Assembly (NCBI GenBank): GCA_965261345.1 | Contig: OZ253449.1 | Location: 1,251,317-1,315,316, forward strand | Direction: 5' to 3' | From: Chloroflexota bacterium | Lineage (GTDB): Bacteria > Chloroflexota > UBA11872 > VXNJ01 | Length of the DNA: 64,000 nucleotides | Part shown: in pieces, positions 1-64,000 of the stretch | How positions within the stretch are numbered: the stretch's first letter is position 1 | How the letters are laid out: each line of letters opens with the position of its first letter | The notes under the pieces: model-generated | Told to the model about the DNA's origin: nothing | Databases searched by the model: none | The model's input: the letters and a program-made list of their open reading frames with translations, nothing else | Program-made: the position numbers and the translations under genes

Positions 1-1071
1 ACCGGGGCGGTGGGCGGAAGGATGGTCAGCGAGGCGGTCGGAAGGCCGTTTGAGCTGCCGCACGAGGGCGCCTATGCTGAATCCTGCGCGGCGATCGGAA
101 TGATGATGTGGGCGCAGCGAATGCTGTGCGCCAGTGATGACGGGAAATTCGCCGACCAGCTGGAAACCTGCCTTTACAACGCCGTGCTCGCCGGAGTCGA
201 GCGCTCCGGAGAGGCTTATTTCTACGATTGCCCGCAGGCGTGCCTGGAGGCTGAATCCAACCCGCCGTGGGCCGAACGACAGCATCTCGCCGGTCCCGGC
301 TACCGGCAGCGCGAGGGCTGGTTTTTTGACCGCGTGGCCTGTTGCCCGCCCAACCTGGCGCGGGTGCTAAGCCAGCTGCCGGGTTACCTGTACGGCCAGT
401 CCGACGGGCATCTGTGGATCCATCTGTACGCGCCCTCGCGAGTGGAGCTTGCCCTGCCATTTGGGCCATCGGCCGCCCTGCGGGTGCGAACCAACTATCC
501 CTATGGGGGACAGATCGCAATCACCGTGGAGCGGGCCGGCCCCGCGTTTGCCGGTCTGCGGCTCAGGATTCCGGCCTGGTCCCGGGGGGCGGTGCTTTCA
601 GTCAACGGCCAACCGGCGGCGACCGATATCGAATCGGGCTACGCCGTCTTGGCGGGCAATCTGGCCGCCGGTGACGAGATCATCCTGGAGCTGGCGATGC
701 CGGTCGAACTCGCCCGCGCCAGCACCCGTCTGGTTGAGACTCGAGGGCAGGCCGCAATCGTTAGGGGCCCGCTCGTCTATTGCCTGGAGGGCCGCGACAA
801 TCCGGAACATGACCTCAGGGATCTGGCGCTGGCCCCGCACGCGGACCAGCGGGCTCAGCTGCGGGACGGCCCGCTGGGATCGATCGGGATCACCCTGCCC
901 GGCATCGCCTACCAACCGGACCCGGCACTCTATCGCCGGGCGGACCCGGAGGGCCGATTGCCCTCTGGTCGCAACTGCCAGCTGCTGGCGGTTCCCTATG
1001 CGCTGTGGGGCAATCGCGGGCCCGGGCAAATGGCAGTCTGGTCGCCCCAGGCCCAGACCGACCGCGCGTAA
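1..1071 (+). CDS. Glycoside hydrolase family 127-like (DUF1680, beta-L-arabinofuranosidase type) protein, C-terminal part; 5' end is outside the window
   Basis: The reading frame is open from base 1 (the track lists it from the first Met at 10). The motif 'DRVACCPPNLARVLSQLPGYLY' resembles the Cys-rich region of GH127/HypBA1-type enzymes. Recognised by eye. Confidence 0.65.
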   Translation, partial: TGAVGGRMVSEAVGRPFELPHEGAYAESCAAIGMMMWAQRMLCASDDGKFADQLETCLYNAVLAGVERSGEAYFYDCPQACLEAESNPPWAERQHLAGPGYRQREGWFFDRVACCPPNLARVLSQLPGYLYGQSDGHLWIHLYAPSRVELALPFGPSAALRVRTNYPYGGQIAITVERAGPAFAGLRLRIPAWSRGAVLSVNGQPAATDIESGYAVLAGNLAAGDEIILELAMPVELARASTRLVETRGQAAIVRGPLVYCLEGRDNPEHDLRDLALAPHADQRAQLRDGPLGSIGITLPGIAYQPDPALYRRADPEGRLPSGRNCQLLAVPYALWGNRGPGQMAVWSPQAQTDRA

Positions 1072-1130
1072 TGCGGCTCGCTTAGCGGAAACTGCAATCG
1101 CCACCGATACAAACCTTCATGTTTTAAGGA

Positions 1131-1709
1131 ATGACCATGCCAGTAACCGACGTCATCGCTAAGCGTCGCAGCGTCAATCGCCTCACCGACCAGGTCCCGA
1201 CCCGGGGCGCGATCGAAAAAATAATTGAGGCCGCACTCTGGGCGCCCAATCACCGTTTCACCCAGCCCTGGCGCTTCCAGATCATTGCCGGAGAAGACCG
1301 GCAGCGGTTCGGCCAGGCTCTGGCCCGGGCCCAGGCGCGACGCCGTCCGCCCGACGGGTCAGCCGCCGAAGCGGCGCTGCAGAAAACCGCCGGACTTTTC
1401 CTGCGCGCCCCGCTGGTTATCGCCGTCTCGGTGGCGCGCTCGCCCGACCCGGTCCAGGACCTGGAGGACTACGGGGCGACCTGTGCGGCCATCCAGAACC
1501 TGCTGCTGGCGGCCTGGGATATCGGGATTGTGTCCAAATGGCGCACCGGCGCCGCCGCCCAGGACCCGGCCGCCCGAAGGTACTTGGGCCTGGGGGCGCG
1601 TGACCGAATCGCCGGGTTCATATATCTGGGGTATCCGGGGCTCGGTCCGATCCCGCCGGGGCGCGACCGCGACCGCGCCCGGATCGAATGGCGATCGCTG
1701 GAGTCCTAG
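1131..1709 (+). CDS. Nitroreductase family protein
   Basis: 192 aa. The N-terminus 'IAKRRSVNRLTDQVPTRGAIEKIIEAALWAPNHRFTQPWRF' is the classic nitroreductase opening, and the size fits. Confidence 0.8.
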   Translation: MTMPVTDVIAKRRSVNRLTDQVPTRGAIEKIIEAALWAPNHRFTQPWRFQIIAGEDRQRFGQALARAQARRRPPDGSAAEAALQKTAGLFLRAPLVIAVSVARSPDPVQDLEDYGATCAAIQNLLLAAWDIGIVSKWRTGAAAQDPAARRYLGLGARDRIAGFIYLGYPGLGPIPPGRDRDRARIEWRSLES

Positions 1710-1734
1710 CCGCGAGTCCGCCTCCTACCAATTG

Positions 1735-1767
1735 AAAAAGGGAGCCTTCGAAAAGGCTCCCTTTTTT
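1735..1767. terminator. Bidirectional rho-independent terminator between convergent genes
   Basis: Sequence AAAAA-GGGAGCC-ttcgaaaa-GGCTCCC-TTTTTT. A 7-bp GC stem (1740-1746 / 1755-1761) is flanked by an A-run and a T-run. It lies between the nitroreductase (+) and amt (-) 3' ends. Confidence 0.8.
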
Positions 1768-1839
1768 GCGGATTGGCGGGGGTAGCGGTGGCTGCGCGGC
1801 CGTTTACCGGTTGGCGCAGCCACCGCAGGTCATAGTGAC

Positions 1840-3225
1840 CTAGAAGGCAATGGAACCAGACTCCCCGTAGCCGAACACGCCGTGCTCGTGGATGTCGAGA
1901 CCGTCGAGTTCTTCCACCGGCTCGGCACGCAGACCGATCGTGTGCTTGATTGCCAGGAACAGAATCGTGCAGGTTGCCCCGACCCAGACGACCGTGGCGG
2001 CCGATCCGAGCGCCTGAACGCCCAGCGCGCCAATGTCGCCGTTTATGAACAGCGAGCCCGCGGGACCGCCGAACTTGGGATCGGCAAAGAGCCCGACCGC
2101 CACGGTGCCCCAGATTCCGACCAGCCCGTGGACGGCGATCGCGCCGACTGGGTCGTCGACCCTGAGGACCTTGTCGATGAAGGTGACGCCGTAGACGACC
2201 AGTGCGCCGCCGACTAGACCGATGACCACCGCGGCCCAGGTGTCGACGAAACCGCAGGGAGCGGTTATCGCCACCAGGCCGGCAAGTGCGCCGTTACCGA
2301 TCATGCCCACGTCGGGCTTGCCGCTGACCAGCCAGGAAACGCCCATCGCGGCGATTGCTCCGGCGGCCGCGGCCAGGTTGGTGACCACGATCACACTGGC
2401 AAAGTCCTGTCCCACCGCCGAAAGGGTGGAACCGCCGTTGAAGCCGAACCAGCCGAACCAGAGGATGATCACACCGGCGATCGCCAGCGGAATCGAGTGG
2501 CCAGGAATCACGTGCGAGGTGCCGTCATCGGAGTACTTGCCAATGCGCGGTCCCAGAATGGCGGCGCCGACCAGGGCGGCCACGCCGCCGGTGGTGTGAA
2601 CCACCGAAGAACCGGCAAAGTCGTAGAAGCCGAGCTCGGCCAGCCAGCCGCCGCCCCAGACCCAGTGACCGACCACCGGGTAGATGAACCCGGTCAGGAC
2701 GACCGCGTAGACCAGATAGGCGCGGAAGTGAGTGCGTTCGGCCATCGCTCCGGAGACGATGGTGGCGGCGGTTGCGGCAAAGACCACCTGGAAGAACCAG
2801 TCGGTCGAGAACTGCGCGTCGCCTACATCGATTAGGAAAGCCGAGGTGCCGATTATTCCACCGGCGCTCTCACCGTACATGAAAGCCCAGCCGACCGCCC
2901 AGTAGGAGATCAGGCCGACCGACATGTTCATCAGGTTCTTAGCGCAGATGTTGGCGGCGTTCTTGGTGCGCGTAAATCCGGTCTCAACCAGGGTGAATCC
3001 GGCGTGCATGAAAAACACTAGAGCCCCGGCGACCACGATCCAGAGCTGGTCGACGGTGGCGGTTATCGCCACGATGTCGCCAGCCTCATCGGCCATGACC
3101 AGCGAGGGCAGCACCAGTGCGGCCAGAATCGCTCCGGCCAGCACAAACAGGTACCGGACCGAGAACAGGTAGCTGACCGGCGGGCGCAGGGCGACCGCCC
3201 GGGCAGTGGAAACCATAGTGCTCAT
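1840..3225 (-). CDS. amtB: Ammonium transporter (Amt family)
   Basis: 461 aa polytopic membrane protein with Amt signatures ('FFMHAGFTLVETGF', 'DFAGSSVVHTTGG', 'VHGLVGIWGT'). Its start overlaps the glnK stop (ATGA). Confidence 0.95.
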   Translation of the reverse strand: MSTMVSTARAVALRPPVSYLFSVRYLFVLAGAILAALVLPSLVMADEAGDIVAITATVDQLWIVVAGALVFFMHAGFTLVETGFTRTKNAANICAKNLMNMSVGLISYWAVGWAFMYGESAGGIIGTSAFLIDVGDAQFSTDWFFQVVFAATAATIVSGAMAERTHFRAYLVYAVVLTGFIYPVVGHWVWGGGWLAELGFYDFAGSSVVHTTGGVAALVGAAILGPRIGKYSDDGTSHVIPGHSIPLAIAGVIILWFGWFGFNGGSTLSAVGQDFASVIVVTNLAAAAGAIAAMGVSWLVSGKPDVGMIGNGALAGLVAITAPCGFVDTWAAVVIGLVGGALVVYGVTFIDKVLRVDDPVGAIAVHGLVGIWGTVAVGLFADPKFGGPAGSLFINGDIGALGVQALGSAATVVWVGATCTILFLAIKHTIGLRAEPVEELDGLDIHEHGVFGYGESGSIAF

Positions 3226-3560
3226 ATTGCGTCCCGCCCGCGCTGCTGGGTTCGGATCCGAACCACGTCCTCGATCGGCAGGACAAAAATCTTGCCGTCG
3301 CCGACCTCGCCGGTGTAGGCGTGCTCGCAGATCAGCGCTATCAGCTGGTCTACGTTTTCGTCGCCTAGGACGATTTCGAGCTTGATCTTGGGCCGGAAGA
3401 TGATGGACGCCCGTACCCCGCGGTAGGTTTCGGTGTAACCGCGCTGGGAACCGGCGCCGCGGACTTCGCTTACGCTCAGGCCGTGGAATCCGGCCTTGTC
3501 GAGCGCGTCACGAAGCGGCTCAAGCACCTCGTGGCGAATTACGGCCTCTACTTTTTTCAT
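3222..3560 (-). CDS. glnK: Nitrogen regulatory protein P-II
   Basis: 112 aa. 'MKKVEAVIR...GFHGLSVSEVRGAGSQRGYTETYRG...GDGKIFVLPIEDVVRIRT' is canonical PII, including the T-loop Tyr. It is translationally coupled to amt. Confidence 0.95.
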   Translation of the reverse strand: MKKVEAVIRHEVLEPLRDALDKAGFHGLSVSEVRGAGSQRGYTETYRGVRASIIFRPKIKLEIVLGDENVDQLIALICEHAYTGEVGDGKIFVLPIEDVVRIRTQQRGRDAI

Positions 3561-4041
3561 GTGTCTCCTCTCAAAGGTGACGTGTTACAAAGGTCCCCGC
3601 GCGCAGCTTGGCAATGGCGGTCGGGGGAGAGATTCCGGCCGACCGGATACAGCTAATCTGCGGTTGCGATTGGGGCGTAGAGCAGTAAAATCCCTCTCGC
3701 TCTGATCGCGGGATTGGCGGCACTGACTTGGCCTTTGGACCGTTACCGACGGTCCTTCCCCGGAAAACCGGGCCCGGGTCGTCTTGACCCTATCTACACC
3801 TACGCAATGTGCAGGCGGCGGCGATTCCAGATCATTGAAGGATTGGACACGCGACGGCATCGTCGGTCCGCGCCCGGTCGCCACCGAGGTTTTGGATGAC
3901 CAAATGTTAACAACATTGGGCTGTGTTCGGGGCGGCGGTCCGCTATTCCCGGCGGCGGCCGCTTTGTGGCCGAAAATCTAGGACCGCCTACGTTTTTGTA
4001 AAAAAACCAAATCCATACCAAAAAGCCATTGAACTACCGCC

Positions 4042-4395
4042 ATGCACTGCCCTGACTGCGACCACGAGAACACCAGCGGCGCCTGGCTTTGCATCAACTG
4101 CGGAGCCAAGCTGCCGCGCGAAGGCGCGACCGAACAGGAACAGGACGCCGGCGAAGAGGGCCAGCCCGACGAGCCGAGCCGCTTTGAGCCGGCAATATCT
4201 GAGAATCTGCGTCGCCTGCGCGAACGGGCACAGCGCCCGGCGCGGTCCGGTTCCGGGCCGTCACAAAGGCGATCGGGGCAGATGAAGATGCCGGAGGTCT
4301 CGTCCGGGACGGTGCTGGGATTCCCGCTTTCCTTCTGGCTGGTTGCCATTTTCATATTCGTGGTGACCGCGATGGTGCTCTCCAACCTCAACTAG
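4042..4395 (+). CDS. Zinc-ribbon protein with C-terminal transmembrane helix (function unknown)
   Basis: 'MHCPDCDHENTSGAWLCINCGAKL' gives two CxxC pairs, followed by an acidic/low-complexity linker and a hydrophobic tail 'FWLVAIFIFVVTAMVL'. It sits between glnK and glnA. Confidence 0.55.
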   Translation: MHCPDCDHENTSGAWLCINCGAKLPREGATEQEQDAGEEGQPDEPSRFEPAISENLRRLRERAQRPARSGSGPSQRRSGQMKMPEVSSGTVLGFPLSFWLVAIFIFVVTAMVLSNLN

Positions 4396-4450
4396 CGGTT
4401 GCTTGGCGGCCGGCCGGCGTTGGCCGTTCTTGCATAATTTGGCGGCAATT

Positions 4451-4467
4451 TGTAAAAATTGGTAACC
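4451..4467. promoter_or_regulatory. Candidate nitrogen-regulator operator upstream of glnA (TGTNA-N7-TNAC-like)
   Basis: TGTAAAAATTGGTAACC is an AT-rich element in a GC-rich genome, about 115 bp upstream of the glnA ATG. It is one mismatch from the GlnR/TnrA TGTNA-N7-TNACA pattern known from Firmicutes. Speculative. Confidence 0.2.
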
Positions 4468-4580
4468 TGAGCGCTAAAGTGTTGCCCGGCCTCGCTGCTA
4501 CCGAGCCGCTCGACAACGACTGTCGCGAGACTTGAACGTTCTAACTGACCCTGGTTGTTTAGAAGAAAGATAGTCATTCC

Positions 4581-6011
4581 ATGAGCGACCGTTCCGAGCA
4601 AATCCAAAAGGTAATGCGGATGGCCCGCGACGCGGACTGCCAGTTCGTGGATTTGCGATTTACCGACCTGCCCGGGACCTGGCAGCACTTCTCGATCCCG
4701 ATCGCATATCTGGATGAGGACCTTTTCGTAAATGGATCGGGATTCGACGGCTCCAGCATCCGTGGATTCCAGGCAATCAATGAATCCGACATGCTGGTTA
4801 TCCCCGACCCTTCGACCGCGTTCGTGGACCCGATCCTGGCCGCCCCGACCCTTGTGATGGTCTGTGACATCGAGGACCCGCTTACCCGTCAGCGCTACTC
4901 GCGCGATCCCCGCAACATCGCCAACAAGGCCGTCGCCCACTTGGCTTCAACCGGGATTGCCGATTCCAGCTTCTGGGGGCCGGAAGCTGAATTCTTCATC
5001 TTTGACCACGTCAGTTACGACGAATCGGCCAACGGAAGCTTCTTTACGATCGACTCCGACGAGGGTATCTGGAATGCTGGCCGCCCGGAGACCAACCTGG
5101 GCCATCGCCCCCGCCACAAAGAGGGCTATTTCCCGACCCCGCCGGCGGACTCGCAGCAGGACATCCGCTCGGAGATGGTCTCGGCGATGATCGAAATCGG
5201 AATCGATGTGGAGCTTCATCACCACGAGGTGGCAACCGCCGGCCAGGCCGAGATTGACCTGCGCTACGCTCCGTTGGTGGAGCAGGCCGACAAGTTGATG
5301 GCCTACAAGTACATCGTCAAAAACATTGCCAAGATCAACGGCCACACCGCCACGTTCATGCCTAAACCGGTGCTCGGCGACAACGGTTCGGGTATGCACT
5401 GCCACCAGAGCCTGTGGAAGGATGGCGAGCCGCTCTTCTACGGCGGGGAGGGCAACTACGGGTTGCTCTCGGAGACCGCCCGCTGGTATGTCGGTGGCCT
5501 GCTCAAGCACGCCGACTCGCTGCTGGCGTTCTGCGCCCCGACCACCAATTCCTACAAGCGGCTGGTGCCCGGCTTCGAGGCCCCGGTAAACCTGGTCTAC
5601 TCCCAGCGCAACCGCTCGGCCTGCGTACGCATTCCGACCTACTCGCCCGCACCGGCGGCCCGGCGAATCGAGTTCCGCTCGCCTGATCCAACCGCCAACC
5701 CGTACCTGGCCTTTTCGGCGATGCTGATGGCCGGGCTTGACGGAATCGTCAACCAGATAGAGCCGCCCGACCCGGTCGACGAGGACATCTACGAGCTTCC
5801 GGCCGAACGCCTGGCCGCGATCGCCTCGGTGCCGGGATCGCTCGAGGAGGCCCTAAACGCCCTGGAAGCCGATCATGAATATCTGTTCGCCGGCGACGTG
5901 TTCACCCCGGACGTGATCGCGACCTGGCTCGAGTACAAACGCGACGGTGAGGTCAGTGAGCAGCGCCTGCGACCGACCCCGTGGGAGTTCTTCAAGTACT
6001 ACGACGCCTAG
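4581..6011 (+). CDS. glnA: Glutamine synthetase type I
   Basis: 476 aa with GS-I motifs ('FDGSSIRGF', 'HHHEVATAGQAEID', 'KPVLGDNGSGMHCHQSLW', 'NSYKRLVPGFEAP'). Confidence 0.95.
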   Translation: MSDRSEQIQKVMRMARDADCQFVDLRFTDLPGTWQHFSIPIAYLDEDLFVNGSGFDGSSIRGFQAINESDMLVIPDPSTAFVDPILAAPTLVMVCDIEDPLTRQRYSRDPRNIANKAVAHLASTGIADSSFWGPEAEFFIFDHVSYDESANGSFFTIDSDEGIWNAGRPETNLGHRPRHKEGYFPTPPADSQQDIRSEMVSAMIEIGIDVELHHHEVATAGQAEIDLRYAPLVEQADKLMAYKYIVKNIAKINGHTATFMPKPVLGDNGSGMHCHQSLWKDGEPLFYGGEGNYGLLSETARWYVGGLLKHADSLLAFCAPTTNSYKRLVPGFEAPVNLVYSQRNRSACVRIPTYSPAPAARRIEFRSPDPTANPYLAFSAMLMAGLDGIVNQIEPPDPVDEDIYELPAERLAAIASVPGSLEEALNALEADHEYLFAGDVFTPDVIATWLEYKRDGEVSEQRLRPTPWEFFKYYDA

Positions 6012-6060
6012 GCGGTAGCCGCGCTAAATCGGTGGCCGACCGGCCGCCGACCAGGTGATT

Positions 6061-6092
6061 TAAGGCCCTCGGATCCTTAGATCCGAGGGCCT
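6061..6092. terminator. Strong hairpin between convergent glnA and an enolase-superfamily gene
   Basis: AAGGCCCTCGGATC-ctta-GATCCGAGGGCCTT forms a 14-bp perfect stem. There is no long T-run, so the terminator function is inferred. Confidence 0.55.
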
Positions 6093-6278
6093 TAGCCCTC
6101 GCAACTAGCCGGGAAGCGATCGGTACGTAGCCGATCCGGGTTTATTTGAAAAAACGCGCCGCCGGATCGGCGTTCGGGCGATGTGGTGTCGGCCCACCAA
6201 CACTTCGGCGGTCGGGGCATTGCACCGCAGCGCGGCGATGCCCGGGGCCCGGATCCACTGGCATAGACAGAGAAATCG

Positions 6279-7457
6279 TCAGGCCAGTTTGACGTGGCCG
6301 GTTCGGTGGGCGTTTATCCACTCCCAGTCAATTTCCACCCCAATTCCCGGCCCTTCCGGAGCAAAGACATTGCCCTGGCTGTCGATGCTGTCTAGGTCGT
6401 CGCTGTAATCGACATATATGGGGTGCAGCGGAGCCAATGGTCGCGCCACCTTTGGATGCACCAACCCGAGCTCGTAGTAGTTGGTGTTGCGGATCGAAGA
6501 CATCAGGTGCCGGTGCACCGGCCCCGGGGAATGAATCTCCACGTCGATGCCGAATCCCTCGGCGGCGTGGGCGATCTTCATCACGCCGGTGACCCCGCCG
6601 TCCTGGTAGGCGCCCGCCCGCATGTAGTCGGTCGCCTCGGCGAGCAGGAAATTCACGTGCTGTTCTAGCAGTCGGATGTGCTCGGTCTGCAGAATCGGGG
6701 TGCGGAGCATCTCGCGCAGCTTGCGATGCGCGTAGGTGGAGACGCCGCCATCCCGGTAGGGGTCCTCAATCCAGAAGAAGTTCGCCTCATCGCAGGCCCT
6801 CCCGACCGCCAGCGCCTGGGCGAAATTCTCGAGCTCGCAGGCCGGATCGAGCATCAGCGCCATGTTCTCGCCCACCGCTGCGCGCATGCCAAGCACGTTG
6901 TCGATCTCGCGCTGGATGTTCTGTCCCGCCAGGCCCCAGCCGTGGATCTTGAAGGCGGTATAACCCATGTCGCGGCACCGCACTGCAAATTCGGCGAACT
7001 GCTCCGGGGTGGTGAGCCCGCCGTTCTCATCACCGTGCAGGGTTGATGCGTAGGCGGGCAGCGGGCGCCGGGTCCCGCCGAGGAGGCGGTACAACGGTTC
7101 GCCGTACAGCTTGCCGGCGATGTCCCAGAGGCAGATGTCGATGACGCCGACACCGGTCATATCAAATTGCCGGAGGGCGCGCTTGCAGTCGTTGTAGATC
7201 TTCTCCCGCCCGGTGGCGTCCTTACCGATGAGGTACCCGGCGCAAATTGCCACCTGGGCCTGGGTCGGCCCCATAAAGACGGGGAACTCGCCGGTGATGC
7301 CGGCATCGGTGTGGATCTGGAGGATGGCTCCGGATTGCTTGAGCGTGCCGCCCGGTTCGTAGACGATGTTGAAGGTGTTGTAGTCCTTGCCGAGGTCGTT
7401 GTTGGTGAACTCATAGCTTGTGAGCTCAACCCCGGTAATGACTGGAACGCTGTTCAT
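6279..7457 (-). CDS. Enolase-superfamily (mandelate racemase / muconate lactonizing enzyme family) protein, tandem paralog 1
   Basis: The track ORF extends to 7514, but alignment with the paralog (MDSVPVISG...) places the start at the Met of 'MNSVPVITG' (ATG at 7457). It has the MR/MLE-like pattern 'KIHGWG', 'LMLDPACE', 'FFWIEDP', 'LQTEH'. Confidence 0.85.
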   Translation of the reverse strand: MNSVPVITGVELTSYEFTNNDLGKDYNTFNIVYEPGGTLKQSGAILQIHTDAGITGEFPVFMGPTQAQVAICAGYLIGKDATGREKIYNDCKRALRQFDMTGVGVIDICLWDIAGKLYGEPLYRLLGGTRRPLPAYASTLHGDENGGLTTPEQFAEFAVRCRDMGYTAFKIHGWGLAGQNIQREIDNVLGMRAAVGENMALMLDPACELENFAQALAVGRACDEANFFWIEDPYRDGGVSTYAHRKLREMLRTPILQTEHIRLLEQHVNFLLAEATDYMRAGAYQDGGVTGVMKIAHAAEGFGIDVEIHSPGPVHRHLMSSIRNTNYYELGLVHPKVARPLAPLHPIYVDYSDDLDSIDSQGNVFAPEGPGIGVEIDWEWINAHRTGHVKLA

Positions 7458-7696
7458 GGCCTGGTCCTGGTGGCTGATTAGGTGGTTTATGGTACGGCAG
7501 GGTTGGTGGCCCATCGGGCGATGGCGCCGGGGCGCAGCGGCCTATTTGAGGCGTGATCGAATTGGGCTGACCCAATATCGCCGACCTTACCCGGGGCGCG
7601 CCGGCGCCAGCCGATAATTCCGGCGCCGACTTGACCCTTCAGGTGATCCTGCGGGCGATGTCAACGGGCCCGCCGACGGCGTTTGGGCCAATGCCC

Positions 7697-8872
7697 TCAG
7701 GCCAATTTGACGTGGCCGGTGCGGTGGGCGTTTAGCCATTCCCAGTCGAGCGGCACCCCGATACCTGGACCCTCCGGGGCAAAGACGTTGCCGGCGTTGT
7801 CGATGGCGTCCAGATCGTCGCTGTAATCGCCGCAATACGGGTGCTGCGGGACCGACGATTCCGAGTATGGGTGTACCAGGCCAAGCTCATAGAAATTGGT
7901 GTTGCGAATCGAGGACATCAGGTGTCGGTGCACCGGTCCCGGGGCGTGAATCTCCACATCGATGCCGAAACCCTCGGCGGCGTGGGCGATCTTCATCACG
8001 CCGGTGACCCCGCCGTCCTGGTAGGCGCCCGCCCGCAGGTAATCGGTCCCCTTAGCGAGCAGGAAATTCACATGCTGTTCCAGCATACGGATGTGTTCGG
8101 TTTGCAGGAGCGGGGTCTGGATCATCGCACGCAGCTTGCGATGCGCGTAGGTGGAGACTCCGCCGTCGCGGAACGGATCTTCGTACCAGAAGAAGTTCGC
8201 CTCATCGCAGGCCCTCCCGACCGCCAACGCCTGGGCGAAATTCTCGAGCTCGCAGGCCGGGTCGAGCATCAGCGCCATCTTCTCGCCCACCGCCGCGCGC
8301 ACGCCAAGCACGTTGTCGATCTCGCGCCGGATGTTTTGTCCCGCCAGGCCCCAGCCGTGGATCTTGAATCCGGGGTACCCCATGTCGCGGCACCGTACCG
8401 CAAAGTCTGCAAACTGCTGCGGGTCGCCCAGCCCGCCGTTCTCATCCCCGTGCAGGGTAGAGGCGTAGGCGGGCAGCGGGCGCCGGGTCCCGCCGAGGAG
8501 GCGGTACAACGGCTCGCCGTAGAGCTTGCCGGCGATGTCCCAGAGGCAGATGTCGATTGCGCTAAGCCCGGTCATATCGAATTGCCGGAGGGCGCGCTTG
8601 CAGTCGTTGTAGATCTTCTCCCGCCCGGTGGCGTTCTTGCCGATGAGGTACCCGGCGCAAATTGCCACCTGGGCCTGGGTCGGACCCGCCGGGACCGGAA
8701 ACTCCCCGGTTATGCCGGCATCGGTGTGGATCTGGAGGATGGCCCCGGATTGCTTGAGCTTGCCGCCCGGTTCGTAGACCAAGTTGAAGGTGTTGTAGTC
8801 GGTGCCAAGATCGTTCGAGGCAAATTCATAGCTTGTGAGCTCAACCCCGGAAATGACTGGGACGCTGTCCAT
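7697..8872 (-). CDS. Enolase-superfamily (MR/MLE family) protein, tandem paralog 2
   Basis: 391 aa. It is collinear with the gene at 6279-7457, with about nine in ten residues identical by eye. Confidence 0.9.
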   Translation of the reverse strand: MDSVPVISGVELTSYEFASNDLGTDYNTFNLVYEPGGKLKQSGAILQIHTDAGITGEFPVPAGPTQAQVAICAGYLIGKNATGREKIYNDCKRALRQFDMTGLSAIDICLWDIAGKLYGEPLYRLLGGTRRPLPAYASTLHGDENGGLGDPQQFADFAVRCRDMGYPGFKIHGWGLAGQNIRREIDNVLGVRAAVGEKMALMLDPACELENFAQALAVGRACDEANFFWYEDPFRDGGVSTYAHRKLRAMIQTPLLQTEHIRMLEQHVNFLLAKGTDYLRAGAYQDGGVTGVMKIAHAAEGFGIDVEIHAPGPVHRHLMSSIRNTNFYELGLVHPYSESSVPQHPYCGDYSDDLDAIDNAGNVFAPEGPGIGVPLDWEWLNAHRTGHVKLA

Positions 8873-9286
8873 GGCCTGGTCCTTTTAAAGAACAGTGCGC
8901 GGCCTTGGCCGGTCTGCCGTAAAGATTGATTGGGCCGCCCGGACGCGAACCGCCGTAAGCACGCTTTCGCTCCCGGGGCCGTCCTAGAGCTTTCCAATTC
9001 CGCCCATTGTCCCCTGCCCGGGATTGGTTGCCCGCCGGCTAGGCCCGGCGCGACCCGGCCGGAGTTTTGACCAAATGCCGGTTTGAGCCAGGACCGGCCA
9101 GCGGTACCGCTTAAGCGATCAATTTGGCCGCCCGCCCGCGGTCAATTTATGGCTGAACTGGTTGTCTGAGTGGGATGGGTGTGGGCCGGGCGCGGGCGGC
9201 CCGTTTTCTCGTGTGGGCTACGCCGGCCCCGGCGGCGGCCTCAACCTTCTCAGTCGAAATTGCCGATCGGGGATTCGGCGCGGCGG

Positions 9287-12200
9287 TCAGGCGCCTGGCG
9301 CCCGGGCCAGGCTGACCTGGAATGTTTGCCCTGAAATTTCCAACGGCTGGCTCAATTCAGGATTCCTTAACCGGATCGGGTGGAGCGAGATCGCCAGGAC
9401 CTCGCTGGCAATTTCGGTGCCGTGTTCGGCCAGCAGCCGGTCGGCCTCCGGACCGGTCAGTGAGACCTCGATCCGGTCGGAGATTTCGTATCCGGCGCTG
9501 CGCCGCATTCCCTGGATCGCGTGAACGATCTCGCGCGAGAGGCCCTCGCGCCGCAGTTTGGCGTCAATCGCGGTGGTTAGGCCAACCGCAATTCCATCGC
9601 CGACCGCCACCGCCAGGCCCTCGATTCCCGAATAGCGGATTGCCAGGTCGTCGGCTAAGAGTATTTCCAAGCGACCGGCCAGCTCAATGGGGATTTCCTC
9701 GCCGGCATCGGCCTGGGCGGCAACCCGGGCCGGATCAAGCTCGGCGATCGCCGCCGCCGCCGCCCCGATGGACCGCCCGAAACGCGGTCCCAGCGAGCGG
9801 AAATTGGGTTTGATCTCAAACGAGAGCAGGCGCGAGGAGGAATCGGATACGCGCAGCGCCTTTACGTTCACCTCCGAGCAGATCAGATCACGGTGGCGGT
9901 CGATCGCCCGGCGGGCATTGCGGTCGGCGGTGCCGACCACGAGCTCGGCCAGCGGCTGGCGGGTTTTGAGGTTGGCCTGCGATCGGGCCGCCCGCCCCAA
10001 CGAGATCACCGTCCGCAGCACCGCGAACTCGGCTTCCAATCCAGCGTCGATCCGTTCGGGCCGGGGCTGGACAAATGGGCAGAGGAAGACGCTTGCCGGG
10101 GCGCCAGGGACGTGCGCCTCCAGGTTCTGGTAGAGCTCCTCGGCCAGGTGCGGGGCCAGCGGAGCCATCAACCGGACGATCCCGGTCAACACCTCGTAGA
10201 GCGTCGCGTAGGCCGCCGCCTTATCCTCGTCGGCCTGCGACCTCCAGTAGCGGCGTCGACAGAGTCGCACGTACCAGTTGGAAAGGTCGTCCCAGAAACG
10301 CTCCAACTGCCCGACTAAGGGATATACCCAGTAGTTCTCATAGGACGTCTGGGCGCTGGCGACAAGGGAGTTGAAACGCGAAATAATCCAGCGGTCAAGC
10401 ACCGGGCGGGAGCCCAGCGGCGGGGCCGCCGTCAACGGGTCGAACTGGTCGAGTTCGGCGTAGGTGAGGAAGAACGCGTACACGTTCCAAAGGGTTAGGA
10501 ACCGGCGCACCACCGCGCGCGCGGGCTGGTAACCGAAACGCACATTGGCGTTGGGGTTGGTGCCAACGTACATCCAGCGCATTACGTCGGCGCCCATCTT
10601 GGCGACCGCCTCGTCAAAGTCGATCGAATTTCCAAACGAGCGGTGCATCGCCTGGCCGTTCTGGTCCATTACCTTTTCGTAGACAAAGCAGGTCCGATAG
10701 GGCGCCCGGTCGGCGATCGCCACGCTCATAAAGAGCATCGAATAGAACCAGAGCCGGATCTGTTCACGCATCTCGGTAATAAAGTCGGCCGGGAACCACT
10801 GGTTCCAGGGCGAATCGGGGTCGGCCTGGTCGCCGCCGAGGTAATTTAGGGTCGAAAACGGCACGATTCCGGCGTCCAGCCAGCAGTCGCCGACCTCCTT
10901 TACGCGCTCGAGCTGGGCCCCGCAAACGCAGGCAATCCGGATCTCGTCGATCCAGGGTCGGTGCAGCTCTGGAAGGGAGTCGACCGCGGCCGGGTCGATC
11001 GCCCGCGCGCGCAGCTCGGCCAGTGAGCCGATGACCGTGAGCTCGCCGCAGTCGGGGCATTCATAGAACGGCAGCGGCAGGCCCCAGTAGCGCTTGCGCG
11101 AGATGGCCCAGTCGCCCATGTTCTCCAGCCAGTCGACCATCCGGGCCCCGGCACTGGCGGGCACCCAGTTGACGGTACGGGCGGCGGCGATCATCCGCGG
11201 GCGGATCTGCTCGCACGCGATGAACCACTCGTCGACCAGATTGAAGACGATCTCCTCTTTGCAGCGCCAGCAGACCGGGTAGCGATGGGTGTGGTCGCCA
11301 GCGACCAGGAGCAGGCCTTTGGCCTTTAGGCGATCCACAATGTAGGCGGTCGAATCGGCTACCCGGCGGCCGGCCAGTTCGCCGTAATCCTCCCGGTAGG
11401 CGCCTTCGCCATCAATGATTGAGAGCGCCGGCAGGCCCTCGCGCTGACCCAGCTCGAAGTCTTCGGCCCCCGATCCCGGGGCGATGTGGACGATCCCGGT
11501 GCCCTCGTCGCCGACGACTTCTTCCCAGGCCACGATCCGGCGCGGGACATCGCGCTGCGGGTCGAGCTCGTCCCAGGGGCCCTGATAGGTCAGGCCAAGC
11601 AGCTCTCGGCCGGGGAACTCCCGTTCGATTCGGGCCCCAGGCCCCAGGACCCGGTCTACGGCGGCGCGGGCCAACACATAGCGTTTCCCGTCCAGGCTGG
11701 CGCTAACGTATGCCAGGTCGGGGGCCACCGCGCAGGCGACGTTGCCAGCCAGGGTCCACGGGGTGGTGGTCCACACCAGCAGATGCTCACCCTCACGTTG
11801 CCGGATCGGCAAGGCCAGAGTGACGGCGGTGTGGGTGAGTACCTGATAGGTGTCGGTGCCGAGCAGTTCGTGCTGCGAAAGCGAGGTCCCGCAGCGGGTG
11901 CACCAGGGCATGACGCGATTGCCGCGGCGCAGCCAGCCGTTCTCGCTGCAGACCTTGAGGAAATGCCAGATGTGCTCGATGTTGGAATCGGAGTGGGTGT
12001 AGTAGGAATCGTCCCAGTCCATCCACATCCCCAGGCGCCGGGACTGGCCGGAAATCCGCTCGCCAAAGCGTTCCACCCGCGCCGCGCAGGCCCGCGCGAA
12101 GCGGTCCAGGCCGTAGGCTTCGATCTCGCGCTTGGAATTGAGCCCAAGCTCGCGCTCGACCTCGACCTCAACCCACAGCCCCTGGCAGTCAAACCCGTTC

Positions 12201-12454
12201 TGGTAGCGCTGGTGGAACCCGCCCATGGCCTTGTAGCGGGTGTAGATGTCCTTGTAGGTTCTGCCCCAGGCGTGGTGGACCCCCATCGGATTGTTGGCAG
12301 TTATCGGCCCGTCGATGAAGGAATGACGGGGCCCGTTGCGGTTCTGCTCGCGCAGCTTGGCAAAGACCTGGTTGTCTTCCCAGAAATCCTGGGCTGCGGC
12401 CTCGATCGCAGGCAGGTCGGGGACCTGCGGGGGGCGGCTAAAGTGGGTTGCCAT
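9287..12454 (-). CDS. ileS: Isoleucine--tRNA ligase
   Basis: 1055 aa class I aaRS. It has a HIGH-region variant 'NNPMGVHHAWGRT', zinc-type motifs 'WCTRCGTSLSQHEL' and 'CWRCKEEIVF', an editing-domain-sized insertion and a long C-terminal extension. IleRS is preferred over ValRS by overall pattern. Not aligned. Confidence 0.8.
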   Translation of the reverse strand: MATHFSRPPQVPDLPAIEAAAQDFWEDNQVFAKLREQNRNGPRHSFIDGPITANNPMGVHHAWGRTYKDIYTRYKAMGGFHQRYQNGFDCQGLWVEVEVERELGLNSKREIEAYGLDRFARACAARVERFGERISGQSRRLGMWMDWDDSYYTHSDSNIEHIWHFLKVCSENGWLRRGNRVMPWCTRCGTSLSQHELLGTDTYQVLTHTAVTLALPIRQREGEHLLVWTTTPWTLAGNVACAVAPDLAYVSASLDGKRYVLARAAVDRVLGPGARIEREFPGRELLGLTYQGPWDELDPQRDVPRRIVAWEEVVGDEGTGIVHIAPGSGAEDFELGQREGLPALSIIDGEGAYREDYGELAGRRVADSTAYIVDRLKAKGLLLVAGDHTHRYPVCWRCKEEIVFNLVDEWFIACEQIRPRMIAAARTVNWVPASAGARMVDWLENMGDWAISRKRYWGLPLPFYECPDCGELTVIGSLAELRARAIDPAAVDSLPELHRPWIDEIRIACVCGAQLERVKEVGDCWLDAGIVPFSTLNYLGGDQADPDSPWNQWFPADFITEMREQIRLWFYSMLFMSVAIADRAPYRTCFVYEKVMDQNGQAMHRSFGNSIDFDEAVAKMGADVMRWMYVGTNPNANVRFGYQPARAVVRRFLTLWNVYAFFLTYAELDQFDPLTAAPPLGSRPVLDRWIISRFNSLVASAQTSYENYWVYPLVGQLERFWDDLSNWYVRLCRRRYWRSQADEDKAAAYATLYEVLTGIVRLMAPLAPHLAEELYQNLEAHVPGAPASVFLCPFVQPRPERIDAGLEAEFAVLRTVISLGRAARSQANLKTRQPLAELVVGTADRNARRAIDRHRDLICSEVNVKALRVSDSSSRLLSFEIKPNFRSLGPRFGRSIGAAAAAIAELDPARVAAQADAGEEIPIELAGRLEILLADDLAIRYSGIEGLAVAVGDGIAVGLTTAIDAKLRREGLSREIVHAIQGMRRSAGYEISDRIEVSLTGPEADRLLAEHGTEIASEVLAISLHPIRLRNPELSQPLEISGQTFQVSLARAPGA

Positions 12455-13176
12455 CAGTTCGCCAGCGCGATCTCGACCCGGCGGTTGACTCGGCCCTTGT
12501 TCGACCCGCCAATGACCCGGATGGCCCCGACCTGGTCGGTTGCCTTGACATGGGTTCCGCCATCGGCCTGCAGGTCAATACCGACAATTTCAACGATCCG
12601 CACCTGGGTGATCGATTCGGGAAGGCGGTTAACCTGCGAGCGGATAAGGTCCGGGATTGCGAAGGCCTCGGCCCGCGGCAGCTGGTAGGCCTTAACCGGG
12701 GCGGCGGTCGCCAGCAGAGCGTTGCTGCGCGATTCCAGCTCGTTGAGGATGTCGCCGATCCGAACCCCCTCCAGGGCAAAGTCCATCCGCGCCTTGGACC
12801 CGTCGTCGGCGATGTTGGCGCCGGTTACCAGGGCCCCGAATCCGGAGAAAACGACCTGCGAGAGAACGTGTAGGGCGGTGTGCAAGCGCATCAATTTAAA
12901 CCGCCGCGGCCAGTCGATCCGGCCGTGCACCGGGGTGCCGACGGCTGGCGGATCGCCCTCGATCGGGTGGGCGATGTCCCCGCCGCGGCGGGCCGCCACC
13001 GCCACCGCATGGGTGTGGCCGGAGATTTCAAGCTGCCCGCTGTCGCCCGGTTGGCCGCCGCCGCGCGGGTAGAACGCACTCTCACTGAGAAAAAGGTCGC
13101 CACCGTCGACGGCGGTGACGGTCGCGGCGAATTCTTTTCGATACGCGTCTAGATAGTAGAGCGGTTTGGCGGGCAT
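12454..13176 (-). CDS. alaX: AlaX-type alanyl-tRNA editing protein (Ala/Thr-tRNA synthetase second additional domain family)
   Basis: 'HTALHVLSQV' is the HxxxH zinc motif and 'DLQADGGTHV' is also present. The start is moved to the Met of 'MPAKPLYYLDAY' (13176). The stop overlaps the ileS start by 1 nt. Confidence 0.75.
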   Translation of the reverse strand: MPAKPLYYLDAYRKEFAATVTAVDGGDLFLSESAFYPRGGGQPGDSGQLEISGHTHAVAVAARRGGDIAHPIEGDPPAVGTPVHGRIDWPRRFKLMRLHTALHVLSQVVFSGFGALVTGANIADDGSKARMDFALEGVRIGDILNELESRSNALLATAAPVKAYQLPRAEAFAIPDLIRSQVNRLPESITQVRIVEIVGIDLQADGGTHVKATDQVGAIRVIGGSNKGRVNRRVEIALAN

Positions 13177-13269
13177 GGATCGTAAGGATACGAAGGGATT
13201 GGGGACGGCGGGGTAAGGCCGGCGCCGGCCAAGCAATTGGCCGCCAAAAAGTCTATGGCCTGGGAGGCC

Positions 13270-13833
13270 TTAGGCAGCCAGAACCAGGTATGTCTCCAGC
13301 ACCCAGCCGCCGCCCGGCTCATCGAGCTCCCGCCACGTTCCGTCGCCGTCGAGATGCAGCTGTCCGGAAAGGCGCACGATTTGCCGGTCGGGCAGGACCT
13401 GCAGGATCTCTCCGGCGTAGGAGGGCAGCGATCTGACGTTTAAGCCGATCGTGGCGTTAACCGCGGCGTGGCCGGCCGGAATCTGGGTCGGATCCACGGG
13501 CTCGGCCGTAGGCTGTGGCGCTGCGGTTGCGGTCGCGGTTGGGACAACGGTCGCGGTCGGGGTGGCGATTTGGGTCGGGATAGCCGTCGGGGTCGCTGTA
13601 GCCACCAGGGTCGGTACCGGGGCCGCCGCCGCGGTTGGCTGGGCCGGCCTGGCTGGGACCTGCTCGATCGCCCCGGGCGCGGCGGCTTGGTCGGGCGCAC
13701 GCCCAAACAGGGTAAATATTAGTAACAGGCCGAAAAGGCCGGTTAGGGCAAACCCCAGAGGCTGGAGGACGTCGCGACGGCGCCGCGCGCGACGGTTGGC
13801 CGGCGGAAGCGAGCGGTCCGGTTGTGCGAGCAC
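13270..13833 (-). CDS. Membrane-anchored SH3b-domain protein with Pro/Thr/Ala-rich linker
   Basis: GTG start. An Arg-rich N-terminus is followed by the TM helix 'GFALTGLFGLLLIFTLF', a PTA-rich linker, and a C-terminal 'IGLNVRSLPSYAGEILQVLPDRQIVRLSG...WRELDEPGGGWV' that looks like bacterial SH3. Confidence 0.6.
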   Translation of the reverse strand: MLAQPDRSLPPANRRARRRRDVLQPLGFALTGLFGLLLIFTLFGRAPDQAAAPGAIEQVPARPAQPTAAAAPVPTLVATATPTAIPTQIATPTATVVPTATATAAPQPTAEPVDPTQIPAGHAAVNATIGLNVRSLPSYAGEILQVLPDRQIVRLSGQLHLDGDGTWRELDEPGGGWVLETYLVLAA

Positions 13834-13858
13834 CGCGACACCCCCGAGGGCTTGCTAA

Positions 13859-14713
13859 CTAGCGCGATCGCGGGCCGCGGCGGCGCGACTCGGCCCGGCG
13901 CCGCGACCTGGCCGGGCGGCTGCGGCGCGGCCGGCCGGCCGATCGGGTCGAAGTCTCCGGTTCGTCCGTATAGAACTGGGCCGGTTGGTCGTCGATCGGA
14001 GCGGGTTCGCCGCCGCTGAGAAATTCGGGCAGGCCGGCGTCAGGATTGGCCGGCTTTTGCGGAACCGCGCCCTCCACGTACATCTCGTGTTCGTAGCGCA
14101 GGCAGCAGAGCAGGCGCCCACACACCCCGGAGATCTTGGCCGGATTGAGCGGGAGATTCTGGTTCTTGGCCATCCGAACCGAAACCCGGCCCGGTTCGAC
14201 CAGCCAGGATGAGCAGCACAGGCTCAAACCGCAGCGGCCCAGCCCGTCGACCAATGCCGCTCGCTCGCGCGAACCGACCTGGCGCAGTTCGATCCGGGCA
14301 TGGAAGACCCCGGCCAATTCGCCGGCGAGGTCGGAAAAGTCGACCTGGCCGCTGGCGGCGATATTAAAGGTCAGAGTCGCCCCATCAAAGCTCCAATTGG
14401 CCTTGATCGGTTTGATCGGCAATCCGCGTTCGCCGATGAGTTGCTTGAAGCGGGCCATCGCCTCGGTGGCCCGTACTGACTGCTCCTCGAATTTGATCCG
14501 GTCCTGCTCGCTGGCGTGTCGGATGACCTTGCGCAGCGGCGCGCGCAGCTCGGTGTCGTCGACCTCGGTCGGGGCCAGGATCACCCGTGCCAGCTCGGTG
14601 CGCGAGCCGGCCTCAACCAGGACCAGGTCCTCGACCTGGAAGGGGACCGAGTCGGGGTCGTAGTAGAAGAGGCGGCCGGCGCGCCGAAAACGTACGCCGA
14701 TAACAGTTGGCAT
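13859..14713 (-). CDS. yaaT: PSP1 domain protein (YaaT/RicT-like)
   Basis: 'VIGVRFRRAGRLFYYDP' and the Cys-rich 'GRCGLSLCCSSWL...CGRLLCCLRYE' are typical of PSP1/YaaT. It lies downstream of holB, as in Firmicutes and Actinobacteria. Confidence 0.85.
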   Translation of the reverse strand: MPTVIGVRFRRAGRLFYYDPDSVPFQVEDLVLVEAGSRTELARVILAPTEVDDTELRAPLRKVIRHASEQDRIKFEEQSVRATEAMARFKQLIGERGLPIKPIKANWSFDGATLTFNIAASGQVDFSDLAGELAGVFHARIELRQVGSRERAALVDGLGRCGLSLCCSSWLVEPGRVSVRMAKNQNLPLNPAKISGVCGRLLCCLRYEHEMYVEGAVPQKPANPDAGLPEFLSGGEPAPIDDQPAQFYTDEPETSTRSAGRPRRSRPARSRRRAESRRRGPRSR

Positions 14714-14892
14714 GGCAGCCGCGGTTGCGCTTTGCTTGGGTGGGAATTTATCAGATGGCTTGGCCCTGCCGGGACCGGGCCACCGGACACCGGTCGACCG
14801 CCCGACAGCAGGGTCGAGTAAAACGAGTCTATTTCGTCAGCTGACCAACGCAATGCCGACCCCCACGGGGGGGCTGGCGCCGGCACCTTGAC

Positions 14893-15870
14893 CTAGGTGG
14901 CCTGCAGGCGACCGATGTTTAGGAAAACGTCCTCGATTGCCGGTCGCAGCATCGCGTTCCCGCGCAGGCGCCGCAGACCCTCACGCAGCAGGGCCGCGTC
15001 GTTTGCCCAGGCAATCAGGCTGGCGGTCTCACCGCTGCGCCGGGCGGCCAGTGCCAACTCCAGCCACTCCAGCGACTCGATCGCCGCCGATCGCCGTTCG
15101 GCAGCGCTCCGCCCGTCGGTGGCCACGGTGGCGGCGACTTCCATCCTCCGGGCATCGTCGTTGCCGGCTTCGAGGGCCGAGAGCATCAGCTTGGCGCGGC
15201 GGTCAAAGCGTTGCAATAGCCGTCGGTCGGACGCCATCGCCAGTGCCCAGCCGGGCCGTCCGAAGGCATGCGCGAGGGCGGTTTCGAGGTCCTCTCCGTC
15301 AACCCCGGTGCGGCTTCTAACCAGCTCGCCCAGCAGTTTGTCGGGCAGGGCGTAGAGCCGCAGTCGCGAACAGCGGGAGGCCACCGTCGGCAGCAGCGAA
15401 CTCACGTCCGGGGCCGCCAGCATGATGAGGGTGTGGCCCGGCGGCTGCTCGAGCGTTTTGAGCAGCGCGTTGGCCGCGCTTTCGGAAAAAAGGTGGGCGT
15501 TGGGAAAGATGGCGATCTTGAACCGGCCGCCGACCGAGGTGAGCGCCACTCGGTTCTCGAATTCGCGGATCTGGTCGATCTGGACCCGGCCGTGACCCTC
15601 CGCAACATCAACGGTCCGGACATCGAAATCGGCCCCCTTGGCGATCCGCTGACAGCTGGGGCAGGCCCGGCAGGGACCCCGACCATCGGCGTCGGGGCAG
15701 TTTAGGTAGGCGGCCAACCCGCACATCAGGGTGGTCTTGCCCGAATGGGGTGGGCCGGTAAACAACAGCGCGTGCGGGAGGCGGCCGCTTGAGAGCATCA
15801 CCTCGATTAAGCGGACCGCGGCGGTCTGGCCGACCACCCCGAGATCTAGCGCCATGGTGTGGGTGGCCAC
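14893..15870 (-). CDS. holB: DNA polymerase III delta' subunit
   Basis: 325 aa with an AAA+ clamp-loader pattern: 'HALLFTGPPHSGKTT', a zinc module 'CPDADGRGPCRACPSCQRI', and 'ANALLKTLEQPP'. Confidence 0.85.
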   Translation of the reverse strand: MATHTMALDLGVVGQTAAVRLIEVMLSSGRLPHALLFTGPPHSGKTTLMCGLAAYLNCPDADGRGPCRACPSCQRIAKGADFDVRTVDVAEGHGRVQIDQIREFENRVALTSVGGRFKIAIFPNAHLFSESAANALLKTLEQPPGHTLIMLAAPDVSSLLPTVASRCSRLRLYALPDKLLGELVRSRTGVDGEDLETALAHAFGRPGWALAMASDRRLLQRFDRRAKLMLSALEAGNDDARRMEVAATVATDGRSAAERRSAAIESLEWLELALAARRSGETASLIAWANDAALLREGLRRLRGNAMLRPAIEDVFLNIGRLQAT

Positions 15871-15965
15871 TCGGACCGGGCCGGGAACTGATCAATCCCG
15901 GTTGGCGTCGACGCGGTTGCCCCGACTGCCCCGGTTAGACGATGGTGGCAGGCCCGCAAACGGAG

Positions 15966-16586
15966 TTAACCGGCCTCGACCGCGGCGCCGGCATAGGCGT
16001 CTATGAATTCGCCTAAGATTTCCCCGTCAACCTGGTTTAAGGCCAGCAGGGTGCCGTATGCGCTAACCGAAATGTGCGATCCGCTGGCAGCCCGGTAGGG
16101 CGCCAGGATCACTGGGCGATCGGGGAACAAATCGACGACCTCGGCAAGTTCGTCAACCATCCCGGCGCAGAGGCCGGCCGCCGGTGGACAGCTGTAACCG
16201 ATGACCACGTAGCCTTCGGCCAGGGCTGCCACCTGATCGAGGTTGCTGATCTCGCGGTCGTAGATTCCCGGCTCCGGGGCGGTCGCCGAACGCGCCCCCG
16301 AGGTGGGTGGGATCGTCAGGTAGGGATCATGCATCACGTCGGGCCCCACCACTACCGTCGGGGCGACGTCGACGCTGTTGCCGGGTGGGCCCTCGAGTAA
16401 TCCGTTTATGGCCATAAATTCAAATGGCAGCAGGACCACCATCAGCACCATCAGGATGACGAAGCGCTTCTGTCGAAAGGGGTTAAAACCCGCCCGCGGC
16501 GGCGGAGCGGCGCTGGCCGGAGCGCCCGCTGGCTCTACCGGCAGGCGAGATTGAGTTTTTCCGCGGCGGCGGCGGCGGGTGGCCAT
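15966..16586 (-). CDS. DUF3105-like membrane-anchored protein
   Basis: The track ORF (to 16874) is over-extended. A plausible start is ATG 16586 ('MATRRRRRGK...'), giving an Arg-rich N-terminus, one TM helix, then 'PPTSGARS...YVVIGYSCP...PVILAPY'. Family call by eye. Confidence 0.5.
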   Translation of the reverse strand: MATRRRRRGKTQSRLPVEPAGAPASAAPPPRAGFNPFRQKRFVILMVLMVVLLPFEFMAINGLLEGPPGNSVDVAPTVVVGPDVMHDPYLTIPPTSGARSATAPEPGIYDREISNLDQVAALAEGYVVIGYSCPPAAGLCAGMVDELAEVVDLFPDRPVILAPYRAASGSHISVSAYGTLLALNQVDGEILGEFIDAYAGAAVEAG

Positions 16587-16804
16587 GGTGTCCTTACTAG
16601 GTCTTGGGCTATCTGCTTGCTTGCTGCAATTTTCTTTATCCGGGACCGGACCGGCGGGATCGGGGCGGTGTCCCGGCAACTTTCTATAATTGCCCGAAGT
16701 GGTCGGATGACCCGACCGCCCGCGCCTGAGACTATGGCGGGGTGAAAGCTTGACGGGCAGCGTCCGCGTTGACCCACAATCTATTTTGTTTTTGAGGTTC
16801 TGGT

Positions 16805-17071
16805 TTGCCGTATCTAGGCACCAAGCAGGAAGCCATCCAAACCCTGCAAAACCATGAGCTGGACACCGGATCAACCGAGGTTCAGATCGGCGTATTGACG
16901 ACGCGCATTGTGCACCTTACCGATCATCTTCGGACGCACAAGCACGACCATCACTCGCGTCGTGGTTTGCTCAAGCTGGTTGGCAAGCGCGGCTCGCTGC
17001 TCAGGTATCTGCGGACCAAGAATTCTCAGCGTTACACGGAGGTGATAAGAACTTTGGAATTGCGCGGCTAA
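16805..17071 (+). CDS. rpsO: 30S ribosomal protein S15
   Basis: 88 aa with a TTG start. '[48 protein letters not shown]' is canonical S15. Confidence 0.95.
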
Positions 17072-17193
17072 GGCCGCGTTGCAGGGCTGCGGTCTATCTA
17101 TTTGTATGGAACATGTAAGACCGCCGTACCCTGTCCCCCATTCGGCCCGGCCCGTCAATGTGCCTAAAAAAGGACACGACGGAATCCGGCCAA

Positions 17194-17245
17194 CGCTTTT
17201 TCTTTAAAAAGCGGCAGAGGGTTGACCAGTTAAAAAATGTCAACC
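17194..17245 (+). promoter_or_regulatory. Two adjacent hairpins in the AT-rich rpsO-pnp leader (candidate pnp autoregulatory / processing structure)
   Basis: Hairpin 1 is CGCTTTTT-cttt-AAAAAGCG (17194-17213). Hairpin 2 is GGTTGAC-N12-GTCAACC (17220-17245). Both lie inside the 353-bp non-coding gap upstream of pnp. Confidence 0.35.
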
Positions 17246-17424
17246 AATCCTTGGGCTTGGCCAGATAGTCATTCAATCGGAAAAGAAAGCAAACCGGCCA
17301 AAGCAGCCCGATTCGTGCTCTTCAAGGCAAAGAAAGCAACAAAAAAAGTTCTGCCCCCGAGCATCGACCGATTTCGGCCGCTTATTGAATTTTTTAAACT
17401 CCATTCATCTTTGAGAAGAGATCT

Positions 17425-20133
17425 TTGAACACCAATATTGGGTTGCCGCTGGGCGAAAACCAGCTGCAACTGGAAACCGGTGATTTGGCGCTGCAGGCTG
17501 ATGGCGCCATCCTGGTTTCGTACGGAGACGTACGCCTTCTTTGCACGGCTTGTATGAAAGACAGCCCGCGCGAAGGACTCGACTTTTTCCCGCTCACCTG
17601 CGACTTTGAGGAAAAATCCTATTCGGTCGGTCACATCCCGGGTTCGGTATTGCGCCGCGAGGGACGTCCTCCCGACAGCGCCACACTGACCGCGCGACTT
17701 ACCGACCGCCCGCTGCGCCCGCTTTTTCCCAAAGGCATGCGCAACGACGTCCAGGTTATTAGCACCCTGCTGGCCTCGGACAAGGACATCGAAGCCGACG
17801 TGCTCGGCATCGTCGGCTGCAGTGCCGCCCTGCATATCTCGCGGATCCCCTTCAACGGGCCGATCGGCGCAGTGCGGATCGGCATGGACGGCGATGATTT
17901 TGTGATCAACCCCACCCGTTCCTTCCTGGCCGCCAATCCGGCTCTGGACATGGTGGTGGCCTCCACCGCCAAGGGTGTGGTCATGATCGAAGCCGGCGCC
18001 TCGCAGATTTCTGAAGCGGTCGTCGAACAGGCGATTGAGTTCGGTCACGAGCAAAACCTGAAGCTAATCGAGCTGCAGGAAGAACTTCGCGATCGTTGCG
18101 GCGTGGAAAAATCCGAGCCGATCATCGTTGGCGTTTCCGACGACTTGATCGACGCGGTCGAGTCGCAGGTCGGTTCCGAACTGGCCGCGGCGGTCCAGAT
18201 CACCGAGGGGCCCGACCGCTCCGAGGCGATCGCGACGGCCATGGCCAATGCCCAGGCGGCGCAGGCCGATTCCGGGCACGAGGCCGGCGACGTCAAGCAG
18301 GCGTTTGACCAGGCGCTAAAGGCCGCCACCCGGGCGGCGATCCTGGACCAGCAGTTGCGTCCCGATGGACGTTCGCCCCAGCAGTTGCGCGAGCTTTCGG
18401 CCAAGGTCGGAATTCTCCCGCGCGTACACGGATCAGGGCTGTTCCAGCGCGGTATGACTCAGTGCCTAAATGTCGTCACGCTGGGTAATGCCCGCTCGGT
18501 GCAGCGCATCGGATTGGACAACCTCGACTGGGAGGAATCCAAGCGCTACATGCACCACTACTACATGCCTCCGTACGCCTCGGGCGAGGCCTACCCGCTG
18601 CGTGGGCAGCGGCGGCGCGAAATTGGGCACGGCATCCTGGCCGAACGCGCAATTGCGCCGGTGTTGCCGAGCGAAGCGGAATTTCCCTACGTGATCCGCA
18701 CCGTTTCCGAGATTCTCTCCTCCAACGGTTCGACCTCGATGGCTGCCACCAGCAGCTCTTCGCTGGCGCTGATGGACGCCGGGGTGCCGCTCAAGGCTCC
18801 GGTGACCGGAATCTCGATCGGGTTGATCTCGGATGGCGAAGGCCGCTATGAGATCCTCTCTGACATCCAAGGTGCCGAGGACCACTTTGGCGACATGGAC
18901 TTCAAGGTTGCTGGCTCCGCCAACGGGGTAACCGCAATCCAGCTGGACATCAAACTGGATCACATCCCGCTGTCGATCGTCGGACCGGTCCTCGAGCAGG
19001 CGCGCGAGTGTCGCCAGGAAATCCTGGCAGTAATGAACGAGGCGCTGTCGACGCCGCGTGGTGACGTTAACGCCTGGGCTCCCAAGATCGTCATCCACAA
19101 GATCGACCCGTCCAAGATCGGTGAGGTCATCGGGCCCGGTGGCAAGGTGATTCGCAAGCTTGAAGAACTGACCGGGGCCTCAATCGACATCGCCGAGGAC
19201 GGCACCCTGACGGTGGCCGCGCCGCAGAAGGAGAAGGCCGCCCAGACGGTGGCCATGATCCGCGACATCATCGGCGACATCGAGATCGGCCGGACCGTGA
19301 AGGGCTCAGTCGAGCGCATCCTGCCGTTTGGTGCTTTCATTGAATTTGCGCCTGGCAAGCAGGGCATGATCCATGTTTCCGAGCTGGCCGACTACCGGGT
19401 CGAACAGGTCGAGGACGAGGTTTCAGTGGGCGATATCGTCGAGGCCAAGGTAATCGAGGTCGATGACCTTGGTCGCATTAACCTCTCGCGCCGCGCGGTA
19501 ATCCAGGGCGATGCCTACGAGGGTTACAAGCCGCGCCGCTCCGGCGGCGGACGACGTGATCGTGAAGGCGGCGACCGTGGTGGATTCCGCGGTGGCGGAC
19601 GACGCGATCGTGAAGGCGGCGACCGTGGTGGATTCCGCGGTGGCGGCGACCGTGGTGGATTCCGCGGTGGCGGCGACCGTGGTGGATTCCGCGGTGGCGG
19701 ACGACGCGACCGTGATGGCGACAGTGGTGGATTCCGCGGTGGCGGACGACGCGACCGTGATGGCGACAGTGGTGGATTCCGCGGTGGCGGACGACGCGAC
19801 CGTGATGGCGACAGTGGTGGATTCCGCGGTGGCGGACGACGCGACCGTGATGGCGACAGCGGCGGCGACCGTGGTGGATTCCGCGGTGGCGGACGACGCG
19901 ACCGTGATGGCGACAGTGGCGGCGACCGTGGTGGATTCCGTGGTGGCGGCGACCGTGGTGGATTCCGCGGTGGCGGACGACGCGACCGTGATGGCGACAG
20001 TGGTGGATTCCGCGGTGGCGGACGACGCGACCGTGATGGCGGCGACCGTGGCAAGGATCGCAATGATCACTCCGGATCGCCCGAGCGCAAGCCTGATCGC
20101 GACCGGCAGCCCGACTGGGAGTTTATGGATTGA
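17425..20133 (+). CDS. pnp: Polynucleotide phosphorylase with long C-terminal Arg/Gly/Asp repeat tail
   Basis: 902 aa with two RNase PH domains, KH ('IGEVIGPGGKVIRKL') and S1 ('GSVERILPFGAFIEF'). About 190 aa of GGRRDRDGDSGGFRG-type repeats follow. TTG start. Confidence 0.95.
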   Translation: MNTNIGLPLGENQLQLETGDLALQADGAILVSYGDVRLLCTACMKDSPREGLDFFPLTCDFEEKSYSVGHIPGSVLRREGRPPDSATLTARLTDRPLRPLFPKGMRNDVQVISTLLASDKDIEADVLGIVGCSAALHISRIPFNGPIGAVRIGMDGDDFVINPTRSFLAANPALDMVVASTAKGVVMIEAGASQISEAVVEQAIEFGHEQNLKLIELQEELRDRCGVEKSEPIIVGVSDDLIDAVESQVGSELAAAVQITEGPDRSEAIATAMANAQAAQADSGHEAGDVKQAFDQALKAATRAAILDQQLRPDGRSPQQLRELSAKVGILPRVHGSGLFQRGMTQCLNVVTLGNARSVQRIGLDNLDWEESKRYMHHYYMPPYASGEAYPLRGQRRREIGHGILAERAIAPVLPSEAEFPYVIRTVSEILSSNGSTSMAATSSSSLALMDAGVPLKAPVTGISIGLISDGEGRYEILSDIQGAEDHFGDMDFKVAGSANGVTAIQLDIKLDHIPLSIVGPVLEQARECRQEILAVMNEALSTPRGDVNAWAPKIVIHKIDPSKIGEVIGPGGKVIRKLEELTGASIDIAEDGTLTVAAPQKEKAAQTVAMIRDIIGDIEIGRTVKGSVERILPFGAFIEFAPGKQGMIHVSELADYRVEQVEDEVSVGDIVEAKVIEVDDLGRINLSRRAVIQGDAYEGYKPRRSGGGRRDREGGDRGGFRGGGRRDREGGDRGGFRGGGDRGGFRGGGDRGGFRGGGRRDRDGDSGGFRGGGRRDRDGDSGGFRGGGRRDRDGDSGGFRGGGRRDRDGDSGGDRGGFRGGGRRDRDGDSGGDRGGFRGGGDRGGFRGGGRRDRDGDSGGFRGGGRRDRDGGDRGKDRNDHSGSPERKPDRDRQPDWEFMD
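19545..20050 (+). repeat. Coding tandem repeat (RGG/RDRDGD units) inside pnp
   Basis: Four near-identical 45-nt units lie at 19681-19860 (three identical; the fourth differs at its last base). They are flanked by shorter variants of the same unit. Confidence 0.9.
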
Positions 20134-20909
20134 TCAAAGTTGCGGTATCCGGGGCCGCCGGGCGCATGGGCCAGCAAGTGGCCGCAGCGACTCTGGAAGC
20201 TCCAGATACCGCACTGGTCGGTCTCTATGACTTGGCTCCGATCCCGGCCCAACTGGCGCCAGGGATCGGGGCCCCGGCGCGCGGCTCCGACCTTGACGGG
20301 GTTTTAAAAAACTCCGGAGCACAGGTGTTGGTGGACTTTACCAACGCCGCCGCCGGATCAGATCACCTGCACCGGGCAATTGAACTGGGGGTCAGTCCGG
20401 TGGTGGGCACTACCGGGTTCGACCCAGAAACCATCGACCGGTTGGCCAACGCGGCCGACCAGACCGGAATCGGGGCCTTTCTGGCTCCGAACTTCGCCCT
20501 CGGGGCAGTCCTGCAAATGCAGATGTGCGAATTGGCGGCGCGCCATTTCAACACCGTCGAAATCATCGAACTCCATCACGATCAAAAGATCGACGCCCCT
20601 TCAGGGACCGCAATGGCCACGGCGGCCAAGATAGCTGCAGCGGCCGGTGGAGCCCGCGATGTTAGGACGGAAAAATTTGCCCTGGAAGGTGCCCGCGGCG
20701 GCAATTTCGAGGGCGTGAAGGTGCACTCGGTGCGCCTGCCCGGACTGGTCGCCCACCAGGAAGTTATCTTCGGCGGGCTGGGGCAGACCCTTACCCTGCG
20801 TCACGATTCAATCAGTCGTGAATCGTTCATGCCCGGCGTACTGTTGGCGGTCCGGCGGGTCAGAGGGCTTTCTGGCCTGGTTGTGGGGCTGGAGCACCTG
20901 CTTAACTAG
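20130..20909 (+). CDS. dapB: 4-hydroxy-tetrahydrodipicolinate reductase
   Basis: 259 aa. It has 'IKVAVSGAAGRMGQ' (NAD(P) fold) and 'ELHHDQKIDAPSGTA'. The TTG start overlaps the pnp stop. Confidence 0.9.
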   Translation: MIKVAVSGAAGRMGQQVAAATLEAPDTALVGLYDLAPIPAQLAPGIGAPARGSDLDGVLKNSGAQVLVDFTNAAAGSDHLHRAIELGVSPVVGTTGFDPETIDRLANAADQTGIGAFLAPNFALGAVLQMQMCELAARHFNTVEIIELHHDQKIDAPSGTAMATAAKIAAAAGGARDVRTEKFALEGARGGNFEGVKVHSVRLPGLVAHQEVIFGGLGQTLTLRHDSISRESFMPGVLLAVRRVRGLSGLVVGLEHLLN

Positions 20910-21023
20910 CGGGCGCTTAAATGTTTTTCAACCACTGGTCTTACGTGCTATTGTTTGTCGGCGATCCGCGCCGTGGAGCGACGGAATTGCAGAACTCCAA
21001 TCCATAGGTAGAAGTACAAGGCG

Positions 21024-22094
21024 ATGCAGCCAATTTCGGTAGCCGTGGTCGGGGCCACCGGCGCTGTCGGAACGGAACTGCTCTCCATCCTGGCCCAGCG
21101 CCAGTTCCCGATCGGCGAACTTTCGCTGCTGGCCAGCCCGCGCTCGGCCGGCAAGCAGATTGATTTTGCCGGGCGCCCGCTGACCGTGCGGCCGCTGACT
21201 GACGATTCATTCGCGGGAATCGATTTAGTCTTTTCGGCCGCCGGATCCTCAGTCGCGCGGCAATTTGCACCGCATGCGGTCGCCGCCGGCGCCACCGTGA
21301 TCGACAAGAGTTCGGCCTGGCGCTACGAGGACGATATTCCGCTGGTGGTCCCGGAGGTAAACGGTGACGACCTGGCTTCCCACCCAGGAATCATCGCCTG
21401 TCCCAACTGTTCGACGATCCAGATGGTGGTGGCGCTGGCCCCGATCGATCGGATTTTTCCGATTGAGCGGGTGGTGGTATCAACCTACCAATCGGTAACC
21501 GGGGCGGGCGCGGCCGCGGCCGACGAGCTGTCGCGGCAGGTCCGCTCGATCGCCGCTGGGCAGTTGCCCGAAACGCGAATTCTGCCGGCGCAGATCGCCC
21601 TCAACGTGATCCCCGAAGTCGAGACCTTCCGCGCCCAGGACGGCTACACCGGCGAGGAGTGGAAGATGGCCGCCGAAACCCGCAAGATCATGAACCGCAG
21701 CGACCTTCGGATCTCGGCCACCTGCGTCCGGGTCGGGGTCGAGCGGGCCCATTCGGAGTCGGTCAACGTGGAATTTGAGGGGCCGATCGACGTCGACGAA
21801 ATCCGCGAGCTGTTGGCCAACTCGGCCGGCATTCAAGTGGTCGATGCCCCGCTGGGCGACCAGCCGCGCTATCCCACCGCGCTCGATGCGGCCGGCAATG
21901 ACTGGGTTTGGGTCGGGCGCATCCGCCGCGACGTCTCGATCGAACACGGGATCTGCCTCTGGGTGGTATCTGACAACCTGCGCAAAGGGGCGGCCACCAA
22001 CTCGGTGCAGATCGCCGAACTGCTGCTGGAGCGCGGCTGGCTCAAGGGACGGGCTGCAGCCCGTCCCGGGATCTTGAACTTAGAATCGGCCTAA
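21024..22094 (+). CDS. asd: Aspartate-semialdehyde dehydrogenase
   Basis: 356 aa. It has 'VAVVGATGAVG', the active-site region 'IACPNCSTIQM', and 'VRVGVERAHSESV'. Confidence 0.95.
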   Translation: MQPISVAVVGATGAVGTELLSILAQRQFPIGELSLLASPRSAGKQIDFAGRPLTVRPLTDDSFAGIDLVFSAAGSSVARQFAPHAVAAGATVIDKSSAWRYEDDIPLVVPEVNGDDLASHPGIIACPNCSTIQMVVALAPIDRIFPIERVVVSTYQSVTGAGAAAADELSRQVRSIAAGQLPETRILPAQIALNVIPEVETFRAQDGYTGEEWKMAAETRKIMNRSDLRISATCVRVGVERAHSESVNVEFEGPIDVDEIRELLANSAGIQVVDAPLGDQPRYPTALDAAGNDWVWVGRIRRDVSIEHGICLWVVSDNLRKGAATNSVQIAELLLERGWLKGRAAARPGILNLESA

Positions 22095-22110
22095 AAATCG
22101 ACGATTTACG

Positions 22111-23046
22111 TTGGGTCTGGGGGAGTTGGAAGTGAAGTTGGAATTCGGGCGCCTGATTACTGCCATGATTACGCCGTTTGATGATTCGGGGCGAGTCGAC
22201 ATCGATACTTTCGCGGCGCTGGCCGACGGTTTGATCGAGGCCGGGAACGACGCCCTGCTGGTCACCGGCACCACCGGTGAATCGCCGGTGCTTACCGAGG
22301 CCGAGCGGGCCGATCTCTACCGCGAGGCGGTCGGAGCGGCCAAGGGCCGGGCCAAGGTGATTGCCGGAACCGGCGGTTACAACACTCAAGAGAGCATCGC
22401 GCTGTCGCAGATGGCGGCCGAATGCGGCGTGGACGGGCTGCTGCAGGTTGCCCCCTACTACAACAAGCCGCCGCAGGAAGGCCTCTACCAGCACTTTCGG
22501 GCAATCGCCGGGTGCACACCCCTGCCCAACATGATCTACAACGTGCCCTCGCGCACCGTGACCAACATCTCCCCCACCACGGTCGCGCGCTGTTCGCGGA
22601 TCGAGAACATCTTTTCGGTCAAGGAAGCCAGCGGCGACCTGGACCAGATCTCTGAGATAATCCGCACCGCCGAGCCCGGATTCCTTGTCTATTCGGGCAA
22701 CGACGGAGATACCCTGCCGATGATGGCGCTCGGCGCGGTCGGGGTGGTCTCGGTTGCCTCGCACCTGGTATCCGGGCAGATAAAGGCGATGATGGAAGCG
22801 GTGGTGGCCGGCGACCTGCCCGCGGCCGCGGCCCTGCACCTGGAGATGCTGCCGCTCGTTCGGGCGCTCTTCCCTCCCGGCTGGAGCAGTCCGATCGCGC
22901 TAAAATCGGCGCTCAATTCGGTCGGCTTCGGGGTTGGCGTCCCGCGCCTGCCGCTGGTCGAGCACGATGTCTCCCTGGCCGCCGAGCTGGCCTTAACCAC
23001 CCGCAGCCAGCGACTGGACCAGTACCTGTTCGCACGGGTCGGCTGA
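22111..23046 (+). CDS. dapA: 4-hydroxy-tetrahydrodipicolinate synthase
   Basis: It has 'ITAMITPF', 'LLVTGTTGESPVLT', 'PYYNKP' and 'KEASGD'. The exact start is uncertain (TTG 22111 versus nearby GTG/TTG codons). Confidence 0.9.
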   Translation: MGLGELEVKLEFGRLITAMITPFDDSGRVDIDTFAALADGLIEAGNDALLVTGTTGESPVLTEAERADLYREAVGAAKGRAKVIAGTGGYNTQESIALSQMAAECGVDGLLQVAPYYNKPPQEGLYQHFRAIAGCTPLPNMIYNVPSRTVTNISPTTVARCSRIENIFSVKEASGDLDQISEIIRTAEPGFLVYSGNDGDTLPMMALGAVGVVSVASHLVSGQIKAMMEAVVAGDLPAAAALHLEMLPLVRALFPPGWSSPIALKSALNSVGFGVGVPRLPLVEHDVSLAAELALTTRSQRLDQYLFARVG

Positions 23047-23047
23047 T

Positions 23048-23680
23048 CTGCCGGGACCCGAAGTCGGCCGGTCGATTGATGAGCTCGCCGACGCAATAAG
23101 GGCCTGCACCGATTGCGGCCTCTGCGCCGGTCGCCGGCAGGCGGTGCCGGGCGAGGGCAATCCAGATGCGCAGATCATGTTCATCGGCGAAGGCCCGGGG
23201 GCCCGCGAGGACGAGTCGGGTCGACCATTCGTCGGACCGTCCGGCCGGTTTCTGGGTGAGATGCTCACCAGCATCGGGCTTGACCGCTCTGACGTATTTA
23301 TCACCAACGTGGTCAAGTGCCGCCCGCCGGGCAACCGCGATCCGCTGCCGGAGGAAATTAGCGCCTGCTCGCACTGGCTCAAGGAGCAGATTAAGGTCAT
23401 CGCCCCAAAGGTTGTAATCTTGCTGGGCCGGCATGCCTTGCAACGTTTTTTGCCCGGGCGACGGATTTCTGCCGAACACGGCAGCATCCACCCATTCGGA
23501 TCGATCAGCGCGATGCCGATGTATCACCCGGCGGCGGCCTTGCACAACCCGCGGTTGCGCCAGGACTGCCTTGCCGATTTTCAGAGGTTGGCCAGTTTTC
23601 TGGCCGCGCCGCCGCCCGCCCCGACACCAGGCCCAGTCGAGCCTGACCCCAGCCCGCCCGTACAGAGATCGCTTTTCTAA
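23048..23680 (+). CDS. Uracil-DNA glycosylase, family 4 (4Fe-4S type); start codon uncertain
   Basis: It has 'GEGNPDAQIMFIGEGPGAREDESGRPFVGPSG' and 'ITNVVKCRPPGNR'. The track start (GTG 23144) would delete the N-terminal 'ACTDCGLC' Fe-S cysteines, which are encoded in frame upstream. I tentatively use CTG 23048. The conservative alternative is 23144. Confidence 0.7.
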   Translation: MPGPEVGRSIDELADAIRACTDCGLCAGRRQAVPGEGNPDAQIMFIGEGPGAREDESGRPFVGPSGRFLGEMLTSIGLDRSDVFITNVVKCRPPGNRDPLPEEISACSHWLKEQIKVIAPKVVILLGRHALQRFLPGRRISAEHGSIHPFGSISAMPMYHPAAALHNPRLRQDCLADFQRLASFLAAPPPAPTPGPVEPDPSPPVQRSLF

Positions 23681-23765
23681 AACACCGCGAGCTAAAGCGG
23701 CCGCCGCCCCGACTCGGCAGCCGACCCAACCCACTTTTGATTCATCTAGTTACAAGGTCTGTAAT

Positions 23766-25433
23766 TTGAAATCCAATCCGAAATCACTCCGCGCCACTTT
23801 TCTAGGGGGCCTGGGCGATGTCGGTCGCAACTGTCTGCTGCTCGAATGCGGCAACGACGCCATCCTGGTCGATTGCGGCGTACTATTTCCCGATGATCGG
23901 GTCAGCGGGGTCGATGTCATCCTGCCCGACTTTTCGCTGCTGGAGCCATACGCTGATAAGCTGCGCGGGGTCATCTTCACCCACGGCCACGAGGACCACA
24001 TCGGGGCCGCCCCGTACCTGTTGGCTAAATACGACCTGCCGCTTTATGGCTCGCCGTTGACGCTCTCCTTCCTGCGCGAGCGACTCGAGCAGAAAGGCCT
24101 GGCAAGCAAGGCCGACCTGCGGCGGCTGCGCGAGCGCCGGACCACCCAGCTGGGCTGCTTTGACATCACCCCGTTCCATGTCTGCCATTCAATTCCCGAC
24201 GCGATGGGTTTTGCGATCGGCACCCCGGTCGGCACCCTTATCCACACCGGCGATTACATGATCGACAACCAGCCGATCGACGGCCAACCGACCGACCTGC
24301 AGATGCTCGGGGCGCTGGGGGCAGAGGGCGTGCTGGCCCTGTTTGCCGATTCAACCAACGCCGACACGCCGGGGCACACTCCCTCGCAGCAGACGGTATA
24401 CGACGGTCTCGCCCAAGTGTTTGCGCAGGCCGACTATGGGCGGGTCATCGTGGCCAGCTTTTCCTCGAACCTGACCCGGGTCCAGCAGATCGCTGACCTG
24501 GCCGGGAACCACGGGCGCCGGGTCTGCGTGCTGGGACGATCGTTGGAGCGCAATCTGCCACTGGCCTCGGAGCTGGCCCTGCTCGACATCGAGCCGGGCG
24601 ACCTGATCCCGACAAAGCTGATCGACCAGATCCCGCACGAAGAGCTGGCGATCGTTTGCACCGGCAGCCAGGGGGAGCCCGGTTCGGCGCTCTCGCGCCT
24701 GGCCGATGGTCGCCACCCGCTGTTGGAAATAGATGAGGGCGACACGGTGGTGATTTCGGCCTCGGCAATCCCCGGCAACGAGCGTACGGTGCAGCGGATG
24801 ATCGGGAAGCTCTTCCGCCGCGGCGCCAACGTGGTATTTGGAAAACTCGGTCACGTGCACGTGAGCGGACACCCGGCCCGTGAGGACACCCGCGCCCTGC
24901 TGTCGGTTGTGCGCCCGCAATTTTTCGTGCCGGTCCATGGCAGTCACCACCATCTGGCCTTGCAGGCCCAGGTGGCGATTGAATCGGGAATGTCGCGGGA
25001 GGCGGTGCTGGTCGCCGCCGATGGCGATGTGGTCGATATCTCAGCTGATTCGATCGAATTGGTAGAGCATCGATCCTGCCCCCACATCTATGTGAATCGT
25101 GGCGCCGCTCCGGGCGTGGAGCTAAGCGAACCCTGCCTGCGGCAGCGGCAGCAGCTGGCCAACGCCGGGGTCGTGGCGGTACACGCCCAGATCGACCTGA
25201 GCTGCGGCCAGCTGGTCGGTCGCCCGCAGCTGGTCTCGCACGGGCTAATGGGCGGGGCCGAGCGGAAGATGTCCAAGCTTGCCGGCCGGCTCGGCCAGCT
25301 GCTGTCGGGCGATCGCCGGGAATTGCCCAACCTTGATGCGGCGAATGCAAAAGTTAAGATGGTTGTAGGGAGGCAAATAAAAGCCGAAACAGGCTTGCGG
25401 CCAACGATCCTGGCGATCGTTACCGCGGCTTGA
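23766..25433 (+). CDS. rnj: Ribonuclease J
   Basis: Metallo-beta-lactamase/beta-CASP pattern: 'GGLGDVGRNCLLLECGNDAILVDCG', 'FTHGHEDHIGA', 'HVSGHPARED'. The track ORF from 23433 is over-extended. TTG 23766 gives about 555 aa, the usual RNase J size. Confidence 0.9.
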   Translation: MKSNPKSLRATFLGGLGDVGRNCLLLECGNDAILVDCGVLFPDDRVSGVDVILPDFSLLEPYADKLRGVIFTHGHEDHIGAAPYLLAKYDLPLYGSPLTLSFLRERLEQKGLASKADLRRLRERRTTQLGCFDITPFHVCHSIPDAMGFAIGTPVGTLIHTGDYMIDNQPIDGQPTDLQMLGALGAEGVLALFADSTNADTPGHTPSQQTVYDGLAQVFAQADYGRVIVASFSSNLTRVQQIADLAGNHGRRVCVLGRSLERNLPLASELALLDIEPGDLIPTKLIDQIPHEELAIVCTGSQGEPGSALSRLADGRHPLLEIDEGDTVVISASAIPGNERTVQRMIGKLFRRGANVVFGKLGHVHVSGHPAREDTRALLSVVRPQFFVPVHGSHHHLALQAQVAIESGMSREAVLVAADGDVVDISADSIELVEHRSCPHIYVNRGAAPGVELSEPCLRQRQQLANAGVVAVHAQIDLSCGQLVGRPQLVSHGLMGGAERKMSKLAGRLGQLLSGDRRELPNLDAANAKVKMVVGRQIKAETGLRPTILAIVTAA

Positions 25434-25469
25434 TGCGGCCCACCGGAACGCGTTAACCGGAGCTTTCCC

Positions 25470-27713
25470 TTGCCCACCGCCAAATCGACGGCCCGCACTT
25501 CCAAGCGGGCCCCCCAGGCCGATCCGCAAACCCCGGCCGGGGCTTGGTTCCTGCTGGCGGCCCTGTCGTCGGCCCTTCTGGCCGGCGCCGGCGTGATCGT
25601 GCCGCTGCTGCCCGATCATCCGCTGGCCCAATTCCCGGCCCAGATCTTCTATCTGGCGCTGGGCCGGGCCGGGCTCCCGGCGATGCTTATCCTGCTGGTG
25701 CTTAGCCTGGTGGCGGCGTTTGCGCTGGCCCTGCAACGCCCGATTGTCAGCCCGCTGCAGACGTCGCTGGCGCTGGCCCTGATCGTGACCCTGGCGGCAT
25801 TTGAATCGCTGCTCTCGCTGGCCGGCGGCGGCGATTTGCAGGCCGGCGGGCTGGTTGGATCGATGCTGGGTTCGGCCTTGGCGGCGGTTTTCCCGGCTGG
25901 CCTCGGAGTGGCCCTCTGCGCCCTGGCGGCGATCGGACTGGCGACCTGGGCGCTTGTTGCCTCGGATTGGGCGCAAAGCCACCTGGGTTGGGTCGGCGCC
26001 AAGGGGATTGCCGGCGGTCGAGCCACCGGCCGCCGGATTGATGCGATGGCCACCTGGCTCAACCAGCGGTTCGATCCCGACGCCGAGGACGCGGCGGCCG
26101 CGCAGCCGGAGGCGGCGAGCGCGGTTGTCGACCCAGCGGCCGATGCGGACCCGGAGCCGCCGGCGATGGCTGGGGAATTGCCCGGGCCGGGCCTGGTGAT
26201 CAAACAACCGGCGCTTGCGCAGGGTTCGGCGATGGCATCGCGTGGCATCCCGATTCCGTTGACCGGTCAATCCGGATGGGTTCTGCCGCCGCCCGACATT
26301 TTCGAAGTACCTGGCCGGCGCGAGAGGGTATCGCACTCTGAGATCACTGAGAACGCGACGATCATCGAGGAGACCCTGGCGAACTTCAAAGTCGACGTCC
26401 GGGTAGTCGAGGCGATCCCCGGACCGGTGGTGACCCAGTATTGCATCGCCCCGGCGGCCGGGGTGCGCGTGACTCACATCACCCGCCATTCCGACGATCT
26501 GGCGCTGGCCCTTGCGGCCCGCAGCATAAGAATTGAATCGCCAATTCCGGGCCGCCCGTTCGTTGGACTGGAGATCCCCAACCGCGATCCGTCGGTGGTA
26601 ACGATCCGCGAGCTGCTTGAATCGCGCGAATTCGTCGAGGACCGCACCGCGCTCAAGATCGCGCTCGGAAAAGACGTGGCCGATCACTCCCAGGTCCGCT
26701 CGCTGGCCCGGATGCCGCACCTGTTAATTGCCGGATCGACCGGATCGGGCAAGTCGGTATTCCTCAACACCGTCTTGATTTCGCTGCTCTGCCAGTACAC
26801 CCCGGATGAGCTGAAGTTGGTGCTGATCGACCCCAAGATGGTTGAATTGGTCCCCTACAATGCCGTGCCGCACCTGCTCATGCCGGTAGTTTCGACGCCG
26901 GCCGATGCGGTCCCGGTGCTGTCCTGGGTACAGCAGGAGATGTCGCGTCGCTATCGCGTGCTGCGCGATTCGGGCCGTCGCAACGTGGCCTCCTACAACG
27001 CCGATCCCAATCTCGGGCAGGATTCGAAACTGCCCTACCTGGTGGTGGTGGTTGACGAGATGGCCGACCTGATGATGACCGCGCCGGCCGAGATCGAGCT
27101 GTCGATCTGCCGCCTGGCCCAGATGGCCCGGGCGGTCGGAATCCACTTGGTAATCGCCACCCAGCGTCCCTCGGTCGACGTGATCACCGGCCTGATTAAG
27201 GCCAACTTCCCCTCGCGCGTGGCCTTCTCGGTCTCCTCGCAGGTCGACTCGCGCACCATCCTCGACCACGCCGGGGCCGAAAAACTGATGGGCCGCGGTG
27301 ACATGCTCTTCAATTCCGCCGAACACGGCAGGAGCGTGCGGGTGCAGGGTGCGTTCGCATCCGACGATGACATCACCGAACTGGTGACCTTTTGGGTAAA
27401 GCAGGGCGAGGGCGAATATGTAAGTGCCGACGAGATCGCCAGCGCCATACCCTCGTCCAGCCCGATTGATGATTCTGAGCTGTACCAGGAGGCCGTCAGC
27501 GTGGTGATGCAGTTCAATTACGCGTCGCCGGCGCTGCTGCAGCGCGAATTGAAACTGGGCGCCGGCAAGGCGACCGACTTGATCGGAAAGCTGGAAGCTG
27601 CCGGTATAGTGGGGCCACAGGAGGGTGAAAGCTCCTCGCGGGCGGTAATTGCCAAATCCAATCCGGCCGACCCGGTTGTCGTCGGATCCTCAGAGGTAGC
27701 CCCTGATGCTTGA
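25470..27713 (+). CDS. ftsK: DNA translocase FtsK/SpoIIIE
   Basis: 747 aa with N-terminal TM helices, Walker A 'GSTGSGKSV', 'VVVDEMADLM', and a gamma-domain-like C-terminus 'ASPALLQRELKLGAGKATDLIGKLE'. Confidence 0.9.
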   Translation: MPTAKSTARTSKRAPQADPQTPAGAWFLLAALSSALLAGAGVIVPLLPDHPLAQFPAQIFYLALGRAGLPAMLILLVLSLVAAFALALQRPIVSPLQTSLALALIVTLAAFESLLSLAGGGDLQAGGLVGSMLGSALAAVFPAGLGVALCALAAIGLATWALVASDWAQSHLGWVGAKGIAGGRATGRRIDAMATWLNQRFDPDAEDAAAAQPEAASAVVDPAADADPEPPAMAGELPGPGLVIKQPALAQGSAMASRGIPIPLTGQSGWVLPPPDIFEVPGRRERVSHSEITENATIIEETLANFKVDVRVVEAIPGPVVTQYCIAPAAGVRVTHITRHSDDLALALAARSIRIESPIPGRPFVGLEIPNRDPSVVTIRELLESREFVEDRTALKIALGKDVADHSQVRSLARMPHLLIAGSTGSGKSVFLNTVLISLLCQYTPDELKLVLIDPKMVELVPYNAVPHLLMPVVSTPADAVPVLSWVQQEMSRRYRVLRDSGRRNVASYNADPNLGQDSKLPYLVVVVDEMADLMMTAPAEIELSICRLAQMARAVGIHLVIATQRPSVDVITGLIKANFPSRVAFSVSSQVDSRTILDHAGAEKLMGRGDMLFNSAEHGRSVRVQGAFASDDDITELVTFWVKQGEGEYVSADEIASAIPSSSPIDDSELYQEAVSVVMQFNYASPALLQRELKLGAGKATDLIGKLEAAGIVGPQEGESSSRAVIAKSNPADPVVVGSSEVAPDA

Positions 27714-28845
27714 TGTGCAAGCCCTGCGCGAGGATTTCCCCGCGCTCTCGTCAATGACCTTCCTAAACAACGGGGCGGTGGGGATCACCCCGGCCCCGGC
27801 GGTCGATGCGATGTGCCAGGCGTTGCGGTTCTCAGAGGAAGCCGGGCAGCACGCCTACTCGCATTTTGCCGAGGAGCGCGCCTCCGCACGGGCGGCGATG
27901 GCCAAATTCGTCGGCGCCGATCCGGACGAGATCGCCTTTGCCACCAATGCCACCGAGGCGGTCAACTGGATCGTGGCCGCGTTGGCCTTCCGTCCGGGCG
28001 AGGAGGTCTTAATCTCCGACTACGAGCACCCGGCGCTGGTGTATCCAGTCAGCTGGCAGCGCGATTTGGGGCGGATCCGAGCCACCTACTTTGAGGTCTC
28101 GACCGATTCCGATCAGACCCTGGCGGCGGTGGAGGCGGCGATCACCCCGCTGACCCGGATGATTGCGGTCTCGCATGTGGAGCGTCACAACGGGGTGCGT
28201 TTGCCGGTCGAGGCGATCTGCCGGTTGGCCGCCGAACGCGGGATCCTCACCCTTATAGACGGAGCCCAGACGCTGGGGATGATCCCGGTGGACGTGCGCG
28301 CCGTCGGAGCTGATTTCTACATCGGCAACCTGCACAAGTGGTTGTGTGGTCCCAACGGAACCGGGCTGTTCTACGGTCGCGCCGATCGTCTGCGCTTGCT
28401 CACCCAGGCCCATGTCGGGCCGACCCCGGGCAGCGACTGGGATCTGGTTGGCGGCCTCAACCTGCCGCTTACCGCCTCGCGCTTTGAATACGGCACTGCG
28501 ACCGCCGCCCGCTACACCGGGGCGCTGGCCTCGCTTTCCTACCTGGGCGAGATCGGGTTCGACCGGATCGAACGGCAGCTGATTTGGCTCAAGACCCAAA
28601 CCGAGAGCCTGATCGGCGACCATGGCTGGGAGGTCGTTTCGCCAACGCAATGGGAGCGCTCGTCGGCCTTGGTGGCGTTTGCCGTTCCCGGCGGCAATGG
28701 CGGGCAAATCTGCAAAGAATTGGCCGAGCAAAAGATCTATCTCTCGGGCACCCAGGATGGCGGTATCAGGATCTCGCCGCACATTTACAACACCGAAGAC
28801 GAAATCGCGCGATCGCTCGACGCCGTCGCGGTGGCGCTGGGCTAA
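27706..28845 (+). CDS. Aminotransferase class V (cysteine desulfurase / IscS-SufS-like fold), specific function unknown
   Basis: 379 aa with 'FLNNGAVG', 'LIDGAQTLG' and 'GNLHKWLCGPNGTG' (PLP-Lys region). It overlaps the ftsK stop by 8 nt. Confidence 0.8.
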   Translation: MLDVQALREDFPALSSMTFLNNGAVGITPAPAVDAMCQALRFSEEAGQHAYSHFAEERASARAAMAKFVGADPDEIAFATNATEAVNWIVAALAFRPGEEVLISDYEHPALVYPVSWQRDLGRIRATYFEVSTDSDQTLAAVEAAITPLTRMIAVSHVERHNGVRLPVEAICRLAAERGILTLIDGAQTLGMIPVDVRAVGADFYIGNLHKWLCGPNGTGLFYGRADRLRLLTQAHVGPTPGSDWDLVGGLNLPLTASRFEYGTATAARYTGALASLSYLGEIGFDRIERQLIWLKTQTESLIGDHGWEVVSPTQWERSSALVAFAVPGGNGGQICKELAEQKIYLSGTQDGGIRISPHIYNTEDEIARSLDAVAVALG

Positions 28846-28858
28846 CCGCACCGGACCC

Positions 28859-29275
28859 GTGCAACCGGGCAAATCGGCATCGGCCACGATCACCGAACTG
28901 GCGCTTGCCCTAATCGTCATCACGGTGCTGCTGCTGGCGCTCTGGTATCTGCTGCTCCGAGACCGCGCGTCCGAGCTACCCAACCAGACACTCCAGGACA
29001 GCGTCGGGATGGTCAATGCCGAACAGGATACAGCCCAAAACGCGCTGCGCCAGCTGAACCTCACCGGCACCCCCACCGCGGTGCCCACGCCCAGCCCGCT
29101 GCCAACGGTCGAGCCAACCGCCACGCTCCCGCGCTTCCATTCGGTGATCGCCGGGGAGACCTTAAGCGCGATCGCTGACCTCTATGGTGTGCCGTGGGAG
29201 GAACTGGCCGCATTCAACGGGATCACCGACCCGCGCTCGCTCCAAATCGGCCAAGAGCTCAAGATTCCCAGCTAG
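28859..29275 (+). CDS. Membrane-anchored LysM-domain protein
   Basis: The start is moved to GTG 28859, because the upstream part of the track ORF overlaps the aminotransferase. It has the TM helix 'LALALIVITVLLLALWYLLL' and a C-terminal LysM 'HSVIAGETLSAIADLYGVPWEELAAFNGI...LQIGQELKIP'. Confidence 0.7.
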   Translation: MQPGKSASATITELALALIVITVLLLALWYLLLRDRASELPNQTLQDSVGMVNAEQDTAQNALRQLNLTGTPTAVPTPSPLPTVEPTATLPRFHSVIAGETLSAIADLYGVPWEELAAFNGITDPRSLQIGQELKIPS

Positions 29276-29375
29276 GCCGGGCTCCATTCGCTTGACCGCC
29301 AGGTCCTAGGGGTCTAGGATCCACGCCCGCCCGCCGCCGCTTCGCTACGGCGCGTTCCTGGTTTCGGTCGTTGCG

Positions 29376-30485
29376 ATGTGGGCCAGCCTCTATCTGTATG
29401 TGCCGGCTTTTGCAGTGTTTGCCGAACAGCAGGGCGCCTCGCTGGCGATGGTCGGGGTGATCTGGTCGTCCTACGGCGTCGTGCAGGGGATCCTGCGGAT
29501 CCCCACCGGCTATTTCTCCGACCGGTTGGGGCGCCGCCTGCCGTTTATCGTCATCGGGGTCGGGGTCACCGCGCTCGGTTCGCTGCTCATGGCCCTGTTT
29601 CCGAACCCGCTGGTGCTGACCATCGGCCGGGGCCTGCACGGCTTCGGGGCGACCGCCTTTGTTGTGCAGGCGGTCTACTTTGCCAGCTTCTTCCCGCCCG
29701 AACGGGTCACCGGGGCGCTGTTGAAGATGAACGCAATGACCGCGCTAACCCAGCTTTCGGTCTCACTGATCGGTGGGCAGATGGCGATGCACTTCGGCCA
29801 ACTGTCCACGTTCTGGGGGTCGGCAGTGCTGGGGGCGATCTCGGTTGCCGCGATGTTCGTTGCCGGCGAACAGCACATCGCCCGGCGCGCCAATTTCGAC
29901 TTTTCAAGCTTCAAATCGATTTTTGCCAACCGCACCCTGCTGCTGGCCTCTGGCACCGCGGCGCTGCTGGTCTTTGGCGAATTCGGCATCACCCAGACTT
30001 ACATGTTGCTGCTGGCCGACCGCCTGGGGGCCGATTCAGGGTTCCTGGGGCTGCTCACGGCGCTCAATTACCTCGCAGTCGGCGTGGTGGCGCTGGTTTT
30101 GGCCCAATTTGCAAATTATTCGGAACGAACGGTGGTCATATATGGCCTCATCGTCTCGGGCATCGCGCTGACATTGATGCCGTTGGTGGGTGGACTGGTC
30201 GGGCTGACCGTGCTTGCACTGATTAAGGGCACGGCCCGCGGGGCGATGATGCCGTCGCTGATGGGGCTCTCGCTCAAGTCGGTCGAGCCGGACTCTCGGG
30301 CATCGGCGATGGGCATCTTCCAAGCAACCTACGCGATCGGGATGTTCGGCGGTCCGCTGACCACTGGAATAATCGGCCAGATCGCCGGATTGACGGCTCC
30401 TTTCTATGTTGTGGGGATCGCGACAGGGCTCTCGACGATTGCAGCGGTCGTGCTTTTTCCGCGCCCAAAAACCCGCATGATTTGA
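29376..30485 (+). CDS. MFS transporter
   Basis: 369 aa, polytopic, with the MFS loop motif 'GYFSDRLGRR'. Confidence 0.8.
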   Translation: MWASLYLYVPAFAVFAEQQGASLAMVGVIWSSYGVVQGILRIPTGYFSDRLGRRLPFIVIGVGVTALGSLLMALFPNPLVLTIGRGLHGFGATAFVVQAVYFASFFPPERVTGALLKMNAMTALTQLSVSLIGGQMAMHFGQLSTFWGSAVLGAISVAAMFVAGEQHIARRANFDFSSFKSIFANRTLLLASGTAALLVFGEFGITQTYMLLLADRLGADSGFLGLLTALNYLAVGVVALVLAQFANYSERTVVIYGLIVSGIALTLMPLVGGLVGLTVLALIKGTARGAMMPSLMGLSLKSVEPDSRASAMGIFQATYAIGMFGGPLTTGIIGQIAGLTAPFYVVGIATGLSTIAAVVLFPRPKTRMI

Positions 30486-30528
30486 GCTGGCGACCGGCCG
30501 GCAAATTAGACTGGTCTTCGCTTTTCAG

Positions 30529-31038
30529 ATGGTCGCCCCAGCGGCCGATTCATGTTGTCCGGAACTGAGATTGGTGCGTCGCAAGCAAAAAAAACGAGGC
30601 TACTCCGAGATCGATCGCGGCCCTTTGGGGGCAGCGATTTTTCAGACCCGCAAACAGCGCCGGCTGACACAGATGGAGCTGGCCAACCGCCTGGGCCGCA
30701 ATCGGCCCTGGGTCTCCAACGTGGAAACCGGCAAGGTCAAGATCCTCAACGAAGAGGATCTGGTCGGCCTATCGGCGGTCTTGAGAATTAGCATCTCATC
30801 GCTGCGGGCCGCCCACGATTTGACCGCCGCCACCCAGGTTGTGAGCGCCCCGGGCTATACGATCCTGCAATCGAACCGAAATTGCACGAACTGTCACCAC
30901 GTGGTGGAACCGGATGCAGGCTTTTGCACTCATTGCGGTTCCGGCCAGCCGATGCAGATCAACTGCCCAGCCTGCGCCAGGCCGAACAACCCGGGCGCCC
31001 GTTTCTGCGCGCGCTGCGGGTCGCAGCTACAGGGCTAA
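30529..31038 (+). CDS. XRE-family HTH protein fused to a double zinc ribbon
   Basis: 'RKQRRLTQMELANRLGRNRPWVSNVETG' is an HTH_3-type motif. The C-terminus 'CTNCHH...FCTHCG...CPACARP...FCARCG' gives four CxxC pairs. Confidence 0.7.
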   Translation: MVAPAADSCCPELRLVRRKQKKRGYSEIDRGPLGAAIFQTRKQRRLTQMELANRLGRNRPWVSNVETGKVKILNEEDLVGLSAVLRISISSLRAAHDLTAATQVVSAPGYTILQSNRNCTNCHHVVEPDAGFCTHCGSGQPMQINCPACARPNNPGARFCARCGSQLQG

Positions 31039-31272
31039 CCACCGGGTCCCAACCCGGGCAGCCGGCGGTCGCGCGACCGGTCCGAACTTTAAGGCTCAAT
31101 GCCGCCGTAGCGGGGTGATTTTGGCGGAACGCGAAGCCGGCCGTCTTTCGGCCCGATCTATCCGATCGCCAATCCGGTTTCGGCCTGGTGGTCAAGACCG
31201 GGGCCGGCCAGCGCGTAACTGGATCGGCCGCCGATCCAATCTAGAGGGGCGTTGGCTCCAGATTCTTAAGGG

Positions 31273-31596
31273 TTAGGCGACCCGGTCCAGGCTGGATTTG
31301 ATCTTGGCTTCGGGCACGTAGCCGACGATTCGGTCGACCTCGACACCACCCTTGATAAACAACAGAGTCGGTATCCCGCGCACGCCGAAGTGGGTTGCGT
31401 ATTGAGTGTTTTGGTCGGTATCGACCTTGACGAACTTGACCCGATCGGAGTACTCGCCGGCCAGCTTTTCAAAGACTGGCGCCATCATCTTGCAGGGCCC
31501 ACACCACTCGGCCCAAAAATCGATGATCACCGGGTTTTCCGATTCGATCACTTGGGATTGAAATTCTGCGTCGGCGACGTGGAAATAAGCAGCCAT
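31273..31596 (-). CDS. trxA: Thioredoxin
   Basis: 107 aa with the active site 'WAEWCGPCK'. Confidence 0.95.
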   Translation of the reverse strand: MAAYFHVADAEFQSQVIESENPVIIDFWAEWCGPCKMMAPVFEKLAGEYSDRVKFVKVDTDQNTQYATHFGVRGIPTLLFIKGGVEVDRIVGYVPEAKIKSSLDRVA

Positions 31597-31646
31597 CGGC
31601 CTATCGTCCTTTGGGTTTTGGGTTGGCTCAGATTACCTGCGCGATG

Positions 31647-34319
31647 TTAGCCGACGACGATATTGAGCAAGCGTCCGGGAACATGGATCACCTTGCGCAC
31701 GGTTTTGGCATCGATGTGGGCTTGCACATTGGGCAGCGCCAGGGCGGCCTCCAGGACGTCCGCCTCCTCCAAGTCGACCGCAACTTGCAGGCGCTCTCGG
31801 ACCCGGCCATTGACCTGAACCGCCACGGTGATTGATTCCCGAACGAGCAGCTTGGGATCGGCCTGCGGCCACTCGACCCGGACGATGCTGTCGCAGTTGC
31901 CCAACCGGTGCCAGAGCTCCTCGGCCAGGTGCGGCGCCACCGGCGCGATCAGGCGCACCAGGATGTCCTTGATCTCCGCCCCAACCGCCGATTGGTCCAG
32001 CTCGGTAGACCAGATCTGGGTCAGCTCGTTTACCGGCTCCATCAGCCCGTTGGCCAGCATGGTGTTAAAGCGCAGCCGCTCGATATCGTCCGAACACTTG
32101 GCAATCGCCCGGTGGGCGATCTGCCTGGCCTTTTCCTGCGCCTGCGCCAACGGCAATCGAGGGGTCTTGGGCGTCTCCAGAGTATTGGTGACCAATCGCC
32201 AGAACCGGCGATAGAAGCGGGTTATGCCGTTGAGCCCGCTCTCACTCCAGGGCAGTGTGCCTTCCAGCGGAGCCATAAATAGCTCATAGCCGCGCAGCGC
32301 GTCGGCGCCGTAGCGTTCCACCACGCTATCGGGCGATACCACGTTGCCCATCGACTTGGACATCTTGCCCGATCGAATCGGCGCCCAGTCATCGACCGGG
32401 TCGCCGAGCAGCTCGAACTCGGCCTTGCTGGGGGCGTGGTAGAGAAAGTCGCGCGAATCGCCAGACGGGCTCGAGTACACATCGAATCCGTCGGGGTTGC
32501 GGGCCGAAACCCGCCCACCGGCCAATCGCGCCTGTTCCAGATTGACCCAACCGTCCTCGGCCAACATCATTCCCTGGTGGCGCAGCGCCTTGAACGGCTC
32601 CGAGCTCGGAACATATCCGGCATCGTAGAGGACCTTGTTCCAAAAGCGGGCGTAGAGCAGGTGCATCACCGAGTGCTCGGCCCCACCGACATATAGATCG
32701 ACCGGCATCCAGCGCTTGCCGGCTTCGGCCTCGACCGGCCCGCCGTCGTAGTCGGGGGTGATAAATCGCAGGAAGTACCAGGAGGAACAGGCAAATCCAC
32801 CCAGCGTGTCGGTCTCGCGGCGCGCCGGACCCGAGCATTGCGGACACTCCGTCTCCACCCAGTCGCGGGCTCGCTCCAGCGGTGACCCCAACTCCGGATC
32901 GGGCTTAAAGTCGGCCAGTGGCGGCAGGGTGACCGGGAGCTCGCCCTCGGGTATTGGAACCTGGCCGCAATCCCGGCAGTGGACGATCGGGATCGGGCAG
33001 CCCCAGTACCGCTGCCTGGAAATGAGCCAGTCGCGCAGGCGGTAATTTACCTCGGCCTGGCCGCGCCCCTGTTCGGATAGGAAATTGGTAACGATCGCGA
33101 TCGCCTCAAGCGAATCCAATCCGTTATGGATCCCCGAATTGATCAGCCGGCCCTCGCCGATGTAGGCCTCATCCAGCGGTTCCCCGTCCCAGTCGGGCGG
33201 CTCGATGACCACCACGATCTGCAGGCCGAATTTCGTGGCGAAGTCAAAATCCCGCTGATCGTGGGCCGGCACCGCCATGATCGCTCCCGATCCATAACCG
33301 GCCAAAACGTAGTCGGCCACCCAGATCGGGATGCGCTGTTGGTTGACCGGATTGATCGCGTAGCTGCCGGTAAAGACGCCGGTCTTTTCGCGATCGGTGG
33401 CTGAGCGTTCGATCTCCGAACTTCGCAGCGCCTGATCCACATAGGCTGCGACCTCGGCTTGCTGAGCAGGCGTTGTCAACGTTGCAAGTTCTGGGTGTTC
33501 GGGTGCCAGGACCATGAAGGTGGCCCCGTAAAGCGTGTCCGGCCGCGTCGTGTAGACGCTAAGTTCCGGCCCTGATTCGGTTCGAAAATCCACGTTGGCG
33601 CCGGTCGAGCGGCCGATCCAGTTGACCTGCATCCGCTTGGTTGATTCGGGCCAGTCGACCTGGTCCAGGTCGGAAAGTAAGCGATCGGCATAGGCGCGTA
33701 TCCGGAAGAACCACTGCCGCAGCGGTTTGCGGTAGACGTTGGAGTGTCCGCGCCAGTCGCGCCCGTCGGCCAGAACTTCCTCGTCGGCTAGGGCTCCACA
33801 GGTGTCACACCACCATTGCCGCTTTTCGGCTCGGTACGCTAGGCCGCGCTCAAACAGTTTTAGGAAGATCCACTGGGTCCAGCGATAGTAGTCAGGATGC
33901 GATGAATTGATCTCCCGGTCCCAGTCGTAGCCGCACCCCACCAATTTGAGTTGCCGCTTGTAATTTGCGGCGTACTCGACTATCGATTCAGCCGGATGGC
34001 GACCCTTGTCGATCGCGTCCTGTTCAGCCGGCAGCCCGAACGCGTCCCAGCCCATCGGGTGGAGGACCTCAAACCCGCGCATCCGTTTGTAGCGCGCGAA
34101 CGCGTCAACTGGAATGTAGTTGCGAAAGTGCCCGACCGAGAGGCCATCACCTGATGGGTATGGAAAAAATTCAAGCGCGTAATACGGCGGTTTGTCCGAA
34201 TAGGTGTCGGTACGGTAAACGCCGCCGGCTTCCCAGTCGCGTTGCCACTTCGACTCGATCTTGGCAAATTGATATTCGTCGAAATCGGATTGGCCGGAGG
34301 CCTGGATTTGAGTGGGCAT
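31647..34319 (-). CDS. leuS: Leucine--tRNA ligase
   Basis: It has 'FFPYPSGDGLSVGHFRNY' (HIGH region) and 'KMSKSMGN'. The track ORF (to 34628) is over-extended. ATG 34319 ('MPTQIQ...') gives about 890 aa. Confidence 0.95.
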   Translation of the reverse strand: MPTQIQASGQSDFDEYQFAKIESKWQRDWEAGGVYRTDTYSDKPPYYALEFFPYPSGDGLSVGHFRNYIPVDAFARYKRMRGFEVLHPMGWDAFGLPAEQDAIDKGRHPAESIVEYAANYKRQLKLVGCGYDWDREINSSHPDYYRWTQWIFLKLFERGLAYRAEKRQWWCDTCGALADEEVLADGRDWRGHSNVYRKPLRQWFFRIRAYADRLLSDLDQVDWPESTKRMQVNWIGRSTGANVDFRTESGPELSVYTTRPDTLYGATFMVLAPEHPELATLTTPAQQAEVAAYVDQALRSSEIERSATDREKTGVFTGSYAINPVNQQRIPIWVADYVLAGYGSGAIMAVPAHDQRDFDFATKFGLQIVVVIEPPDWDGEPLDEAYIGEGRLINSGIHNGLDSLEAIAIVTNFLSEQGRGQAEVNYRLRDWLISRQRYWGCPIPIVHCRDCGQVPIPEGELPVTLPPLADFKPDPELGSPLERARDWVETECPQCSGPARRETDTLGGFACSSWYFLRFITPDYDGGPVEAEAGKRWMPVDLYVGGAEHSVMHLLYARFWNKVLYDAGYVPSSEPFKALRHQGMMLAEDGWVNLEQARLAGGRVSARNPDGFDVYSSPSGDSRDFLYHAPSKAEFELLGDPVDDWAPIRSGKMSKSMGNVVSPDSVVERYGADALRGYELFMAPLEGTLPWSESGLNGITRFYRRFWRLVTNTLETPKTPRLPLAQAQEKARQIAHRAIAKCSDDIERLRFNTMLANGLMEPVNELTQIWSTELDQSAVGAEIKDILVRLIAPVAPHLAEELWHRLGNCDSIVRVEWPQADPKLLVRESITVAVQVNGRVRERLQVAVDLEEADVLEAALALPNVQAHIDAKTVRKVIHVPGRLLNIVVG

Positions 34320-35074
34320 TAAGGAAATACGGTAGATATCTAGTGGCGGCGACGCTTCGGCCGGGCGCTTGCAAATATCAACGATGATTTTTCGATGAAA
34401 TCGGCAATTTGCGTTGATATTGGGGATTTCGATTCGGCACTGCAATTGTCCAATCTCCGCCGACGCGCTCGAACAAGGCCAGTAACGCCCACCCCGGCGC
34501 CGGCGGGGCCATCGGGCTCGGACGGCCGGTGGCGCAATCTCGCCGCGGTCGGTGGGTCTGCCGGGCGGGCAGCCGGGTATCCGGTTCGCAGCAGAAGACC
34601 GCCAACCGCGATCCCGGCCCCGCAACAATGTCGAATTTGGTCGCGAGACGGGTTTCGTCGCCGACCACGACCAGCCTGTGCAACCGAGGGTTCATCTCCC
34701 GCAATCTGTCCCTTGCGCCCTCGGGTCAACGGTTGGGCGCCGATGTTCGTCCTGCTGGCGACCAACTCGGTGCCCGCTGGTCGAGCAGCCAAACCTGCAG
34801 CGAATGTGAAACTTGATACCGTTTGGCACCGCCGGTGATCGAGATCAGATGCGACCAATTGTTGAGGCGATGAGTGTGGGTGGGATTAGCCGCTTGCCCG
34901 GGTTGTACCAAACACATCCATCAATTCGGAGTCAACCGGGACGACGTAGGCCCGCAATTTCCCTTTCACCCTGGCAATTTGTGACTTTGAGCACTCCCCC
35001 GTGTCGTGATAACCGGGTAGAAACTCATTGTTTGCGTGGTCCAATACTGCAGATTTGTGCCGAGGAGGACAGCG

Positions 35075-35539
35075 ATGGCAAAGACCGTATATCTCGCAAA
35101 CCCGTACGGATTTTCAGCCCAGCAGAAGAGGGCGCTGCTTCCGCCGATAGTTTCGGCGCTGGAGGAGCTGGGACTGGAGGTATGGGAGCCATTCGCTCGA
35201 AATAACCAGGGAGATTTCCTCGAGAGCGGATGGGCACACCAAGTCGGGCAGCGAGATTTTGAGGACGTGAAGAATTCGGACGCCATCTTTGCCGTGGTCA
35301 ACGGCGTTCCTCCCGACGAGGGCGTAATGGTGGAGCTGGGCATGGCAATTGCATCGGGTAAGCCGACGTTCCTGTTCCGGGACGATATCCGCCGTGTTGC
35401 CGACAGCGACTCGTACCCGCTAAACCTCATGCTGTTCACCGGCTTGCCGCTCGAAGGTTGGGAGGAGTACTACTACACCTCAATAGAGGAAATCTCCTCG
35501 CCCGAAAAAGCGCTGGCTCGCTGGGCCACCCAACCGTAA
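35075..35539 (+). CDS. Nucleoside 2-deoxyribosyltransferase-family protein (copy 1, intact)
   Basis: It has 'KTVYLANPYGFS...' and 'DAIFAVVNGVPPDEGVMVELGMAIASGKPTFLF'. ATG 35075 is preceded by GAGGAGGA. The track start at 35036 is probably too early. Confidence 0.75.
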   Translation: MAKTVYLANPYGFSAQQKRALLPPIVSALEELGLEVWEPFARNNQGDFLESGWAHQVGQRDFEDVKNSDAIFAVVNGVPPDEGVMVELGMAIASGKPTFLFRDDIRRVADSDSYPLNLMLFTGLPLEGWEEYYYTSIEEISSPEKALARWATQP

Positions 35540-35952
35540 CCGCTCCTGGTTGGGGCCGAATCGGGAGCGACCTCCGTATTTAGCAGTTAAGGGATGGCGC
35601 TGTCGGTCACGCCCTTCTGCCTTCCTTGCGGTGCGACTCAACAAGCCCTCTCGGGCCAGGATCTTGAATTTTTCCGGCCGAGTTGCAGCGCGAAATCCTG
35701 GTGCTGTGAGGTCAATCCCCACTTAGACGGTCAATATCCAGCCCGGTCGGTCGTACTCACCTTCAGCGGCCTGAATTCGGGCCGGTCCGGTCTGACAGAA
35801 TTTTCAAAGTTGCTGGGCAGCGGCAATTGCTCCGCGTCGGTCGCAATAAGCCTCAGCAATTCGACTAACCACCCCATCTCGGTCGACATCGCCGGCGCGA
35901 CCGCCAGCCACGGGAGCAAGGCGCAATCGCAACCCAACGGGGTTCGGGCCGT

Positions 35953-37119
35953 TTGCGCGACCGCCCATTCGTCACCTTCAACGCCTGCCTCATGCTCTCA
36001 ATGGGCGGGTGGATACCAGTATTGACGCTGCTGGCGATATACATGCGCGAGCATCTGGGCGCCAGCGTGATCGCGGCGATGACCACCATATTGATAATCC
36101 AGGTTATTTCCACCGGGATGAGCCTGTTTGCCGGTTCATTCGCGGACCGCTGGGGCGGACGCCGGACCTACCTGGTTGGCGTCGCCGGGATGACGCTCTT
36201 TGCGGGGTTGTTGGGCGCAGTCAAGGAGAGCTGGCAGGTTATCGCACTGGCGCCGCTGGCGGGTCTGGTCGTTCCGTTCTACTGGACCGGAGTTAGCACC
36301 TATCTGTTGCAGGCGGTCTCCCCCGGGCGACGCGGCGCCGGGGCGGGCACCCTTGCCTTCATCACGTTCCTGGCGCCGGGCATTACCGGTCCCATCTTGA
36401 CCTTCTTTGGCCAGTCCATCGGGATATGGTTTACGGTGCTGGGCGGGGCCTTTTTGCTGGCTCTGGCCGGGCTGACGGCGGCGCGACTCTTGCCAGATCT
36501 AACCAAAGCCAACGCACGCCCGACGGGCGGGACCCAATTTGCATATTCCGACTATCCACGTTTTCTAACCGACCGCCACAACCTGGTAGCGGCCCTGGCC
36601 CGTTTGATGTCGGGGGCATCCTTTGGGCTGTTCCAACTGCTCTCGGCCCTGGTGCTGTTGGACCTGACCGGAGAGCTCTCGTCGGTGGGCCTGTTTCTGA
36701 CCGCCGGCGCTCTCGGCGGCGGCGCCTCGCAGATCCTCATCGGCGCGCTGTCGGATCGGATCGGGCGCCGCAACCTGTTAATTGCCACCAAATTGGTCGG
36801 GGCTACAGCGGCCTTGCTCTTCTGGCGCGGAGATGTCCTGCCGGCGCTGCTGCTCGGGTCGGCGATGCAGTTTTTCGCGCAAGCCGCTTTCCAGACGCTG
36901 ATTACGGCTGTCGCTGGCGATTTGGTCAAACCCCGCGACATCCCTGCCATATCAGGGTTGCATACAAGCATGTTTGCGTTCGGCATGGTCATCGGGGCCC
37001 TGACCGGAGGACTGGTCTGGCAGGTGGACGGGCGGCTCCCGTTTCTATTTATCGGCCTGGGTTTTCTACCTGTGGCGGCCAGCCTTTTCGTGCTACCGCG
37101 CAAGACTCTAAACGTTTAA
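35953..37119 (+). CDS. MFS transporter (paralog A)
   Basis: 388 aa, polytopic. It has 'FADRWGGRRTY' and 'LSDRIGRRNLL', and is clearly paralogous to the next gene. Confidence 0.8.
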   Translation: MRDRPFVTFNACLMLSMGGWIPVLTLLAIYMREHLGASVIAAMTTILIIQVISTGMSLFAGSFADRWGGRRTYLVGVAGMTLFAGLLGAVKESWQVIALAPLAGLVVPFYWTGVSTYLLQAVSPGRRGAGAGTLAFITFLAPGITGPILTFFGQSIGIWFTVLGGAFLLALAGLTAARLLPDLTKANARPTGGTQFAYSDYPRFLTDRHNLVAALARLMSGASFGLFQLLSALVLLDLTGELSSVGLFLTAGALGGGASQILIGALSDRIGRRNLLIATKLVGATAALLFWRGDVLPALLLGSAMQFFAQAAFQTLITAVAGDLVKPRDIPAISGLHTSMFAFGMVIGALTGGLVWQVDGRLPFLFIGLGFLPVAASLFVLPRKTLNV

Positions 37120-37303
37120 TGCCGGTAGCTAACTGCTTCATTCGGCGCGAAAGACTTCCTTACCGCGACTGACCGCCCGGACGGATGTTGACGATCATGG
37201 CGGTCGCCAAACCAGGCCCGGTAGGGCCGGATGGGGATGACACTTTGGAACTGGGGGCTGGAGTCCAGGCGGTTGGATTCCTCCAACTCAAGGATTACAG
37301 CAG

Positions 37304-38548
37304 GTGACCGAACCCCGCGACCCCTCGCCCGCAACGGAGTCGACTCCAATTCCGCCGCGGGTATCGGATCTGGCAAGCGGACTGCGTGGCCGCCCGTTCA
37401 TCGTTCTAAATCTTTGCTTTTCGCTCTCGGTTGGCGGCTGGACGCCGATGTATGCCCTGCTGGCGATCATCATGCGCGATCATCTGGGCGCCGGGGTCTT
37501 GGCGGCCATGACCGCATTCGTGGTCAGCCACACCATTGCGACTGGTGTGAGCCTGTATGCCGGCTCCTTTGCCTCCACTTGGGGTAGCCGCCGCGCTTAT
37601 CTGGTGGGGGTTGGCGGCTTGGTACTGTTTGCCGCTCTCCTGAGCGTGGCAAACGAGGGCTGGCAGGTAATCGCGCTGGCGCCCTTGATCGGATTGATGA
37701 TGCCGTTCCACTGGACCGGCGTCAACACCTACCTTTTGCAGGCAGTAAATGCCCGACGGCGTGGCACTGCGACCGGTATTTCGGCTTTTGTGATGGTGCT
37801 CGCCCCTGGCGTGTTTGGCCCGATACTGACGAACCTGGGCGAAGCGGTTGGAATCTGGGCGACGATATTGGCCGCGGCCGCGATAATGGCCCTGGCTGGC
37901 CTGGGCGCGTGGCGCTTCCTGCCCGATCTGGGTCCGGCCGAACCGATCTCGGGGAAGGCACTGCGTCCGTCGTTCGCGGCCTATCCGCGCCTCCTGGCCG
38001 GGTATGCGAATCGAATCATCGCCGGCGCGCGCTTGGTCGCCGGGATTTCGTTTGGTCTCTTCCAGTTGCTGTCGGCATTGGTGCTATTGGACTTAACCGG
38101 CGAGCTATCGTCGGTCGGCTTCTACCTGGCCGCCGGCGCAATCGGAGGCGGAGCGTCACAGGTGATCATCGGAGCTGCCTCGGACCGCTTCGGGCGTCGC
38201 AACCTGTTGGTACTTGCAATGTTGGTCGGCGCCGGCGCGGCGTTCCTCTTCTGGGGTGGCGGCACCCTTGGCTTGCTGCTGGTCGCCGCCACCATGCAAT
38301 GGTTTGCCCAGAGCGCATTCCAGACCCTGATAACGGCAATCAACGGTGATCTGGTTGCCGCTCGCGACGTGCCCGCGGTCTCCGGCTTGCACGTGGGCAT
38401 TTTTTCGTTCGGATTGATGCTTGGCTCGCTGCTCGGCGGGACGCTTTGGCAATTTGGATCGGGACTGCCGTTCATGATCGCCGGGTTGTGTTTCATTCCC
38501 GTGATCGTCAGCCTATTTTTCCTGCCGCAGCGAACCCTGGCTCGTTAG
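37304..38548 (+). CDS. MFS transporter (paralog B)
   Basis: 414 aa, collinear with 35953-37119. The block 'GISFGLFQLLSALVLLDLTGELSSVG' is nearly identical in both. Confidence 0.8.
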   Translation: MTEPRDPSPATESTPIPPRVSDLASGLRGRPFIVLNLCFSLSVGGWTPMYALLAIIMRDHLGAGVLAAMTAFVVSHTIATGVSLYAGSFASTWGSRRAYLVGVGGLVLFAALLSVANEGWQVIALAPLIGLMMPFHWTGVNTYLLQAVNARRRGTATGISAFVMVLAPGVFGPILTNLGEAVGIWATILAAAAIMALAGLGAWRFLPDLGPAEPISGKALRPSFAAYPRLLAGYANRIIAGARLVAGISFGLFQLLSALVLLDLTGELSSVGFYLAAGAIGGGASQVIIGAASDRFGRRNLLVLAMLVGAGAAFLFWGGGTLGLLLVAATMQWFAQSAFQTLITAINGDLVAARDVPAVSGLHVGIFSFGLMLGSLLGGTLWQFGSGLPFMIAGLCFIPVIVSLFFLPQRTLAR

Positions 38549-39180
38549 CTCCGGACCGCGGCTGGAGATCGCCGGCGAATTTTGTGGGGAACGCCGAGCA
38601 GGCCACCGACTCAATCTGACGACCGTGATTGAATCTTGGCAGCGGATGGCGCCAAACGCTGACTTGGCTCCGCATCAGATGCTCCTCGGTCGAATTGAGA
38701 AGCATCAGGGGTTACAGGTTTCGGCAAGGGTCCGGCGGGCAACGCAGTTGCCCGCCGGGAAAACCTCGAGCTACTTCGCGTTTACCGTGATCCGAACTCG
38801 CGCGAAGATCAGGTCGTCCACGTGAACCACCCCTCTAGCCAGTGGCGGCCCACCACAACTCGAATATGCTTGTCCTCAAGGAGCAACCCAGTGGACTGGA
38901 GCCGGTGGTTACGGTCGAAATCAGCGAAGAAGACCGAATTGTTTTGTTCTGGCCACGCGGAATGTTTTACCCGACCTTGCTCCAATCAACCCGCCGGGTG
39001 GTTCGCATCAGCATGCTTTAGCACCATCTGGATCGACGCCAATCAATAACATGAACGCCGAGCGCAGCGGCGTTTGCGCTGCCCGATTTCCATCCGCGCG
39101 ACGCGGCGATTTCCAGGGGTTGGAAAAAGATCCAAGTTGGCGCTGTCGCCCGGTGCAGATTCGCTCTCAGGAGGGCAGCG

Positions 39181-39663
39181 GTGGCAAAAACCGTCTATCT
39201 TGCAAACCCATACGGCATGTCCGCCCAGCAAAAGTAATTACTCTTGCGGCCGATCGTTGCGCAATTGGAGGCGCTCGGATTGGGGGTGTAGGAGCCGTTT
39301 AAACGAAACAATCAATTTGAATTCATTGATTTCCATGACGAGGGATGGGCGTACCAGGTTGGCCAGCGTGACTTTGCGGACGTGCAAAACGCGAACGCAA
39401 CGTTCGCTGTGGTGAACGGGTGCCCGCCTGCCGAAGGCGTCATGATCGAGGTGGGGATGGCGATCGCGCTAAGGAAGCCGATATTCCTATTTCGGGATGA
39501 TATTCGGCGTGTTTCCGACACCGCCAAGTACCCGATCAACCTCATGATTTTCATCGGGTTGCCCGAGCACGGTTGCGAGGAACATTACTACACTGCAGTC
39601 GAAGAAATTTCCTCACCGCATAAAACGTTGGCTCTCTGGGCCGCTGATATGTCGTCGGATTGA
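39181..39663 (+). pseudogene. Nucleoside 2-deoxyribosyltransferase-family gene (copy 2) inactivated by two in-frame stop codons
   Basis: The frame from GTG 39181 reads AKTVYLANPYGMSAQQK*LLLRPIVAQLEALGLGV*EPFKRNNQ...NATFAVVNGCPPAEGVMIEVGMAIA. It is collinear with copy 1. TAA is at 39235-39237, and a TAG replaces the Trp codon of copy 1. There is no frameshift. Confidence 0.8.
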
Positions 39664-40012
39664 CTGCAGATTTAGTCGCTCGAATCCGGTTTACCTAGCT
39701 TTAATAGCAAAAGCAATTCCCCGGCCGAACCCGATGTGAGATGATTCACGTGCGCCTGCGACAACCAGGCGATGGTATTGGGCTATTTTTTCGAATTGGC
39801 CCTTATTCGATTGGGCGCCAATGCCCGAACGGTGCATGCCCGCAGTTCAAAATTGGGCCTGAGCCCACGGTGGCGCATACGAACGGTTGAGAATAAACAT
39901 CGACGACATGCGGCCTCACCGCGTTGGCCAAGAACCCAGGCTGCTGTGGTGGGCAAATGCCTAAGTTGAGTTCCACCCAGCCCTGCCAACGCATCCGACA
40001 GGGATCGATCTC

Positions 40013-41113
40013 GTGAAAATCACAAATGTCAAGGTCGAAATGTTCACTTGGCGATCGGAACCGTGGAAAACCGGCGTCGGAACGAACTTTGGGAATGCGC
40101 GGCAACTCGGGGTCGTGTGCATTGAAACCGACGCAGGAATCACCGGCAATTCATTTCTAGGCTCCTCGAACGTGGGTGCTGACCACTACGTCCCCGGACT
40201 GATCAGTTACCTCAAACCGCTCCTGATTGGCCGTAATCCACAGGACATTGGGGCCATCTGGTGGGACATGTGGAAGCAGGTTCGCTCGGTGTCCAGCCAC
40301 GCGATCGGCGCCATCGACATCTGTTTGTGGGACATCAACGGCAAGATTGCCGGCCTGCCGATCCATCGGCTGCTCGGCACCTGCAAGGATTCCGTGCCTG
40401 TGTACTCCTCGACCGCCTACTGGGAGGCCATTCCGGAATACGTTGAGGAAGCGCTACGTTTCAAGGCGATGGGCTGGACTGCCCACAAGATCCACCCTCA
40501 TGGAAACGCCAAGGCCGACATCGCGATTTGTCGGGCGGTCCGCGCTGCGGTCGGTAGCGAGATGAAGCTGATGCTCGACTCGATGTGGGCGTACCAGTAT
40601 GAGGACGCCTTGCGCGTTGGCCGAGTTCTTGAGGAACTCGACTTTTACTGGTACGAGGATCCCCTAGTTGAAGAGGACGTTTACAACTACGTCAAACTGC
40701 ACCAGAAGTTAGACATTCCGATCATGTCAACCGAATTTGCGCCCGGAAAGTTTTACGGGATGGCCAACTGGATTACCCAGTACGCGACCGATTTCTTGCG
40801 CGGCGATGTCGCAGTCATTGGCGGGATAACGCCGATGGTTCGGCTTTGCCATCTGGCCGAGGGTTTCAACATGAAGTGCGAAATACATCACGGTGGCAAC
40901 TCCCTCAACAATGTCGCAAACCTACACATTACGATGGCCGTGCCCAACTGCGAGTTCTTCGAATTCTTTCCCTGCAGCGGCGCGAATATGTACGGATTAG
41001 TCGAAGACATCGACATGGCCGGTGGGAGGGTTTCCGCTCCAACTGAACCCGGTCTCGGCTACCAGATCGATTGGGATTTTGTCCAACGGGAGTACATCGC
41101 AACCATCGAGTGA
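40013..41113 (+). CDS. Enolase-superfamily (MR/MLE family) protein, third and more divergent paralog
   Basis: 366 aa with a GTG start. It has 'AIDICLWDINGKIAGLPIHRLLG', 'KIHPHG', 'LMLDSMWAY', 'FYWYEDP' and 'STEF'. The local G+C is lower. Confidence 0.85.
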   Translation: MKITNVKVEMFTWRSEPWKTGVGTNFGNARQLGVVCIETDAGITGNSFLGSSNVGADHYVPGLISYLKPLLIGRNPQDIGAIWWDMWKQVRSVSSHAIGAIDICLWDINGKIAGLPIHRLLGTCKDSVPVYSSTAYWEAIPEYVEEALRFKAMGWTAHKIHPHGNAKADIAICRAVRAAVGSEMKLMLDSMWAYQYEDALRVGRVLEELDFYWYEDPLVEEDVYNYVKLHQKLDIPIMSTEFAPGKFYGMANWITQYATDFLRGDVAVIGGITPMVRLCHLAEGFNMKCEIHHGGNSLNNVANLHITMAVPNCEFFEFFPCSGANMYGLVEDIDMAGGRVSAPTEPGLGYQIDWDFVQREYIATIE

Positions 41114-41534
41114 ATTCGTAGATTGATGCGGTCGGGTCGGCGCCCTCGTGAGAGCATGGGGAATTCGCGACCGGAAAAAGATTGCGTATTCTGTGGTTTC
41201 AACAGCCTGGACAGACAGGTCTGCGGTCGGCTCAAGGCGATGTCGAAAAGGCGAGCCAACCAACGTCCAAAACACTGGCGTTTATATACGTAACTAGACC
41301 TACGCCGACTGCATCTCAAAATGCCCGGCGGATCTCATACACATGATTTTCGGCGCCGAGTCGCAGCCGATCGGCCAGACTCGCTCCCAGCGGAAATTGA
41401 CGCCGAGATCGTAACGGGTCCTCCATATAAGGAAGGGGGCTGCCGATTTCTGTTCAATCGCGCAGCCGACAGCGTTGCTGTGCGCACGTATCGCCTGGCG
41501 ACAACTGCTCTCCTAAAAGTAGTCTGAAAGGCGG

Positions 41535-43445
41535 TTGTCCGGCGGAGTCAAGTCAAGCAGTGCGAACCGAGAAGGAAGGAAGGCCATTGTGAGTGTGGTG
41601 ACAGCAGTGGCGGCCCTTGCCGCCATCAGCTTGCTTTTCGCGATGGACCCAGGCGGGGCAATCGCCGAAAGCGGCTTTCCCGACTTCCGGGAGATGGACT
41701 GGAAGCAGCTGGCGGTCTGGGGCTTCCGCACGATAGGCGTAGTCGTAGCGCAGCTGCTCTTCATCGTGCTGTGGTTGTGGCCCAAGTTCCGGCCCCCGCA
41801 GGCGTCCGAGGAGCATCGACGCCCGTGGGACTCGGGGCCCCCACAGCCCGGTTCAATGCCCGCGGCGGCGGTATCTGCGCTGGAAGGCCACATGATATGG
41901 AGTCCGACGCTGCTGGCCTCCATCATCGAGATGTGCCAGCGCGGCACGCTGCGAATCGAAGCCGTCGGAACAAGGGTCGGCTTCCTGTACCGGCTGTCTA
42001 GGCAGGCTCCCGTACAGCATGACTGGGAGCGGACGATATGCGAAAGCATGCCGTCGCGCGCCACAACTGTTGATGCGCTCCATGAAGCGGTAAAGAAGCG
42101 CGAGGATGCCATCGGCGACCAGATAGGGGACTACCTGCAGCATCGCGGCCTTTTCCATGACAATCCGTTGCGAGTCAGGAGGGAAAACGACGACGATGCA
42201 ATCGGATGGGGGATGCTGGCCGGCGCCTTGATGGGCGTTGGCAGCGGGCTTTGGGCGGCTCTGTGGCTGGACCAGTGGTGGGCGAACGCCCTGATCGGCG
42301 CGTTCACAGGTTTCGCATATTTGATGATGGCGCCGTCGATACGAACCGGCATGGTGCCGACAACGCAGAGGGGAGCGCATGAGATAAGTCAGTGGCTGGG
42401 CTGGAAAAAGACTCTGGCCGGATCTGCCCCGCCCTATGCCCAGCACCAAGCTGCTTCCATGTTGCCCTATGCCGTGGCGCTGAATGTGGCCCAGCCATGG
42501 CTTGACGTGGCAGGCTCGGCTCCGCCGTGGTTCGGATCAGGCAGCGCATCCTCCCTGCAGGGCGCCGACCTGGACGCGGCCTATCACGGTTTCATGCACG
42601 CGCCGGAGTGGTACCTGAGCGGAAGGTCGGGCGATGCGGCGAAAGCGGCCGCCGGGATTGGTCATGAGCTCGAGCTACTCGAATTGGAGTCGCCGGATAC
42701 CGGGAAGACCGTGCACAGGGAGACCGCCGACGAAATCCAGGACATAGCCCGTGATCCGGATTCACAGCACAGTTCTTGGGAAGGTGCGCGACCGCCACCA
42801 TCGGGCGGGTTTCAACAGTACAAGGGAGAAAGACTGATTGAGGAACCGAAGAGCGGCGGGGGCCTGCGCGGGTGCTTCATATGGGTGGTAAGCCTGGTAG
42901 GCGTAGGGGTGGTGGTCTTGGTCGTCCTGTTCAGCCTCGATGTGGTCTCGCCTCGCGACAAACCGTGTCCCTTGGACTCTCCCGCGATCCCGACGCCCGT
43001 GCAGATTGCGGTGGTCGGCGACCTGTTCCGCGATAAGTGCGTGAGGGTCGGTGGCACGGTCGTGTTCCAGGACACCTACGAGCTGGTGGTGGAGATGAAT
43101 CGGGGCGAGTACGTGCAGCGGGTGAACGTACGCGACCCGTCGCAGGTTCTCGAAGCGATCCCTTTTGGCCGCGTGGTGACTCTGGCTGGGCGGCTCATGG
43201 TGGAGGAGGACGGAGCATACGCAGTCCACTTCGTACCGGACCATAGATCGGACCGGGAGTGGTGGCGGAACCTCCGGGACAACCTTGAAGAGTTGTTCCA
43301 GGTTGCTGTGGGTGCGACAGGCTTTGGTGATGCAACGGGCCCGGCAAAACTGGGTGTCGCTGTTCAACCGGTCAATTCACGCACCACCCGCGCGGTTCTG
43401 ATTGGATATAACGACGACCGGCAAATTCTCGTCGGGCGACGCTAG
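41535..43445 (+). CDS. Multi-pass membrane protein, DUF2207 C-terminal-region-like, with an extra C-terminal TM helix and small beta-rich domain
   Basis: 636 aa with a GTG start. It has hydrophobic helices and a region 'LLASIIEMCQRGTLRIEAVG...FLYRL' like the DUF2207 membrane/cytoplasmic module. Weak call by eye. Confidence 0.5.
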   Translation: MSGGVKSSSANREGRKAIVSVVTAVAALAAISLLFAMDPGGAIAESGFPDFREMDWKQLAVWGFRTIGVVVAQLLFIVLWLWPKFRPPQASEEHRRPWDSGPPQPGSMPAAAVSALEGHMIWSPTLLASIIEMCQRGTLRIEAVGTRVGFLYRLSRQAPVQHDWERTICESMPSRATTVDALHEAVKKREDAIGDQIGDYLQHRGLFHDNPLRVRRENDDDAIGWGMLAGALMGVGSGLWAALWLDQWWANALIGAFTGFAYLMMAPSIRTGMVPTTQRGAHEISQWLGWKKTLAGSAPPYAQHQAASMLPYAVALNVAQPWLDVAGSAPPWFGSGSASSLQGADLDAAYHGFMHAPEWYLSGRSGDAAKAAAGIGHELELLELESPDTGKTVHRETADEIQDIARDPDSQHSSWEGARPPPSGGFQQYKGERLIEEPKSGGGLRGCFIWVVSLVGVGVVVLVVLFSLDVVSPRDKPCPLDSPAIPTPVQIAVVGDLFRDKCVRVGGTVVFQDTYELVVEMNRGEYVQRVNVRDPSQVLEAIPFGRVVTLAGRLMVEEDGAYAVHFVPDHRSDREWWRNLRDNLEELFQVAVGATGFGDATGPAKLGVAVQPVNSRTTRAVLIGYNDDRQILVGRR

Positions 43446-43468
43446 CGGAAAAGGGGCCCGCCAAGTTG

Positions 43469-43687
43469 CTAACTGTCTGAGCTGCGTTTCGGCTTCCTTC
43501 GCCGCTTCCGGTCCGCATCGCGAAAGATCGCCCGCGCCAATTCCTTGGCGCTGCTAAGAAACTTAGCCGAAGGTTTGCCGCTGCTGCGTGCGCGGCGCGA
43601 CTGCTTCTTGGCGTCGCCTGACGAATCCTGCATTTGCCCGCCCCCTGTATACCACATATGGTAAAGGGGGTTAAGCCCTAGTAACAA
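43469..43687 (-). CDS. Small Lys/Arg-rich hypothetical protein (may start at Met 43633)
   Basis: Support is only an ORF with basic composition ('KKQSRRARSSGKPSAKFLSSAKELARAIFRDADRKRRRKPKR'). No family was recognised. Confidence 0.25.
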   Translation of the reverse strand: MLLGLNPLYHMWYTGGGQMQDSSGDAKKQSRRARSSGKPSAKFLSSAKELARAIFRDADRKRRRKPKRSSDS

Positions 43688-43821
43688 CTATCGCAGGGCC
43701 GAGCAAAGTGTCTAGGAAAGTAGATAATCCCCAAAACACTGGACATAATGCAGTTTATGTCTTGTCGGACGCCAATTCATTGCTTCGCCCAATCAGTTTT
43801 TTCGAATTCCCGCGTCAGCTA

Positions 43822-43848
43822 CCTGCATCTGCTAGCCTGCATCTGCTA
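43822..43848. repeat. Tandem direct repeat CCTGCATCTGCTA x2
   Basis: The two copies are at 43822-43834 and 43836-43848, separated by one G. They lie about 70 bp beyond the 3' end of the TIR gene, at the left edge of the low-GC islet. Confidence 0.85.
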
Positions 43849-43919
43849 AAACTCCACTTCGCCGGGTCAGCATCAAAATGGCCATTGTTGTGGCGTTTTA
43901 ACGTCCCGTAGCAGACTAG

Positions 43920-44702
43920 CTACGAAGGGTTGACCACCGAGGTAATCTCATCAGCGATTTCTTCAATCGTGTGCGTTGCGGTGCTCCGAGCCAGTTTGGC
44001 GGCGAGCGATGGACTGCGTTTGAGTAATTCTGCTTTGGTTAGGTTGTGCCAAATGGGCAGCAAAGCTTGGTCATCGTCTGAACTCAAGTCTCGGGAAACC
44101 AGCCCATCCAATTCGTACTGCGGCCACTCTTTATCGAAGAATTCCGGCGAAAGGACAACTACGCCGAAACGACTATTGGCCAATCCCGCGTCAATCTTCC
44201 TTCGGAGGTTTCCGCCAATTCGCAATTCGAATTCGTCGAACCAAACTCGCAAGTCTCGATCCTCGAGAGCCTGTGCCAGTGGCCGCACAATATCGTCCTT
44301 GTTTTCGCTGGCGTAAGAAATGAATACATCGAAAACTTGACTGGGTCCACCATTTTTTCCATTTGACTGGATTGACTGGTCGCGGACCAAAGAAGGGACT
44401 GATGAAAGCGGGCGCTCTCGAATTTCGGGTAGCGGACGAGGCAATATCCGAATGGAAGCGTTTGTACGCCCTTTTAGGCCCTGCATATCGACCGCCACAT
44501 GCCAATTCCCAGAGTGCGGTATTGCCAGGTGCACGGGTGATCGCCTAGCCATCCCACCTACATATTGGTGCTTGCGCCCGCTTTTGTATGCAGTGAAATT
44601 CGAGCTGTCCAATAGTTGGACGTTTGCCGCGTTCCCAGTGAGGGTGACTTCGACGACTTCGCCGCGTTCGCGGTATCCAATGTTGCTGTGAATGAAATTC
44701 AA
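43920..44702 (-). CDS. DUF1883-like N-terminal domain fused to a TIR domain
   Basis: 260 aa with a TTG start. The N-terminus 'NFIHSNIGYRERGEVVEVTLTGNAANVQLLDSSNFTAYKSGRKHQYVGG...PHSGNWHVAVD' is DUF1883-like. The C-terminus 'VFDVFISYASENKDDIVRPLAQALEDRDLRVWFDEFELRIGGNLRRKI...SRFGVVVLSPEFFDKEWPQYELDGL' is a TIR fold with the conserved Glu in W-x-x-E-L. Confidence 0.85.
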   Translation of the reverse strand: MNFIHSNIGYRERGEVVEVTLTGNAANVQLLDSSNFTAYKSGRKHQYVGGMARRSPVHLAIPHSGNWHVAVDMQGLKGRTNASIRILPRPLPEIRERPLSSVPSLVRDQSIQSNGKNGGPSQVFDVFISYASENKDDIVRPLAQALEDRDLRVWFDEFELRIGGNLRRKIDAGLANSRFGVVVLSPEFFDKEWPQYELDGLVSRDLSSDDDQALLPIWHNLTKAELLKRSPSLAAKLARSTATHTIEEIADEITSVVNPS

Positions 44703-45382
44703 TTCGCCGGTGCCCCGCGATACAAATGTGGGAACAAACTTAGCAATTGGACTTTGTGATTCGCCTGTCTTCCGGAGCCTTTGCGAACCGCCGAATTAAT
44801 CACTGCGCTCGCGGCACTGCACAGTCGTTCGGCTTGATTGGCGTTGCCTGTTTCGCTCGAGCGGTCGAGGCCTTGAATCGGGATTGTTCAAGAGAAAGTC
44901 AATCGTCATTCGGCATTAATCACGTTATGGCTAATCTGGTTTTTCTGGCAGCAGAGGTCGATGATAGGTAATTCTCCATTGAGTTCAAGCTTAGTCGGGG
45001 TGGAGACCATCCCGGACCCGAGCAAATCTGCCGATTTGAATAATACCGGCCTCAATGAACTGCCGGCCACGCTTGTGTGCGAATTGCACGCGGAGCGATT
45101 TGAGCAAATGTGACTGATCGCACCGAATTGAAATTTCTATAGCGAATATATATCCGTGCGGTAATTGATCGTCTGCGCGGCAATTGGCGCTCGGGCGATC
45201 AGGAGTCTGCGAGAAAGCCTCACACGTTGGATTTCTGGTCCAAAATTGATCCCGAATTGACGGGGTTTCGACCAAGAGTTTGACCCTTTGTTGCCAATGA
45301 TGGATCCACTCTGGCAATCCAGCGTCTTGACACCCATTAATCGAAACTCACCCAGGATTAGGTTCGGATTATTTGAGGCCCT
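44703..45382. other. 680-bp spacer without a convincing ORF between the divergent TIR and RT genes; candidate promoters and/or RT-associated ncRNA
   Basis: No convincing ORF is present (the 74-aa and 108-aa track ORFs lack any recognisable features). It contains several local hairpins, e.g. CGCTCGAGCG at 44855-44864 and GTGC-gaatt-GCAC around 45077-45089. G+C is low. Confidence 0.3.
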
Positions 45383-46888
45383 ATGAGCAAACTTGATGGC
45401 CCTTGCGATCTATTGGAACTTTCGGCCAATTCGGCTCGCGAGGAATTGTTGCGATCGGAAAACTATTGCACTTTTGATTTGCCCGATTACTTCACGTTTT
45501 CCGCATTGATTGCAGACGCACACTCTGCTGTGACTGGAAAGACTCGACGGGAGGTAGGCAGCAGCAAAGCGCGTGATTATGAAGACGTCAATTTTTTGGT
45601 CGCACACAACAAAGATGGGCGACTGGCGTGGCGCCCTTGGGCACTCGTCCATCCAGTCCTGTACGCGGCCTTGGTGGACGTGATAACCATAGATGCGAAT
45701 TGGGAGTTGATTCAACGGCGATTTTTCAAATTGAATTGCGAGCCCGATATTCGATGCTCCAGTCGTCCAGTTGTCGGAATGACTTCCAAAATGCGGAAGG
45801 ATTTGGAAATCCACCGGTGGTGGGAGGGGGCAGAGCAGGCTTCAATCGAATTGGCGCTGCAATATTCTTACGTCGTGCATACCGACGTCACCAACTGTTA
45901 TCAATCTATTTACACGCATTCGATCGCCTGGGCAATTCACACAAAGGAAGTTGCTAGAGCGAATAAAGACGATCAACAATTGATTGGAAATGTCATTGAC
46001 AAATATTTGCAGGACATGTCCCTTGGGCAAACGAATGGAATTTGCCAAGGCTCGATATTGATGGATTTGATTGCCGAATGCGTTCTGGCTTACGCGGACG
46101 AGCAATTGGCATCGAATCTAAAGGGTAGCTACGATGGGAAATACAAGATCTTGCGACACCGCGATGATTACAGGATTTTTGTCAATGATCCTAAATTGGG
46201 CGAAGAGATATTGAAAGCGCTTTCCGATGTGTTGAGAGCATTGGGAATGTCCCTAAACTCCGGCAAGACGGAAACCAGTGACGACGTGATCGGGGCAGCG
46301 ATTAAGCGTGACAAACTTGCGTGGCTTTGGCGCAATAAACCAGAGGGCGATCTGCAGAAAAAACTGTTGGCGTTACGGGCGCATGGACTCGAGTATCCAA
46401 ATGGCGGATCCGTAGAGACCGGGCTGCATGAATGCTACGAGAATTTCAATGGCGGGGTAATGGAGGGGGCAATTCTCCCGACGATTGCCATCGTGGCGGA
46501 TATCGCGGTTAGGAATCCGCGCGCCTATCCGATTGCGGCATCGCTAATCAGCTTGTTGATTGGGCAATTGGAGGAAGGGAGTGCTAAACAGGACGCAATG
46601 AGAGCCGTTGAGGATCGTTTTCGTCGCGTTCCGAAAGCGGAATTGATGCACGTTTGGGTAAATAGGGTCGGAATAAAGCTTGGATATGACGCGTTCGCCG
46701 AATCTTCATTGTGCAAATCTGTCAGCAATGGGTCGGCGGAGATTTGGGCACACGATTGGATTTGCGATGCCCAACTGAAATCAAAAATGTTGAGTGGAAC
46801 CATCGTTGACAAAATGCGGATTGCCGAGTTGCCAGAGATGGTGTCAAAAGAAGAGGTAGAGGAACTCACCTTTGTTTATGACGGATAA
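45383..46888 (+). CDS. Reverse transcriptase, Abi/UG-like (defence-associated class), with helical C-terminal domain
   Basis: 501 aa, with GAGG 8 nt upstream of the ATG. RT motifs are 'YVVHTDVTNCYQSIYTHSIAWAIH', 'GQTNGICQGSILMDLIAECVL', 'ILRHRDDYRIFV' (catalytic DD) and 'MSLNSGKTE'. There is no group II maturase/endonuclease region and no retron-type features. About 190 aa of alpha-helical C-terminus follow. Confidence 0.9.
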   Translation: MSKLDGPCDLLELSANSAREELLRSENYCTFDLPDYFTFSALIADAHSAVTGKTRREVGSSKARDYEDVNFLVAHNKDGRLAWRPWALVHPVLYAALVDVITIDANWELIQRRFFKLNCEPDIRCSSRPVVGMTSKMRKDLEIHRWWEGAEQASIELALQYSYVVHTDVTNCYQSIYTHSIAWAIHTKEVARANKDDQQLIGNVIDKYLQDMSLGQTNGICQGSILMDLIAECVLAYADEQLASNLKGSYDGKYKILRHRDDYRIFVNDPKLGEEILKALSDVLRALGMSLNSGKTETSDDVIGAAIKRDKLAWLWRNKPEGDLQKKLLALRAHGLEYPNGGSVETGLHECYENFNGGVMEGAILPTIAIVADIAVRNPRAYPIAASLISLLIGQLEEGSAKQDAMRAVEDRFRRVPKAELMHVWVNRVGIKLGYDAFAESSLCKSVSNGSAEIWAHDWICDAQLKSKMLSGTIVDKMRIAELPEMVSKEEVEELTFVYDG

Positions 46889-47074
46889 ATTATTCGAAAA
46901 ATCCGGGTTGTGACGTTTAAGTGATTGTCAGATGCAGATAGCGGTAGTGAATGCAACGAACCGTCGATTGGAAGTAAACATAATCACGTTTATCTCTAAT
47001 GCCTATCGACTCCGAATGAAGGACTGTCGATAGAGGGCCAGGCGGCCTTGCCGCTAAACGTTTAAGCCGTTACT

Positions 47075-47233
47075 GATCACGTCCCCTGGAGTGGTGTAAG
47101 AGCACCAGCTTGATCAACTAAGCCAACGCGATGACAAAGGGCCATCGTGTAAACCTCTACGGAGTCACTTCACTTACTTCGTCGAGGAACCATCGATGGC
47201 CCAACTTGATTATCAGACTTTGCTTGCCATTAT
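47075..47233 (+). mobile_element. IS256-family 5' end fragment (terminal repeat plus the first ~12 codons of the transposase), truncated
   Basis: This segment is the near-exact reverse complement of 49852-50010, the transposase-start end of the complete IS256 copy. It includes 'MAQLDYQTLLA'. Homology stops where the IS3-type terminal repeat begins. Confidence 0.75.
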
Positions 47234-47266
47234 TGGCCGGCTCCCCCTCATTGGTACCAGAGGGAA
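47234..47266 (+). repeat. Orphan IS3-family terminal inverted repeat
   Basis: TGGCCGGCTCCCCCTCATTGGTACCAGAGGGAA is identical to the outer end of the IS3 copy at 57411-57443 (reverse complement). Only the repeat is shared. Confidence 0.7.
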
Positions 47267-47760
47267 GGGAAGAGAGCGCCGGTATGGCTGGGGTGCGCGG
47301 GGCGACCAGATCAGCAACGTCCTGACAATCAAAGCGCTTCCCCTGGTCTAAGAGATTGGACAGGGCCTCATCGACATCGGCCTCCATGGTAGTGGCCGCC
47401 AATTGCAGGATGCGCAGGTAATTGACGTCGGCGCTGTGCTGACCGCGCCACTGGCAAAGCGCATCGTAGGCGCGGCGGAAGGTAAGGGTGGGGAAGAGCT
47501 GCTCGCGCCAGCGGTAGCGGGCAAAGGCGCCGGGCTCCAAGCACCAGCGATCCGATCACGTGGCGGTAATTGACGCGGGCCCGCAATGCTCCCGTGGCGC
47601 GCTCTAGGCGCTCGACCAATCGGCCCTTGTAGTACACGTCCAGGTGATCGGCATAGAGACGGACTTCCACCTTCTGTCCGATCAGGCGTGGTGGTACCGT
47701 GTAGGTGCGGCCCGAGATTTGGATGGTGCTCCATTTGCGCACCACCGCGCATTGACTCAC
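47267..47760 (-). pseudogene. IS21-family IstA transposase C-terminal fragment with frameshift
   Basis: Two overlapping frames read 'ISGRTYTVPPRLIGQKVEVRLYADHLDVYYKGRLVERLER...NYRHVIGSLV' and 'GAFARYRWREQLFPTLTFRRAYDAL...VNYLRILQLAATTMEADVDEAL'. This is the typical IstA C-terminal region. Confidence 0.7.
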
Positions 47761-48029
47761 TGTTTTTGTAACCCAAACAGGGCCGTTGCCTCACTAGCAA
47801 CCGTGTCAAAAGTCAAACCCGCCGGGGTGGGATCAGAGAGGGTCCGGGAGATAAGGGAGGAGTGAAATCAGCTCCCTTTGTCAGGCGCATACCCTGCAAA
47901 GACCCATGCGCTGGGTACGGCTTCGCCAGGGACCTTGCCGGGCGCCTTGCCCGGCGTTGACAAAAAGCAGATTGGCTTCAGACCACCGGGTGCTCCCCGC
48001 GCCGGGGTCGCTCCGGATATCGCGGCCGG

Positions 48030-48160
48030 CTACGCGGGCGCCTGCTCCCGCCAGGGCTCACCGCGGCCGGCCACCGAGTTAAGGGCGATCAACAGCTTGC
48101 GCATGCAGGCGGTCAACGCCACCTTTTTTGGCTTACGAACGGCCAGTCTAACTGGCATTG
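48030..48160 (-). pseudogene. IS110-family transposase C-terminal fragment
   Basis: The minus strand reads '...[39 protein letters not shown]'. Compare '[30 protein letters not shown]' at the end of the intact IS110 transposase at 50304-51254. Confidence 0.65.
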
Positions 48161-48600
48161 GACAGCGGGTGAAAGTCCCGCATGCTGAAAGGAAAGGAGC
48201 CAATCCGCAGCACTCCGCGAGTCATGCGTGACCGGTCGCGAGGCCGGGCATGAAGCGTGGACGTGTCCCACGGTGTGGTGTAACTAAGCCGTCCTCTACG
48301 TTTAGGGGTTCGGCAGCTGCAACTCTACAGAGTTGCAGCTGCCGGCAGGGCCGGCAGATGGTTGCTGGGGCTTGCTGGGGGAGTTTCGAGTCCTTGGCTG
48401 TGACGGCGACTGCCGGTAAGGCGTCCATCATTTTGCCAGTTGCGACCATGGCGCGGTCGTGGTCATATGGGCTTCCATGGGTCCGAAGGCCGGCCCCGGC
48501 CCGTAACGGCTCGCATTCGGGCTCACCGGGCCGGGTTTGTTGGGAAAGTCGGCCCAATTCGACGCTAGTGATCCTTATTTAGGCCCAGCTAGCGCCAAGC
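48161..48600 (+). other. Structured RNA-like segment of unknown identity (possibly a truncated ORF-less group II intron 5' portion)
   Basis: There is a dense run of short hairpins with tetraloop-like loops: CGGG-UGAAAGU-CCCG, GUCA-UGCG-UGAC nested in CGCGA...UCGCG, and GUGGAC...GUCCCAC. No credible ORF is present. It lies between an IS110 fragment and IS256. Confidence 0.25.
48311..48344. repeat. 34-bp perfect palindrome
   Basis: CGGCAGCTGCAACTCT-AC-AGAGTTGCAGCTGCCG. The 16-bp arms are exactly complementary. Confidence 0.95.
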
Positions 48601-50010
48601 CGGGCGCACGACCTTCCATTTCCCTGGAGGGCGCTACGGCCCCCGGCGGCGGTTGCTACCCCGCCGGCAATGCCAGCGGGGACTGCCTCTCTCCCGGAGA
48701 TGGGGGTTGGCCGATTAAGGCCATCGAGTGCCTGGACATATAGCGGCGCTCGGATGCGAGCCATTCGTCGTTCTGCTCAATTAGGACCGCTCCGATAAGG
48801 CGCAGGACCGAGTCATCGTCGGGGAAGAGCTGTACTACCCGGGTGCGGCGCTTTAGCTCGCCCATAACGCGCTCTAGGGGATTGGTGGACCAGATCTTGC
48901 GCCAGTGCGAAGGCGGGAAGGCGGTGTAGGCAGTCAGGGCGATCTCGGAGTCCTCGAGGATCGTGGACAGTTCCGGATACTTGCGCTCTAAGCGATCGGC
49001 GAAATCTCCGAAGGCGTCCATGGCGCTCTGCTTGTCAGCCTGCCCAAACAGCGACGCCAGTCCGGCTGCCACCAGCCCGCGGTCGCCGCTTCTGACCCTT
49101 GGTAGAAGATTGCGCCCAAAGTGTGTCCTGCACGTCTGCCAGGCGGCCTCGGGAATAAGCTTTGTCACCGCGTTGCCGATGGCTTGGTTCCCATCGGAGA
49201 TCACCAGCCGCACGCCGGATAGACCGCGCGTTACCAGGGAGGCGAGCAAGTCCTCCCCGAAGCCCTGCGCTTCGCTGTGGCCGATTGCAAGCCCCAGCAG
49301 CTCGCGATGGCCGTTCTCGTTTACGGCCATTGCTATGCCCACCGCCCGCGACCTTACCGCATGCGCGTTTCGGGCTTTTACGTAGGTGGCGTCGAGATAG
49401 AGGTACGGGAAGGTCGTATGCGAGAGATCGCGTTCGCGGAAGGCATTGACCAGCTCGTCGATGCCTTTGCAGATCCTTGACACCTCGGACCTGGAGATCC
49501 CGGCGTTTACTCCCATCGCCTCCACCAGCTTGTCGACCTTGCGGGTGGAGACGCCCTTGCTGTAGGCGGTCATGATGACGCCGTAGAGGGCCTGGTCGAT
49601 GCGGCGCCGCCGCTCCAAGAACTCGGGGTAGTAGCTGCCTTGGCGCAGCTTGGGCAGGGCAATCTCGATGTCGCCCGCCCGGGTGGAGAGGGTGCGCTTG
49701 CGCGAGCCGCCAAAGCCGATTGCGACGCTCGCCGTTGCGCTCGTGCGGTTGGGCGCCGATGTTTTCGGCCAGGCCGGCGTCAATAAGTTCCTGGTAGGCG
49801 TGCCGTACGGCGCTGCGGACGAATTCGCTGCTGTCAAACCCTTGCTTGGCGATAAGGGCAAGCAAGGTCTGATAATCAAGTTGGGCCATCGATGGTTCCT
49901 CGACGAAGTAAGTGAAGTGACTCCGTAGAGGTTTACACGATGGCCCTTTGTCATCGCGTTGGCTTAGTTGATCAAGCTGGTGCTCTTACACCACTCTAGG
50001 GGACGTGATC
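48600..50010 (-). mobile_element. IS256-family insertion sequence (about 1.4 kb); left boundary approximate
   Basis: It carries a mutator-type transposase. The right end is defined by comparison with the truncated copy at 47075. The left end is estimated from a weak terminal-repeat match (TTTCCCTGGAGGGCG versus GTCCCCTGGAGTGGTG). Confidence 0.75.
48656..49889 (-). pseudogene. IS256-family (mutator-type) transposase, interrupted by one frameshift near 49700-49740
   Basis: The N-terminus 'MAQLDYQTLLALIAKQGFDSSEFVRSAVRHAYQELIDAGLAENIGAQPHER' is in one frame. The rest, 'GGSRKRTLSTRAGDIEIALPKLRQGSYYPEFLERRRRIDQAL...YLYLDATYVK...VISDGNQAI...WQTCRTHFGRNL...STNPLER', is in another. Confidence 0.8.
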
Positions 50011-51477
<1,467 letters not shown>

Positions 51478-52238
51478 CTATGGCTACAAGCGCATCACCG
51501 CCCTGCTTAAACGCTCGGGCTGGAAACTGAACCGCAAGCGGGTCCTGCGCATCTGGCGCCGGGAGGGACTATAAAGTCCCGATCCGGAGCGCCAAGCAGT
51601 CGCGCCGCTGGCTCGAGGGCGGGAGATCAACCCGCCTTATCTCCGAGCGTCCCAACCACGTCTGGGCCTACGACTTCGCCTACGCGCGCACCGAGGACGG
51701 CCGGCCCCTGCGGATCCTGACCGTAGTCGACGAGTTCACCCGCCAATCCTTAGCGGTAAGGGTCGAGCATACGTTCCCTGCCCGCGGCGTGATCGAGACA
51801 ATCGCCGACCTCATGCTCGCCCACGGGGTCCCCGGGCACATCCGCTCTGGCAACGGTCCCGAATTTACTGCCCACAGCGATACGGAAATGTCTATCGGCA
51901 AATCAGGTCAAGACCGTCTACATCAAGCCCGGCGCCCCCTGGGAGAACGCCTATGCGGAATCGTTCATCTCCAGGCTCCGGGACGAGCTCCCGACCGCGA
52001 GATCTTCTACACGCTCGTAGAAGCCAGGGTGATGCTGGAACGCTTCCGGATCGACTACAGCACCGTGCGTCCACACTCAGCGCTCGGTTACCTATCGCCC
52101 CTGGAAGCCATCGAGGCGGCGGCGTGAGGGATCAACTGCCGGTCGCAATCCGGCTGCTGCTGGCCGGCCCAAAAATCAGCCTCGCCGCCAACAAGACAAT
52201 GTCTCAAACCAACTGGTACCAAAACCGGGGACCTGCCA
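51478..52238 (+). mobile_element. IS3-family remnant (3' two-thirds of orfB plus right terminal repeat), with frameshifts
   Basis: It reads 'YGYKRITALLKRSGWKLNRKRVLRIWR', 'HVWAYDFAYARTEDGRPLRILTVVDEFTR' and 'FRIDYSTVRPHSALGYLSPLEA' across several frames. It ends with ...GGTACCAAAACCGGGGACCTGCCA, which matches the end of the IS3 copy at 56079. Confidence 0.75.
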
Positions 52239-52248
52239 ATCGACGAAT

Positions 52249-52536
52249 TTGGCATGTGGAATTACGACCGCGATGCCCTTCTTCTCGCTGATCTCAGAAC
52301 GTTACCTAAGGAGCGGCACCATCCTTACATCCAACAAAGGCATCGCCGATTGGGGTGATGTCCTGGGAGATCACGCCGTAGCCTCCGCGATCGTCGATCG
52401 CATGCTCCACCACTGCCATACCATCACCATAAAGGGAAGCAGCTACCGACTAAAAGAAAAGCGCCGGGCCGGTTTGATTGCACCGGTTTCTGCTCCAGTC
52501 GTGGACAAAGACCAGATCCTGGCCGACGATTCCTAA
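52249..52536 (+). pseudogene. IS21-family IstB helper ATPase, C-terminal fragment
   Basis: 'FFSLISERYLRSGTILTSNKGIADWGDVLGDHAVASAIVDRMLHHCHTITIKGSSYRLKE' is the conserved IstB C-terminus. The N-terminal two-thirds are missing. Confidence 0.7.
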
Positions 52537-52944
52537 CTCAAACCAAAACTAGACTGGCGAAAGCGAGGTGACAACTACAAGTGAGACCGCGTGGGTCAAG
52601 TTGAAACAGCCCCTGACAATTTTGCCGAGTCCAATGGCGACAACAGAGGCATTTGTGAGTAGATCCGCAGCTTCACCCAAGGGCAAACTGAGGGCTAAAA
52701 ACGCCTAACAATTCCACTCGAAAGTTCCGGAATTTCCACAGCTATGCGGGTGCAATTTCGATCGCCTTCAATTGTTTTGCGGCCAGTTGCCGACGTGGAT
52801 GGAAGTCCGCATTCCAGTTAAGCCAAATGTCGATTGTGGATAAGGCGGTCATGGACCGACTCCAATCGGCCTTAATGGTTCAATGACCGGCATTGCAATT
52901 GGAACGTGGGTGCGAACTGACAATTCGGTAACTACAATATCGTA

Positions 52945-53253
52945 ATGGCTTTTTGTGATCTATTGCGGTGGGAATGGGACCTTGCAAAAGAACAGGTCAA
53001 CATTCGCAGACATGGAATCGGGTTCGGGACCGCAATCAAAGTCTTTCAAGACCCCTTAGCTGCAACTCGCTCGGATCCGCATAAAGAGGAACGGCGATTG
53101 CGAACAATTGGGGTCATTGGGAATGTGACCGTCTTAGTCGTCCACACAGTTCCCGAATACGACGAAATCACTGCAACAGCGGTGGGTTGGATCATCAGTG
53201 CCAGGAAAGCAACAGCCGGAGAGAGGAATGCATGTGAAACAGAAGCGAACTAA
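52945..53253 (+). CDS. brnT: BrnT-type toxin (DUF497)
   Basis: The pattern 'WEWDLAKEQVNIRRHGIGFGTAIKVFQDP...TVLVVHT...IISARKATAGER' is typical of DUF497/BrnT. Confidence 0.8.
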   Translation: MAFCDLLRWEWDLAKEQVNIRRHGIGFGTAIKVFQDPLAATRSDPHKEERRLRTIGVIGNVTVLVVHTVPEYDEITATAVGWIISARKATAGERNACETEAN

Positions 53254-53512
53254 GCCCGTGGAGCAATGCGAAAGCGAAATTGCGCGATTGGCGAACTTGC
53301 CGGACGACCAGATCGATACGACGGATATTCCAGAAATACTCGATTGGTCGGACGCTCGTAGAGGCGTGTTTTATCGGCCTTTAAAGCAACAGATAACACT
53401 GCGATTGGATGCGGACGTCATCGCGTGGTTCAAAGCGCATGCGCCGAACGGCCGCGGATATCAAACGCACATTAATCGCGCGTTACGAGAGCATGTTATG
53501 CGATCGCGCTAG
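53228..53512 (+). CDS. brnA: BrnA-type antitoxin
   Basis: It has 'DTTDIPEILDWSDARRGVFYRPLKQQITLRLDADVIAWFKAHAPNGRGYQTHINRALREHV'. ATG 53228 is preceded by GGAGAGAGG and overlaps the brnT 3' end. Confidence 0.8.
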   Translation: MHVKQKRTKPVEQCESEIARLANLPDDQIDTTDIPEILDWSDARRGVFYRPLKQQITLRLDADVIAWFKAHAPNGRGYQTHINRALREHVMRSR

Positions 53513-53682
53513 CTTAATGTCCAAGCCGCGATCGTGAAACCAAAACAATCGTTTCAATTTATCGATTTGTCCGGCACCACGATCACGATAGTTCAGCCAT
53601 TGAATTCGCGGAAGGGAAGACCGTCACCGATCCCTCCGCACAGATCCGGAAGTGCCCGTTAGCGAATCCGAACTTACCTAAT

Positions 53683-53904
53683 GTGGTTGACGGCAAAGCG
53701 CGCGGCGCGCCATGTGTGGAAGATGGGGGATTGGGGCAAGAACTGATCAAACGGCGCTTGGAACGGGACGGGTGGTACTTGGATCGTCACGGGTCAAATC
53801 ACGACATATATTGCCATCCAACGATTGCGGGGATCATCACTTTGCCTCGCCACCAGGCCTTGTCAATTGGTTTCGCCGGGACAATCGCGTCTAAAGCACG
53901 TTAG
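53683..53904 (+). CDS. hicA: HicA-type mRNA interferase toxin (true start probably internal, e.g. GTG 53716 or TTG 53731)
   Basis: It has 'LIKRRLERDGWYLDRHGSNHDIYCHPTIAGIITLPRH' and lies directly upstream of a HicB-like gene. Confidence 0.7.
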   Translation: MVDGKARGAPCVEDGGLGQELIKRRLERDGWYLDRHGSNHDIYCHPTIAGIITLPRHQALSIGFAGTIASKAR

Positions 53905-53922
53905 GAGAACTAGGCTGCAAAC

Positions 53923-54330
53923 ATGAATCGGTATCCTGCCCTAATTGATGGCAGTGCTGGAGCTTACGGAGTCGTATTCCCCGACGTACCGGGCAATTGC
54001 GCCATGGGAAACACGATTGACGAAGCGCTATTGGATGGCGAAGACGCGCTTCACGATTACGCAGTTGAAACCAGGCGCGACGGTGTTTCGCTTACTGAAC
54101 CGACTCCATTGGAATCAATTGAAACTTCAACGGGTACCAAATTGGTGTCCATTCCTCCAATTGAGCCTTCCGCGAAGAGTGTTCGGGCCAGCCTAACGTT
54201 AGACGCAAGCGTAGCTGAATTCATCGACAACGAAGCTCGGCGCCGAGGGATGACTAGGAAGTCGTACATAACCTGGATGGCCCGGCGTTTCGCAGCAAAA
54301 AAGGGGGATGAATTATTGGGTCAGTCTTGA
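53923..54330 (+). CDS. hicB: HicB-family antitoxin with C-terminal ribbon-helix-helix-like DNA-binding tail
   Basis: It has 'YPALIDGSAGAYGVVFPDVPGNCAMGNTIDEALLDGEDALHDY' (HicB fold) and 'LDASVAEFIDNEARRRGMTRKSYITWMA'. Confidence 0.8.
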   Translation: MNRYPALIDGSAGAYGVVFPDVPGNCAMGNTIDEALLDGEDALHDYAVETRRDGVSLTEPTPLESIETSTGTKLVSIPPIEPSAKSVRASLTLDASVAEFIDNEARRRGMTRKSYITWMARRFAAKKGDELLGQS

Positions 54331-54539
54331 TCCCAAAAGTGCCCAATTTCGACTGAGACTCTGAACCCGTCGATCAGTTAGACAAAGATCTCCCGGATGT
54401 GGCGCTGATAGAAGATTTACCAGCGCAGGCTAATCGTTATGCAGTTTGTCTCTCGTAGATCGGCCGGCGCGTTGCTTCCGTAACCCTGCTGAGAGGGCCC
54501 GGTCGTTTGCCAGGTTTGCCGCAAAGGCTATCCTGACCC

Positions 54540-55865
54540 ATGGCCCGAACGCGACCTCTCTCCGATTTCGGCATGCGTGGCATGTTTGACGACGCATCCG
54601 ATGTGGACCGCACCGCGCCGTTGGCCGCACGGATGCGGCCTCGCACCCTGGACGAGATCGTCGGGCAGGTCCATCTGGTCGGACCGGACGCCCCGCTCCG
54701 ACGGGCGATTGAGGCCGATTCGCTCCCCTCTTGCATCCTCTGGGGACCGCCGGGCAGCGGGAAGACCTCAATGGCCCAGGTCATTGCCCGCCTCACCGAA
54801 GCCCGATTCGCAACCGTTTCAGCCGTATCCAGCGGCGTTGCCCAATTGCGCAAGGTCATCGCCGCCGCCGAGATCCACCGCCGCGATCGGCGCGTCCCTA
54901 CAACCCTCTTTATAGACGAGATACATCGTTTCAATAAGGCCCAGCAGGACGCCGTTCTGCCCGCCGTCGAGGACGGCACTATCACCCTGATTGGCGCGAC
55001 CACCGAAAACCCGTCCTTTGAAGTTGTGGCTCCGCTGCTCAGCCGGGCGCGCGTTTTCAAACTCGAACTGCTCGAGCGTGACGACATCAAAGTTCTGCTG
55101 CGCCGCGCCATCGTGGATGACCAGCGTGGACTGGGCGCGGACAGGCCGCAGATCGAAGACGATGCAATCGATGCTCTGGCGACGCTCGGCGCCGGCGACG
55201 CGCGGGTCGCGCTTAACACGCTTGAGGCTGCAGCCCGCGATGCCGCGGCCCAGGGACAAGCGGTCACTGTCGAGACCATCATCGCGGTTGCCCAGAGAGC
55301 CCTGCCCTACGACAAGGGCGGGGATGCCCACTTCGACACCATCTCCGCCTTCATCAAGTCAGTTCGCGGCTCTGATCCGCACGCCGCGGTCTACTGGCTC
55401 GCGAGGATGCTTGAGGCGGGCGAGGACCCCATGTTCGTTGCTCGACGCATCGTCATCCTCGCTTCCGAGGACGTCGGTCTTGCCGATCCCCGGGCACTAT
55501 CCGTGGCCGTCGCCGCGCAACAAGCTACGCATTTGATCGGCATGCCTGAGTGTTCGCTTGTCCTCTCCGAAGCCGCCATTTACCTGGCCCGCGCGCCCAA
55601 GAGCAACTCTGCGACGAAGGCCTACGCCGCCGCCGCCGCCGCGGTTCGTGAGCTTGGTGCATTGCCGGTCCCGCTCCACCTGCGCAACGCTGCCACCAGC
55701 CTAATGGCCAACCATGGTTATGGCCGCGGTTACCAGTACGCACATGACTACGAGGGCGCGGTTGCCCCCAACCAGCAGCATTTGCCGGACGCTCTGCGCG
55801 ACTCAAAGTTTTACGAGCCAACTGAACGCGACACGAGTTCCGGCACCCGGGATTTAGACCGCTAA
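54540..55865 (+). CDS. rarA: Replication-associated recombination protein A (MgsA/RarA AAA+ ATPase)
   Basis: 441 aa with 'RMRPRTLDEIVGQ', 'LWGPPGSGKTS', 'LFIDEIHRFNKAQQDA', 'TLIGATTENPSFEV' and 'HFDTISAFIKSVRGSDPHAAVYWLARML'. Confidence 0.9.
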   Translation: MARTRPLSDFGMRGMFDDASDVDRTAPLAARMRPRTLDEIVGQVHLVGPDAPLRRAIEADSLPSCILWGPPGSGKTSMAQVIARLTEARFATVSAVSSGVAQLRKVIAAAEIHRRDRRVPTTLFIDEIHRFNKAQQDAVLPAVEDGTITLIGATTENPSFEVVAPLLSRARVFKLELLERDDIKVLLRRAIVDDQRGLGADRPQIEDDAIDALATLGAGDARVALNTLEAAARDAAAQGQAVTVETIIAVAQRALPYDKGGDAHFDTISAFIKSVRGSDPHAAVYWLARMLEAGEDPMFVARRIVILASEDVGLADPRALSVAVAAQQATHLIGMPECSLVLSEAAIYLARAPKSNSATKAYAAAAAAVRELGALPVPLHLRNAATSLMANHGYGRGYQYAHDYEGAVAPNQQHLPDALRDSKFYEPTERDTSSGTRDLDR

Positions 55866-56267
55866 GGCACGGGCGATCCTTCGGGGGCCACTCCGCCGAT
55901 GTCACCCACGCGATTGCGGTAACGCTTCAATGATTGGCACCGGTGCCACGGGTTCAGGTGCCTGCTGGCGCACGCGACCGGTCTACTTGGCCGAAGAATT
56001 CGGTGAGATAGGCGTACGCTTGGCCACTGCCATTGCCCACCGGTCATACGGTCGGCAATCCCCCCGCCCCGCAGCTTGTGGCAGGTCCCCGGTTTTGGTA
56101 CCAGGTGGTTTGAGACATTGTCTTGTGGGAGGGTGCCGCCAGCTCTCCTGCAGGAGAGCTGGCGGCGAAGCTGATATTGCGGCCGCCCGTAGCACCCACG
56201 AAGACGGACGCCAGGCCGTCGATGAGGCCGGCCAGCAGCAGCCGGATTGCAACCGGAAGTTGATCCA

Positions 56268-57117
56268 TCACGCCGCCGCCTCGATCGCTTCCAGGGGCGC
56301 CAGGTAGCCGAGCGCCGAGTGCGGGCGCACGGTGTTGTAGTCGATCCGGAAGCGCTCCAGCATCACCCTGGCTTCTTCGAGGGTGAAGAATATCTCGCGG
56401 TCCAGGAGCTCGTCGCGGAGCTTGGATATGAACGATTCCGCATAGGCGTTCTCCCAGGGCGCTCCGGGCTTTATGTAGACGGTCTTGACGCTGTTGCCAG
56501 ATAGCCATTGCCTTATCGCTTTGGCGGTAAATTCGGGGCCGTTGTCAGAGCGGATGTGCTCGGGGACCCCGTGGATGAGCATGAGGTCGGCGATTGTCTC
56601 GATCACGTCCCGGGCAGGGAAGGATCGGGCCGCCCGGGCCGCTAAGGCCACGCGGGTGAACTCATCGACCACGGTAAGGATCCGCAGTGGTCTGCCGTCC
56701 TCGGTGCGCTGGTTAAGCAAAGTCGTAGGCCCAGACGTGATTCGGGCGCTCGGCCATAAGCCGCGTAGAGCGTCCGTTCTCCAGCCAGAGGCGCGACTTC
56801 TTGACCTTTCGGATCGGGACCTTAAGGCCCTGCGCGCGCCAGATGCGCAATACCCGTTTGCGGTTCAGTTTCCAGCCCGAGTGTTTAAGCAGGGCGGTGA
56901 TGCGCTTGTAGCCATAGCGGGGGTGCTTGAGGGAAAGCATCCTGATCTCGGCTACGAGGTTGTCCTGCTCCGGATCGGGTTTTGGGATGTAGCGCTGGGT
57001 GCGGCGCGATTGGCCCAGCACCCGGCAGGCTCTTCGTTCAGACACCGGGAACTTGGCCCGGACGTGGTCGACGCACTTGCGCCGCCGCTCCGGGCTTAGA
57101 AGTTTCCTTAAGGCCTC
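56268..57117 (-). pseudogene. IS3-family transposase OrfB (DDE integrase core), disrupted
   Basis: The OrfB-like sequence 'EALRKLLSPERRRKCVDHV...SERRACRVLG...HVWAYDFA' continues in the SAME frame as OrfA, directly after its TGA. A 1-nt indel near 56713-56720 then shifts the frame to 'RTEDGRPLRILTVVDEFTR...SDNGPEF...YNTVRPHSALGY'. Confidence 0.75.
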
Positions 57118-57375
57118 TCATTGAAGGATCTGGTTGTCGAGCGTTAGATCGGCCACCGCGTGTTTTAAGCGCTTGTTCTCCTCGCGCAGGCGCTTGTTCT
57201 CCTTGGCCTCGGCGAGCGTCATCCCGCCGTAGCGGGAGCGCCAGCGGTAATAGGTCTGGACGTTGATCGCCGCCTTGCGGCAGCTCTGCTCGACGGTGTC
57301 GCCCTGGGCGACACCAAGCTCTATGGCCCGGAGCTTGTTGATGATCTGTTCGGGCGAGTACTTTCGCTTCGCCAT
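57118..57375 (-). CDS. IS3-family transposase OrfA (HTH)
   Basis: 'MAKRKYSPEQIINKLRAIELGVAQGDTVEQSCRKAAINVQTYYRWRSRYGGMTLAEAKENKRLREENKRLK' is a typical IS3 OrfA with a leucine-zipper end. Confidence 0.85.
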   Translation of the reverse strand: MAKRKYSPEQIINKLRAIELGVAQGDTVEQSCRKAAINVQTYYRWRSRYGGMTLAEAKENKRLREENKRLKHAVADLTLDNQILQ

Positions 57376-57697
57376 TGCAGTCCCCTTTCGTTGGAACCAG
57401 ATTATTCACATTCCCTCTGGTACCAATGAGGGGGAGCCGGCCACTTGGACGCGGCAATATTGATTGGTCCGCAATGTATTCAACCAGGGCTTGGCCACTA
57501 CACAAAGGCTGGCTTCCGGGCGCGCTGGAGTGTGCGACCGCCCCTCCTGATGCCGCGGCCGGGACGCTGGTAACATAGGCGCGCGCTCTTCAATAATGTA
57601 TTTCGGTTAAGAAAAGCGATGTGTCAGGCCGAAGCATCCAGATCGGCCGATCTGGGATTGTGTCGTCAACAAGCCTGCCAAGCAAGGAATCTGAACT

Positions 57698-58645
57698 ATG
57701 GGAATCGACCCGGCGTTGTTTCGTCCCGAGGCGATCAGTGCGGAAATGCGGGCCTTTAATGCCCGCCTGGGGGAATTGATGGCCCAGGACCCGGGTGAGG
57801 AAATCACACCCGAGTACATGCGGCGGCGGCGGCGCGAGGGCAGCCCCTAGCAGATACCACAGCGCAGGCTCGATGTTGGAATCGATGACAGTTGCCCCGG
57901 ACCCGACGGGCCGGTTCCGCTGCGAATTTTTGTGCCCGAGCGCTGCGAGGGCGTTTACCTTCACATCCACGGTGGAGGATGGGTGTTCGGTGGCGCCGAT
58001 CTTGAGGACGAAAGTCACTGGCGTAGGGCCCAGGAGTGCAACGTAGCGGTGGTAAGCGTGGAGTACCGACTTGCGCCCGAGCACCCGTACCCGGCCGCAC
58101 CTGACGACTGCGAGGCGGCCGCGATCTGGCTGGTCGAAAACGCGTCCAAACGTTTTGGGTCAGATCGGCTTCTCATCGGGGGTGAATCAGCTGGAGGGAA
58201 TCTTTCGGCGGTCACCCTGCTGCGGATGCGCGATAAGCACGGGTTCACCGGCTGGTCGGGCGCCGACCTGATGTACGGCGCCTACGAATTCGCCGGCGGC
58301 ACTCCGGCGCGAGAGATAGTCGGACGCAACAGCCTGGTGCTGCGAGCAGAAACGATGGAACGCACGTTGCGGAGCTACTTTGGTTCCGTCGATCTCACTG
58401 ATCCGGACGTTTCGCCGCTACGGGCCTGCCTGCACGACATGCCGCCGGCGCTGTTTAGCTGCGGTACCGCCGATCCGCTAATCGACGACACCCTTTTCAT
58501 GCACGCGCGCTGGATCGCAGCGGGCATCCGGGCCAAGATCGCGATCTACGCGGGGGCCACCCACGCCTTCGATGATTTCAAGGCACCGCCGACGGAGTCG
58601 TCCCACCAGCGTCGATTCGAGTTCATCCGCAGCGTCCTGGCGTGA
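57698..58645 (+). pseudogene. Alpha/beta hydrolase (hormone-sensitive-lipase-like esterase) with an in-frame TAG at codon 51
   Basis: ATG 57698 opens 'MGIDPALFRPEAISAEMRAF...RREGSP', then TAG at 57848-57850. The same frame continues 'QIPQRRLDVGIDD...PLRIFVPERCEGVYLHIHGGGWVFGG...GGESAGGNLSA'. The track lists only the part from 57932. Confidence 0.7.
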
Positions 58646-58846
58646 TCTGACGGGAACTGATCCGAACCCTTTAAGAGACCCCATCCTCGTGGCGGTTGCA
58701 AAATCAGCCGCCCAGATGCGCGAGTTCCGCCGGGACCTGATCGTGCCGCGGCATCGGCGCAAACGCTGGACAATTGCCCCGACCGAGGGCGGATGCAGCC
58801 CGGTGCCGCGCTTGAATCTGCAGGCGTTACTAGTGTCGACGGCGTC

Positions 58847-59254
58847 CTAGGCCAGATTCACCTGCCAGCTCACTCCGAAACGGTCGTTGATCCAACCAAA
58901 TTTTCGGCTGAATCCGTAGGTATCAGCCGGCATTAGCAGCTTGCCCGCTTCCGCCAACCCGCCAAAGATGCGTTCGAATTCGGGCTCGCTTTCAACCTCA
59001 ATAAATAGCGAAAGCGACGGCGTAAACGAGAACTGGTGCGCGACGGCGCTGTCGATTGCCATTACTTCGAGCCCGTCAATTGAGAACCGAACCAGCCGAA
59101 CCGTCCCCGCATCGCCATTTTCATCTCCGGGGCCGTAACGGTCGATTTCAATCACGCGCGAACGCGGAATAAGCTCCACGTAAAAATTGATCGCTTCTTC
59201 GGCTCGACTGTGCTGTTCACCAGCAAACATTAGGAATGGCGCAATTTTTTGCAT
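58847..59254 (-). CDS. VOC-superfamily protein, PhnB/YjdN-like (3-demethylubiquinone methyltransferase-like domain)
   Basis: 135 aa with 'IAPFLMFAGEQHSRAEEAINFY...', 'FTPSLSLFIEVES' and 'GFSRKFGWINDRFGVSWQVNL'. Confidence 0.75.
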   Translation of the reverse strand: MQKIAPFLMFAGEQHSRAEEAINFYVELIPRSRVIEIDRYGPGDENGDAGTVRLVRFSIDGLEVMAIDSAVAHQFSFTPSLSLFIEVESEPEFERIFGGLAEAGKLLMPADTYGFSRKFGWINDRFGVSWQVNLA

Positions 59255-59836
59255 TGTTCCTGCAGCTTCATTTGCCCGCGGGGTCCGGCGGGATTATTGC
59301 TGGCCGGACGGGTCGATCGGGATCCGAGCCAGAAAACGCCCAATTCTTGAATTGTTCCCGAGGACAGCAGATCCGATACCGTGTGGATGCGGGAGCGGCC
59401 TTCGATACCGAAATCAGGCCTGGTTGCCGCGGCAGGACTTGCCCGCTGTCGCCCGGCTCGGTGCTTGGGGCGGTCTGATCCGGAGTTAGCTCGATCGCCT
59501 TTTTTTGATAGATCTGGATCCTGAACGCGCCAAGGTCGGCGACGAACAGTCTTATCTGCTCGTCCACCAATACCGAATCGGACCCGCATCGCGGCCGGTC
59601 CATGCTATTCGGGCGCGGTCCGGCCAGGTTTGGACCCGCGCACTCAAGACGCTGTACCCGGGTCTGTCCCGCCCGTTTGTCTTTCGATCGCGCAACACCT
59701 CGAAGGTTTTCCACCAACGCTTGCCGCGAAACCAAAGTTACCTACTTGCAAACCGGCGCAAAACGGGAATTGGCCAAATCGATATTGCCTACCATCGATT
59801 CGGGAATATCTTCATTTGACTTGAGAACTGGACTGT

Positions 59837-60220
59837 TTGCCGATGCGGATGCAACTTGGCGCTTTTTCGATCAGCCTCGCGGTTGCCGACATCGATGCTT
59901 CCTGCGCCTTCTACCAAAGATTCGGGTTCGAAGTCGTTGGCGGAGATCGCGAGCAGAACTGGTTCATCCTGCGCAACGGCGATCACACCATCGGTCTTTT
60001 TCAGGGAATGTTTGAGAAGAACATCCTCACGTTCAATCCGGGTTGGGATAAATTCGCAAACCCGCTCGATTCGTTCACCGAAGTGCGGGACCTGCAGCGA
60101 CGGCTCAAATCCGAGGGCCTAACACTTGCGAGTGAAGCCGACGAGAACGGTTCTGGCCCGGCCAGTTTTGTGGCCGTAGACCCCGACGGCAATCCAATCC
60201 TGGTCGATCAGCATGTATAG
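59837..60220 (+). CDS. VOC-family (glyoxalase/bleomycin-resistance fold) protein
   Basis: 127 aa with '[24 protein letters not shown]' and '[16 protein letters not shown]'. The start may be one of the nearby ATGs (59843 or 59849). Confidence 0.75.
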
Positions 60221-60395
60221 GGAATCGCGGTCTGCATAGATTGAGTAACCGCCTCAATCGCTATCGGTATTGACCAATTGCGGCTACCAAGGCGGGAACA
60301 ATGGGATTTCCTTGTGTGGTAATCTGGCCGCCGTCGAAGGCGATTAATCCTGCCTCCGGCCGCAGTCATTCCATGCTGAACCACCGAGGCAGGCT

Positions 60396-61520
60396 TTAGC
60401 GCCGGTCTTGCGCCTCCACCCAAGCGGTTACCCGCTCGTTGGCGGCTTTGATCAGGGGGACGTTGTCGGGATCCTCGCGTTCCATCTCGTCGAGGAGTCC
60501 GCGCCTGCGGGCCTTGTTGCGCTGGTAGGCCCCGCAAAGGTGGAAGCCCACGCAACCAGGGTTCTGCTGCAGCTCGCCCAAAACCGAGGCATACCAAGCG
60601 CCGTCGTTGGGCACGAATCCATCGGGGCCGACACTCCCTACGCGGGCGGCATCTGCCAGCAGAACTGGTTTGGCGGTGTTGCGGTGCCAATGGTCCAGGT
60701 GGGCGCCCGGTTGGAAAAAGTCCTGGAATGAGAGCACGTCCACGTACGGCATCGCCACTGTAACTATTTCATTAGCGAGCGGCGCATTGGCCTCATAGCG
60801 GTCGCCGAGGATGAGGTGATGCGGATCGTAGCGCCGGATGGCATCGTGCGTGGTCTTGTAATAGCGTCGCGCCAATTCGGCCAGTTCGCGGCGGCCGCTC
60901 TCACTGCCAAGAAGTTCTGGGTCAAAGATCGGTCCGCGCCACTTGTTTGGTTCTTGAACGTGCGTCCACGTTGGGCAGTCGCTGTAGAAGTAGCCAATCA
61001 GGTTGCTGTCTTCGCGCAATTCGGCGCAATGCGACCTGGCAACGTAGTCGGCCCATTCGCCCCACTGCGAGCTGCGGAAGTCAAAGTGGCGCGTGTGCTG
61101 TTCCCACTGGTGGGATTCGCTAAAAGGAAGCAGATGGCAGTACGGCATCGCCAGGGCGCGGTACTCGTCATTGGTAAATGGCCGCGAGTGCTGCCAATGC
61201 CGCACCGTCACTTCCTGCACCCATCCCACCGTATTGAAACCCCAACGGGTGAGGTTGGGAACCACCGATTCGCGGATCCAACGGGTGGTGCTGCCCCCGT
61301 AGCGGGTCTGCCAGATATGGACGTTTTCCGGATAGCGAAGACTGGCCGGATCAATGTGGTTGAGACCGAGCGAAAAGAATGGCTCGCCGTCGGGGGCAAT
61401 GAACCACCAGCGGCCGTGCCGGCGGCCGAGGCTGAAGTATCCGGTGGGATCGGTCTGCGTGGTTCCAGCTGCGTGCTCGCCGACTGGATCGGGTGCCGCA
61501 AGGTTTCGGAATGAAGTCAT
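60396..61520 (-). CDS. Putative glycoside-hydrolase-like TIM-barrel protein (family not assigned)
   Basis: 374-aa ORF with good coding character. 'WWFIAPDGEPFFSLGLNHI', 'WGFNTVGW' and 'IGYFYSDCPTW' resemble clan GH-A hypothetical hydrolases. Weak call by eye. Confidence 0.5.
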   Translation of the reverse strand: MTSFRNLAAPDPVGEHAAGTTQTDPTGYFSLGRRHGRWWFIAPDGEPFFSLGLNHIDPASLRYPENVHIWQTRYGGSTTRWIRESVVPNLTRWGFNTVGWVQEVTVRHWQHSRPFTNDEYRALAMPYCHLLPFSESHQWEQHTRHFDFRSSQWGEWADYVARSHCAELREDSNLIGYFYSDCPTWTHVQEPNKWRGPIFDPELLGSESGRRELAELARRYYKTTHDAIRRYDPHHLILGDRYEANAPLANEIVTVAMPYVDVLSFQDFFQPGAHLDHWHRNTAKPVLLADAARVGSVGPDGFVPNDGAWYASVLGELQQNPGCVGFHLCGAYQRNKARRRGLLDEMEREDPDNVPLIKAANERVTAWVEAQDRR

Positions 61521-61864
61521 CGCCCTCGCTCAGTGTGCGAAAAAGCCAAAGTGGCGGCGCGCTCCAGTGCCACCTGCGCGATCGGCGGGCATGGGGCGGA
61601 GCGTTCCGTTGCCGCACTAGCCAGCGTAAACCGCTCGCACGATGATTTGGGCGCAGCGATTCGACTCAGCGTAAATGGTATACGTAGATCAGGGCGGCGG
61701 CGCCAAGGCCTTGGCGCCGGGCAATCCGGGCGCGCTCCTGCGCCACTCCGGGAATGCTCAGTCGCAGGCGTCGATCCAGCGGGTGGGCGGTGAGACCGTG
61801 GGCCTTCGACGATTGGGGCTCGACGAACGATTCGGCGGACCAGGCTGCCCGAAGAAAGCCAAAT

Positions 61865-62557
61865 TTACGAAGCTATTCGTCCGATTTCGGGCCACCCGCG
61901 CCATGTTCCCTCGAACCCTGCCACGCGATAGTCGGCGTCGGCATACCAAAGCTCGCCCGCGCGAATGGAGAGGCCGTGCGGAAACGGGTCGTCGGGACCG
62001 AAGGTGATGCGGTCGATTTCCCGCCCGGATTCGGCGTCGTACTTCACTACCAATTTCTCGCCGGTATGCGCGCACCAGAGGCCGTCGCCTACGCGGGCCA
62101 GCCCATGCAATCGTGGCAGTTCGATCGGAAAACTCGCCAGCACGGCGTAACTGTCCCCGTCCACCAGGGTGATTGCTTGGGGATTAAACGCCGTCAACCA
62201 GATATTCCCGTCATCCCATTCGAGGCCGTGGACGCCGCCGCCGTCAGGGGTCCTGAATCGGTCTACCATTTCGCCGGTCTGGGGGTCGAGCTTGAGCACC
62301 CAACCCAGCCCGGTGTCGGTGGGACGCGGGTCCCGCACCGCAGTCTTGCCGTTAGACGCCGTCCAGATAGAACCGCCGCCCGCGGTGATTCCGGAGCCGT
62401 TCTCAGTGGGCGATCCGATGGTGCGAACGGTTTCCCCGCGCTCGTTCAATACAAAGATGTCATCGGATTTCTGGTCCAACACGTACAGTTCGTCACCCGC
62501 CCACTGCAGTCCGTTTGGGTGCACACAAGGCGAGTCGAATTTCTTGACCGGTTTCAT
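61865..62557 (-). CDS. Beta-propeller repeat protein (glutaminyl-cyclase-like / YncE-like fold), function unknown
   Basis: 230 aa with repeated blades of the type 'HPNGLQWAGDELYVLD', 'GSGITAGGGSIWTAS', 'VHGLEWDDGNIWLTA', 'LHGLARVGDGLWCAH' and 'PHGLSIRAGELWYAD'. Confidence 0.55.
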   Translation of the reverse strand: MKPVKKFDSPCVHPNGLQWAGDELYVLDQKSDDIFVLNERGETVRTIGSPTENGSGITAGGGSIWTASNGKTAVRDPRPTDTGLGWVLKLDPQTGEMVDRFRTPDGGGVHGLEWDDGNIWLTAFNPQAITLVDGDSYAVLASFPIELPRLHGLARVGDGLWCAHTGEKLVVKYDAESGREIDRITFGPDDPFPHGLSIRAGELWYADADYRVAGFEGTWRGWPEIGRIAS

Positions 62558-63238
62558 GGTCGGCAGCTCGCTTTTCTGCGGTGGTGGCTATGGTCGCCGG
62601 GCGATCGCGGCAATTGGATTGCGGGGGTGTTTGACTGCCCCGGTTCGGCCAATTCTTGCCTACTCGCGATACGGCGCTGCTATTGCCGGGCGTGGCCGTG
62701 AGTTTCCCTCACCGGCGCACCGTGGCGAAATCTTTGGGCACGATTCGGTCTCCATACTTAGTTGGAACCCGGTCACGCCCGGGAATGGGCGAATTCCGGA
62801 TTGCGCCTCCGCTGTAATGCGATCCTCCGCCCAATTTCTCCAAAGGTTGCAACGCTGAGGTAAAGGTCGGAGGTCCGCTGTGAAGCAACCGAAAAAATTT
62901 AGGCACGGTTTATACCCAGCCGGCACAGCCTCGAAAGCACATCGGAGTCAAACAAGAACGCGTAGACGCCAGGAGGCCTAGGCGACCATTGGAGGCGATC
63001 AAATCCCCGATCATCCCGCGGGTTCTGAATTGACAGTTCATCCAAAGTTGGGGGAGTCAGCTTTCTTAAGACTTCGCAGTTCGATCGTTGTCGCACATGA
63101 TTGAAGGTGGCCCGAAAAATTCGGTGAAGAGGCTTTGTGCCCGCAAAATTGCGGGTTTTCCATCGGTCCGCATGGGGCGGTCCTTACGCTGGGCGCGTCA
63201 ATATCCAGTGATCCAAAAATCGTTCGAAAGTCGCATCC

Positions 63239-64000
63239 ATGCCGGACAGATCCATTTCAAGCCTTGAAACCGTAGATCTGCGGACCGTCTGGGCGGACGA
63301 ATCCCAGCATTTCACTCCTTGGCTGGCGAAACCCGAGAACCTGGCGCGCTTAGGGGAGGCTCTGGGGCTCACGCTTGAACCGCACCGCACCGAGCAGCAG
63401 GTCGGTAGCTTTAGCGCGGACATTTTGTGCCGGCGGCCCTCCGGTGGCGACGACGACGAGTCGTGGGTCGTGATCGAGAACCAGTACGGTCGAACGAATC
63501 ATGATCATCTGGGAAAGCTGCTTACCTATACGGCTGGATTAGATGCACGGACCGTGGTTTGGGTCGCTGAGAAATTCCGCGACGAGCATAGAGCTGCTCT
63601 AGACCTTCTAAACGACAGCACCACGCAGGACTACGCGTACTTTGGCATTGAAATTGAGTTGTTAAAGATTGACAACTCGCGGCCGGCGCCTCGGTTCAAC
63701 GTTGTCGTCCAGCCGAACGACTGGGCGCAAACGGTCAAGCGCACTGGCTTCGACAGTGAGCTTAGCGAGACCAAGCGCCATCAACTCGATTTTTGGACGG
63801 GGTTCCAAGGGGTTCTCGAAACGGAAGGAGGTATTCCCGCCACACGACCAACGCCAACTGCGTACATGACGCACCAAGTTCCAGTAGCAGGAGTCAGGGT
63901 CGTTTCGTTCTTTACGGCGTGGAACTCCGCCAGGGAAACCTTCTCGATCGGCGAACTGCGGGTGGCGCTAGAGTTCTATGGCTCGGATCGTAAGACGAAC
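63239..64000 (+). CDS. DUF4268-type, PD-(D/E)xK-nuclease-like protein; 3' end is outside the window. This ORF is absent from the supplied track
   Basis: My own translation from ATG 63239 is open to the window end: 'MPDRSISSLETVDLRTVWADESQHFTPWLAKPENLARLGEALGLTLEP...QQVGSFSADILCRR...WVVIENQYGRTNHDHLGKLLTYTAGLDARTVVWVAEKFRDEHRAALDLLN...FGIEIELLKIDNSRPAPRFNVVVQPNDW...'. Confidence 0.65.
   Translation, partial: MPDRSISSLETVDLRTVWADESQHFTPWLAKPENLARLGEALGLTLEPHRTEQQVGSFSADILCRRPSGGDDDESWVVIENQYGRTNHDHLGKLLTYTAGLDARTVVWVAEKFRDEHRAALDLLNDSTTQDYAYFGIEIELLKIDNSRPAPRFNVVVQPNDWAQTVKRTGFDSELSETKRHQLDFWTGFQGVLETEGGIPATRPTPTAYMTHQVPVAGVRVVSFFTAWNSARETFSIGELRVALEFYGSDRKTN

Follow-up and report, generated by a model that had tools for sequence, protein, structure and literature searches.

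A repeat-encoded RGG-type C-terminal tail with a conserved terminal peptide on a Chloroflexota PNPase

In bacteria, the organisation of RNA-decay machines is ascribed to disordered scaffolds, which belong either to an endonuclease (RNase E or RNase Y) or to a helicase. PNPase is a trimer, and its RNA entry pore is ringed by the S1 and KH domains. Several disordered appendages of RNA-metabolism enzymes have been described. The C-terminal extensions of the Pseudomonas aeruginosa helicases RhlE1 and RhlE2 and of type II RhlB are reported to enhance RNA binding and phase separation, and that of RhlE2 to bind RNase E (PMC11260450, PMC13462270). RNase E has a disordered C-terminal domain whose condensates stimulate PNPase (PMC10412687).

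Here, we analysed a 64,000-nt stretch of DNA (the window) from a Chloroflexota bacterium, which contains a pnp gene with an unusually long 3' part. Its product resembles the canonical PNPases of E. coli, Caulobacter, Streptomyces and Mycobacterium (PDB 3cdi, 4aim, 1e3h, 7ld5) in domain set and equivalog scores, and the rpsO–pnp gene pair is shared as well. However, canonical and solved PNPases end no more than ~30 residues past S1, whereas 211 residues follow S1 in this protein. The tail is an RGG-type disordered region of a kind already known on other RNA enzymes, and the PNPase version is apparently undescribed.

The pnp locus and the enzyme core

The coordinates of the features are compiled in Table 1. 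Pfam matches in the pnp product comprise RNase_PH (twice), RNase_PH_C, PNPase, KH_1 and S1. The last of these extends to residue 690, and the domain order RNase PH, alpha-helical, RNase PH, KH, S1 is present. The NCBIfam equivalogs NF008805 (855.3 bits vs a cut-off of 471) and TIGR03591 (849.6 bits vs 525) cover residues 9–691, corresponding to model positions 6–682/683. From this equivalog-level homology we infer a true PNPase, which would act as a phosphorolytic 3'-5' exoribonuclease homotrimer. AlphaFold2 modelled the core (residues 1–691) with pLDDT mostly 85–97, and PNPases from the PDB align to residues 9–702 with E-values from 1e-192 to 1e-120. The core is strongly acidic (net charge −33 per monomer). 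The alignment of every solved PNPase ends at query residue 702 or earlier and the NCBIfam models stop at 691, in agreement with the initial annotation, which had placed the tail outside canonical PNPase. The linker that follows S1 keeps the pattern GD(A/D)Y(E/T)GY(K/R)PRRS in 10 of 10 clade orthologues; AlphaFold2 predicts a short helix at residues 689–697, after which order is lost.

Table 1. Features of the rpsO–pnp–dapB region (window coordinates).
Feature	Position	Strand	Remarks
rpsO, ribosomal protein S15	16805..17071	+	88-aa ORF; upstream member of the conserved rpsO–pnp pair
rpsO–pnp intergenic leader	17072..17424	+	~350 nt; structured, GC lower than surroundings
pnp ORF	17425-20133	+	902 aa encoded (ORF list)
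PNPase catalytic core + KH + S1, residues 1-691	17425..19497	+	Pfam, NCBIfam, AlphaFold2, PDB
Post-S1 linker VIQGDAYEGYKPRRS, residues 692-704	19498..19536	+	conserved in clade
Tandem repeat array, residues 705-876	19537..20052	+	11 GGFRG-ending units and one partial unit
Perfectly periodic 45-nt tract	19679..19859	+	136-nt exact self-match at offset 45
Unique C-terminal segment KDRNDHSGSPERKPDRDRQPDWEFMD	20053..20130	+	non-repetitive, 26 aa, ends ...RQPDWEFMD
PDWEFMD motif, last 7 residues	20110-20130	+	candidate docking peptide; conserved
dapB	20130..20909	+	ORF list and sequence; TTG start overlaps pnp TGA stop

The surroundings of pnp are conserved among relatives. At the position equivalent to rpsO, PF00312 (Ribosomal_S15) was called in the related loci L081 and L082. 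The rpsO–pnp leader has a GC content of 0.48–0.53 vs ~0.62 in the flanking DNA, folds with a minimum free energy of −105.6 kcal/mol (z = −2.2) and can be aligned to the leaders of L081 and L084, while GAAGAGATCYTTGAAC around the TTG start of pnp is invariant, L082 included. An Rfam search of the whole 64-kb window yielded no family at the gathering threshold; hence, no known RNA element accounts for this region. On the other side of pnp, the letters TTGA at 20130–20133 provide the TTG start of dapB, shared with the TGA stop of pnp. The same 4-nt overlap exists in L081 (5724/5727), L083 (4206/4209) and L084 (4200/4203), bringing the stop–start overlap to four genomes, and DapB_N and DapB_C domains were called in the dapB genes of these three loci. 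The RNase J gene, rnj, lies four genes downstream within the same conserved gene cluster as pnp.

Repeat array, composition and predicted disorder of the tail

Of the ~211 residues after S1, 198 constitute the repeat-type tail (residues 705–902, nt 19537–20130), close to the ~190 aa assumed initially. When cut after each FRG, the units follow each other with lengths of 16, 16, 9, 9, 15, 15, 15, 19, 19, 9 and 15 aa, and a partial unit and the unique end come after them; unit sizes are 9, 15, 16 or 19 aa (27, 45, 48 or 57 nt). The earlier count of about a dozen units comes down to 11 GGFRG-ending units plus the partial one, and these are heterogeneous, including three short GGDRGGFRG units. The array periodicity is far above chance expectation (Tandem Repeats Finder: period 45, 8.1 copies, score 499). 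Four 45-nt units at 19681–19860 had been described as virtually identical, and their identities are 45/45, 45/45, 45/45 and 44/45. The longest exact self-match in the array spans 136 nt at an offset of 45, giving a perfectly periodic tract of 181 nt; this is the part of the array that was homogenised most recently. GC content and GC skew over the array reach 0.71 and +0.29, respectively. Other frames across the repeat also contain long ORFs (19511–20230 on the plus strand, 19423–20070 and 19524–20063 on the minus strand), which are by-products of stop-free G/C-rich periodic DNA, since the conserved terminal motif and the coupled dapB start are reached in the pnp frame only.

The 214 C-terminal residues contain 78 G, 54 R, 37 D and 12 F. 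Asp makes up ~17% of the tail, and its hydrophobic residues are Phe and the terminal W, F and M only. In the RGG literature, a tri-RGG is defined as RGG(X0-4)RGG(X0-4)RGG, with di-RGG as the alternative. Besides 11 GGFRG and 18 RGG in the tail, a regular-expression search found three non-overlapping tri-RGG and seven di-RGG matches in residues 718–865; by the clustering of its RGG motifs the tail thus classes as an RGG/GAR region, as the earlier term "RGG-box-like" implied. AlphaFold2 assigned residues 700–902 pLDDT values of 26–39 (30–39 in the repeat array) and DSSP coil throughout, without secondary structure, next to a confidently modelled core. The tail is therefore predicted to be intrinsically disordered, which is how it had been characterised from the outset.

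The charges of the tail are well mixed (kappa ~0.1), and its aromatic residues are spaced 9–20 residues apart. With 54 R vs 37 D finely interspersed, weaker non-specific RNA affinity and weaker self-coacervation are expected than for pure RGG domains. Among the clade orthologues, a net charge of +13 to +17 and a charged fraction of 0.45–0.50 are held across tail lengths of 135–220 aa. Selection acts on such bulk properties (length of ~135–220 aa, charge, mixing, one aromatic per 9–19 residues) and not on the exact sequence.

Conservation, repeat turnover and distribution of R/G-rich tails

A perfectly periodic tract of 181 nt is difficult to assemble with short reads, and in one relative, L085, a +1 frameshift inside the tail leads to two called genes and cuts the protein to 724 aa. 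The gene could accordingly be imagined to end near residue 700–710 in truth, or the copy number to be wrong. We consider such an assembly or sequencing artefact highly improbable. L083, an independent assembly of a near-identical strain from a different sample, differs from the window pnp at 17 positions and yet has the identical length of 2709 nt and the identical unit order. Moreover, all relatives on contigs of 0.48–2.3 Mb have long in-frame tails, and L085 likewise encodes the tail, its shifted frame running on to ...REPDWEFMD. The initial annotation had cautioned that the copy number is assembly-sensitive. That caution is justified by L085 but not by the window, whose length and unit order L083 reproduces; neither the collapsed repeat nor the frameshift ending the protein near residue 710 that it had envisaged was found. 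In practice, pnp genes of this type are liable to truncation or splitting by gene callers and assemblers, as L085 illustrates.

In the 10 orthologues (826–926 aa), the repeats are arranged differently, yet the reading frame stays open across them and arrives at the same terminal motif; the length of every repeat unit is a multiple of 3. Of the 17 nucleotide differences between the window and L083 pnp genes, 15 are synonymous; nine fall into the tail (~645 nt; eight of them synonymous) and eight into the core (~2064 nt). Judging from these alignments and from the pnp–dapB stop–start overlap in four genomes, the tail is evidently translated and under purifying selection. Both the copy number and the arrangement of units vary between close relatives, and within each genome the units are homogenised, in line with the rapid repeat turnover proposed initially. 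The synonymous codon choice is carried by all units of a genome (GGTGGATTCCGC in the window, GGCGGTTTCCGC in L081 and L084, GGTGGCTTCCGTGGC in L082), which points to concerted evolution by tandem duplication. In this lineage, the tail grew as units of 27–57 nt were duplicated in tandem and in frame, and slippage or gene conversion keeps making the units of each genome alike.

These dynamics could also be read as slippage in a GC-rich, G-skewed tract that left a tolerated appendix without specific function. Proteins of GC-rich genomes often have low-complexity C-terminal expansions, and these can be close to neutral, which counts against a selected role of the tail. The 181-nt periodic tract and the variable unit arrangement between close strains fit neutral expansion, as do the denser substitutions in the tail than in the core relative to L083 and the wide range of tail lengths in the phylum (33–220 aa). 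Nevertheless, we regard this explanation as improbable. All observed length changes are in frame and eight of the nine tail substitutions are synonymous; net charge, charged fraction and aromatic spacing stay constant over a 1.6-fold range in length; a strictly conserved unique motif follows downstream of the repeats; and an R/G-rich tail is retained throughout the phylum, whereas it is absent from most other phyla.

Among the top 120 PNPase matches, we obtained 115 tails; the median values were 85 aa for length and 0.55 for the R+G fraction. R/G-rich tails of 33–220 aa were present on nearly all Chloroflexota PNPases sampled (35–123 aa for the loci labelled Chloroflexota), whereas most PNPases of Omnitrophota, Planctomycetota, Verrucomicrobiota and Firmicutes have 4–32 aa of non-RG sequence instead. 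An R/G-rich tail of ~40–60 aa is ancestral and common to Chloroflexota PNPases, and the lineage of the window is the long extreme of this phylum-wide feature. The initial view of the tail as a trait of this lineage thus applies to its length, while an R/G tail as such is the rule in the phylum. Conversely, that the tail might be common and already characterised in the clade was correct as to its frequency; in the openly accessible literature, we found no description of an RG or RGG tail on PNPase.

No genuine R/G-rich tail was found on the neighbouring genes, including the RNase J gene. Searching with the tail alone gave little. In a set of 5.8 billion proteins, 12 weak matches (37–45 bits) to unrelated small proteins appeared and PNPases were not recovered; the candidate list is flooded by low-complexity words, which makes this search uninformative. 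Using phmmer against 1.84 billion representatives, four matches and no true relatives were obtained: a Bud13 splicing-factor homologue, a 7TM receptor and two domain-less repeat proteins, all of them periodicity artefacts. A search of the PDB with the tail returned no match.

The terminal peptide, possible functions and known systems

The C-terminal tip of the window PNPase has the sequence KPDRDRQPDWEFMD. R(Q/E)PDWEF(M/V)D forms the C terminus in 10 of 10 orthologues, down to ~80% core identity and despite differing repeats upstream, and is the sole strictly conserved sequence within the tail. As this motif lies downstream of the repeats, read-through of the whole array is required. Among the ORFs of the window and the 86 loci searched, PDWEF was seen only at PNPase C termini. 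Most likely, PDWEF(M/V)D is a short linear motif, which could bind a partner protein or fold back onto the enzyme. The initial annotation made no mention of this conserved, non-repetitive end.

One might ask if the repeats merely give reach to a functional tip, similar to SSB and possibly with an auto-regulatory role on the S1/KH face or the core of the same enzyme. Besides the strict conservation of the motif, this is suggested by separate conserved ends in other Chloroflexota clades (e.g., PPPPPPPAPM(K/R)RW and GPGPIKS), by the enrichment of W within the last 10 residues (24 of 114 tails vs 5 W in 7131 body residues) and by the acidic core. However, an R+G fraction of ~0.6, a conserved positive net charge and regular aromatic residues would be needless in a mere spacer, short Chloroflexota tails are R/G-rich yet lack a recognisable terminal motif, and the AlphaFold2 monomer model gave no docking position for the terminal motif (pLDDT 26–31). 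We consider a pure spacer rather unlikely.

The reading we favour, at somewhat short of an even chance, is that the tail is a selected, disordered RGG-type auxiliary RNA-binding arm that carries a docking peptide. Three tails per trimer, with ~33 GGFRG boxes in total, would then radiate from the S1/KH face and might serve as a low-specificity, multivalent arm for RNA capture and remodelling. Such an arm could raise the local RNA concentration and help to deliver 3' ends into the channel, while the PDWEF(M/V)D end may dock a partner protein or fold back on the enzyme. Condensate formation or degradosome scaffolding by the tail is possible, and it is the least supported step of this scheme.

RGG domains of the LAF-1, DDX4 and fibrillarin type phase-separate with RNA. 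Their composition of G, R, D and regular aromatics is also that of the tail, which, with ~200 aa, predicted disorder and multivalency, would be present three times per trimer. PNPase could itself be the hub of a degradosome or condensate; the tail would then take over from the disordered C-terminal domain of RNase E, and RNase J or a helicase would be recruited by the conserved tip. The presence of rnj in the same conserved gene cluster would fit, and RhlE, type II RhlB and RNase E provide bacterial precedents (PMC11260450, PMC13462270, PMC10412687). Against this, the fine charge mixing and near neutrality of the tail argue against strong self-coacervation, and the RNase J encoded in the window has neither a matching disordered region nor the PDWEF motif; we judge a self-scaffolding hub unlikely. 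Its extension to the phylum, in which Chloroflexota PNPase and not RNase E carries the multivalent RNA-binding scaffold, trimers nucleate decay assemblies or condensates and clade-specific tips recruit partners or cross-link trimers, appears to us less likely still. If a scaffold on PNPase were real, it would represent an independently evolved, differently organised degradosome. A phylum with a selected RGG-type region on PNPase itself would have found its own solution to the organisation of RNA decay.

Returning to the favoured RNA-binding arm, it offers a clean test system, consisting of one enzyme, an easily deleted tail and natural length variants of 33–220 aa. The repeat array is also a clearly resolved example of concerted evolution in coding DNA, with conservation of the bulk charge and not of the sequence.

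With RhlE1, RhlE2 and type II RhlB, the window PNPase shares a basic disordered C-terminal appendage on an RNA-metabolism enzyme. Yet its tail is attached to another catalytic core, is a near-perfect tandem repeat with its high Asp content and has a conserved acidic-aromatic end. The RNase E scaffold of the degradosome and BR-bodies is long and disordered and contains short linear motifs as well as Arg-rich segments that bind RNA. The tail is likewise long, Arg-rich and predicted to be disordered, and its strictly conserved end is a candidate motif, but the scaffold sits on an endonuclease and the tail on the exoribonuclease PNPase, not on an RNase E/G catalytic domain. No membrane-targeting amphipathic helix was found in the tail, AlphaFold2 predicting no helix after residue 697. 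The C-terminal domain of Caulobacter RNase E has a blocky charge pattern, in contrast to the mixed pattern of the tail.

SSB combines an OB fold, a disordered linker and a conserved acidic-hydrophobic C-terminal tip. The window PNPase parallels this with S1 (an OB fold), a variable low-complexity linker and the short, strictly conserved acidic/aromatic end PDWEFMD. The linker is G/Q/P-rich in SSB, whereas it is highly charged and R/G-rich here, and the tip sequences are unrelated. Eukaryotic RGG/GAR domains (fibrillarin, nucleolin, LAF-1, DDX4, Npl3) consist of RGG and GGFRGG boxes in repeated copies, between which aromatic residues and Asp are scattered. The tail, predicted to be disordered, has all of these elements; as it belongs to a bacterial protein without sequence homology to those domains, the likeness is one of compositional convergence. 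We know of no arginine methylation system in the context of bacterial PNPase tails. The tail would offer a natural case, in a bacterium, of the mix of G, R, D and aromatic residues by which RNP granules of eukaryotes are driven.

The pnp gene and its C-terminal tail

The pnp gene is a single open reading frame whose product has the full set of PNPase domains by Pfam, with S1 ending at residue 690. Two NCBIfam equivalogs for PNPase, NF008805 and TIGR03591, span residues 9–691 end to end, well over their cut-offs. Of the 27 PNPase chains with a structure in the PDB, none aligns beyond query residue 702. The 5′ neighborhood is the usual rpsO-pnp pair, and the surroundings of the TTG start (GAAGAGATCYTTGAAC) are unchanged across four related genomes. 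These matches and the gene context point to an ordinary PNPase with 211 additional residues, a member of the family by every sequence criterion; relatives' PNPases carry the plain name "polyribonucleotide nucleotidyltransferase" in sources naming them.

The repeat array of the tail consists of units of 16, 16, 9, 9, 15, 15, 15, 19, 19, 9 and 15 aa, in this order, and a partial unit. GGDRGGFRG, GGRRDRDGDSGGFRG and GGRRDRDGDSGGDRGGFRG are its three recurring unit types. With 11 GGFRG and 18 RGG motifs, the array matches both the tri-RGG and the di-RGG pattern. The 214 residues past the S1 motif include 78 G, 54 R, 37 D and 12 F. The tail has a charged fraction of 0.46 and a net charge of +15 (core: −33), with finely mixed charges (approximate kappa 0.1). 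Its aromatic residues are spaced 9–20 residues apart from Y701 to F862, followed by a gap of 36 residues to W898 and F900. At the DNA level, periodicity is perfect over 19679–19859, TRF reports a period of 45 with 8.1 copies (score 499), and across the array GC content reaches 0.71 and GC skew +0.29. The tail described in the initial annotation was confirmed (902-aa ORF, 11 GGFRG units plus a partial one), and its four near-identical 45-nt units proved exact (45/45 three times, 44/45 once).

Features of the pnp region (nucleotide positions in the window unless residues are stated)
Feature	Position	Strand	Remark
pnp	17425–20133	+	TTG 17425, TGA 20131–20133; 902 aa
Conserved linker VIQGDAYEGYKPRRS	residues 692–704	+	directly before array
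Repeat array	residues 705–876	+	units ending in GGFRG, plus partial unit
45-nt units	19681–19860		near-identical
C-terminal end KDRNDHSGSPERKPDRDRQPDWEFMD	last 26 residues	+	non-repetitive
Other-frame ORFs over repeat	19511–20230	+	179–239 aa (all three)
	19423–20070	−	
	19524–20063	−	
rpsO-pnp leader	17072–17424		~350 nt
rpsO-pnp-dapB-asd-dapA-rnj-ftsK	16805–27713		gene order
RNase J ORF	23433–25433		listed 666 aa from first ATG; domains start only near residue 128
DUF3105 ORF	15966–16874	−	upstream of rpsO; listed 302 aa

By this gene order, the exoribonuclease genes pnp and rnj share one neighborhood; the order from rpsO to dapA also occurs in two other genomes (L081, L082). The leader between rpsO and pnp is unusually long, has a GC content of 0.48–0.53 vs ~0.62, and has a more stable predicted fold than shuffled sequences (z = −2.2). 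Its sequence is nearly the same in L081 and L084 and largely diverged in L082 except near the start codon. The leader may serve pnp autoregulation; it matched no Rfam family, and the Rfam scan of the 64-kb window at gathering threshold returned no RNA family (no tRNA, riboswitch or leader). Two listed ORFs appear too long. The first ~100 residues of the RNase J ORF are R/P/C-rich and look like non-coding read-through; translation probably begins further downstream, near ...NLKSNPKSL. The first ~95 residues of the DUF3105 ORF are probably non-coding, because the Pfam match begins at residue 185; the called gene has 206 aa in L081, L083 and L084.

Translation of the tail and integrity of the assembly

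In L083, an independent assembly of a near-identical strain from another sample (774-kb contig), pnp has the same length and unit order as in the window. The two genes differ at 17 of 2709 positions, 15 of them synonymous; nine of these differences lie in the tail (eight synonymous). Ten orthologues of 826–926 aa, with core identity down to ~80% and several on contigs of 0.48–2.3 Mb, all end in R(Q/E)PDWEF(M/V)D and keep the frame through differently ordered repeats, which requires translation through the entire array. Unit lengths in all genomes seen are multiples of three. In the window, the dapB start codon overlaps the stop codon of pnp (TTGA, 20130–20133), which suggests that translation of dapB is coupled to that of a PNPase read to the end of its tail. 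The called genes also overlap by 4 nt in L081 (5724–5727), L083 (4206–4209) and L084 (4200–4203); in L082 and L086 they are 32 nt and 3 nt apart. Independent assembly, orthologues, unit lengths and the dapB overlap together indicate that the window tail is genuine and translated.

The initial annotation had warned that the repeat copy number is assembly-sensitive. This is sound in general, as seen in L085 (3540–4010), where orthologue P0006 is called at 724 aa because a GGGTTT run within the tail carries a +1 frameshift; for the window, with the same length and order in L083, an artefact is excluded. The shifted frame in L085 runs on with GFRDRGGDRGGF... up to REPDWEFMD, and a separately called 111-aa "gene" downstream is the rest of the tail with this same end. 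Judged from these reading frames, the tail is encoded there as well, and the frameshift reflects a sequencing error or else a recent pseudogenizing slip. The other-frame ORFs over the array encode Ala/Thr/Val-rich or Pro/Arg/Ser-rich repeats. We rejected them as genes and regard them as by-products of stop-free, periodic, G/C-rich DNA, which could mislead gene callers.

Distribution and evolution of the tails

A survey of PNPase C-termini, as the initial annotation had proposed, recovered R/G-rich tails among the best 120 relatives, all labeled Chloroflexota, Dehalococcoidia, Ktedonobacterales or Herpetosiphonaceae. The 115 parsed tails had a median length of 85 aa (range 33–220) and a median R+G fraction of 0.55; 42 reached 100 aa or more, and three of these 190 aa or more. 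In a sample of genome loci with broader phylogenetic coverage, those labeled Chloroflexota carried R/G-rich tails of 35–123 aa. Most Omnitrophota, Planctomycetota, Verrucomicrobiota and Firmicutes loci had 4–32 residues that were not R/G-rich, with a few moderately R/P-rich exceptions (L031, L049, L064, L078). Since tails in the sister group (~60% identity) have just 42–66 aa, the ~200-aa array is a feature of the whole phylum that is older and was expanded in this lineage. Other clades expanded other units, e.g., GGDRGGFNRGG or GGGGYGGGGRGG, and have conserved ends of their own, e.g., PPPPPPPAPM(K/R)RW or GPGPIKS. Trp is nearly missing from tail bodies (5 of 7131 residues), but 24 of 114 tails have it among their final ten residues. 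Other long-tailed clades among the Dehalococcoidia-like and other Chloroflexota PNPases (P0058–P0106) end in GFRREPGSPPPPPPPAPM(K/R)RW or ...RRGW.

Synonymous codons are shared among units inside one genome and differ between genomes (window GGTGGATTCCGC; L081 and L084 GGCGGTTTCCGC; L082 GGTGGCTTCCGTGGC), and unit order differs among strains with ~95% identical cores. This pattern indicates concerted evolution of the repeats by tandem duplication, deletion and conversion. Tails between 135 and 220 aa long keep a net charge of +13 to +17, a charged fraction of 0.45–0.50 and 11–15 aromatics. As these bulk properties persist despite repeat turnover, what seems to be under selection is composition, charge and the spacing of stickers, together with the exact sequence of the terminal peptide. 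Functional disordered regions usually show this signature.

Predicted structure, possible role and known systems

In an AlphaFold2 model from a 32-sequence alignment, pLDDT was mostly 85–97 in the core and 26–39, without secondary structure, in residues 700–902; the model gave no sign that the terminal motif docks. On the evidence above, the tail is translated, under selection, of RGG type and predicted to be disordered, and it is joined to the S1 domain. In the PNPase trimer, the S1 and KH domains ring the RNA entry pore. With this architecture, three tails with ~33 GGFRG boxes would project from the S1/KH face and could serve as multivalent, low-specificity arms for RNA capture and remodeling; the conserved acidic-aromatic end would dock onto a partner or onto PNPase itself.

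The initial annotation went further and proposed that the tail makes PNPase a degradosome or condensate scaffold. This is compatible with our results and has precedents: through its disordered C-terminal domain, RNase E builds condensates that stimulate PNPase (PMC10412687), type II RhlB helicases undergo phase separation (PMC13462270), and one of the disordered extensions of the P. aeruginosa helicases RhlE1 and RhlE2 binds RNase E (PMC11260450). However, the near-neutral, well-mixed charge of the tail calls for caution, and RNase J, encoded four genes downstream of pnp, has neither an R/G tail nor the terminal motif. The initial annotation's reading as a whole is partly supported, in that the tail is translated, RGG-type and predicted to be disordered; the scaffold role is a possibility.

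The basic, Trp-containing C-terminus of the long-tailed clades in P0058–P0106 recalls the terminal 10-residue peptide EKPRRGWWRR, by which the C-terminal domain of Caulobacter RNase E recruits PNPase (PMC10412687), raising the possibility that PNPase tails bind PNPase cores. Tail-only protein and PDB searches found no homologue among known RGG/GAR regions, and we found no description of an R/G-rich tail on PNPase in full-text literature available outside subscription. The tail does not belong to the RNase E-type scaffolds, as its host enzyme is PNPase and no membrane-targeting helix is predicted. It resembles RGG/GAR regions in its motifs and predicted disorder, and offers a testable lead on the organization of RNA decay in a little-studied phylum.

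Follow-up and report, generated by a model that had tools for sequence, protein, structure and literature searches.

Introduction

The closest described relative of the reverse transcriptase (RT) gene considered here is Abi-P2, which is known from the P2-EC30 and P2-EC58 prophages of Escherichia coli and from a solved structure (PDB 7R08). Resistance to phage T5 came in that case from a single gene of a P2 prophage, encoded at a locus that is AT-rich relative to its host (PMC8632793). Mutation of the priming tyrosine (Y61F) abolished DNA synthesis by Abi-P2, and the tyrosine of the YRDD active-site box touches the 3′ end of the DNA both in AbiK and in Abi-P2 (PMC9508834). For the TIR gene that lies next to our RT, the nearest described proteins are the bacterial NADases BtTir, AbTir, PdTIR and TcpB (BtpA), which have been characterised mainly as isolated TIR domains; in AbTir, residues W204 and E208 are required for cyclisation and catalysis (Manik et al.). 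Two further points of reference are the Thoeris type I systems, with their ThsA and ThsB components, and the type XII retrons, in which RT and TIR are fused in one protein.

A new defence module, composed of an Abi/UG-class RT and a separate DUF1883-TIR protein, had been predicted in a 64-kb stretch of bacterial DNA (hereafter, the window). Here we compare this locus with the described systems and with its relatives in genomes and metagenomes. The comparison points to a simpler picture, where two immune genes of separate families very probably just happen to adjoin in a region full of mobile elements.

Results

A Compositionally Foreign Islet in a Defence Island

The segment 43690-47074 of the window has a G+C content of 0.498, which is the minimum for all segments of the same length (3385 bp) across the 64 kb, which average 0.616 (sd 0.035); only 0.2% of them are as low. 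The dip originally described is therefore real, although the flanks stand at about 0.59-0.63 and not at 0.65. By parts, the values are 0.491 for the RT gene, 0.506 for the intergenic spacer, 0.521 for the TIR gene and 0.452 for the final 46889-47074 region, against 0.627 in the adjoining DUF2207 gene and 0.631 in the IS region; GC3 is 0.55 in both the RT and TIR genes versus 0.71-0.77 in their neighbours. The content of this islet (~3.4-3.6 kb) amounts to two intact genes in divergent orientation, just as reported at the outset: an RT of 501 aa (45383..46888, plus strand) and a DUF1883-TIR protein of 260 aa (43920..44702, minus strand). As both genes (GC3 ~0.55) and the spacer are alike in their low G+C, they may have arrived together; such a shared composition is compatible with a functional unit, yet it is no evidence for one.

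At the left junction of the islet (43446..43919) the G+C content goes from 0.63 to 0.54. Its sole ORF encodes 72 aa (43469..43687, minus strand) and gave no Pfam or PADLOC match, and the nucleotide similarity to other TIR loci stops before this junction. The right junction (46889..47074, 186 bp, G+C 0.452) ends exactly at the end of an insertion sequence, a 159-nt terminal fragment of the IS256 family (47075..47233, plus strand) that forms the right border of the islet. This fragment is an inverted copy of positions 49852-50010 (inverted repeat I1, 159 nt, 98% complementary), which are in turn the end of an intact IS256-family copy with its transposase at 48656-49954 (Transposase_mut, 1.3e-104). 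An IS110 transposase (50109-51254) and two toxin-antitoxin pairs, BrnT/BrnA and HicA/HicB (52945-54330), complete the surroundings, together with IS21-type fragments, so that the cluster of IS elements and the two toxin-antitoxin pairs mentioned in the original prediction were recovered. A neighbouring protein of 636 aa gave no PADLOC match. The setting is an IS-riddled defence island, within which these ~3.6 kb stand out as foreign in composition.

The RT Gene Belongs to the Abi-P2 Family

The RT gene opens with an ATG codon, with a GAGG motif 6 nt 5′ of it. The PADLOC model AbiP2 (PDLC03744) matches the protein with 548 bits (E=4.8e-165), aligning aa 10-494 with positions 7-482 of 489, and the second-best model, RT_UG14, reaches 168 bits (E=7.8e-50). 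A sequence search against structures recovers Abi-P2 itself (PDB 7r08, E=1.4e-68, residues 11-464 against 36-502 of the chain), and the identity to the RT of phage P2-EC30, the prototype of the family, is 31% at 96% coverage. A Pfam search identifies RVT_1 in the palm/fingers core (aa 155-299, 45845..46279, plus strand), which is followed by a C-terminal helical domain of the Abi-polymerase type (aa ~300-494, 46280..46864, plus strand), included in the AbiP2 match as far as aa 494, whereas the alignment with 7r08 reaches aa 464. Judged by its sequence, the RT is a full-length member of the characterised single-gene Abi-P2 family, within class 1 of the UG/Abi RTs. The assignment to the Abi/UG class, the three RT motifs quoted from the translation, the helical C-terminal domain and the lack of retron or group II hallmarks (21 bits with the retron model, versus a cut-off of 235) had all been correctly anticipated. 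The novelty of the module is not supported: a clean fall into a characterised single-gene family, with homologues not enriched for TIR neighbours, had been named beforehand as an argument against it, and both hold for this RT (for the neighbours, see below).

The residues expected for catalysis are in place. Y36 (codon 45488..45490, plus strand) aligns with the priming tyrosine of Abi-P2, Tyr61 in the numbering of 7R08, and together with D168 of motif A (45884-45886, plus strand) and with D261 and D262 it is invariant in 27/27 sequences (alignment A1). The active-site box H259-R-D261-D262 (46157-46168, plus strand) reads HRDD instead of the usual YRDD, and among 120 homologues residue 259 is Y in 112, F in three and H in only three. 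This histidine is also present in the homologues P0002 and P0004 and, being common to relatives of 69% and 48% identity, it is better seen as a maintained variant of a clade than as a fresh lesion. With a histidine at the position of the YRDD tyrosine, full activity is not guaranteed.

At 97% of the 70 loci compared, the Abi-P2-like gene is poorer in G+C than its flanks; the difference averages -7.4 points, and a relatively low G+C can be regarded as a trait of the family. Nucleotide similarity of the RT gene to its relatives is restricted to 45394-46886; its closest relatives share no neighbour gene with it, the homology stopping at the ORF borders, and neither a conserved partner protein among the relatives' neighbours nor a non-coding RNA in Rfam was found for this locus. 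Clustering of the neighbours at Abi-P2-like loci yielded hsd genes only, in a subset of them. As a separate observation, Abi-P2 homologues recur inside type I restriction-modification operons (28/97 loci).

The DUF1883-TIR Gene Belongs to a Large Conserved Family

The second gene has a TTG start codon, which aligns with the N-termini of its homologues. The protein begins with an all-beta DUF1883 domain (aa 1-89, 44436..44702, minus strand; Pfam 1.5e-27), similar to PDB 2b1y (Atu1913, 9.5e-13), for which the AlphaFold model gives eight strands with a pLDDT of ~90. A linker predicted as disordered (aa 91-120, pLDDT <50 in the same model) leads to a TIR domain (aa 121-257, 43932..44342, minus strand; Pfam TIR_2 at aa 126-222, 1.1e-20), which is of the BtTir/AbTir/PdTIR/TcpB type as seen in its matches to PDB sequences (7uxr 5.9e-47, 8g83 3.4e-45, as well as 3h16 and 4lqc; E 1e-35 to 6e-47). 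Foldseek comparisons of this domain with the same four proteins gave target-normalised TM values of 0.80-0.86, at 44-52% identity. The glutamate motif reads W193-P-Q-Y-E197-L, so the predicted catalytic residue is indeed kept, but in a WxxxE motif and not in the WxxE originally described. W193 (codon 44124-44126, minus strand) and E197 (codon 44112-44114, minus strand) are the equivalents of AbTir W204 and E208; both are found in 20/20 sequences of alignment A2, where Y196 is likewise invariant.

Full-length homologues with 60-73% identity occur in many phyla, and the protein can be classified as a member of a very large and highly conserved DUF1883-TIR family, for which our literature searches found no study. 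In PADLOC, the best match is PDC-S66 (9.9e-63), and ThsB1 (PDLC00417, 2.6e-35) matches as well, in both cases through the TIR half only, and the same half shows weaker matches to PADLOC RT-TIR_XII (1.9e-16) and NCBIfam Retron_TIR (5.8e-24). Nucleotide similarity to relatives is restricted to 43931-44705. DUF1883-TIR genes in general have a G+C content close to that of their flanks (difference of -1.6 points), and they are mostly solitary, lying beside ThsA only occasionally. The surroundings of close homologues include toxin-antitoxin genes and further TIR genes, along with integrases and IS elements, and one homologue on a Methylobacterium plasmid is located among arsenic and redox genes.

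The Spacer and the Pairing Are Not Conserved

Between the two divergent genes there is a spacer of 680 bp (44703..45382, G+C 0.506), which had been put forward as a possible conserved feature of the system. It has 0 Rfam matches at E<=1, and neither blastn nor tblastx found a match to it in any of the related loci fetched. Its RNA folding is not unusual (z-scores of -0.90 and +0.41), its promoter-like sites are not above the expectation from shuffled sequences, and its ORFs gave no Pfam or PADLOC match, a 108-aa one obtaining a single weak, multi-stretch match among 1.8 billion representatives. Overall, the spacer showed no sign of a conserved gene, of an RNA family or of a structure.

The expected conservation of the DUF1883-TIR gene as a neighbour of the RT did not hold either. 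None of the 97 Abi-P2-like loci contains a relative of this gene, or any TIR gene detectable with a TIR-domain HMM (E<=5) or with eight diverse TIR/ThsB queries (E<=1), a search in which the positive controls worked. Reciprocally, an Abi-P2-like RT is present in 0/96 DUF1883-TIR loci, nor does it occur in two further annotated plasmid loci of this family. The pairing is missing from the closest relatives of the RT (69% identity, L001/L002; 49%, L163) as well as from those of the TIR protein (68-73%, L164-L166). At least 2 kb were available on both sides for 54 RT loci and 22 TIR loci in the genome and metagenome scans, the TIR loci being often short (only 22/80 metagenome loci reach this length). 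Only three relatives of the RT exceed 45% identity, P0004 on a 3-kb contig among them, and a pairing confined to a very narrow lineage is conceivable, if very improbable.

Discussion

Two known families that are never found together in ~190 related loci are most likely independent neighbours. Most probably, then, the RT and the DUF1883-TIR protein are two stand-alone immune genes that happen to adjoin, each of which would protect alone, and not a new RT-TIR system. Going by the E. coli P2 enzyme of known structure, to which it is homologous, the Abi-P2-type RT would form trimers or hexamers, use its own tyrosine Y36 as the primer for DNA synthesis and make random-sequence ssDNA without a template through D168, D261 and D262, and this synthesis, upon infection, would lead to abortive infection. 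In the case of the TIR protein, homology suggests that the TIR domains would self-associate once activated and that the W193/E197 site would cleave NAD+ into ADPR or a cyclic ADPR isomer, the output being either direct NAD+ depletion or a signal to an effector whose gene lies elsewhere. Sensing or assembly is the likely role of the all-beta DUF1883 domain.

Could both genes instead constitute one lineage-specific two-gene system, where activation of the RT or its protein-linked ssDNA switches on a TIR NADase effector? The genes are immediately adjacent and similar, together with their spacer, in foreign composition; adjacent divergent genes could be regulated from one common region; Abi-P2 as described comes with no assigned effector; and in retrons a TIR effector may be linked with the RT or fused to it, the retron models RT-TIR_XII and Retron_TIR matching the TIR half. 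These retron-type matches, however, touch the generic TIR domain only, the divergent arrangement with its 680-bp gap makes no operon, and in P2 prophages Abi-P2 acts through one gene alone (PMC8632793). Together with a homology that ends at the ORF borders, an unconserved spacer and a pairing absent from all the RT and TIR loci surveyed, closest relatives included, this renders a two-gene system very improbable. A functional coupling limited to the HRDD subclade of Abi-P2, with the TIR NADase as the Abi-P2 effector or the ssDNA licensing TIR assembly, is scarcely credible.

Another reading keeps the RT apart and assigns the TIR protein, as a ThsB-like sensor, to a system of the Thoeris type with its effector (ThsA or another protein binding a cADPR isomer) elsewhere in the genome. 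The ThsB1 match agrees with it, as does the activation of ThsA by 3′cADPR from this TIR clade (BtTir/AbTir type); moreover, in locus L120 the homologue immediately precedes a canonical ThsA (PDLC00407, 3.9e-197) and a second ThsB-like gene, and about a dozen homologous loci carry extra TIR or TIR-SIR2 genes. Nevertheless, canonical ThsA is present in only 1/96 homologous loci, most members being solitary, and a phmmer search with the L120 ThsA against all ORFs of the 64-kb window (E<=10) found no ThsA-like ORF, nor is there a second TIR in it, so this reading seems unlikely. We are similarly doubtful that one or both genes lack a working role in defence, the RT being impaired by having HRDD in place of YRDD and the DUF1883-TIR protein serving a purpose other than defence, a suggestion already made for AbTir. 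H259 does replace the tyrosine contacting the DNA 3′ end, and it is rare among homologues; conservation in the DUF1883-TIR family is higher than defence genes usually show, and its members barely differ in G+C from their flanks; the Methylobacterium homologue lies in a context of arsenic and redox genes, and AbTir apparently has functions distinct from Thoeris (Manik et al.). On the other hand, both ORFs are full length with all their other catalytic residues intact, the histidine is maintained in relatives of 69% and 48% identity, and close TIR homologues sit among toxin-antitoxin genes, mobile elements and other TIR genes.

With two independent genes as the preferred explanation, the adjacency of RT and TIR at this locus is no ground for counting a new defence system. 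Its contribution is a divergent homologue of Abi-P2, of the HRDD variant, and one more DUF1883-TIR gene, which means little beyond annotation. What could deserve the attention of specialists is the frequent presence of Abi-P2 inside type I restriction-modification operons, and the large conserved family of DUF1883-TIR proteins.

Comparison with Known Systems

The likeness to type XII retrons is that of an RT and a TIR, the latter weakly similar in its domain, in one locus. Our RT, however, is not of the retron type and its locus has no msr/msd or other Rfam match, and whereas the retron proteins are fused, RT and TIR are here separate and divergent, with a pairing that is not conserved. PDC-S66, a PADLOC candidate for a single-gene TIR system and no more than a candidate, for which we found genome-annotation studies only, shares with the TIR protein its single-gene architecture. 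Only positions 137-280 of the 282 in the PDC-S66 profile are matched, by aa 112-257, so that the N-terminal half, which is DUF1883 here, differs.

With Thoeris type I, the TIR protein has in common its ThsB-like score in the TIR half and a homologue that holds the position of ThsB beside a canonical ThsA, but ThsA is absent within the window and the members of the family are mostly solitary. The TIR domain itself is closest to BtTir, AbTir, PdTIR and TcpB, with the Trp and Glu of WxxxE kept, and the difference from these proteins is the N-terminal all-beta DUF1883 domain with its disordered linker. As for Abi-P2, the prototype resides in a P2 prophage, whereas our RT occupies a chromosomal IS-rich island of a genome with 62% G+C, diverges from the prototype to ~31% identity and carries the HRDD box in place of YRDD. 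Both are nonetheless alike as single-gene cassettes, AT-rich relative to their hosts and placed in variable or mobile regions, and they correspond over the RT and helical domains in a full-length profile match, Y36, D168, D261 and D262 in the RT of this locus being the counterparts of the priming and catalytic residues of Abi-P2.

Composition and setting of the islet

The islet at 43690-47074 shows a G+C content of 0.498, and no 3385-bp window within the 64 kb goes lower (mean 0.616, sd 0.035). Its two ORFs are present exactly as the original prediction described them: a reverse transcriptase (RT) of 501 aa on the forward strand (45383..46888) and a DUF1883-TIR protein of 260 aa on the reverse strand (43920..44702), which starts at a TTG that lines up with the N-termini of homologous proteins. 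These genes are divergent, 680 bp apart, and both have a GC3 of about 0.55, versus 0.71-0.77 in neighbouring genes. The surroundings, formerly estimated at about 65% G+C, are in fact lower, with flanks of 0.59-0.63. The expected setting of insertion sequences (IS) and toxin-antitoxin pairs was found, with an IS256-family transposase (48656-49954), IS21-type fragments and an IS110 transposase, together with BrnT/BrnA and HicA/HicB (52945-54330). Convergent with the TIR gene, at 41535-43445 (+), is a gene whose 636-aa product is a predicted membrane protein carrying DUF2207 at its C-terminus (3.8e-11). It has a host-like G+C of 0.627 and no PADLOC match, and we treated it as a host gene outside the islet.

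The spacer between both genes (44703-45382) was considered, and rejected, as a non-coding RNA (no match in Rfam, unremarkable folding energy z-scores) and as a hidden gene, as its ORFs have no match in Pfam or PADLOC and tblastx found nothing similar among the 166 collected loci. An exhaustive phmmer search with its 108-aa ORF was also negative. The idea of a long spacer conserved next to the RT was abandoned, since no collected locus matched it.

An RT of the Abi-P2 family

Against the PADLOC AbiP2 model, the RT gives a full-length match (E=4.8e-165, 548 bits; next family, 168 bits), its residues 11-464 align with the solved Abi-P2 structure 7R08 (E=1.4e-68), and the founding RT of phage P2-EC30 shares 31% identity with it over 96% of the length. 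Homologues of Abi-P2 are numerous, at more than 3,500 protein clusters. Its placement among the Abi/UG-class RTs was thus correct, as was the reported absence of retron and group II hallmarks, but the full-length AbiP2 match means that the enzyme is not an unclassified one.

Abi-P2 forms a trimer, potentially a hexamer, and its template-free DNA synthesis is primed on Tyr61 (Figiel et al., PMC9508834). This tyrosine aligns with Y36 of the RT, which is invariant in 27 homologues, and so are D168, D261 and D262. The active-site box reads HRDD, and the sole deviation is H259 (window 46157-46159), in the place of the YRDD tyrosine that touches the DNA 3′ end in AbiK and Abi-P2 (PMC9508834). Among 120 homologues, this position holds Y in 112, H in 3 and F in 3. 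The histidine is common to the RT of the window and to the homologues P0002 and P0004 (69% and 48% identical to it, respectively), and defines a small HRDD subclade among Abi-P2-like RTs.

A DUF1883-TIR protein

Pfam recognizes DUF1883 (aa 1-89) and TIR_2 in the second protein, and in its AlphaFold model a disordered linker (aa 91-120) joins an all-beta N-terminal domain (pLDDT ~90) to the TIR domain. The latter is 44-52% identical to BtTir, AbTir, PdTIR and TcpB/BtpA, with target-normalised TM-scores of 0.80-0.86. W193 and E197, both invariant in the homologue alignment, are the counterparts of AbTir W204 (cyclisation) and E208 (catalysis). The glutamate had been rightly noticed, although the motif is W193-x-x-x-E197 and not W-x-x-E-L. 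The PADLOC models PDC-S66 (a single-gene TIR candidate) and ThsB cover the TIR half only.

This family is very large (>7,000 clusters at E<=1e-5 among 8,000 candidates scored) and strongly conserved, with identities of 60-73% across Acidobacteria, Chloroflexota, Planctomycetota, Bacteroidota and Verrucomicrobiota, and DUF1883-TIR is one of the TIR architectures that a review names as predominant in prokaryotes. In RefSeq these genes carry just the label “DUF1883 domain-containing protein”. The exact 260-aa protein is absent from a collection of 15 billion proteins where the neighbouring RT is present and the closest relative shows 73% identity; its TTG start may explain why gene callers would have overlooked the ORF.

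Neighbours of each gene in other genomes

We collected 97 loci of Abi-P2-like RTs (80 from species-representative genomes, 14 from viral contigs and 3 from contigs of relatives with 69% or 49% identity) and 96 loci of DUF1883-TIR genes (80 from metagenome contigs, 13 from viral contigs and 3 from contigs of 68-73% relatives). Both flanks reached 2 kb or more in 54 RT and 22 TIR loci among those from genomes and metagenomes. Through tblastn and profile searches, a DUF1883-TIR relative was found in 0/97 RT loci and an Abi-P2-like RT in 0/96 TIR loci. Neither a TIR-domain-only HMM (E<=5) nor eight diverse TIR/ThsB queries (E<=1), which did recover their positive controls, detected any TIR in the RT loci. 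By the rule of three, 0/97 sets the frequency of pairing below ~3%. Plasmids and viral contigs were discarded as carriers of the pair: plasmid matches were obtained for the TIR gene alone, which is solitary there, and viral contigs carry one gene or the other but not both together. In annotated phage records, the RT matches genes for RTs, in P2-type phages and in others.

A different association was frequent for the RTs. In 28 of the 97 loci (L004, L005, L007, L008, L011, L014, L016, L018, L021, L022, L029, L031, L033, L034, L040, L044, L046, L048, L052, L055, L056, L065, L067, L069, L076, L078, L079 and L081), the RT sits inside a type I restriction-modification (R-M) operon, at ~10001-11470 in most of them, after hsdM/hsdS and before hsdR, all on one strand. 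Some hsd gene occurs within 10 kb of the RT in 37/97 loci. The window contains no hsd genes, and its RT lies outside any such operon. A 442-aa gene just upstream of the 69% RT relative (L001:5453-6781, L002:2684-4012), which shares its strand and follows an HTH/Peptidase_M78 gene, was rejected as a partner because neither the window nor any of the other 95 RT loci has it; its product has no Pfam or PADLOC match.

The DUF1883-TIR genes are mostly solitary in their 96 loci. In each of the three closest relatives (68-73%), the stretch directly downstream holds a convergent gene for a pentapeptide-repeat protein of 330-400 aa (L164:6820-8034, L165:6741-7943, L166:9291-10286), in L166 with an IS21 insertion in between; the window has no such gene.

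Origin of the islet

To the right, the islet is bounded by a 159-nt IS256-family end whose first base is 47075 and which shows 98% complementarity with 49852-50010, so the original right flank was lost to IS activity. Nested IS debris lies to the right of the islet (47075-47233 and 49852-50010; 47157-47760; 51789-52536). The 159-nt end is an inverted duplicate, truncated by frameshifted IS21-type istA fragments, and farther right there are an IS110 transposase, an rve_3 fragment and an IstB C-terminal fragment. A tRNA integration site was rejected, with none found between 30 and 64 kb of the window.

Abi-P2 genes are below their flanks in G+C in 97% of 70 loci (mean difference, -7.4 points), and in hosts above 58% G+C they average 0.52, against 0.62 for the flanks. 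The deficit of the DUF1883-TIR family is much smaller (-1.6 points). In the window, the TIR gene, the spacer and the RT are AT-rich to the same degree, and a donor of lower G+C may well have supplied them all in a single piece.

Two probably stand-alone genes and their known relatives

The best-supported reading, which we hold as probable, is that the islet carries two independent stand-alone defence genes. By homology, the RT would perform a protein-primed, template-independent synthesis of ssDNA leading to abortive infection, and the DUF1883-TIR protein would act as an NADase. Other readings, not mutually exclusive with this one, have been weighed. The original prediction of an RT-TIR module, even if restricted to one lineage, is now very improbable: the pairing occurs in none of the other loci collected, and nucleotide similarity to the closest loci is limited to the individual ORFs (45394-46886 for the RT, 43931-44705 for the TIR gene), indicating that each one travels as a single-gene cassette. 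The equal AT-richness of both genes and the spacer points to co-transfer within a defence island and not to co-function. It is also unlikely that one gene is impaired or has a non-defence function; H259 speaks for this, the invariant catalytic residues of both proteins against it. We give a similarly low chance to the TIR protein being an orphan ThsB with its effector elsewhere in the genome: in its favour, the ThsB model covers the TIR half; against it, the 64-kb window holds no ThsA-like ORF or second TIR.

Both genes belong to kinds already known, an Abi-P2 polymerase and a DUF1883-TIR protein. The geometry of the RTs within R-M operons resembles that of the PrrC anticodon nuclease, a resident of the EcoprrI locus, and by this analogy hints at a guard-type link to restriction. 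As for Thoeris, a complete canonical locus was found in L120 (1334-4189), where the DUF1883-TIR gene is followed by ThsA (E=3.9e-197) and a second ThsB-like gene. A cluster of neighbours of the DUF1883-TIR gene in seven loci, at first taken as “ThsA/SIR2”, proved to be a single-linkage chain with canonical ThsA in L120 only and additional TIR genes in the rest. About a dozen DUF1883-TIR loci carry extra TIR or TIR-SIR2 genes. Some have a gene for a 457-aa TIR_2+SIR2_2 fusion after the DUF1883-TIR gene (L133:6382-7752, L137:6689-8059, L162:794-2167) or a ThsB-like 207-aa gene ahead of it (L114-L116, L123). Thus the DUF1883-TIR family, though mostly solitary, overlaps with Thoeris-like multi-TIR loci.
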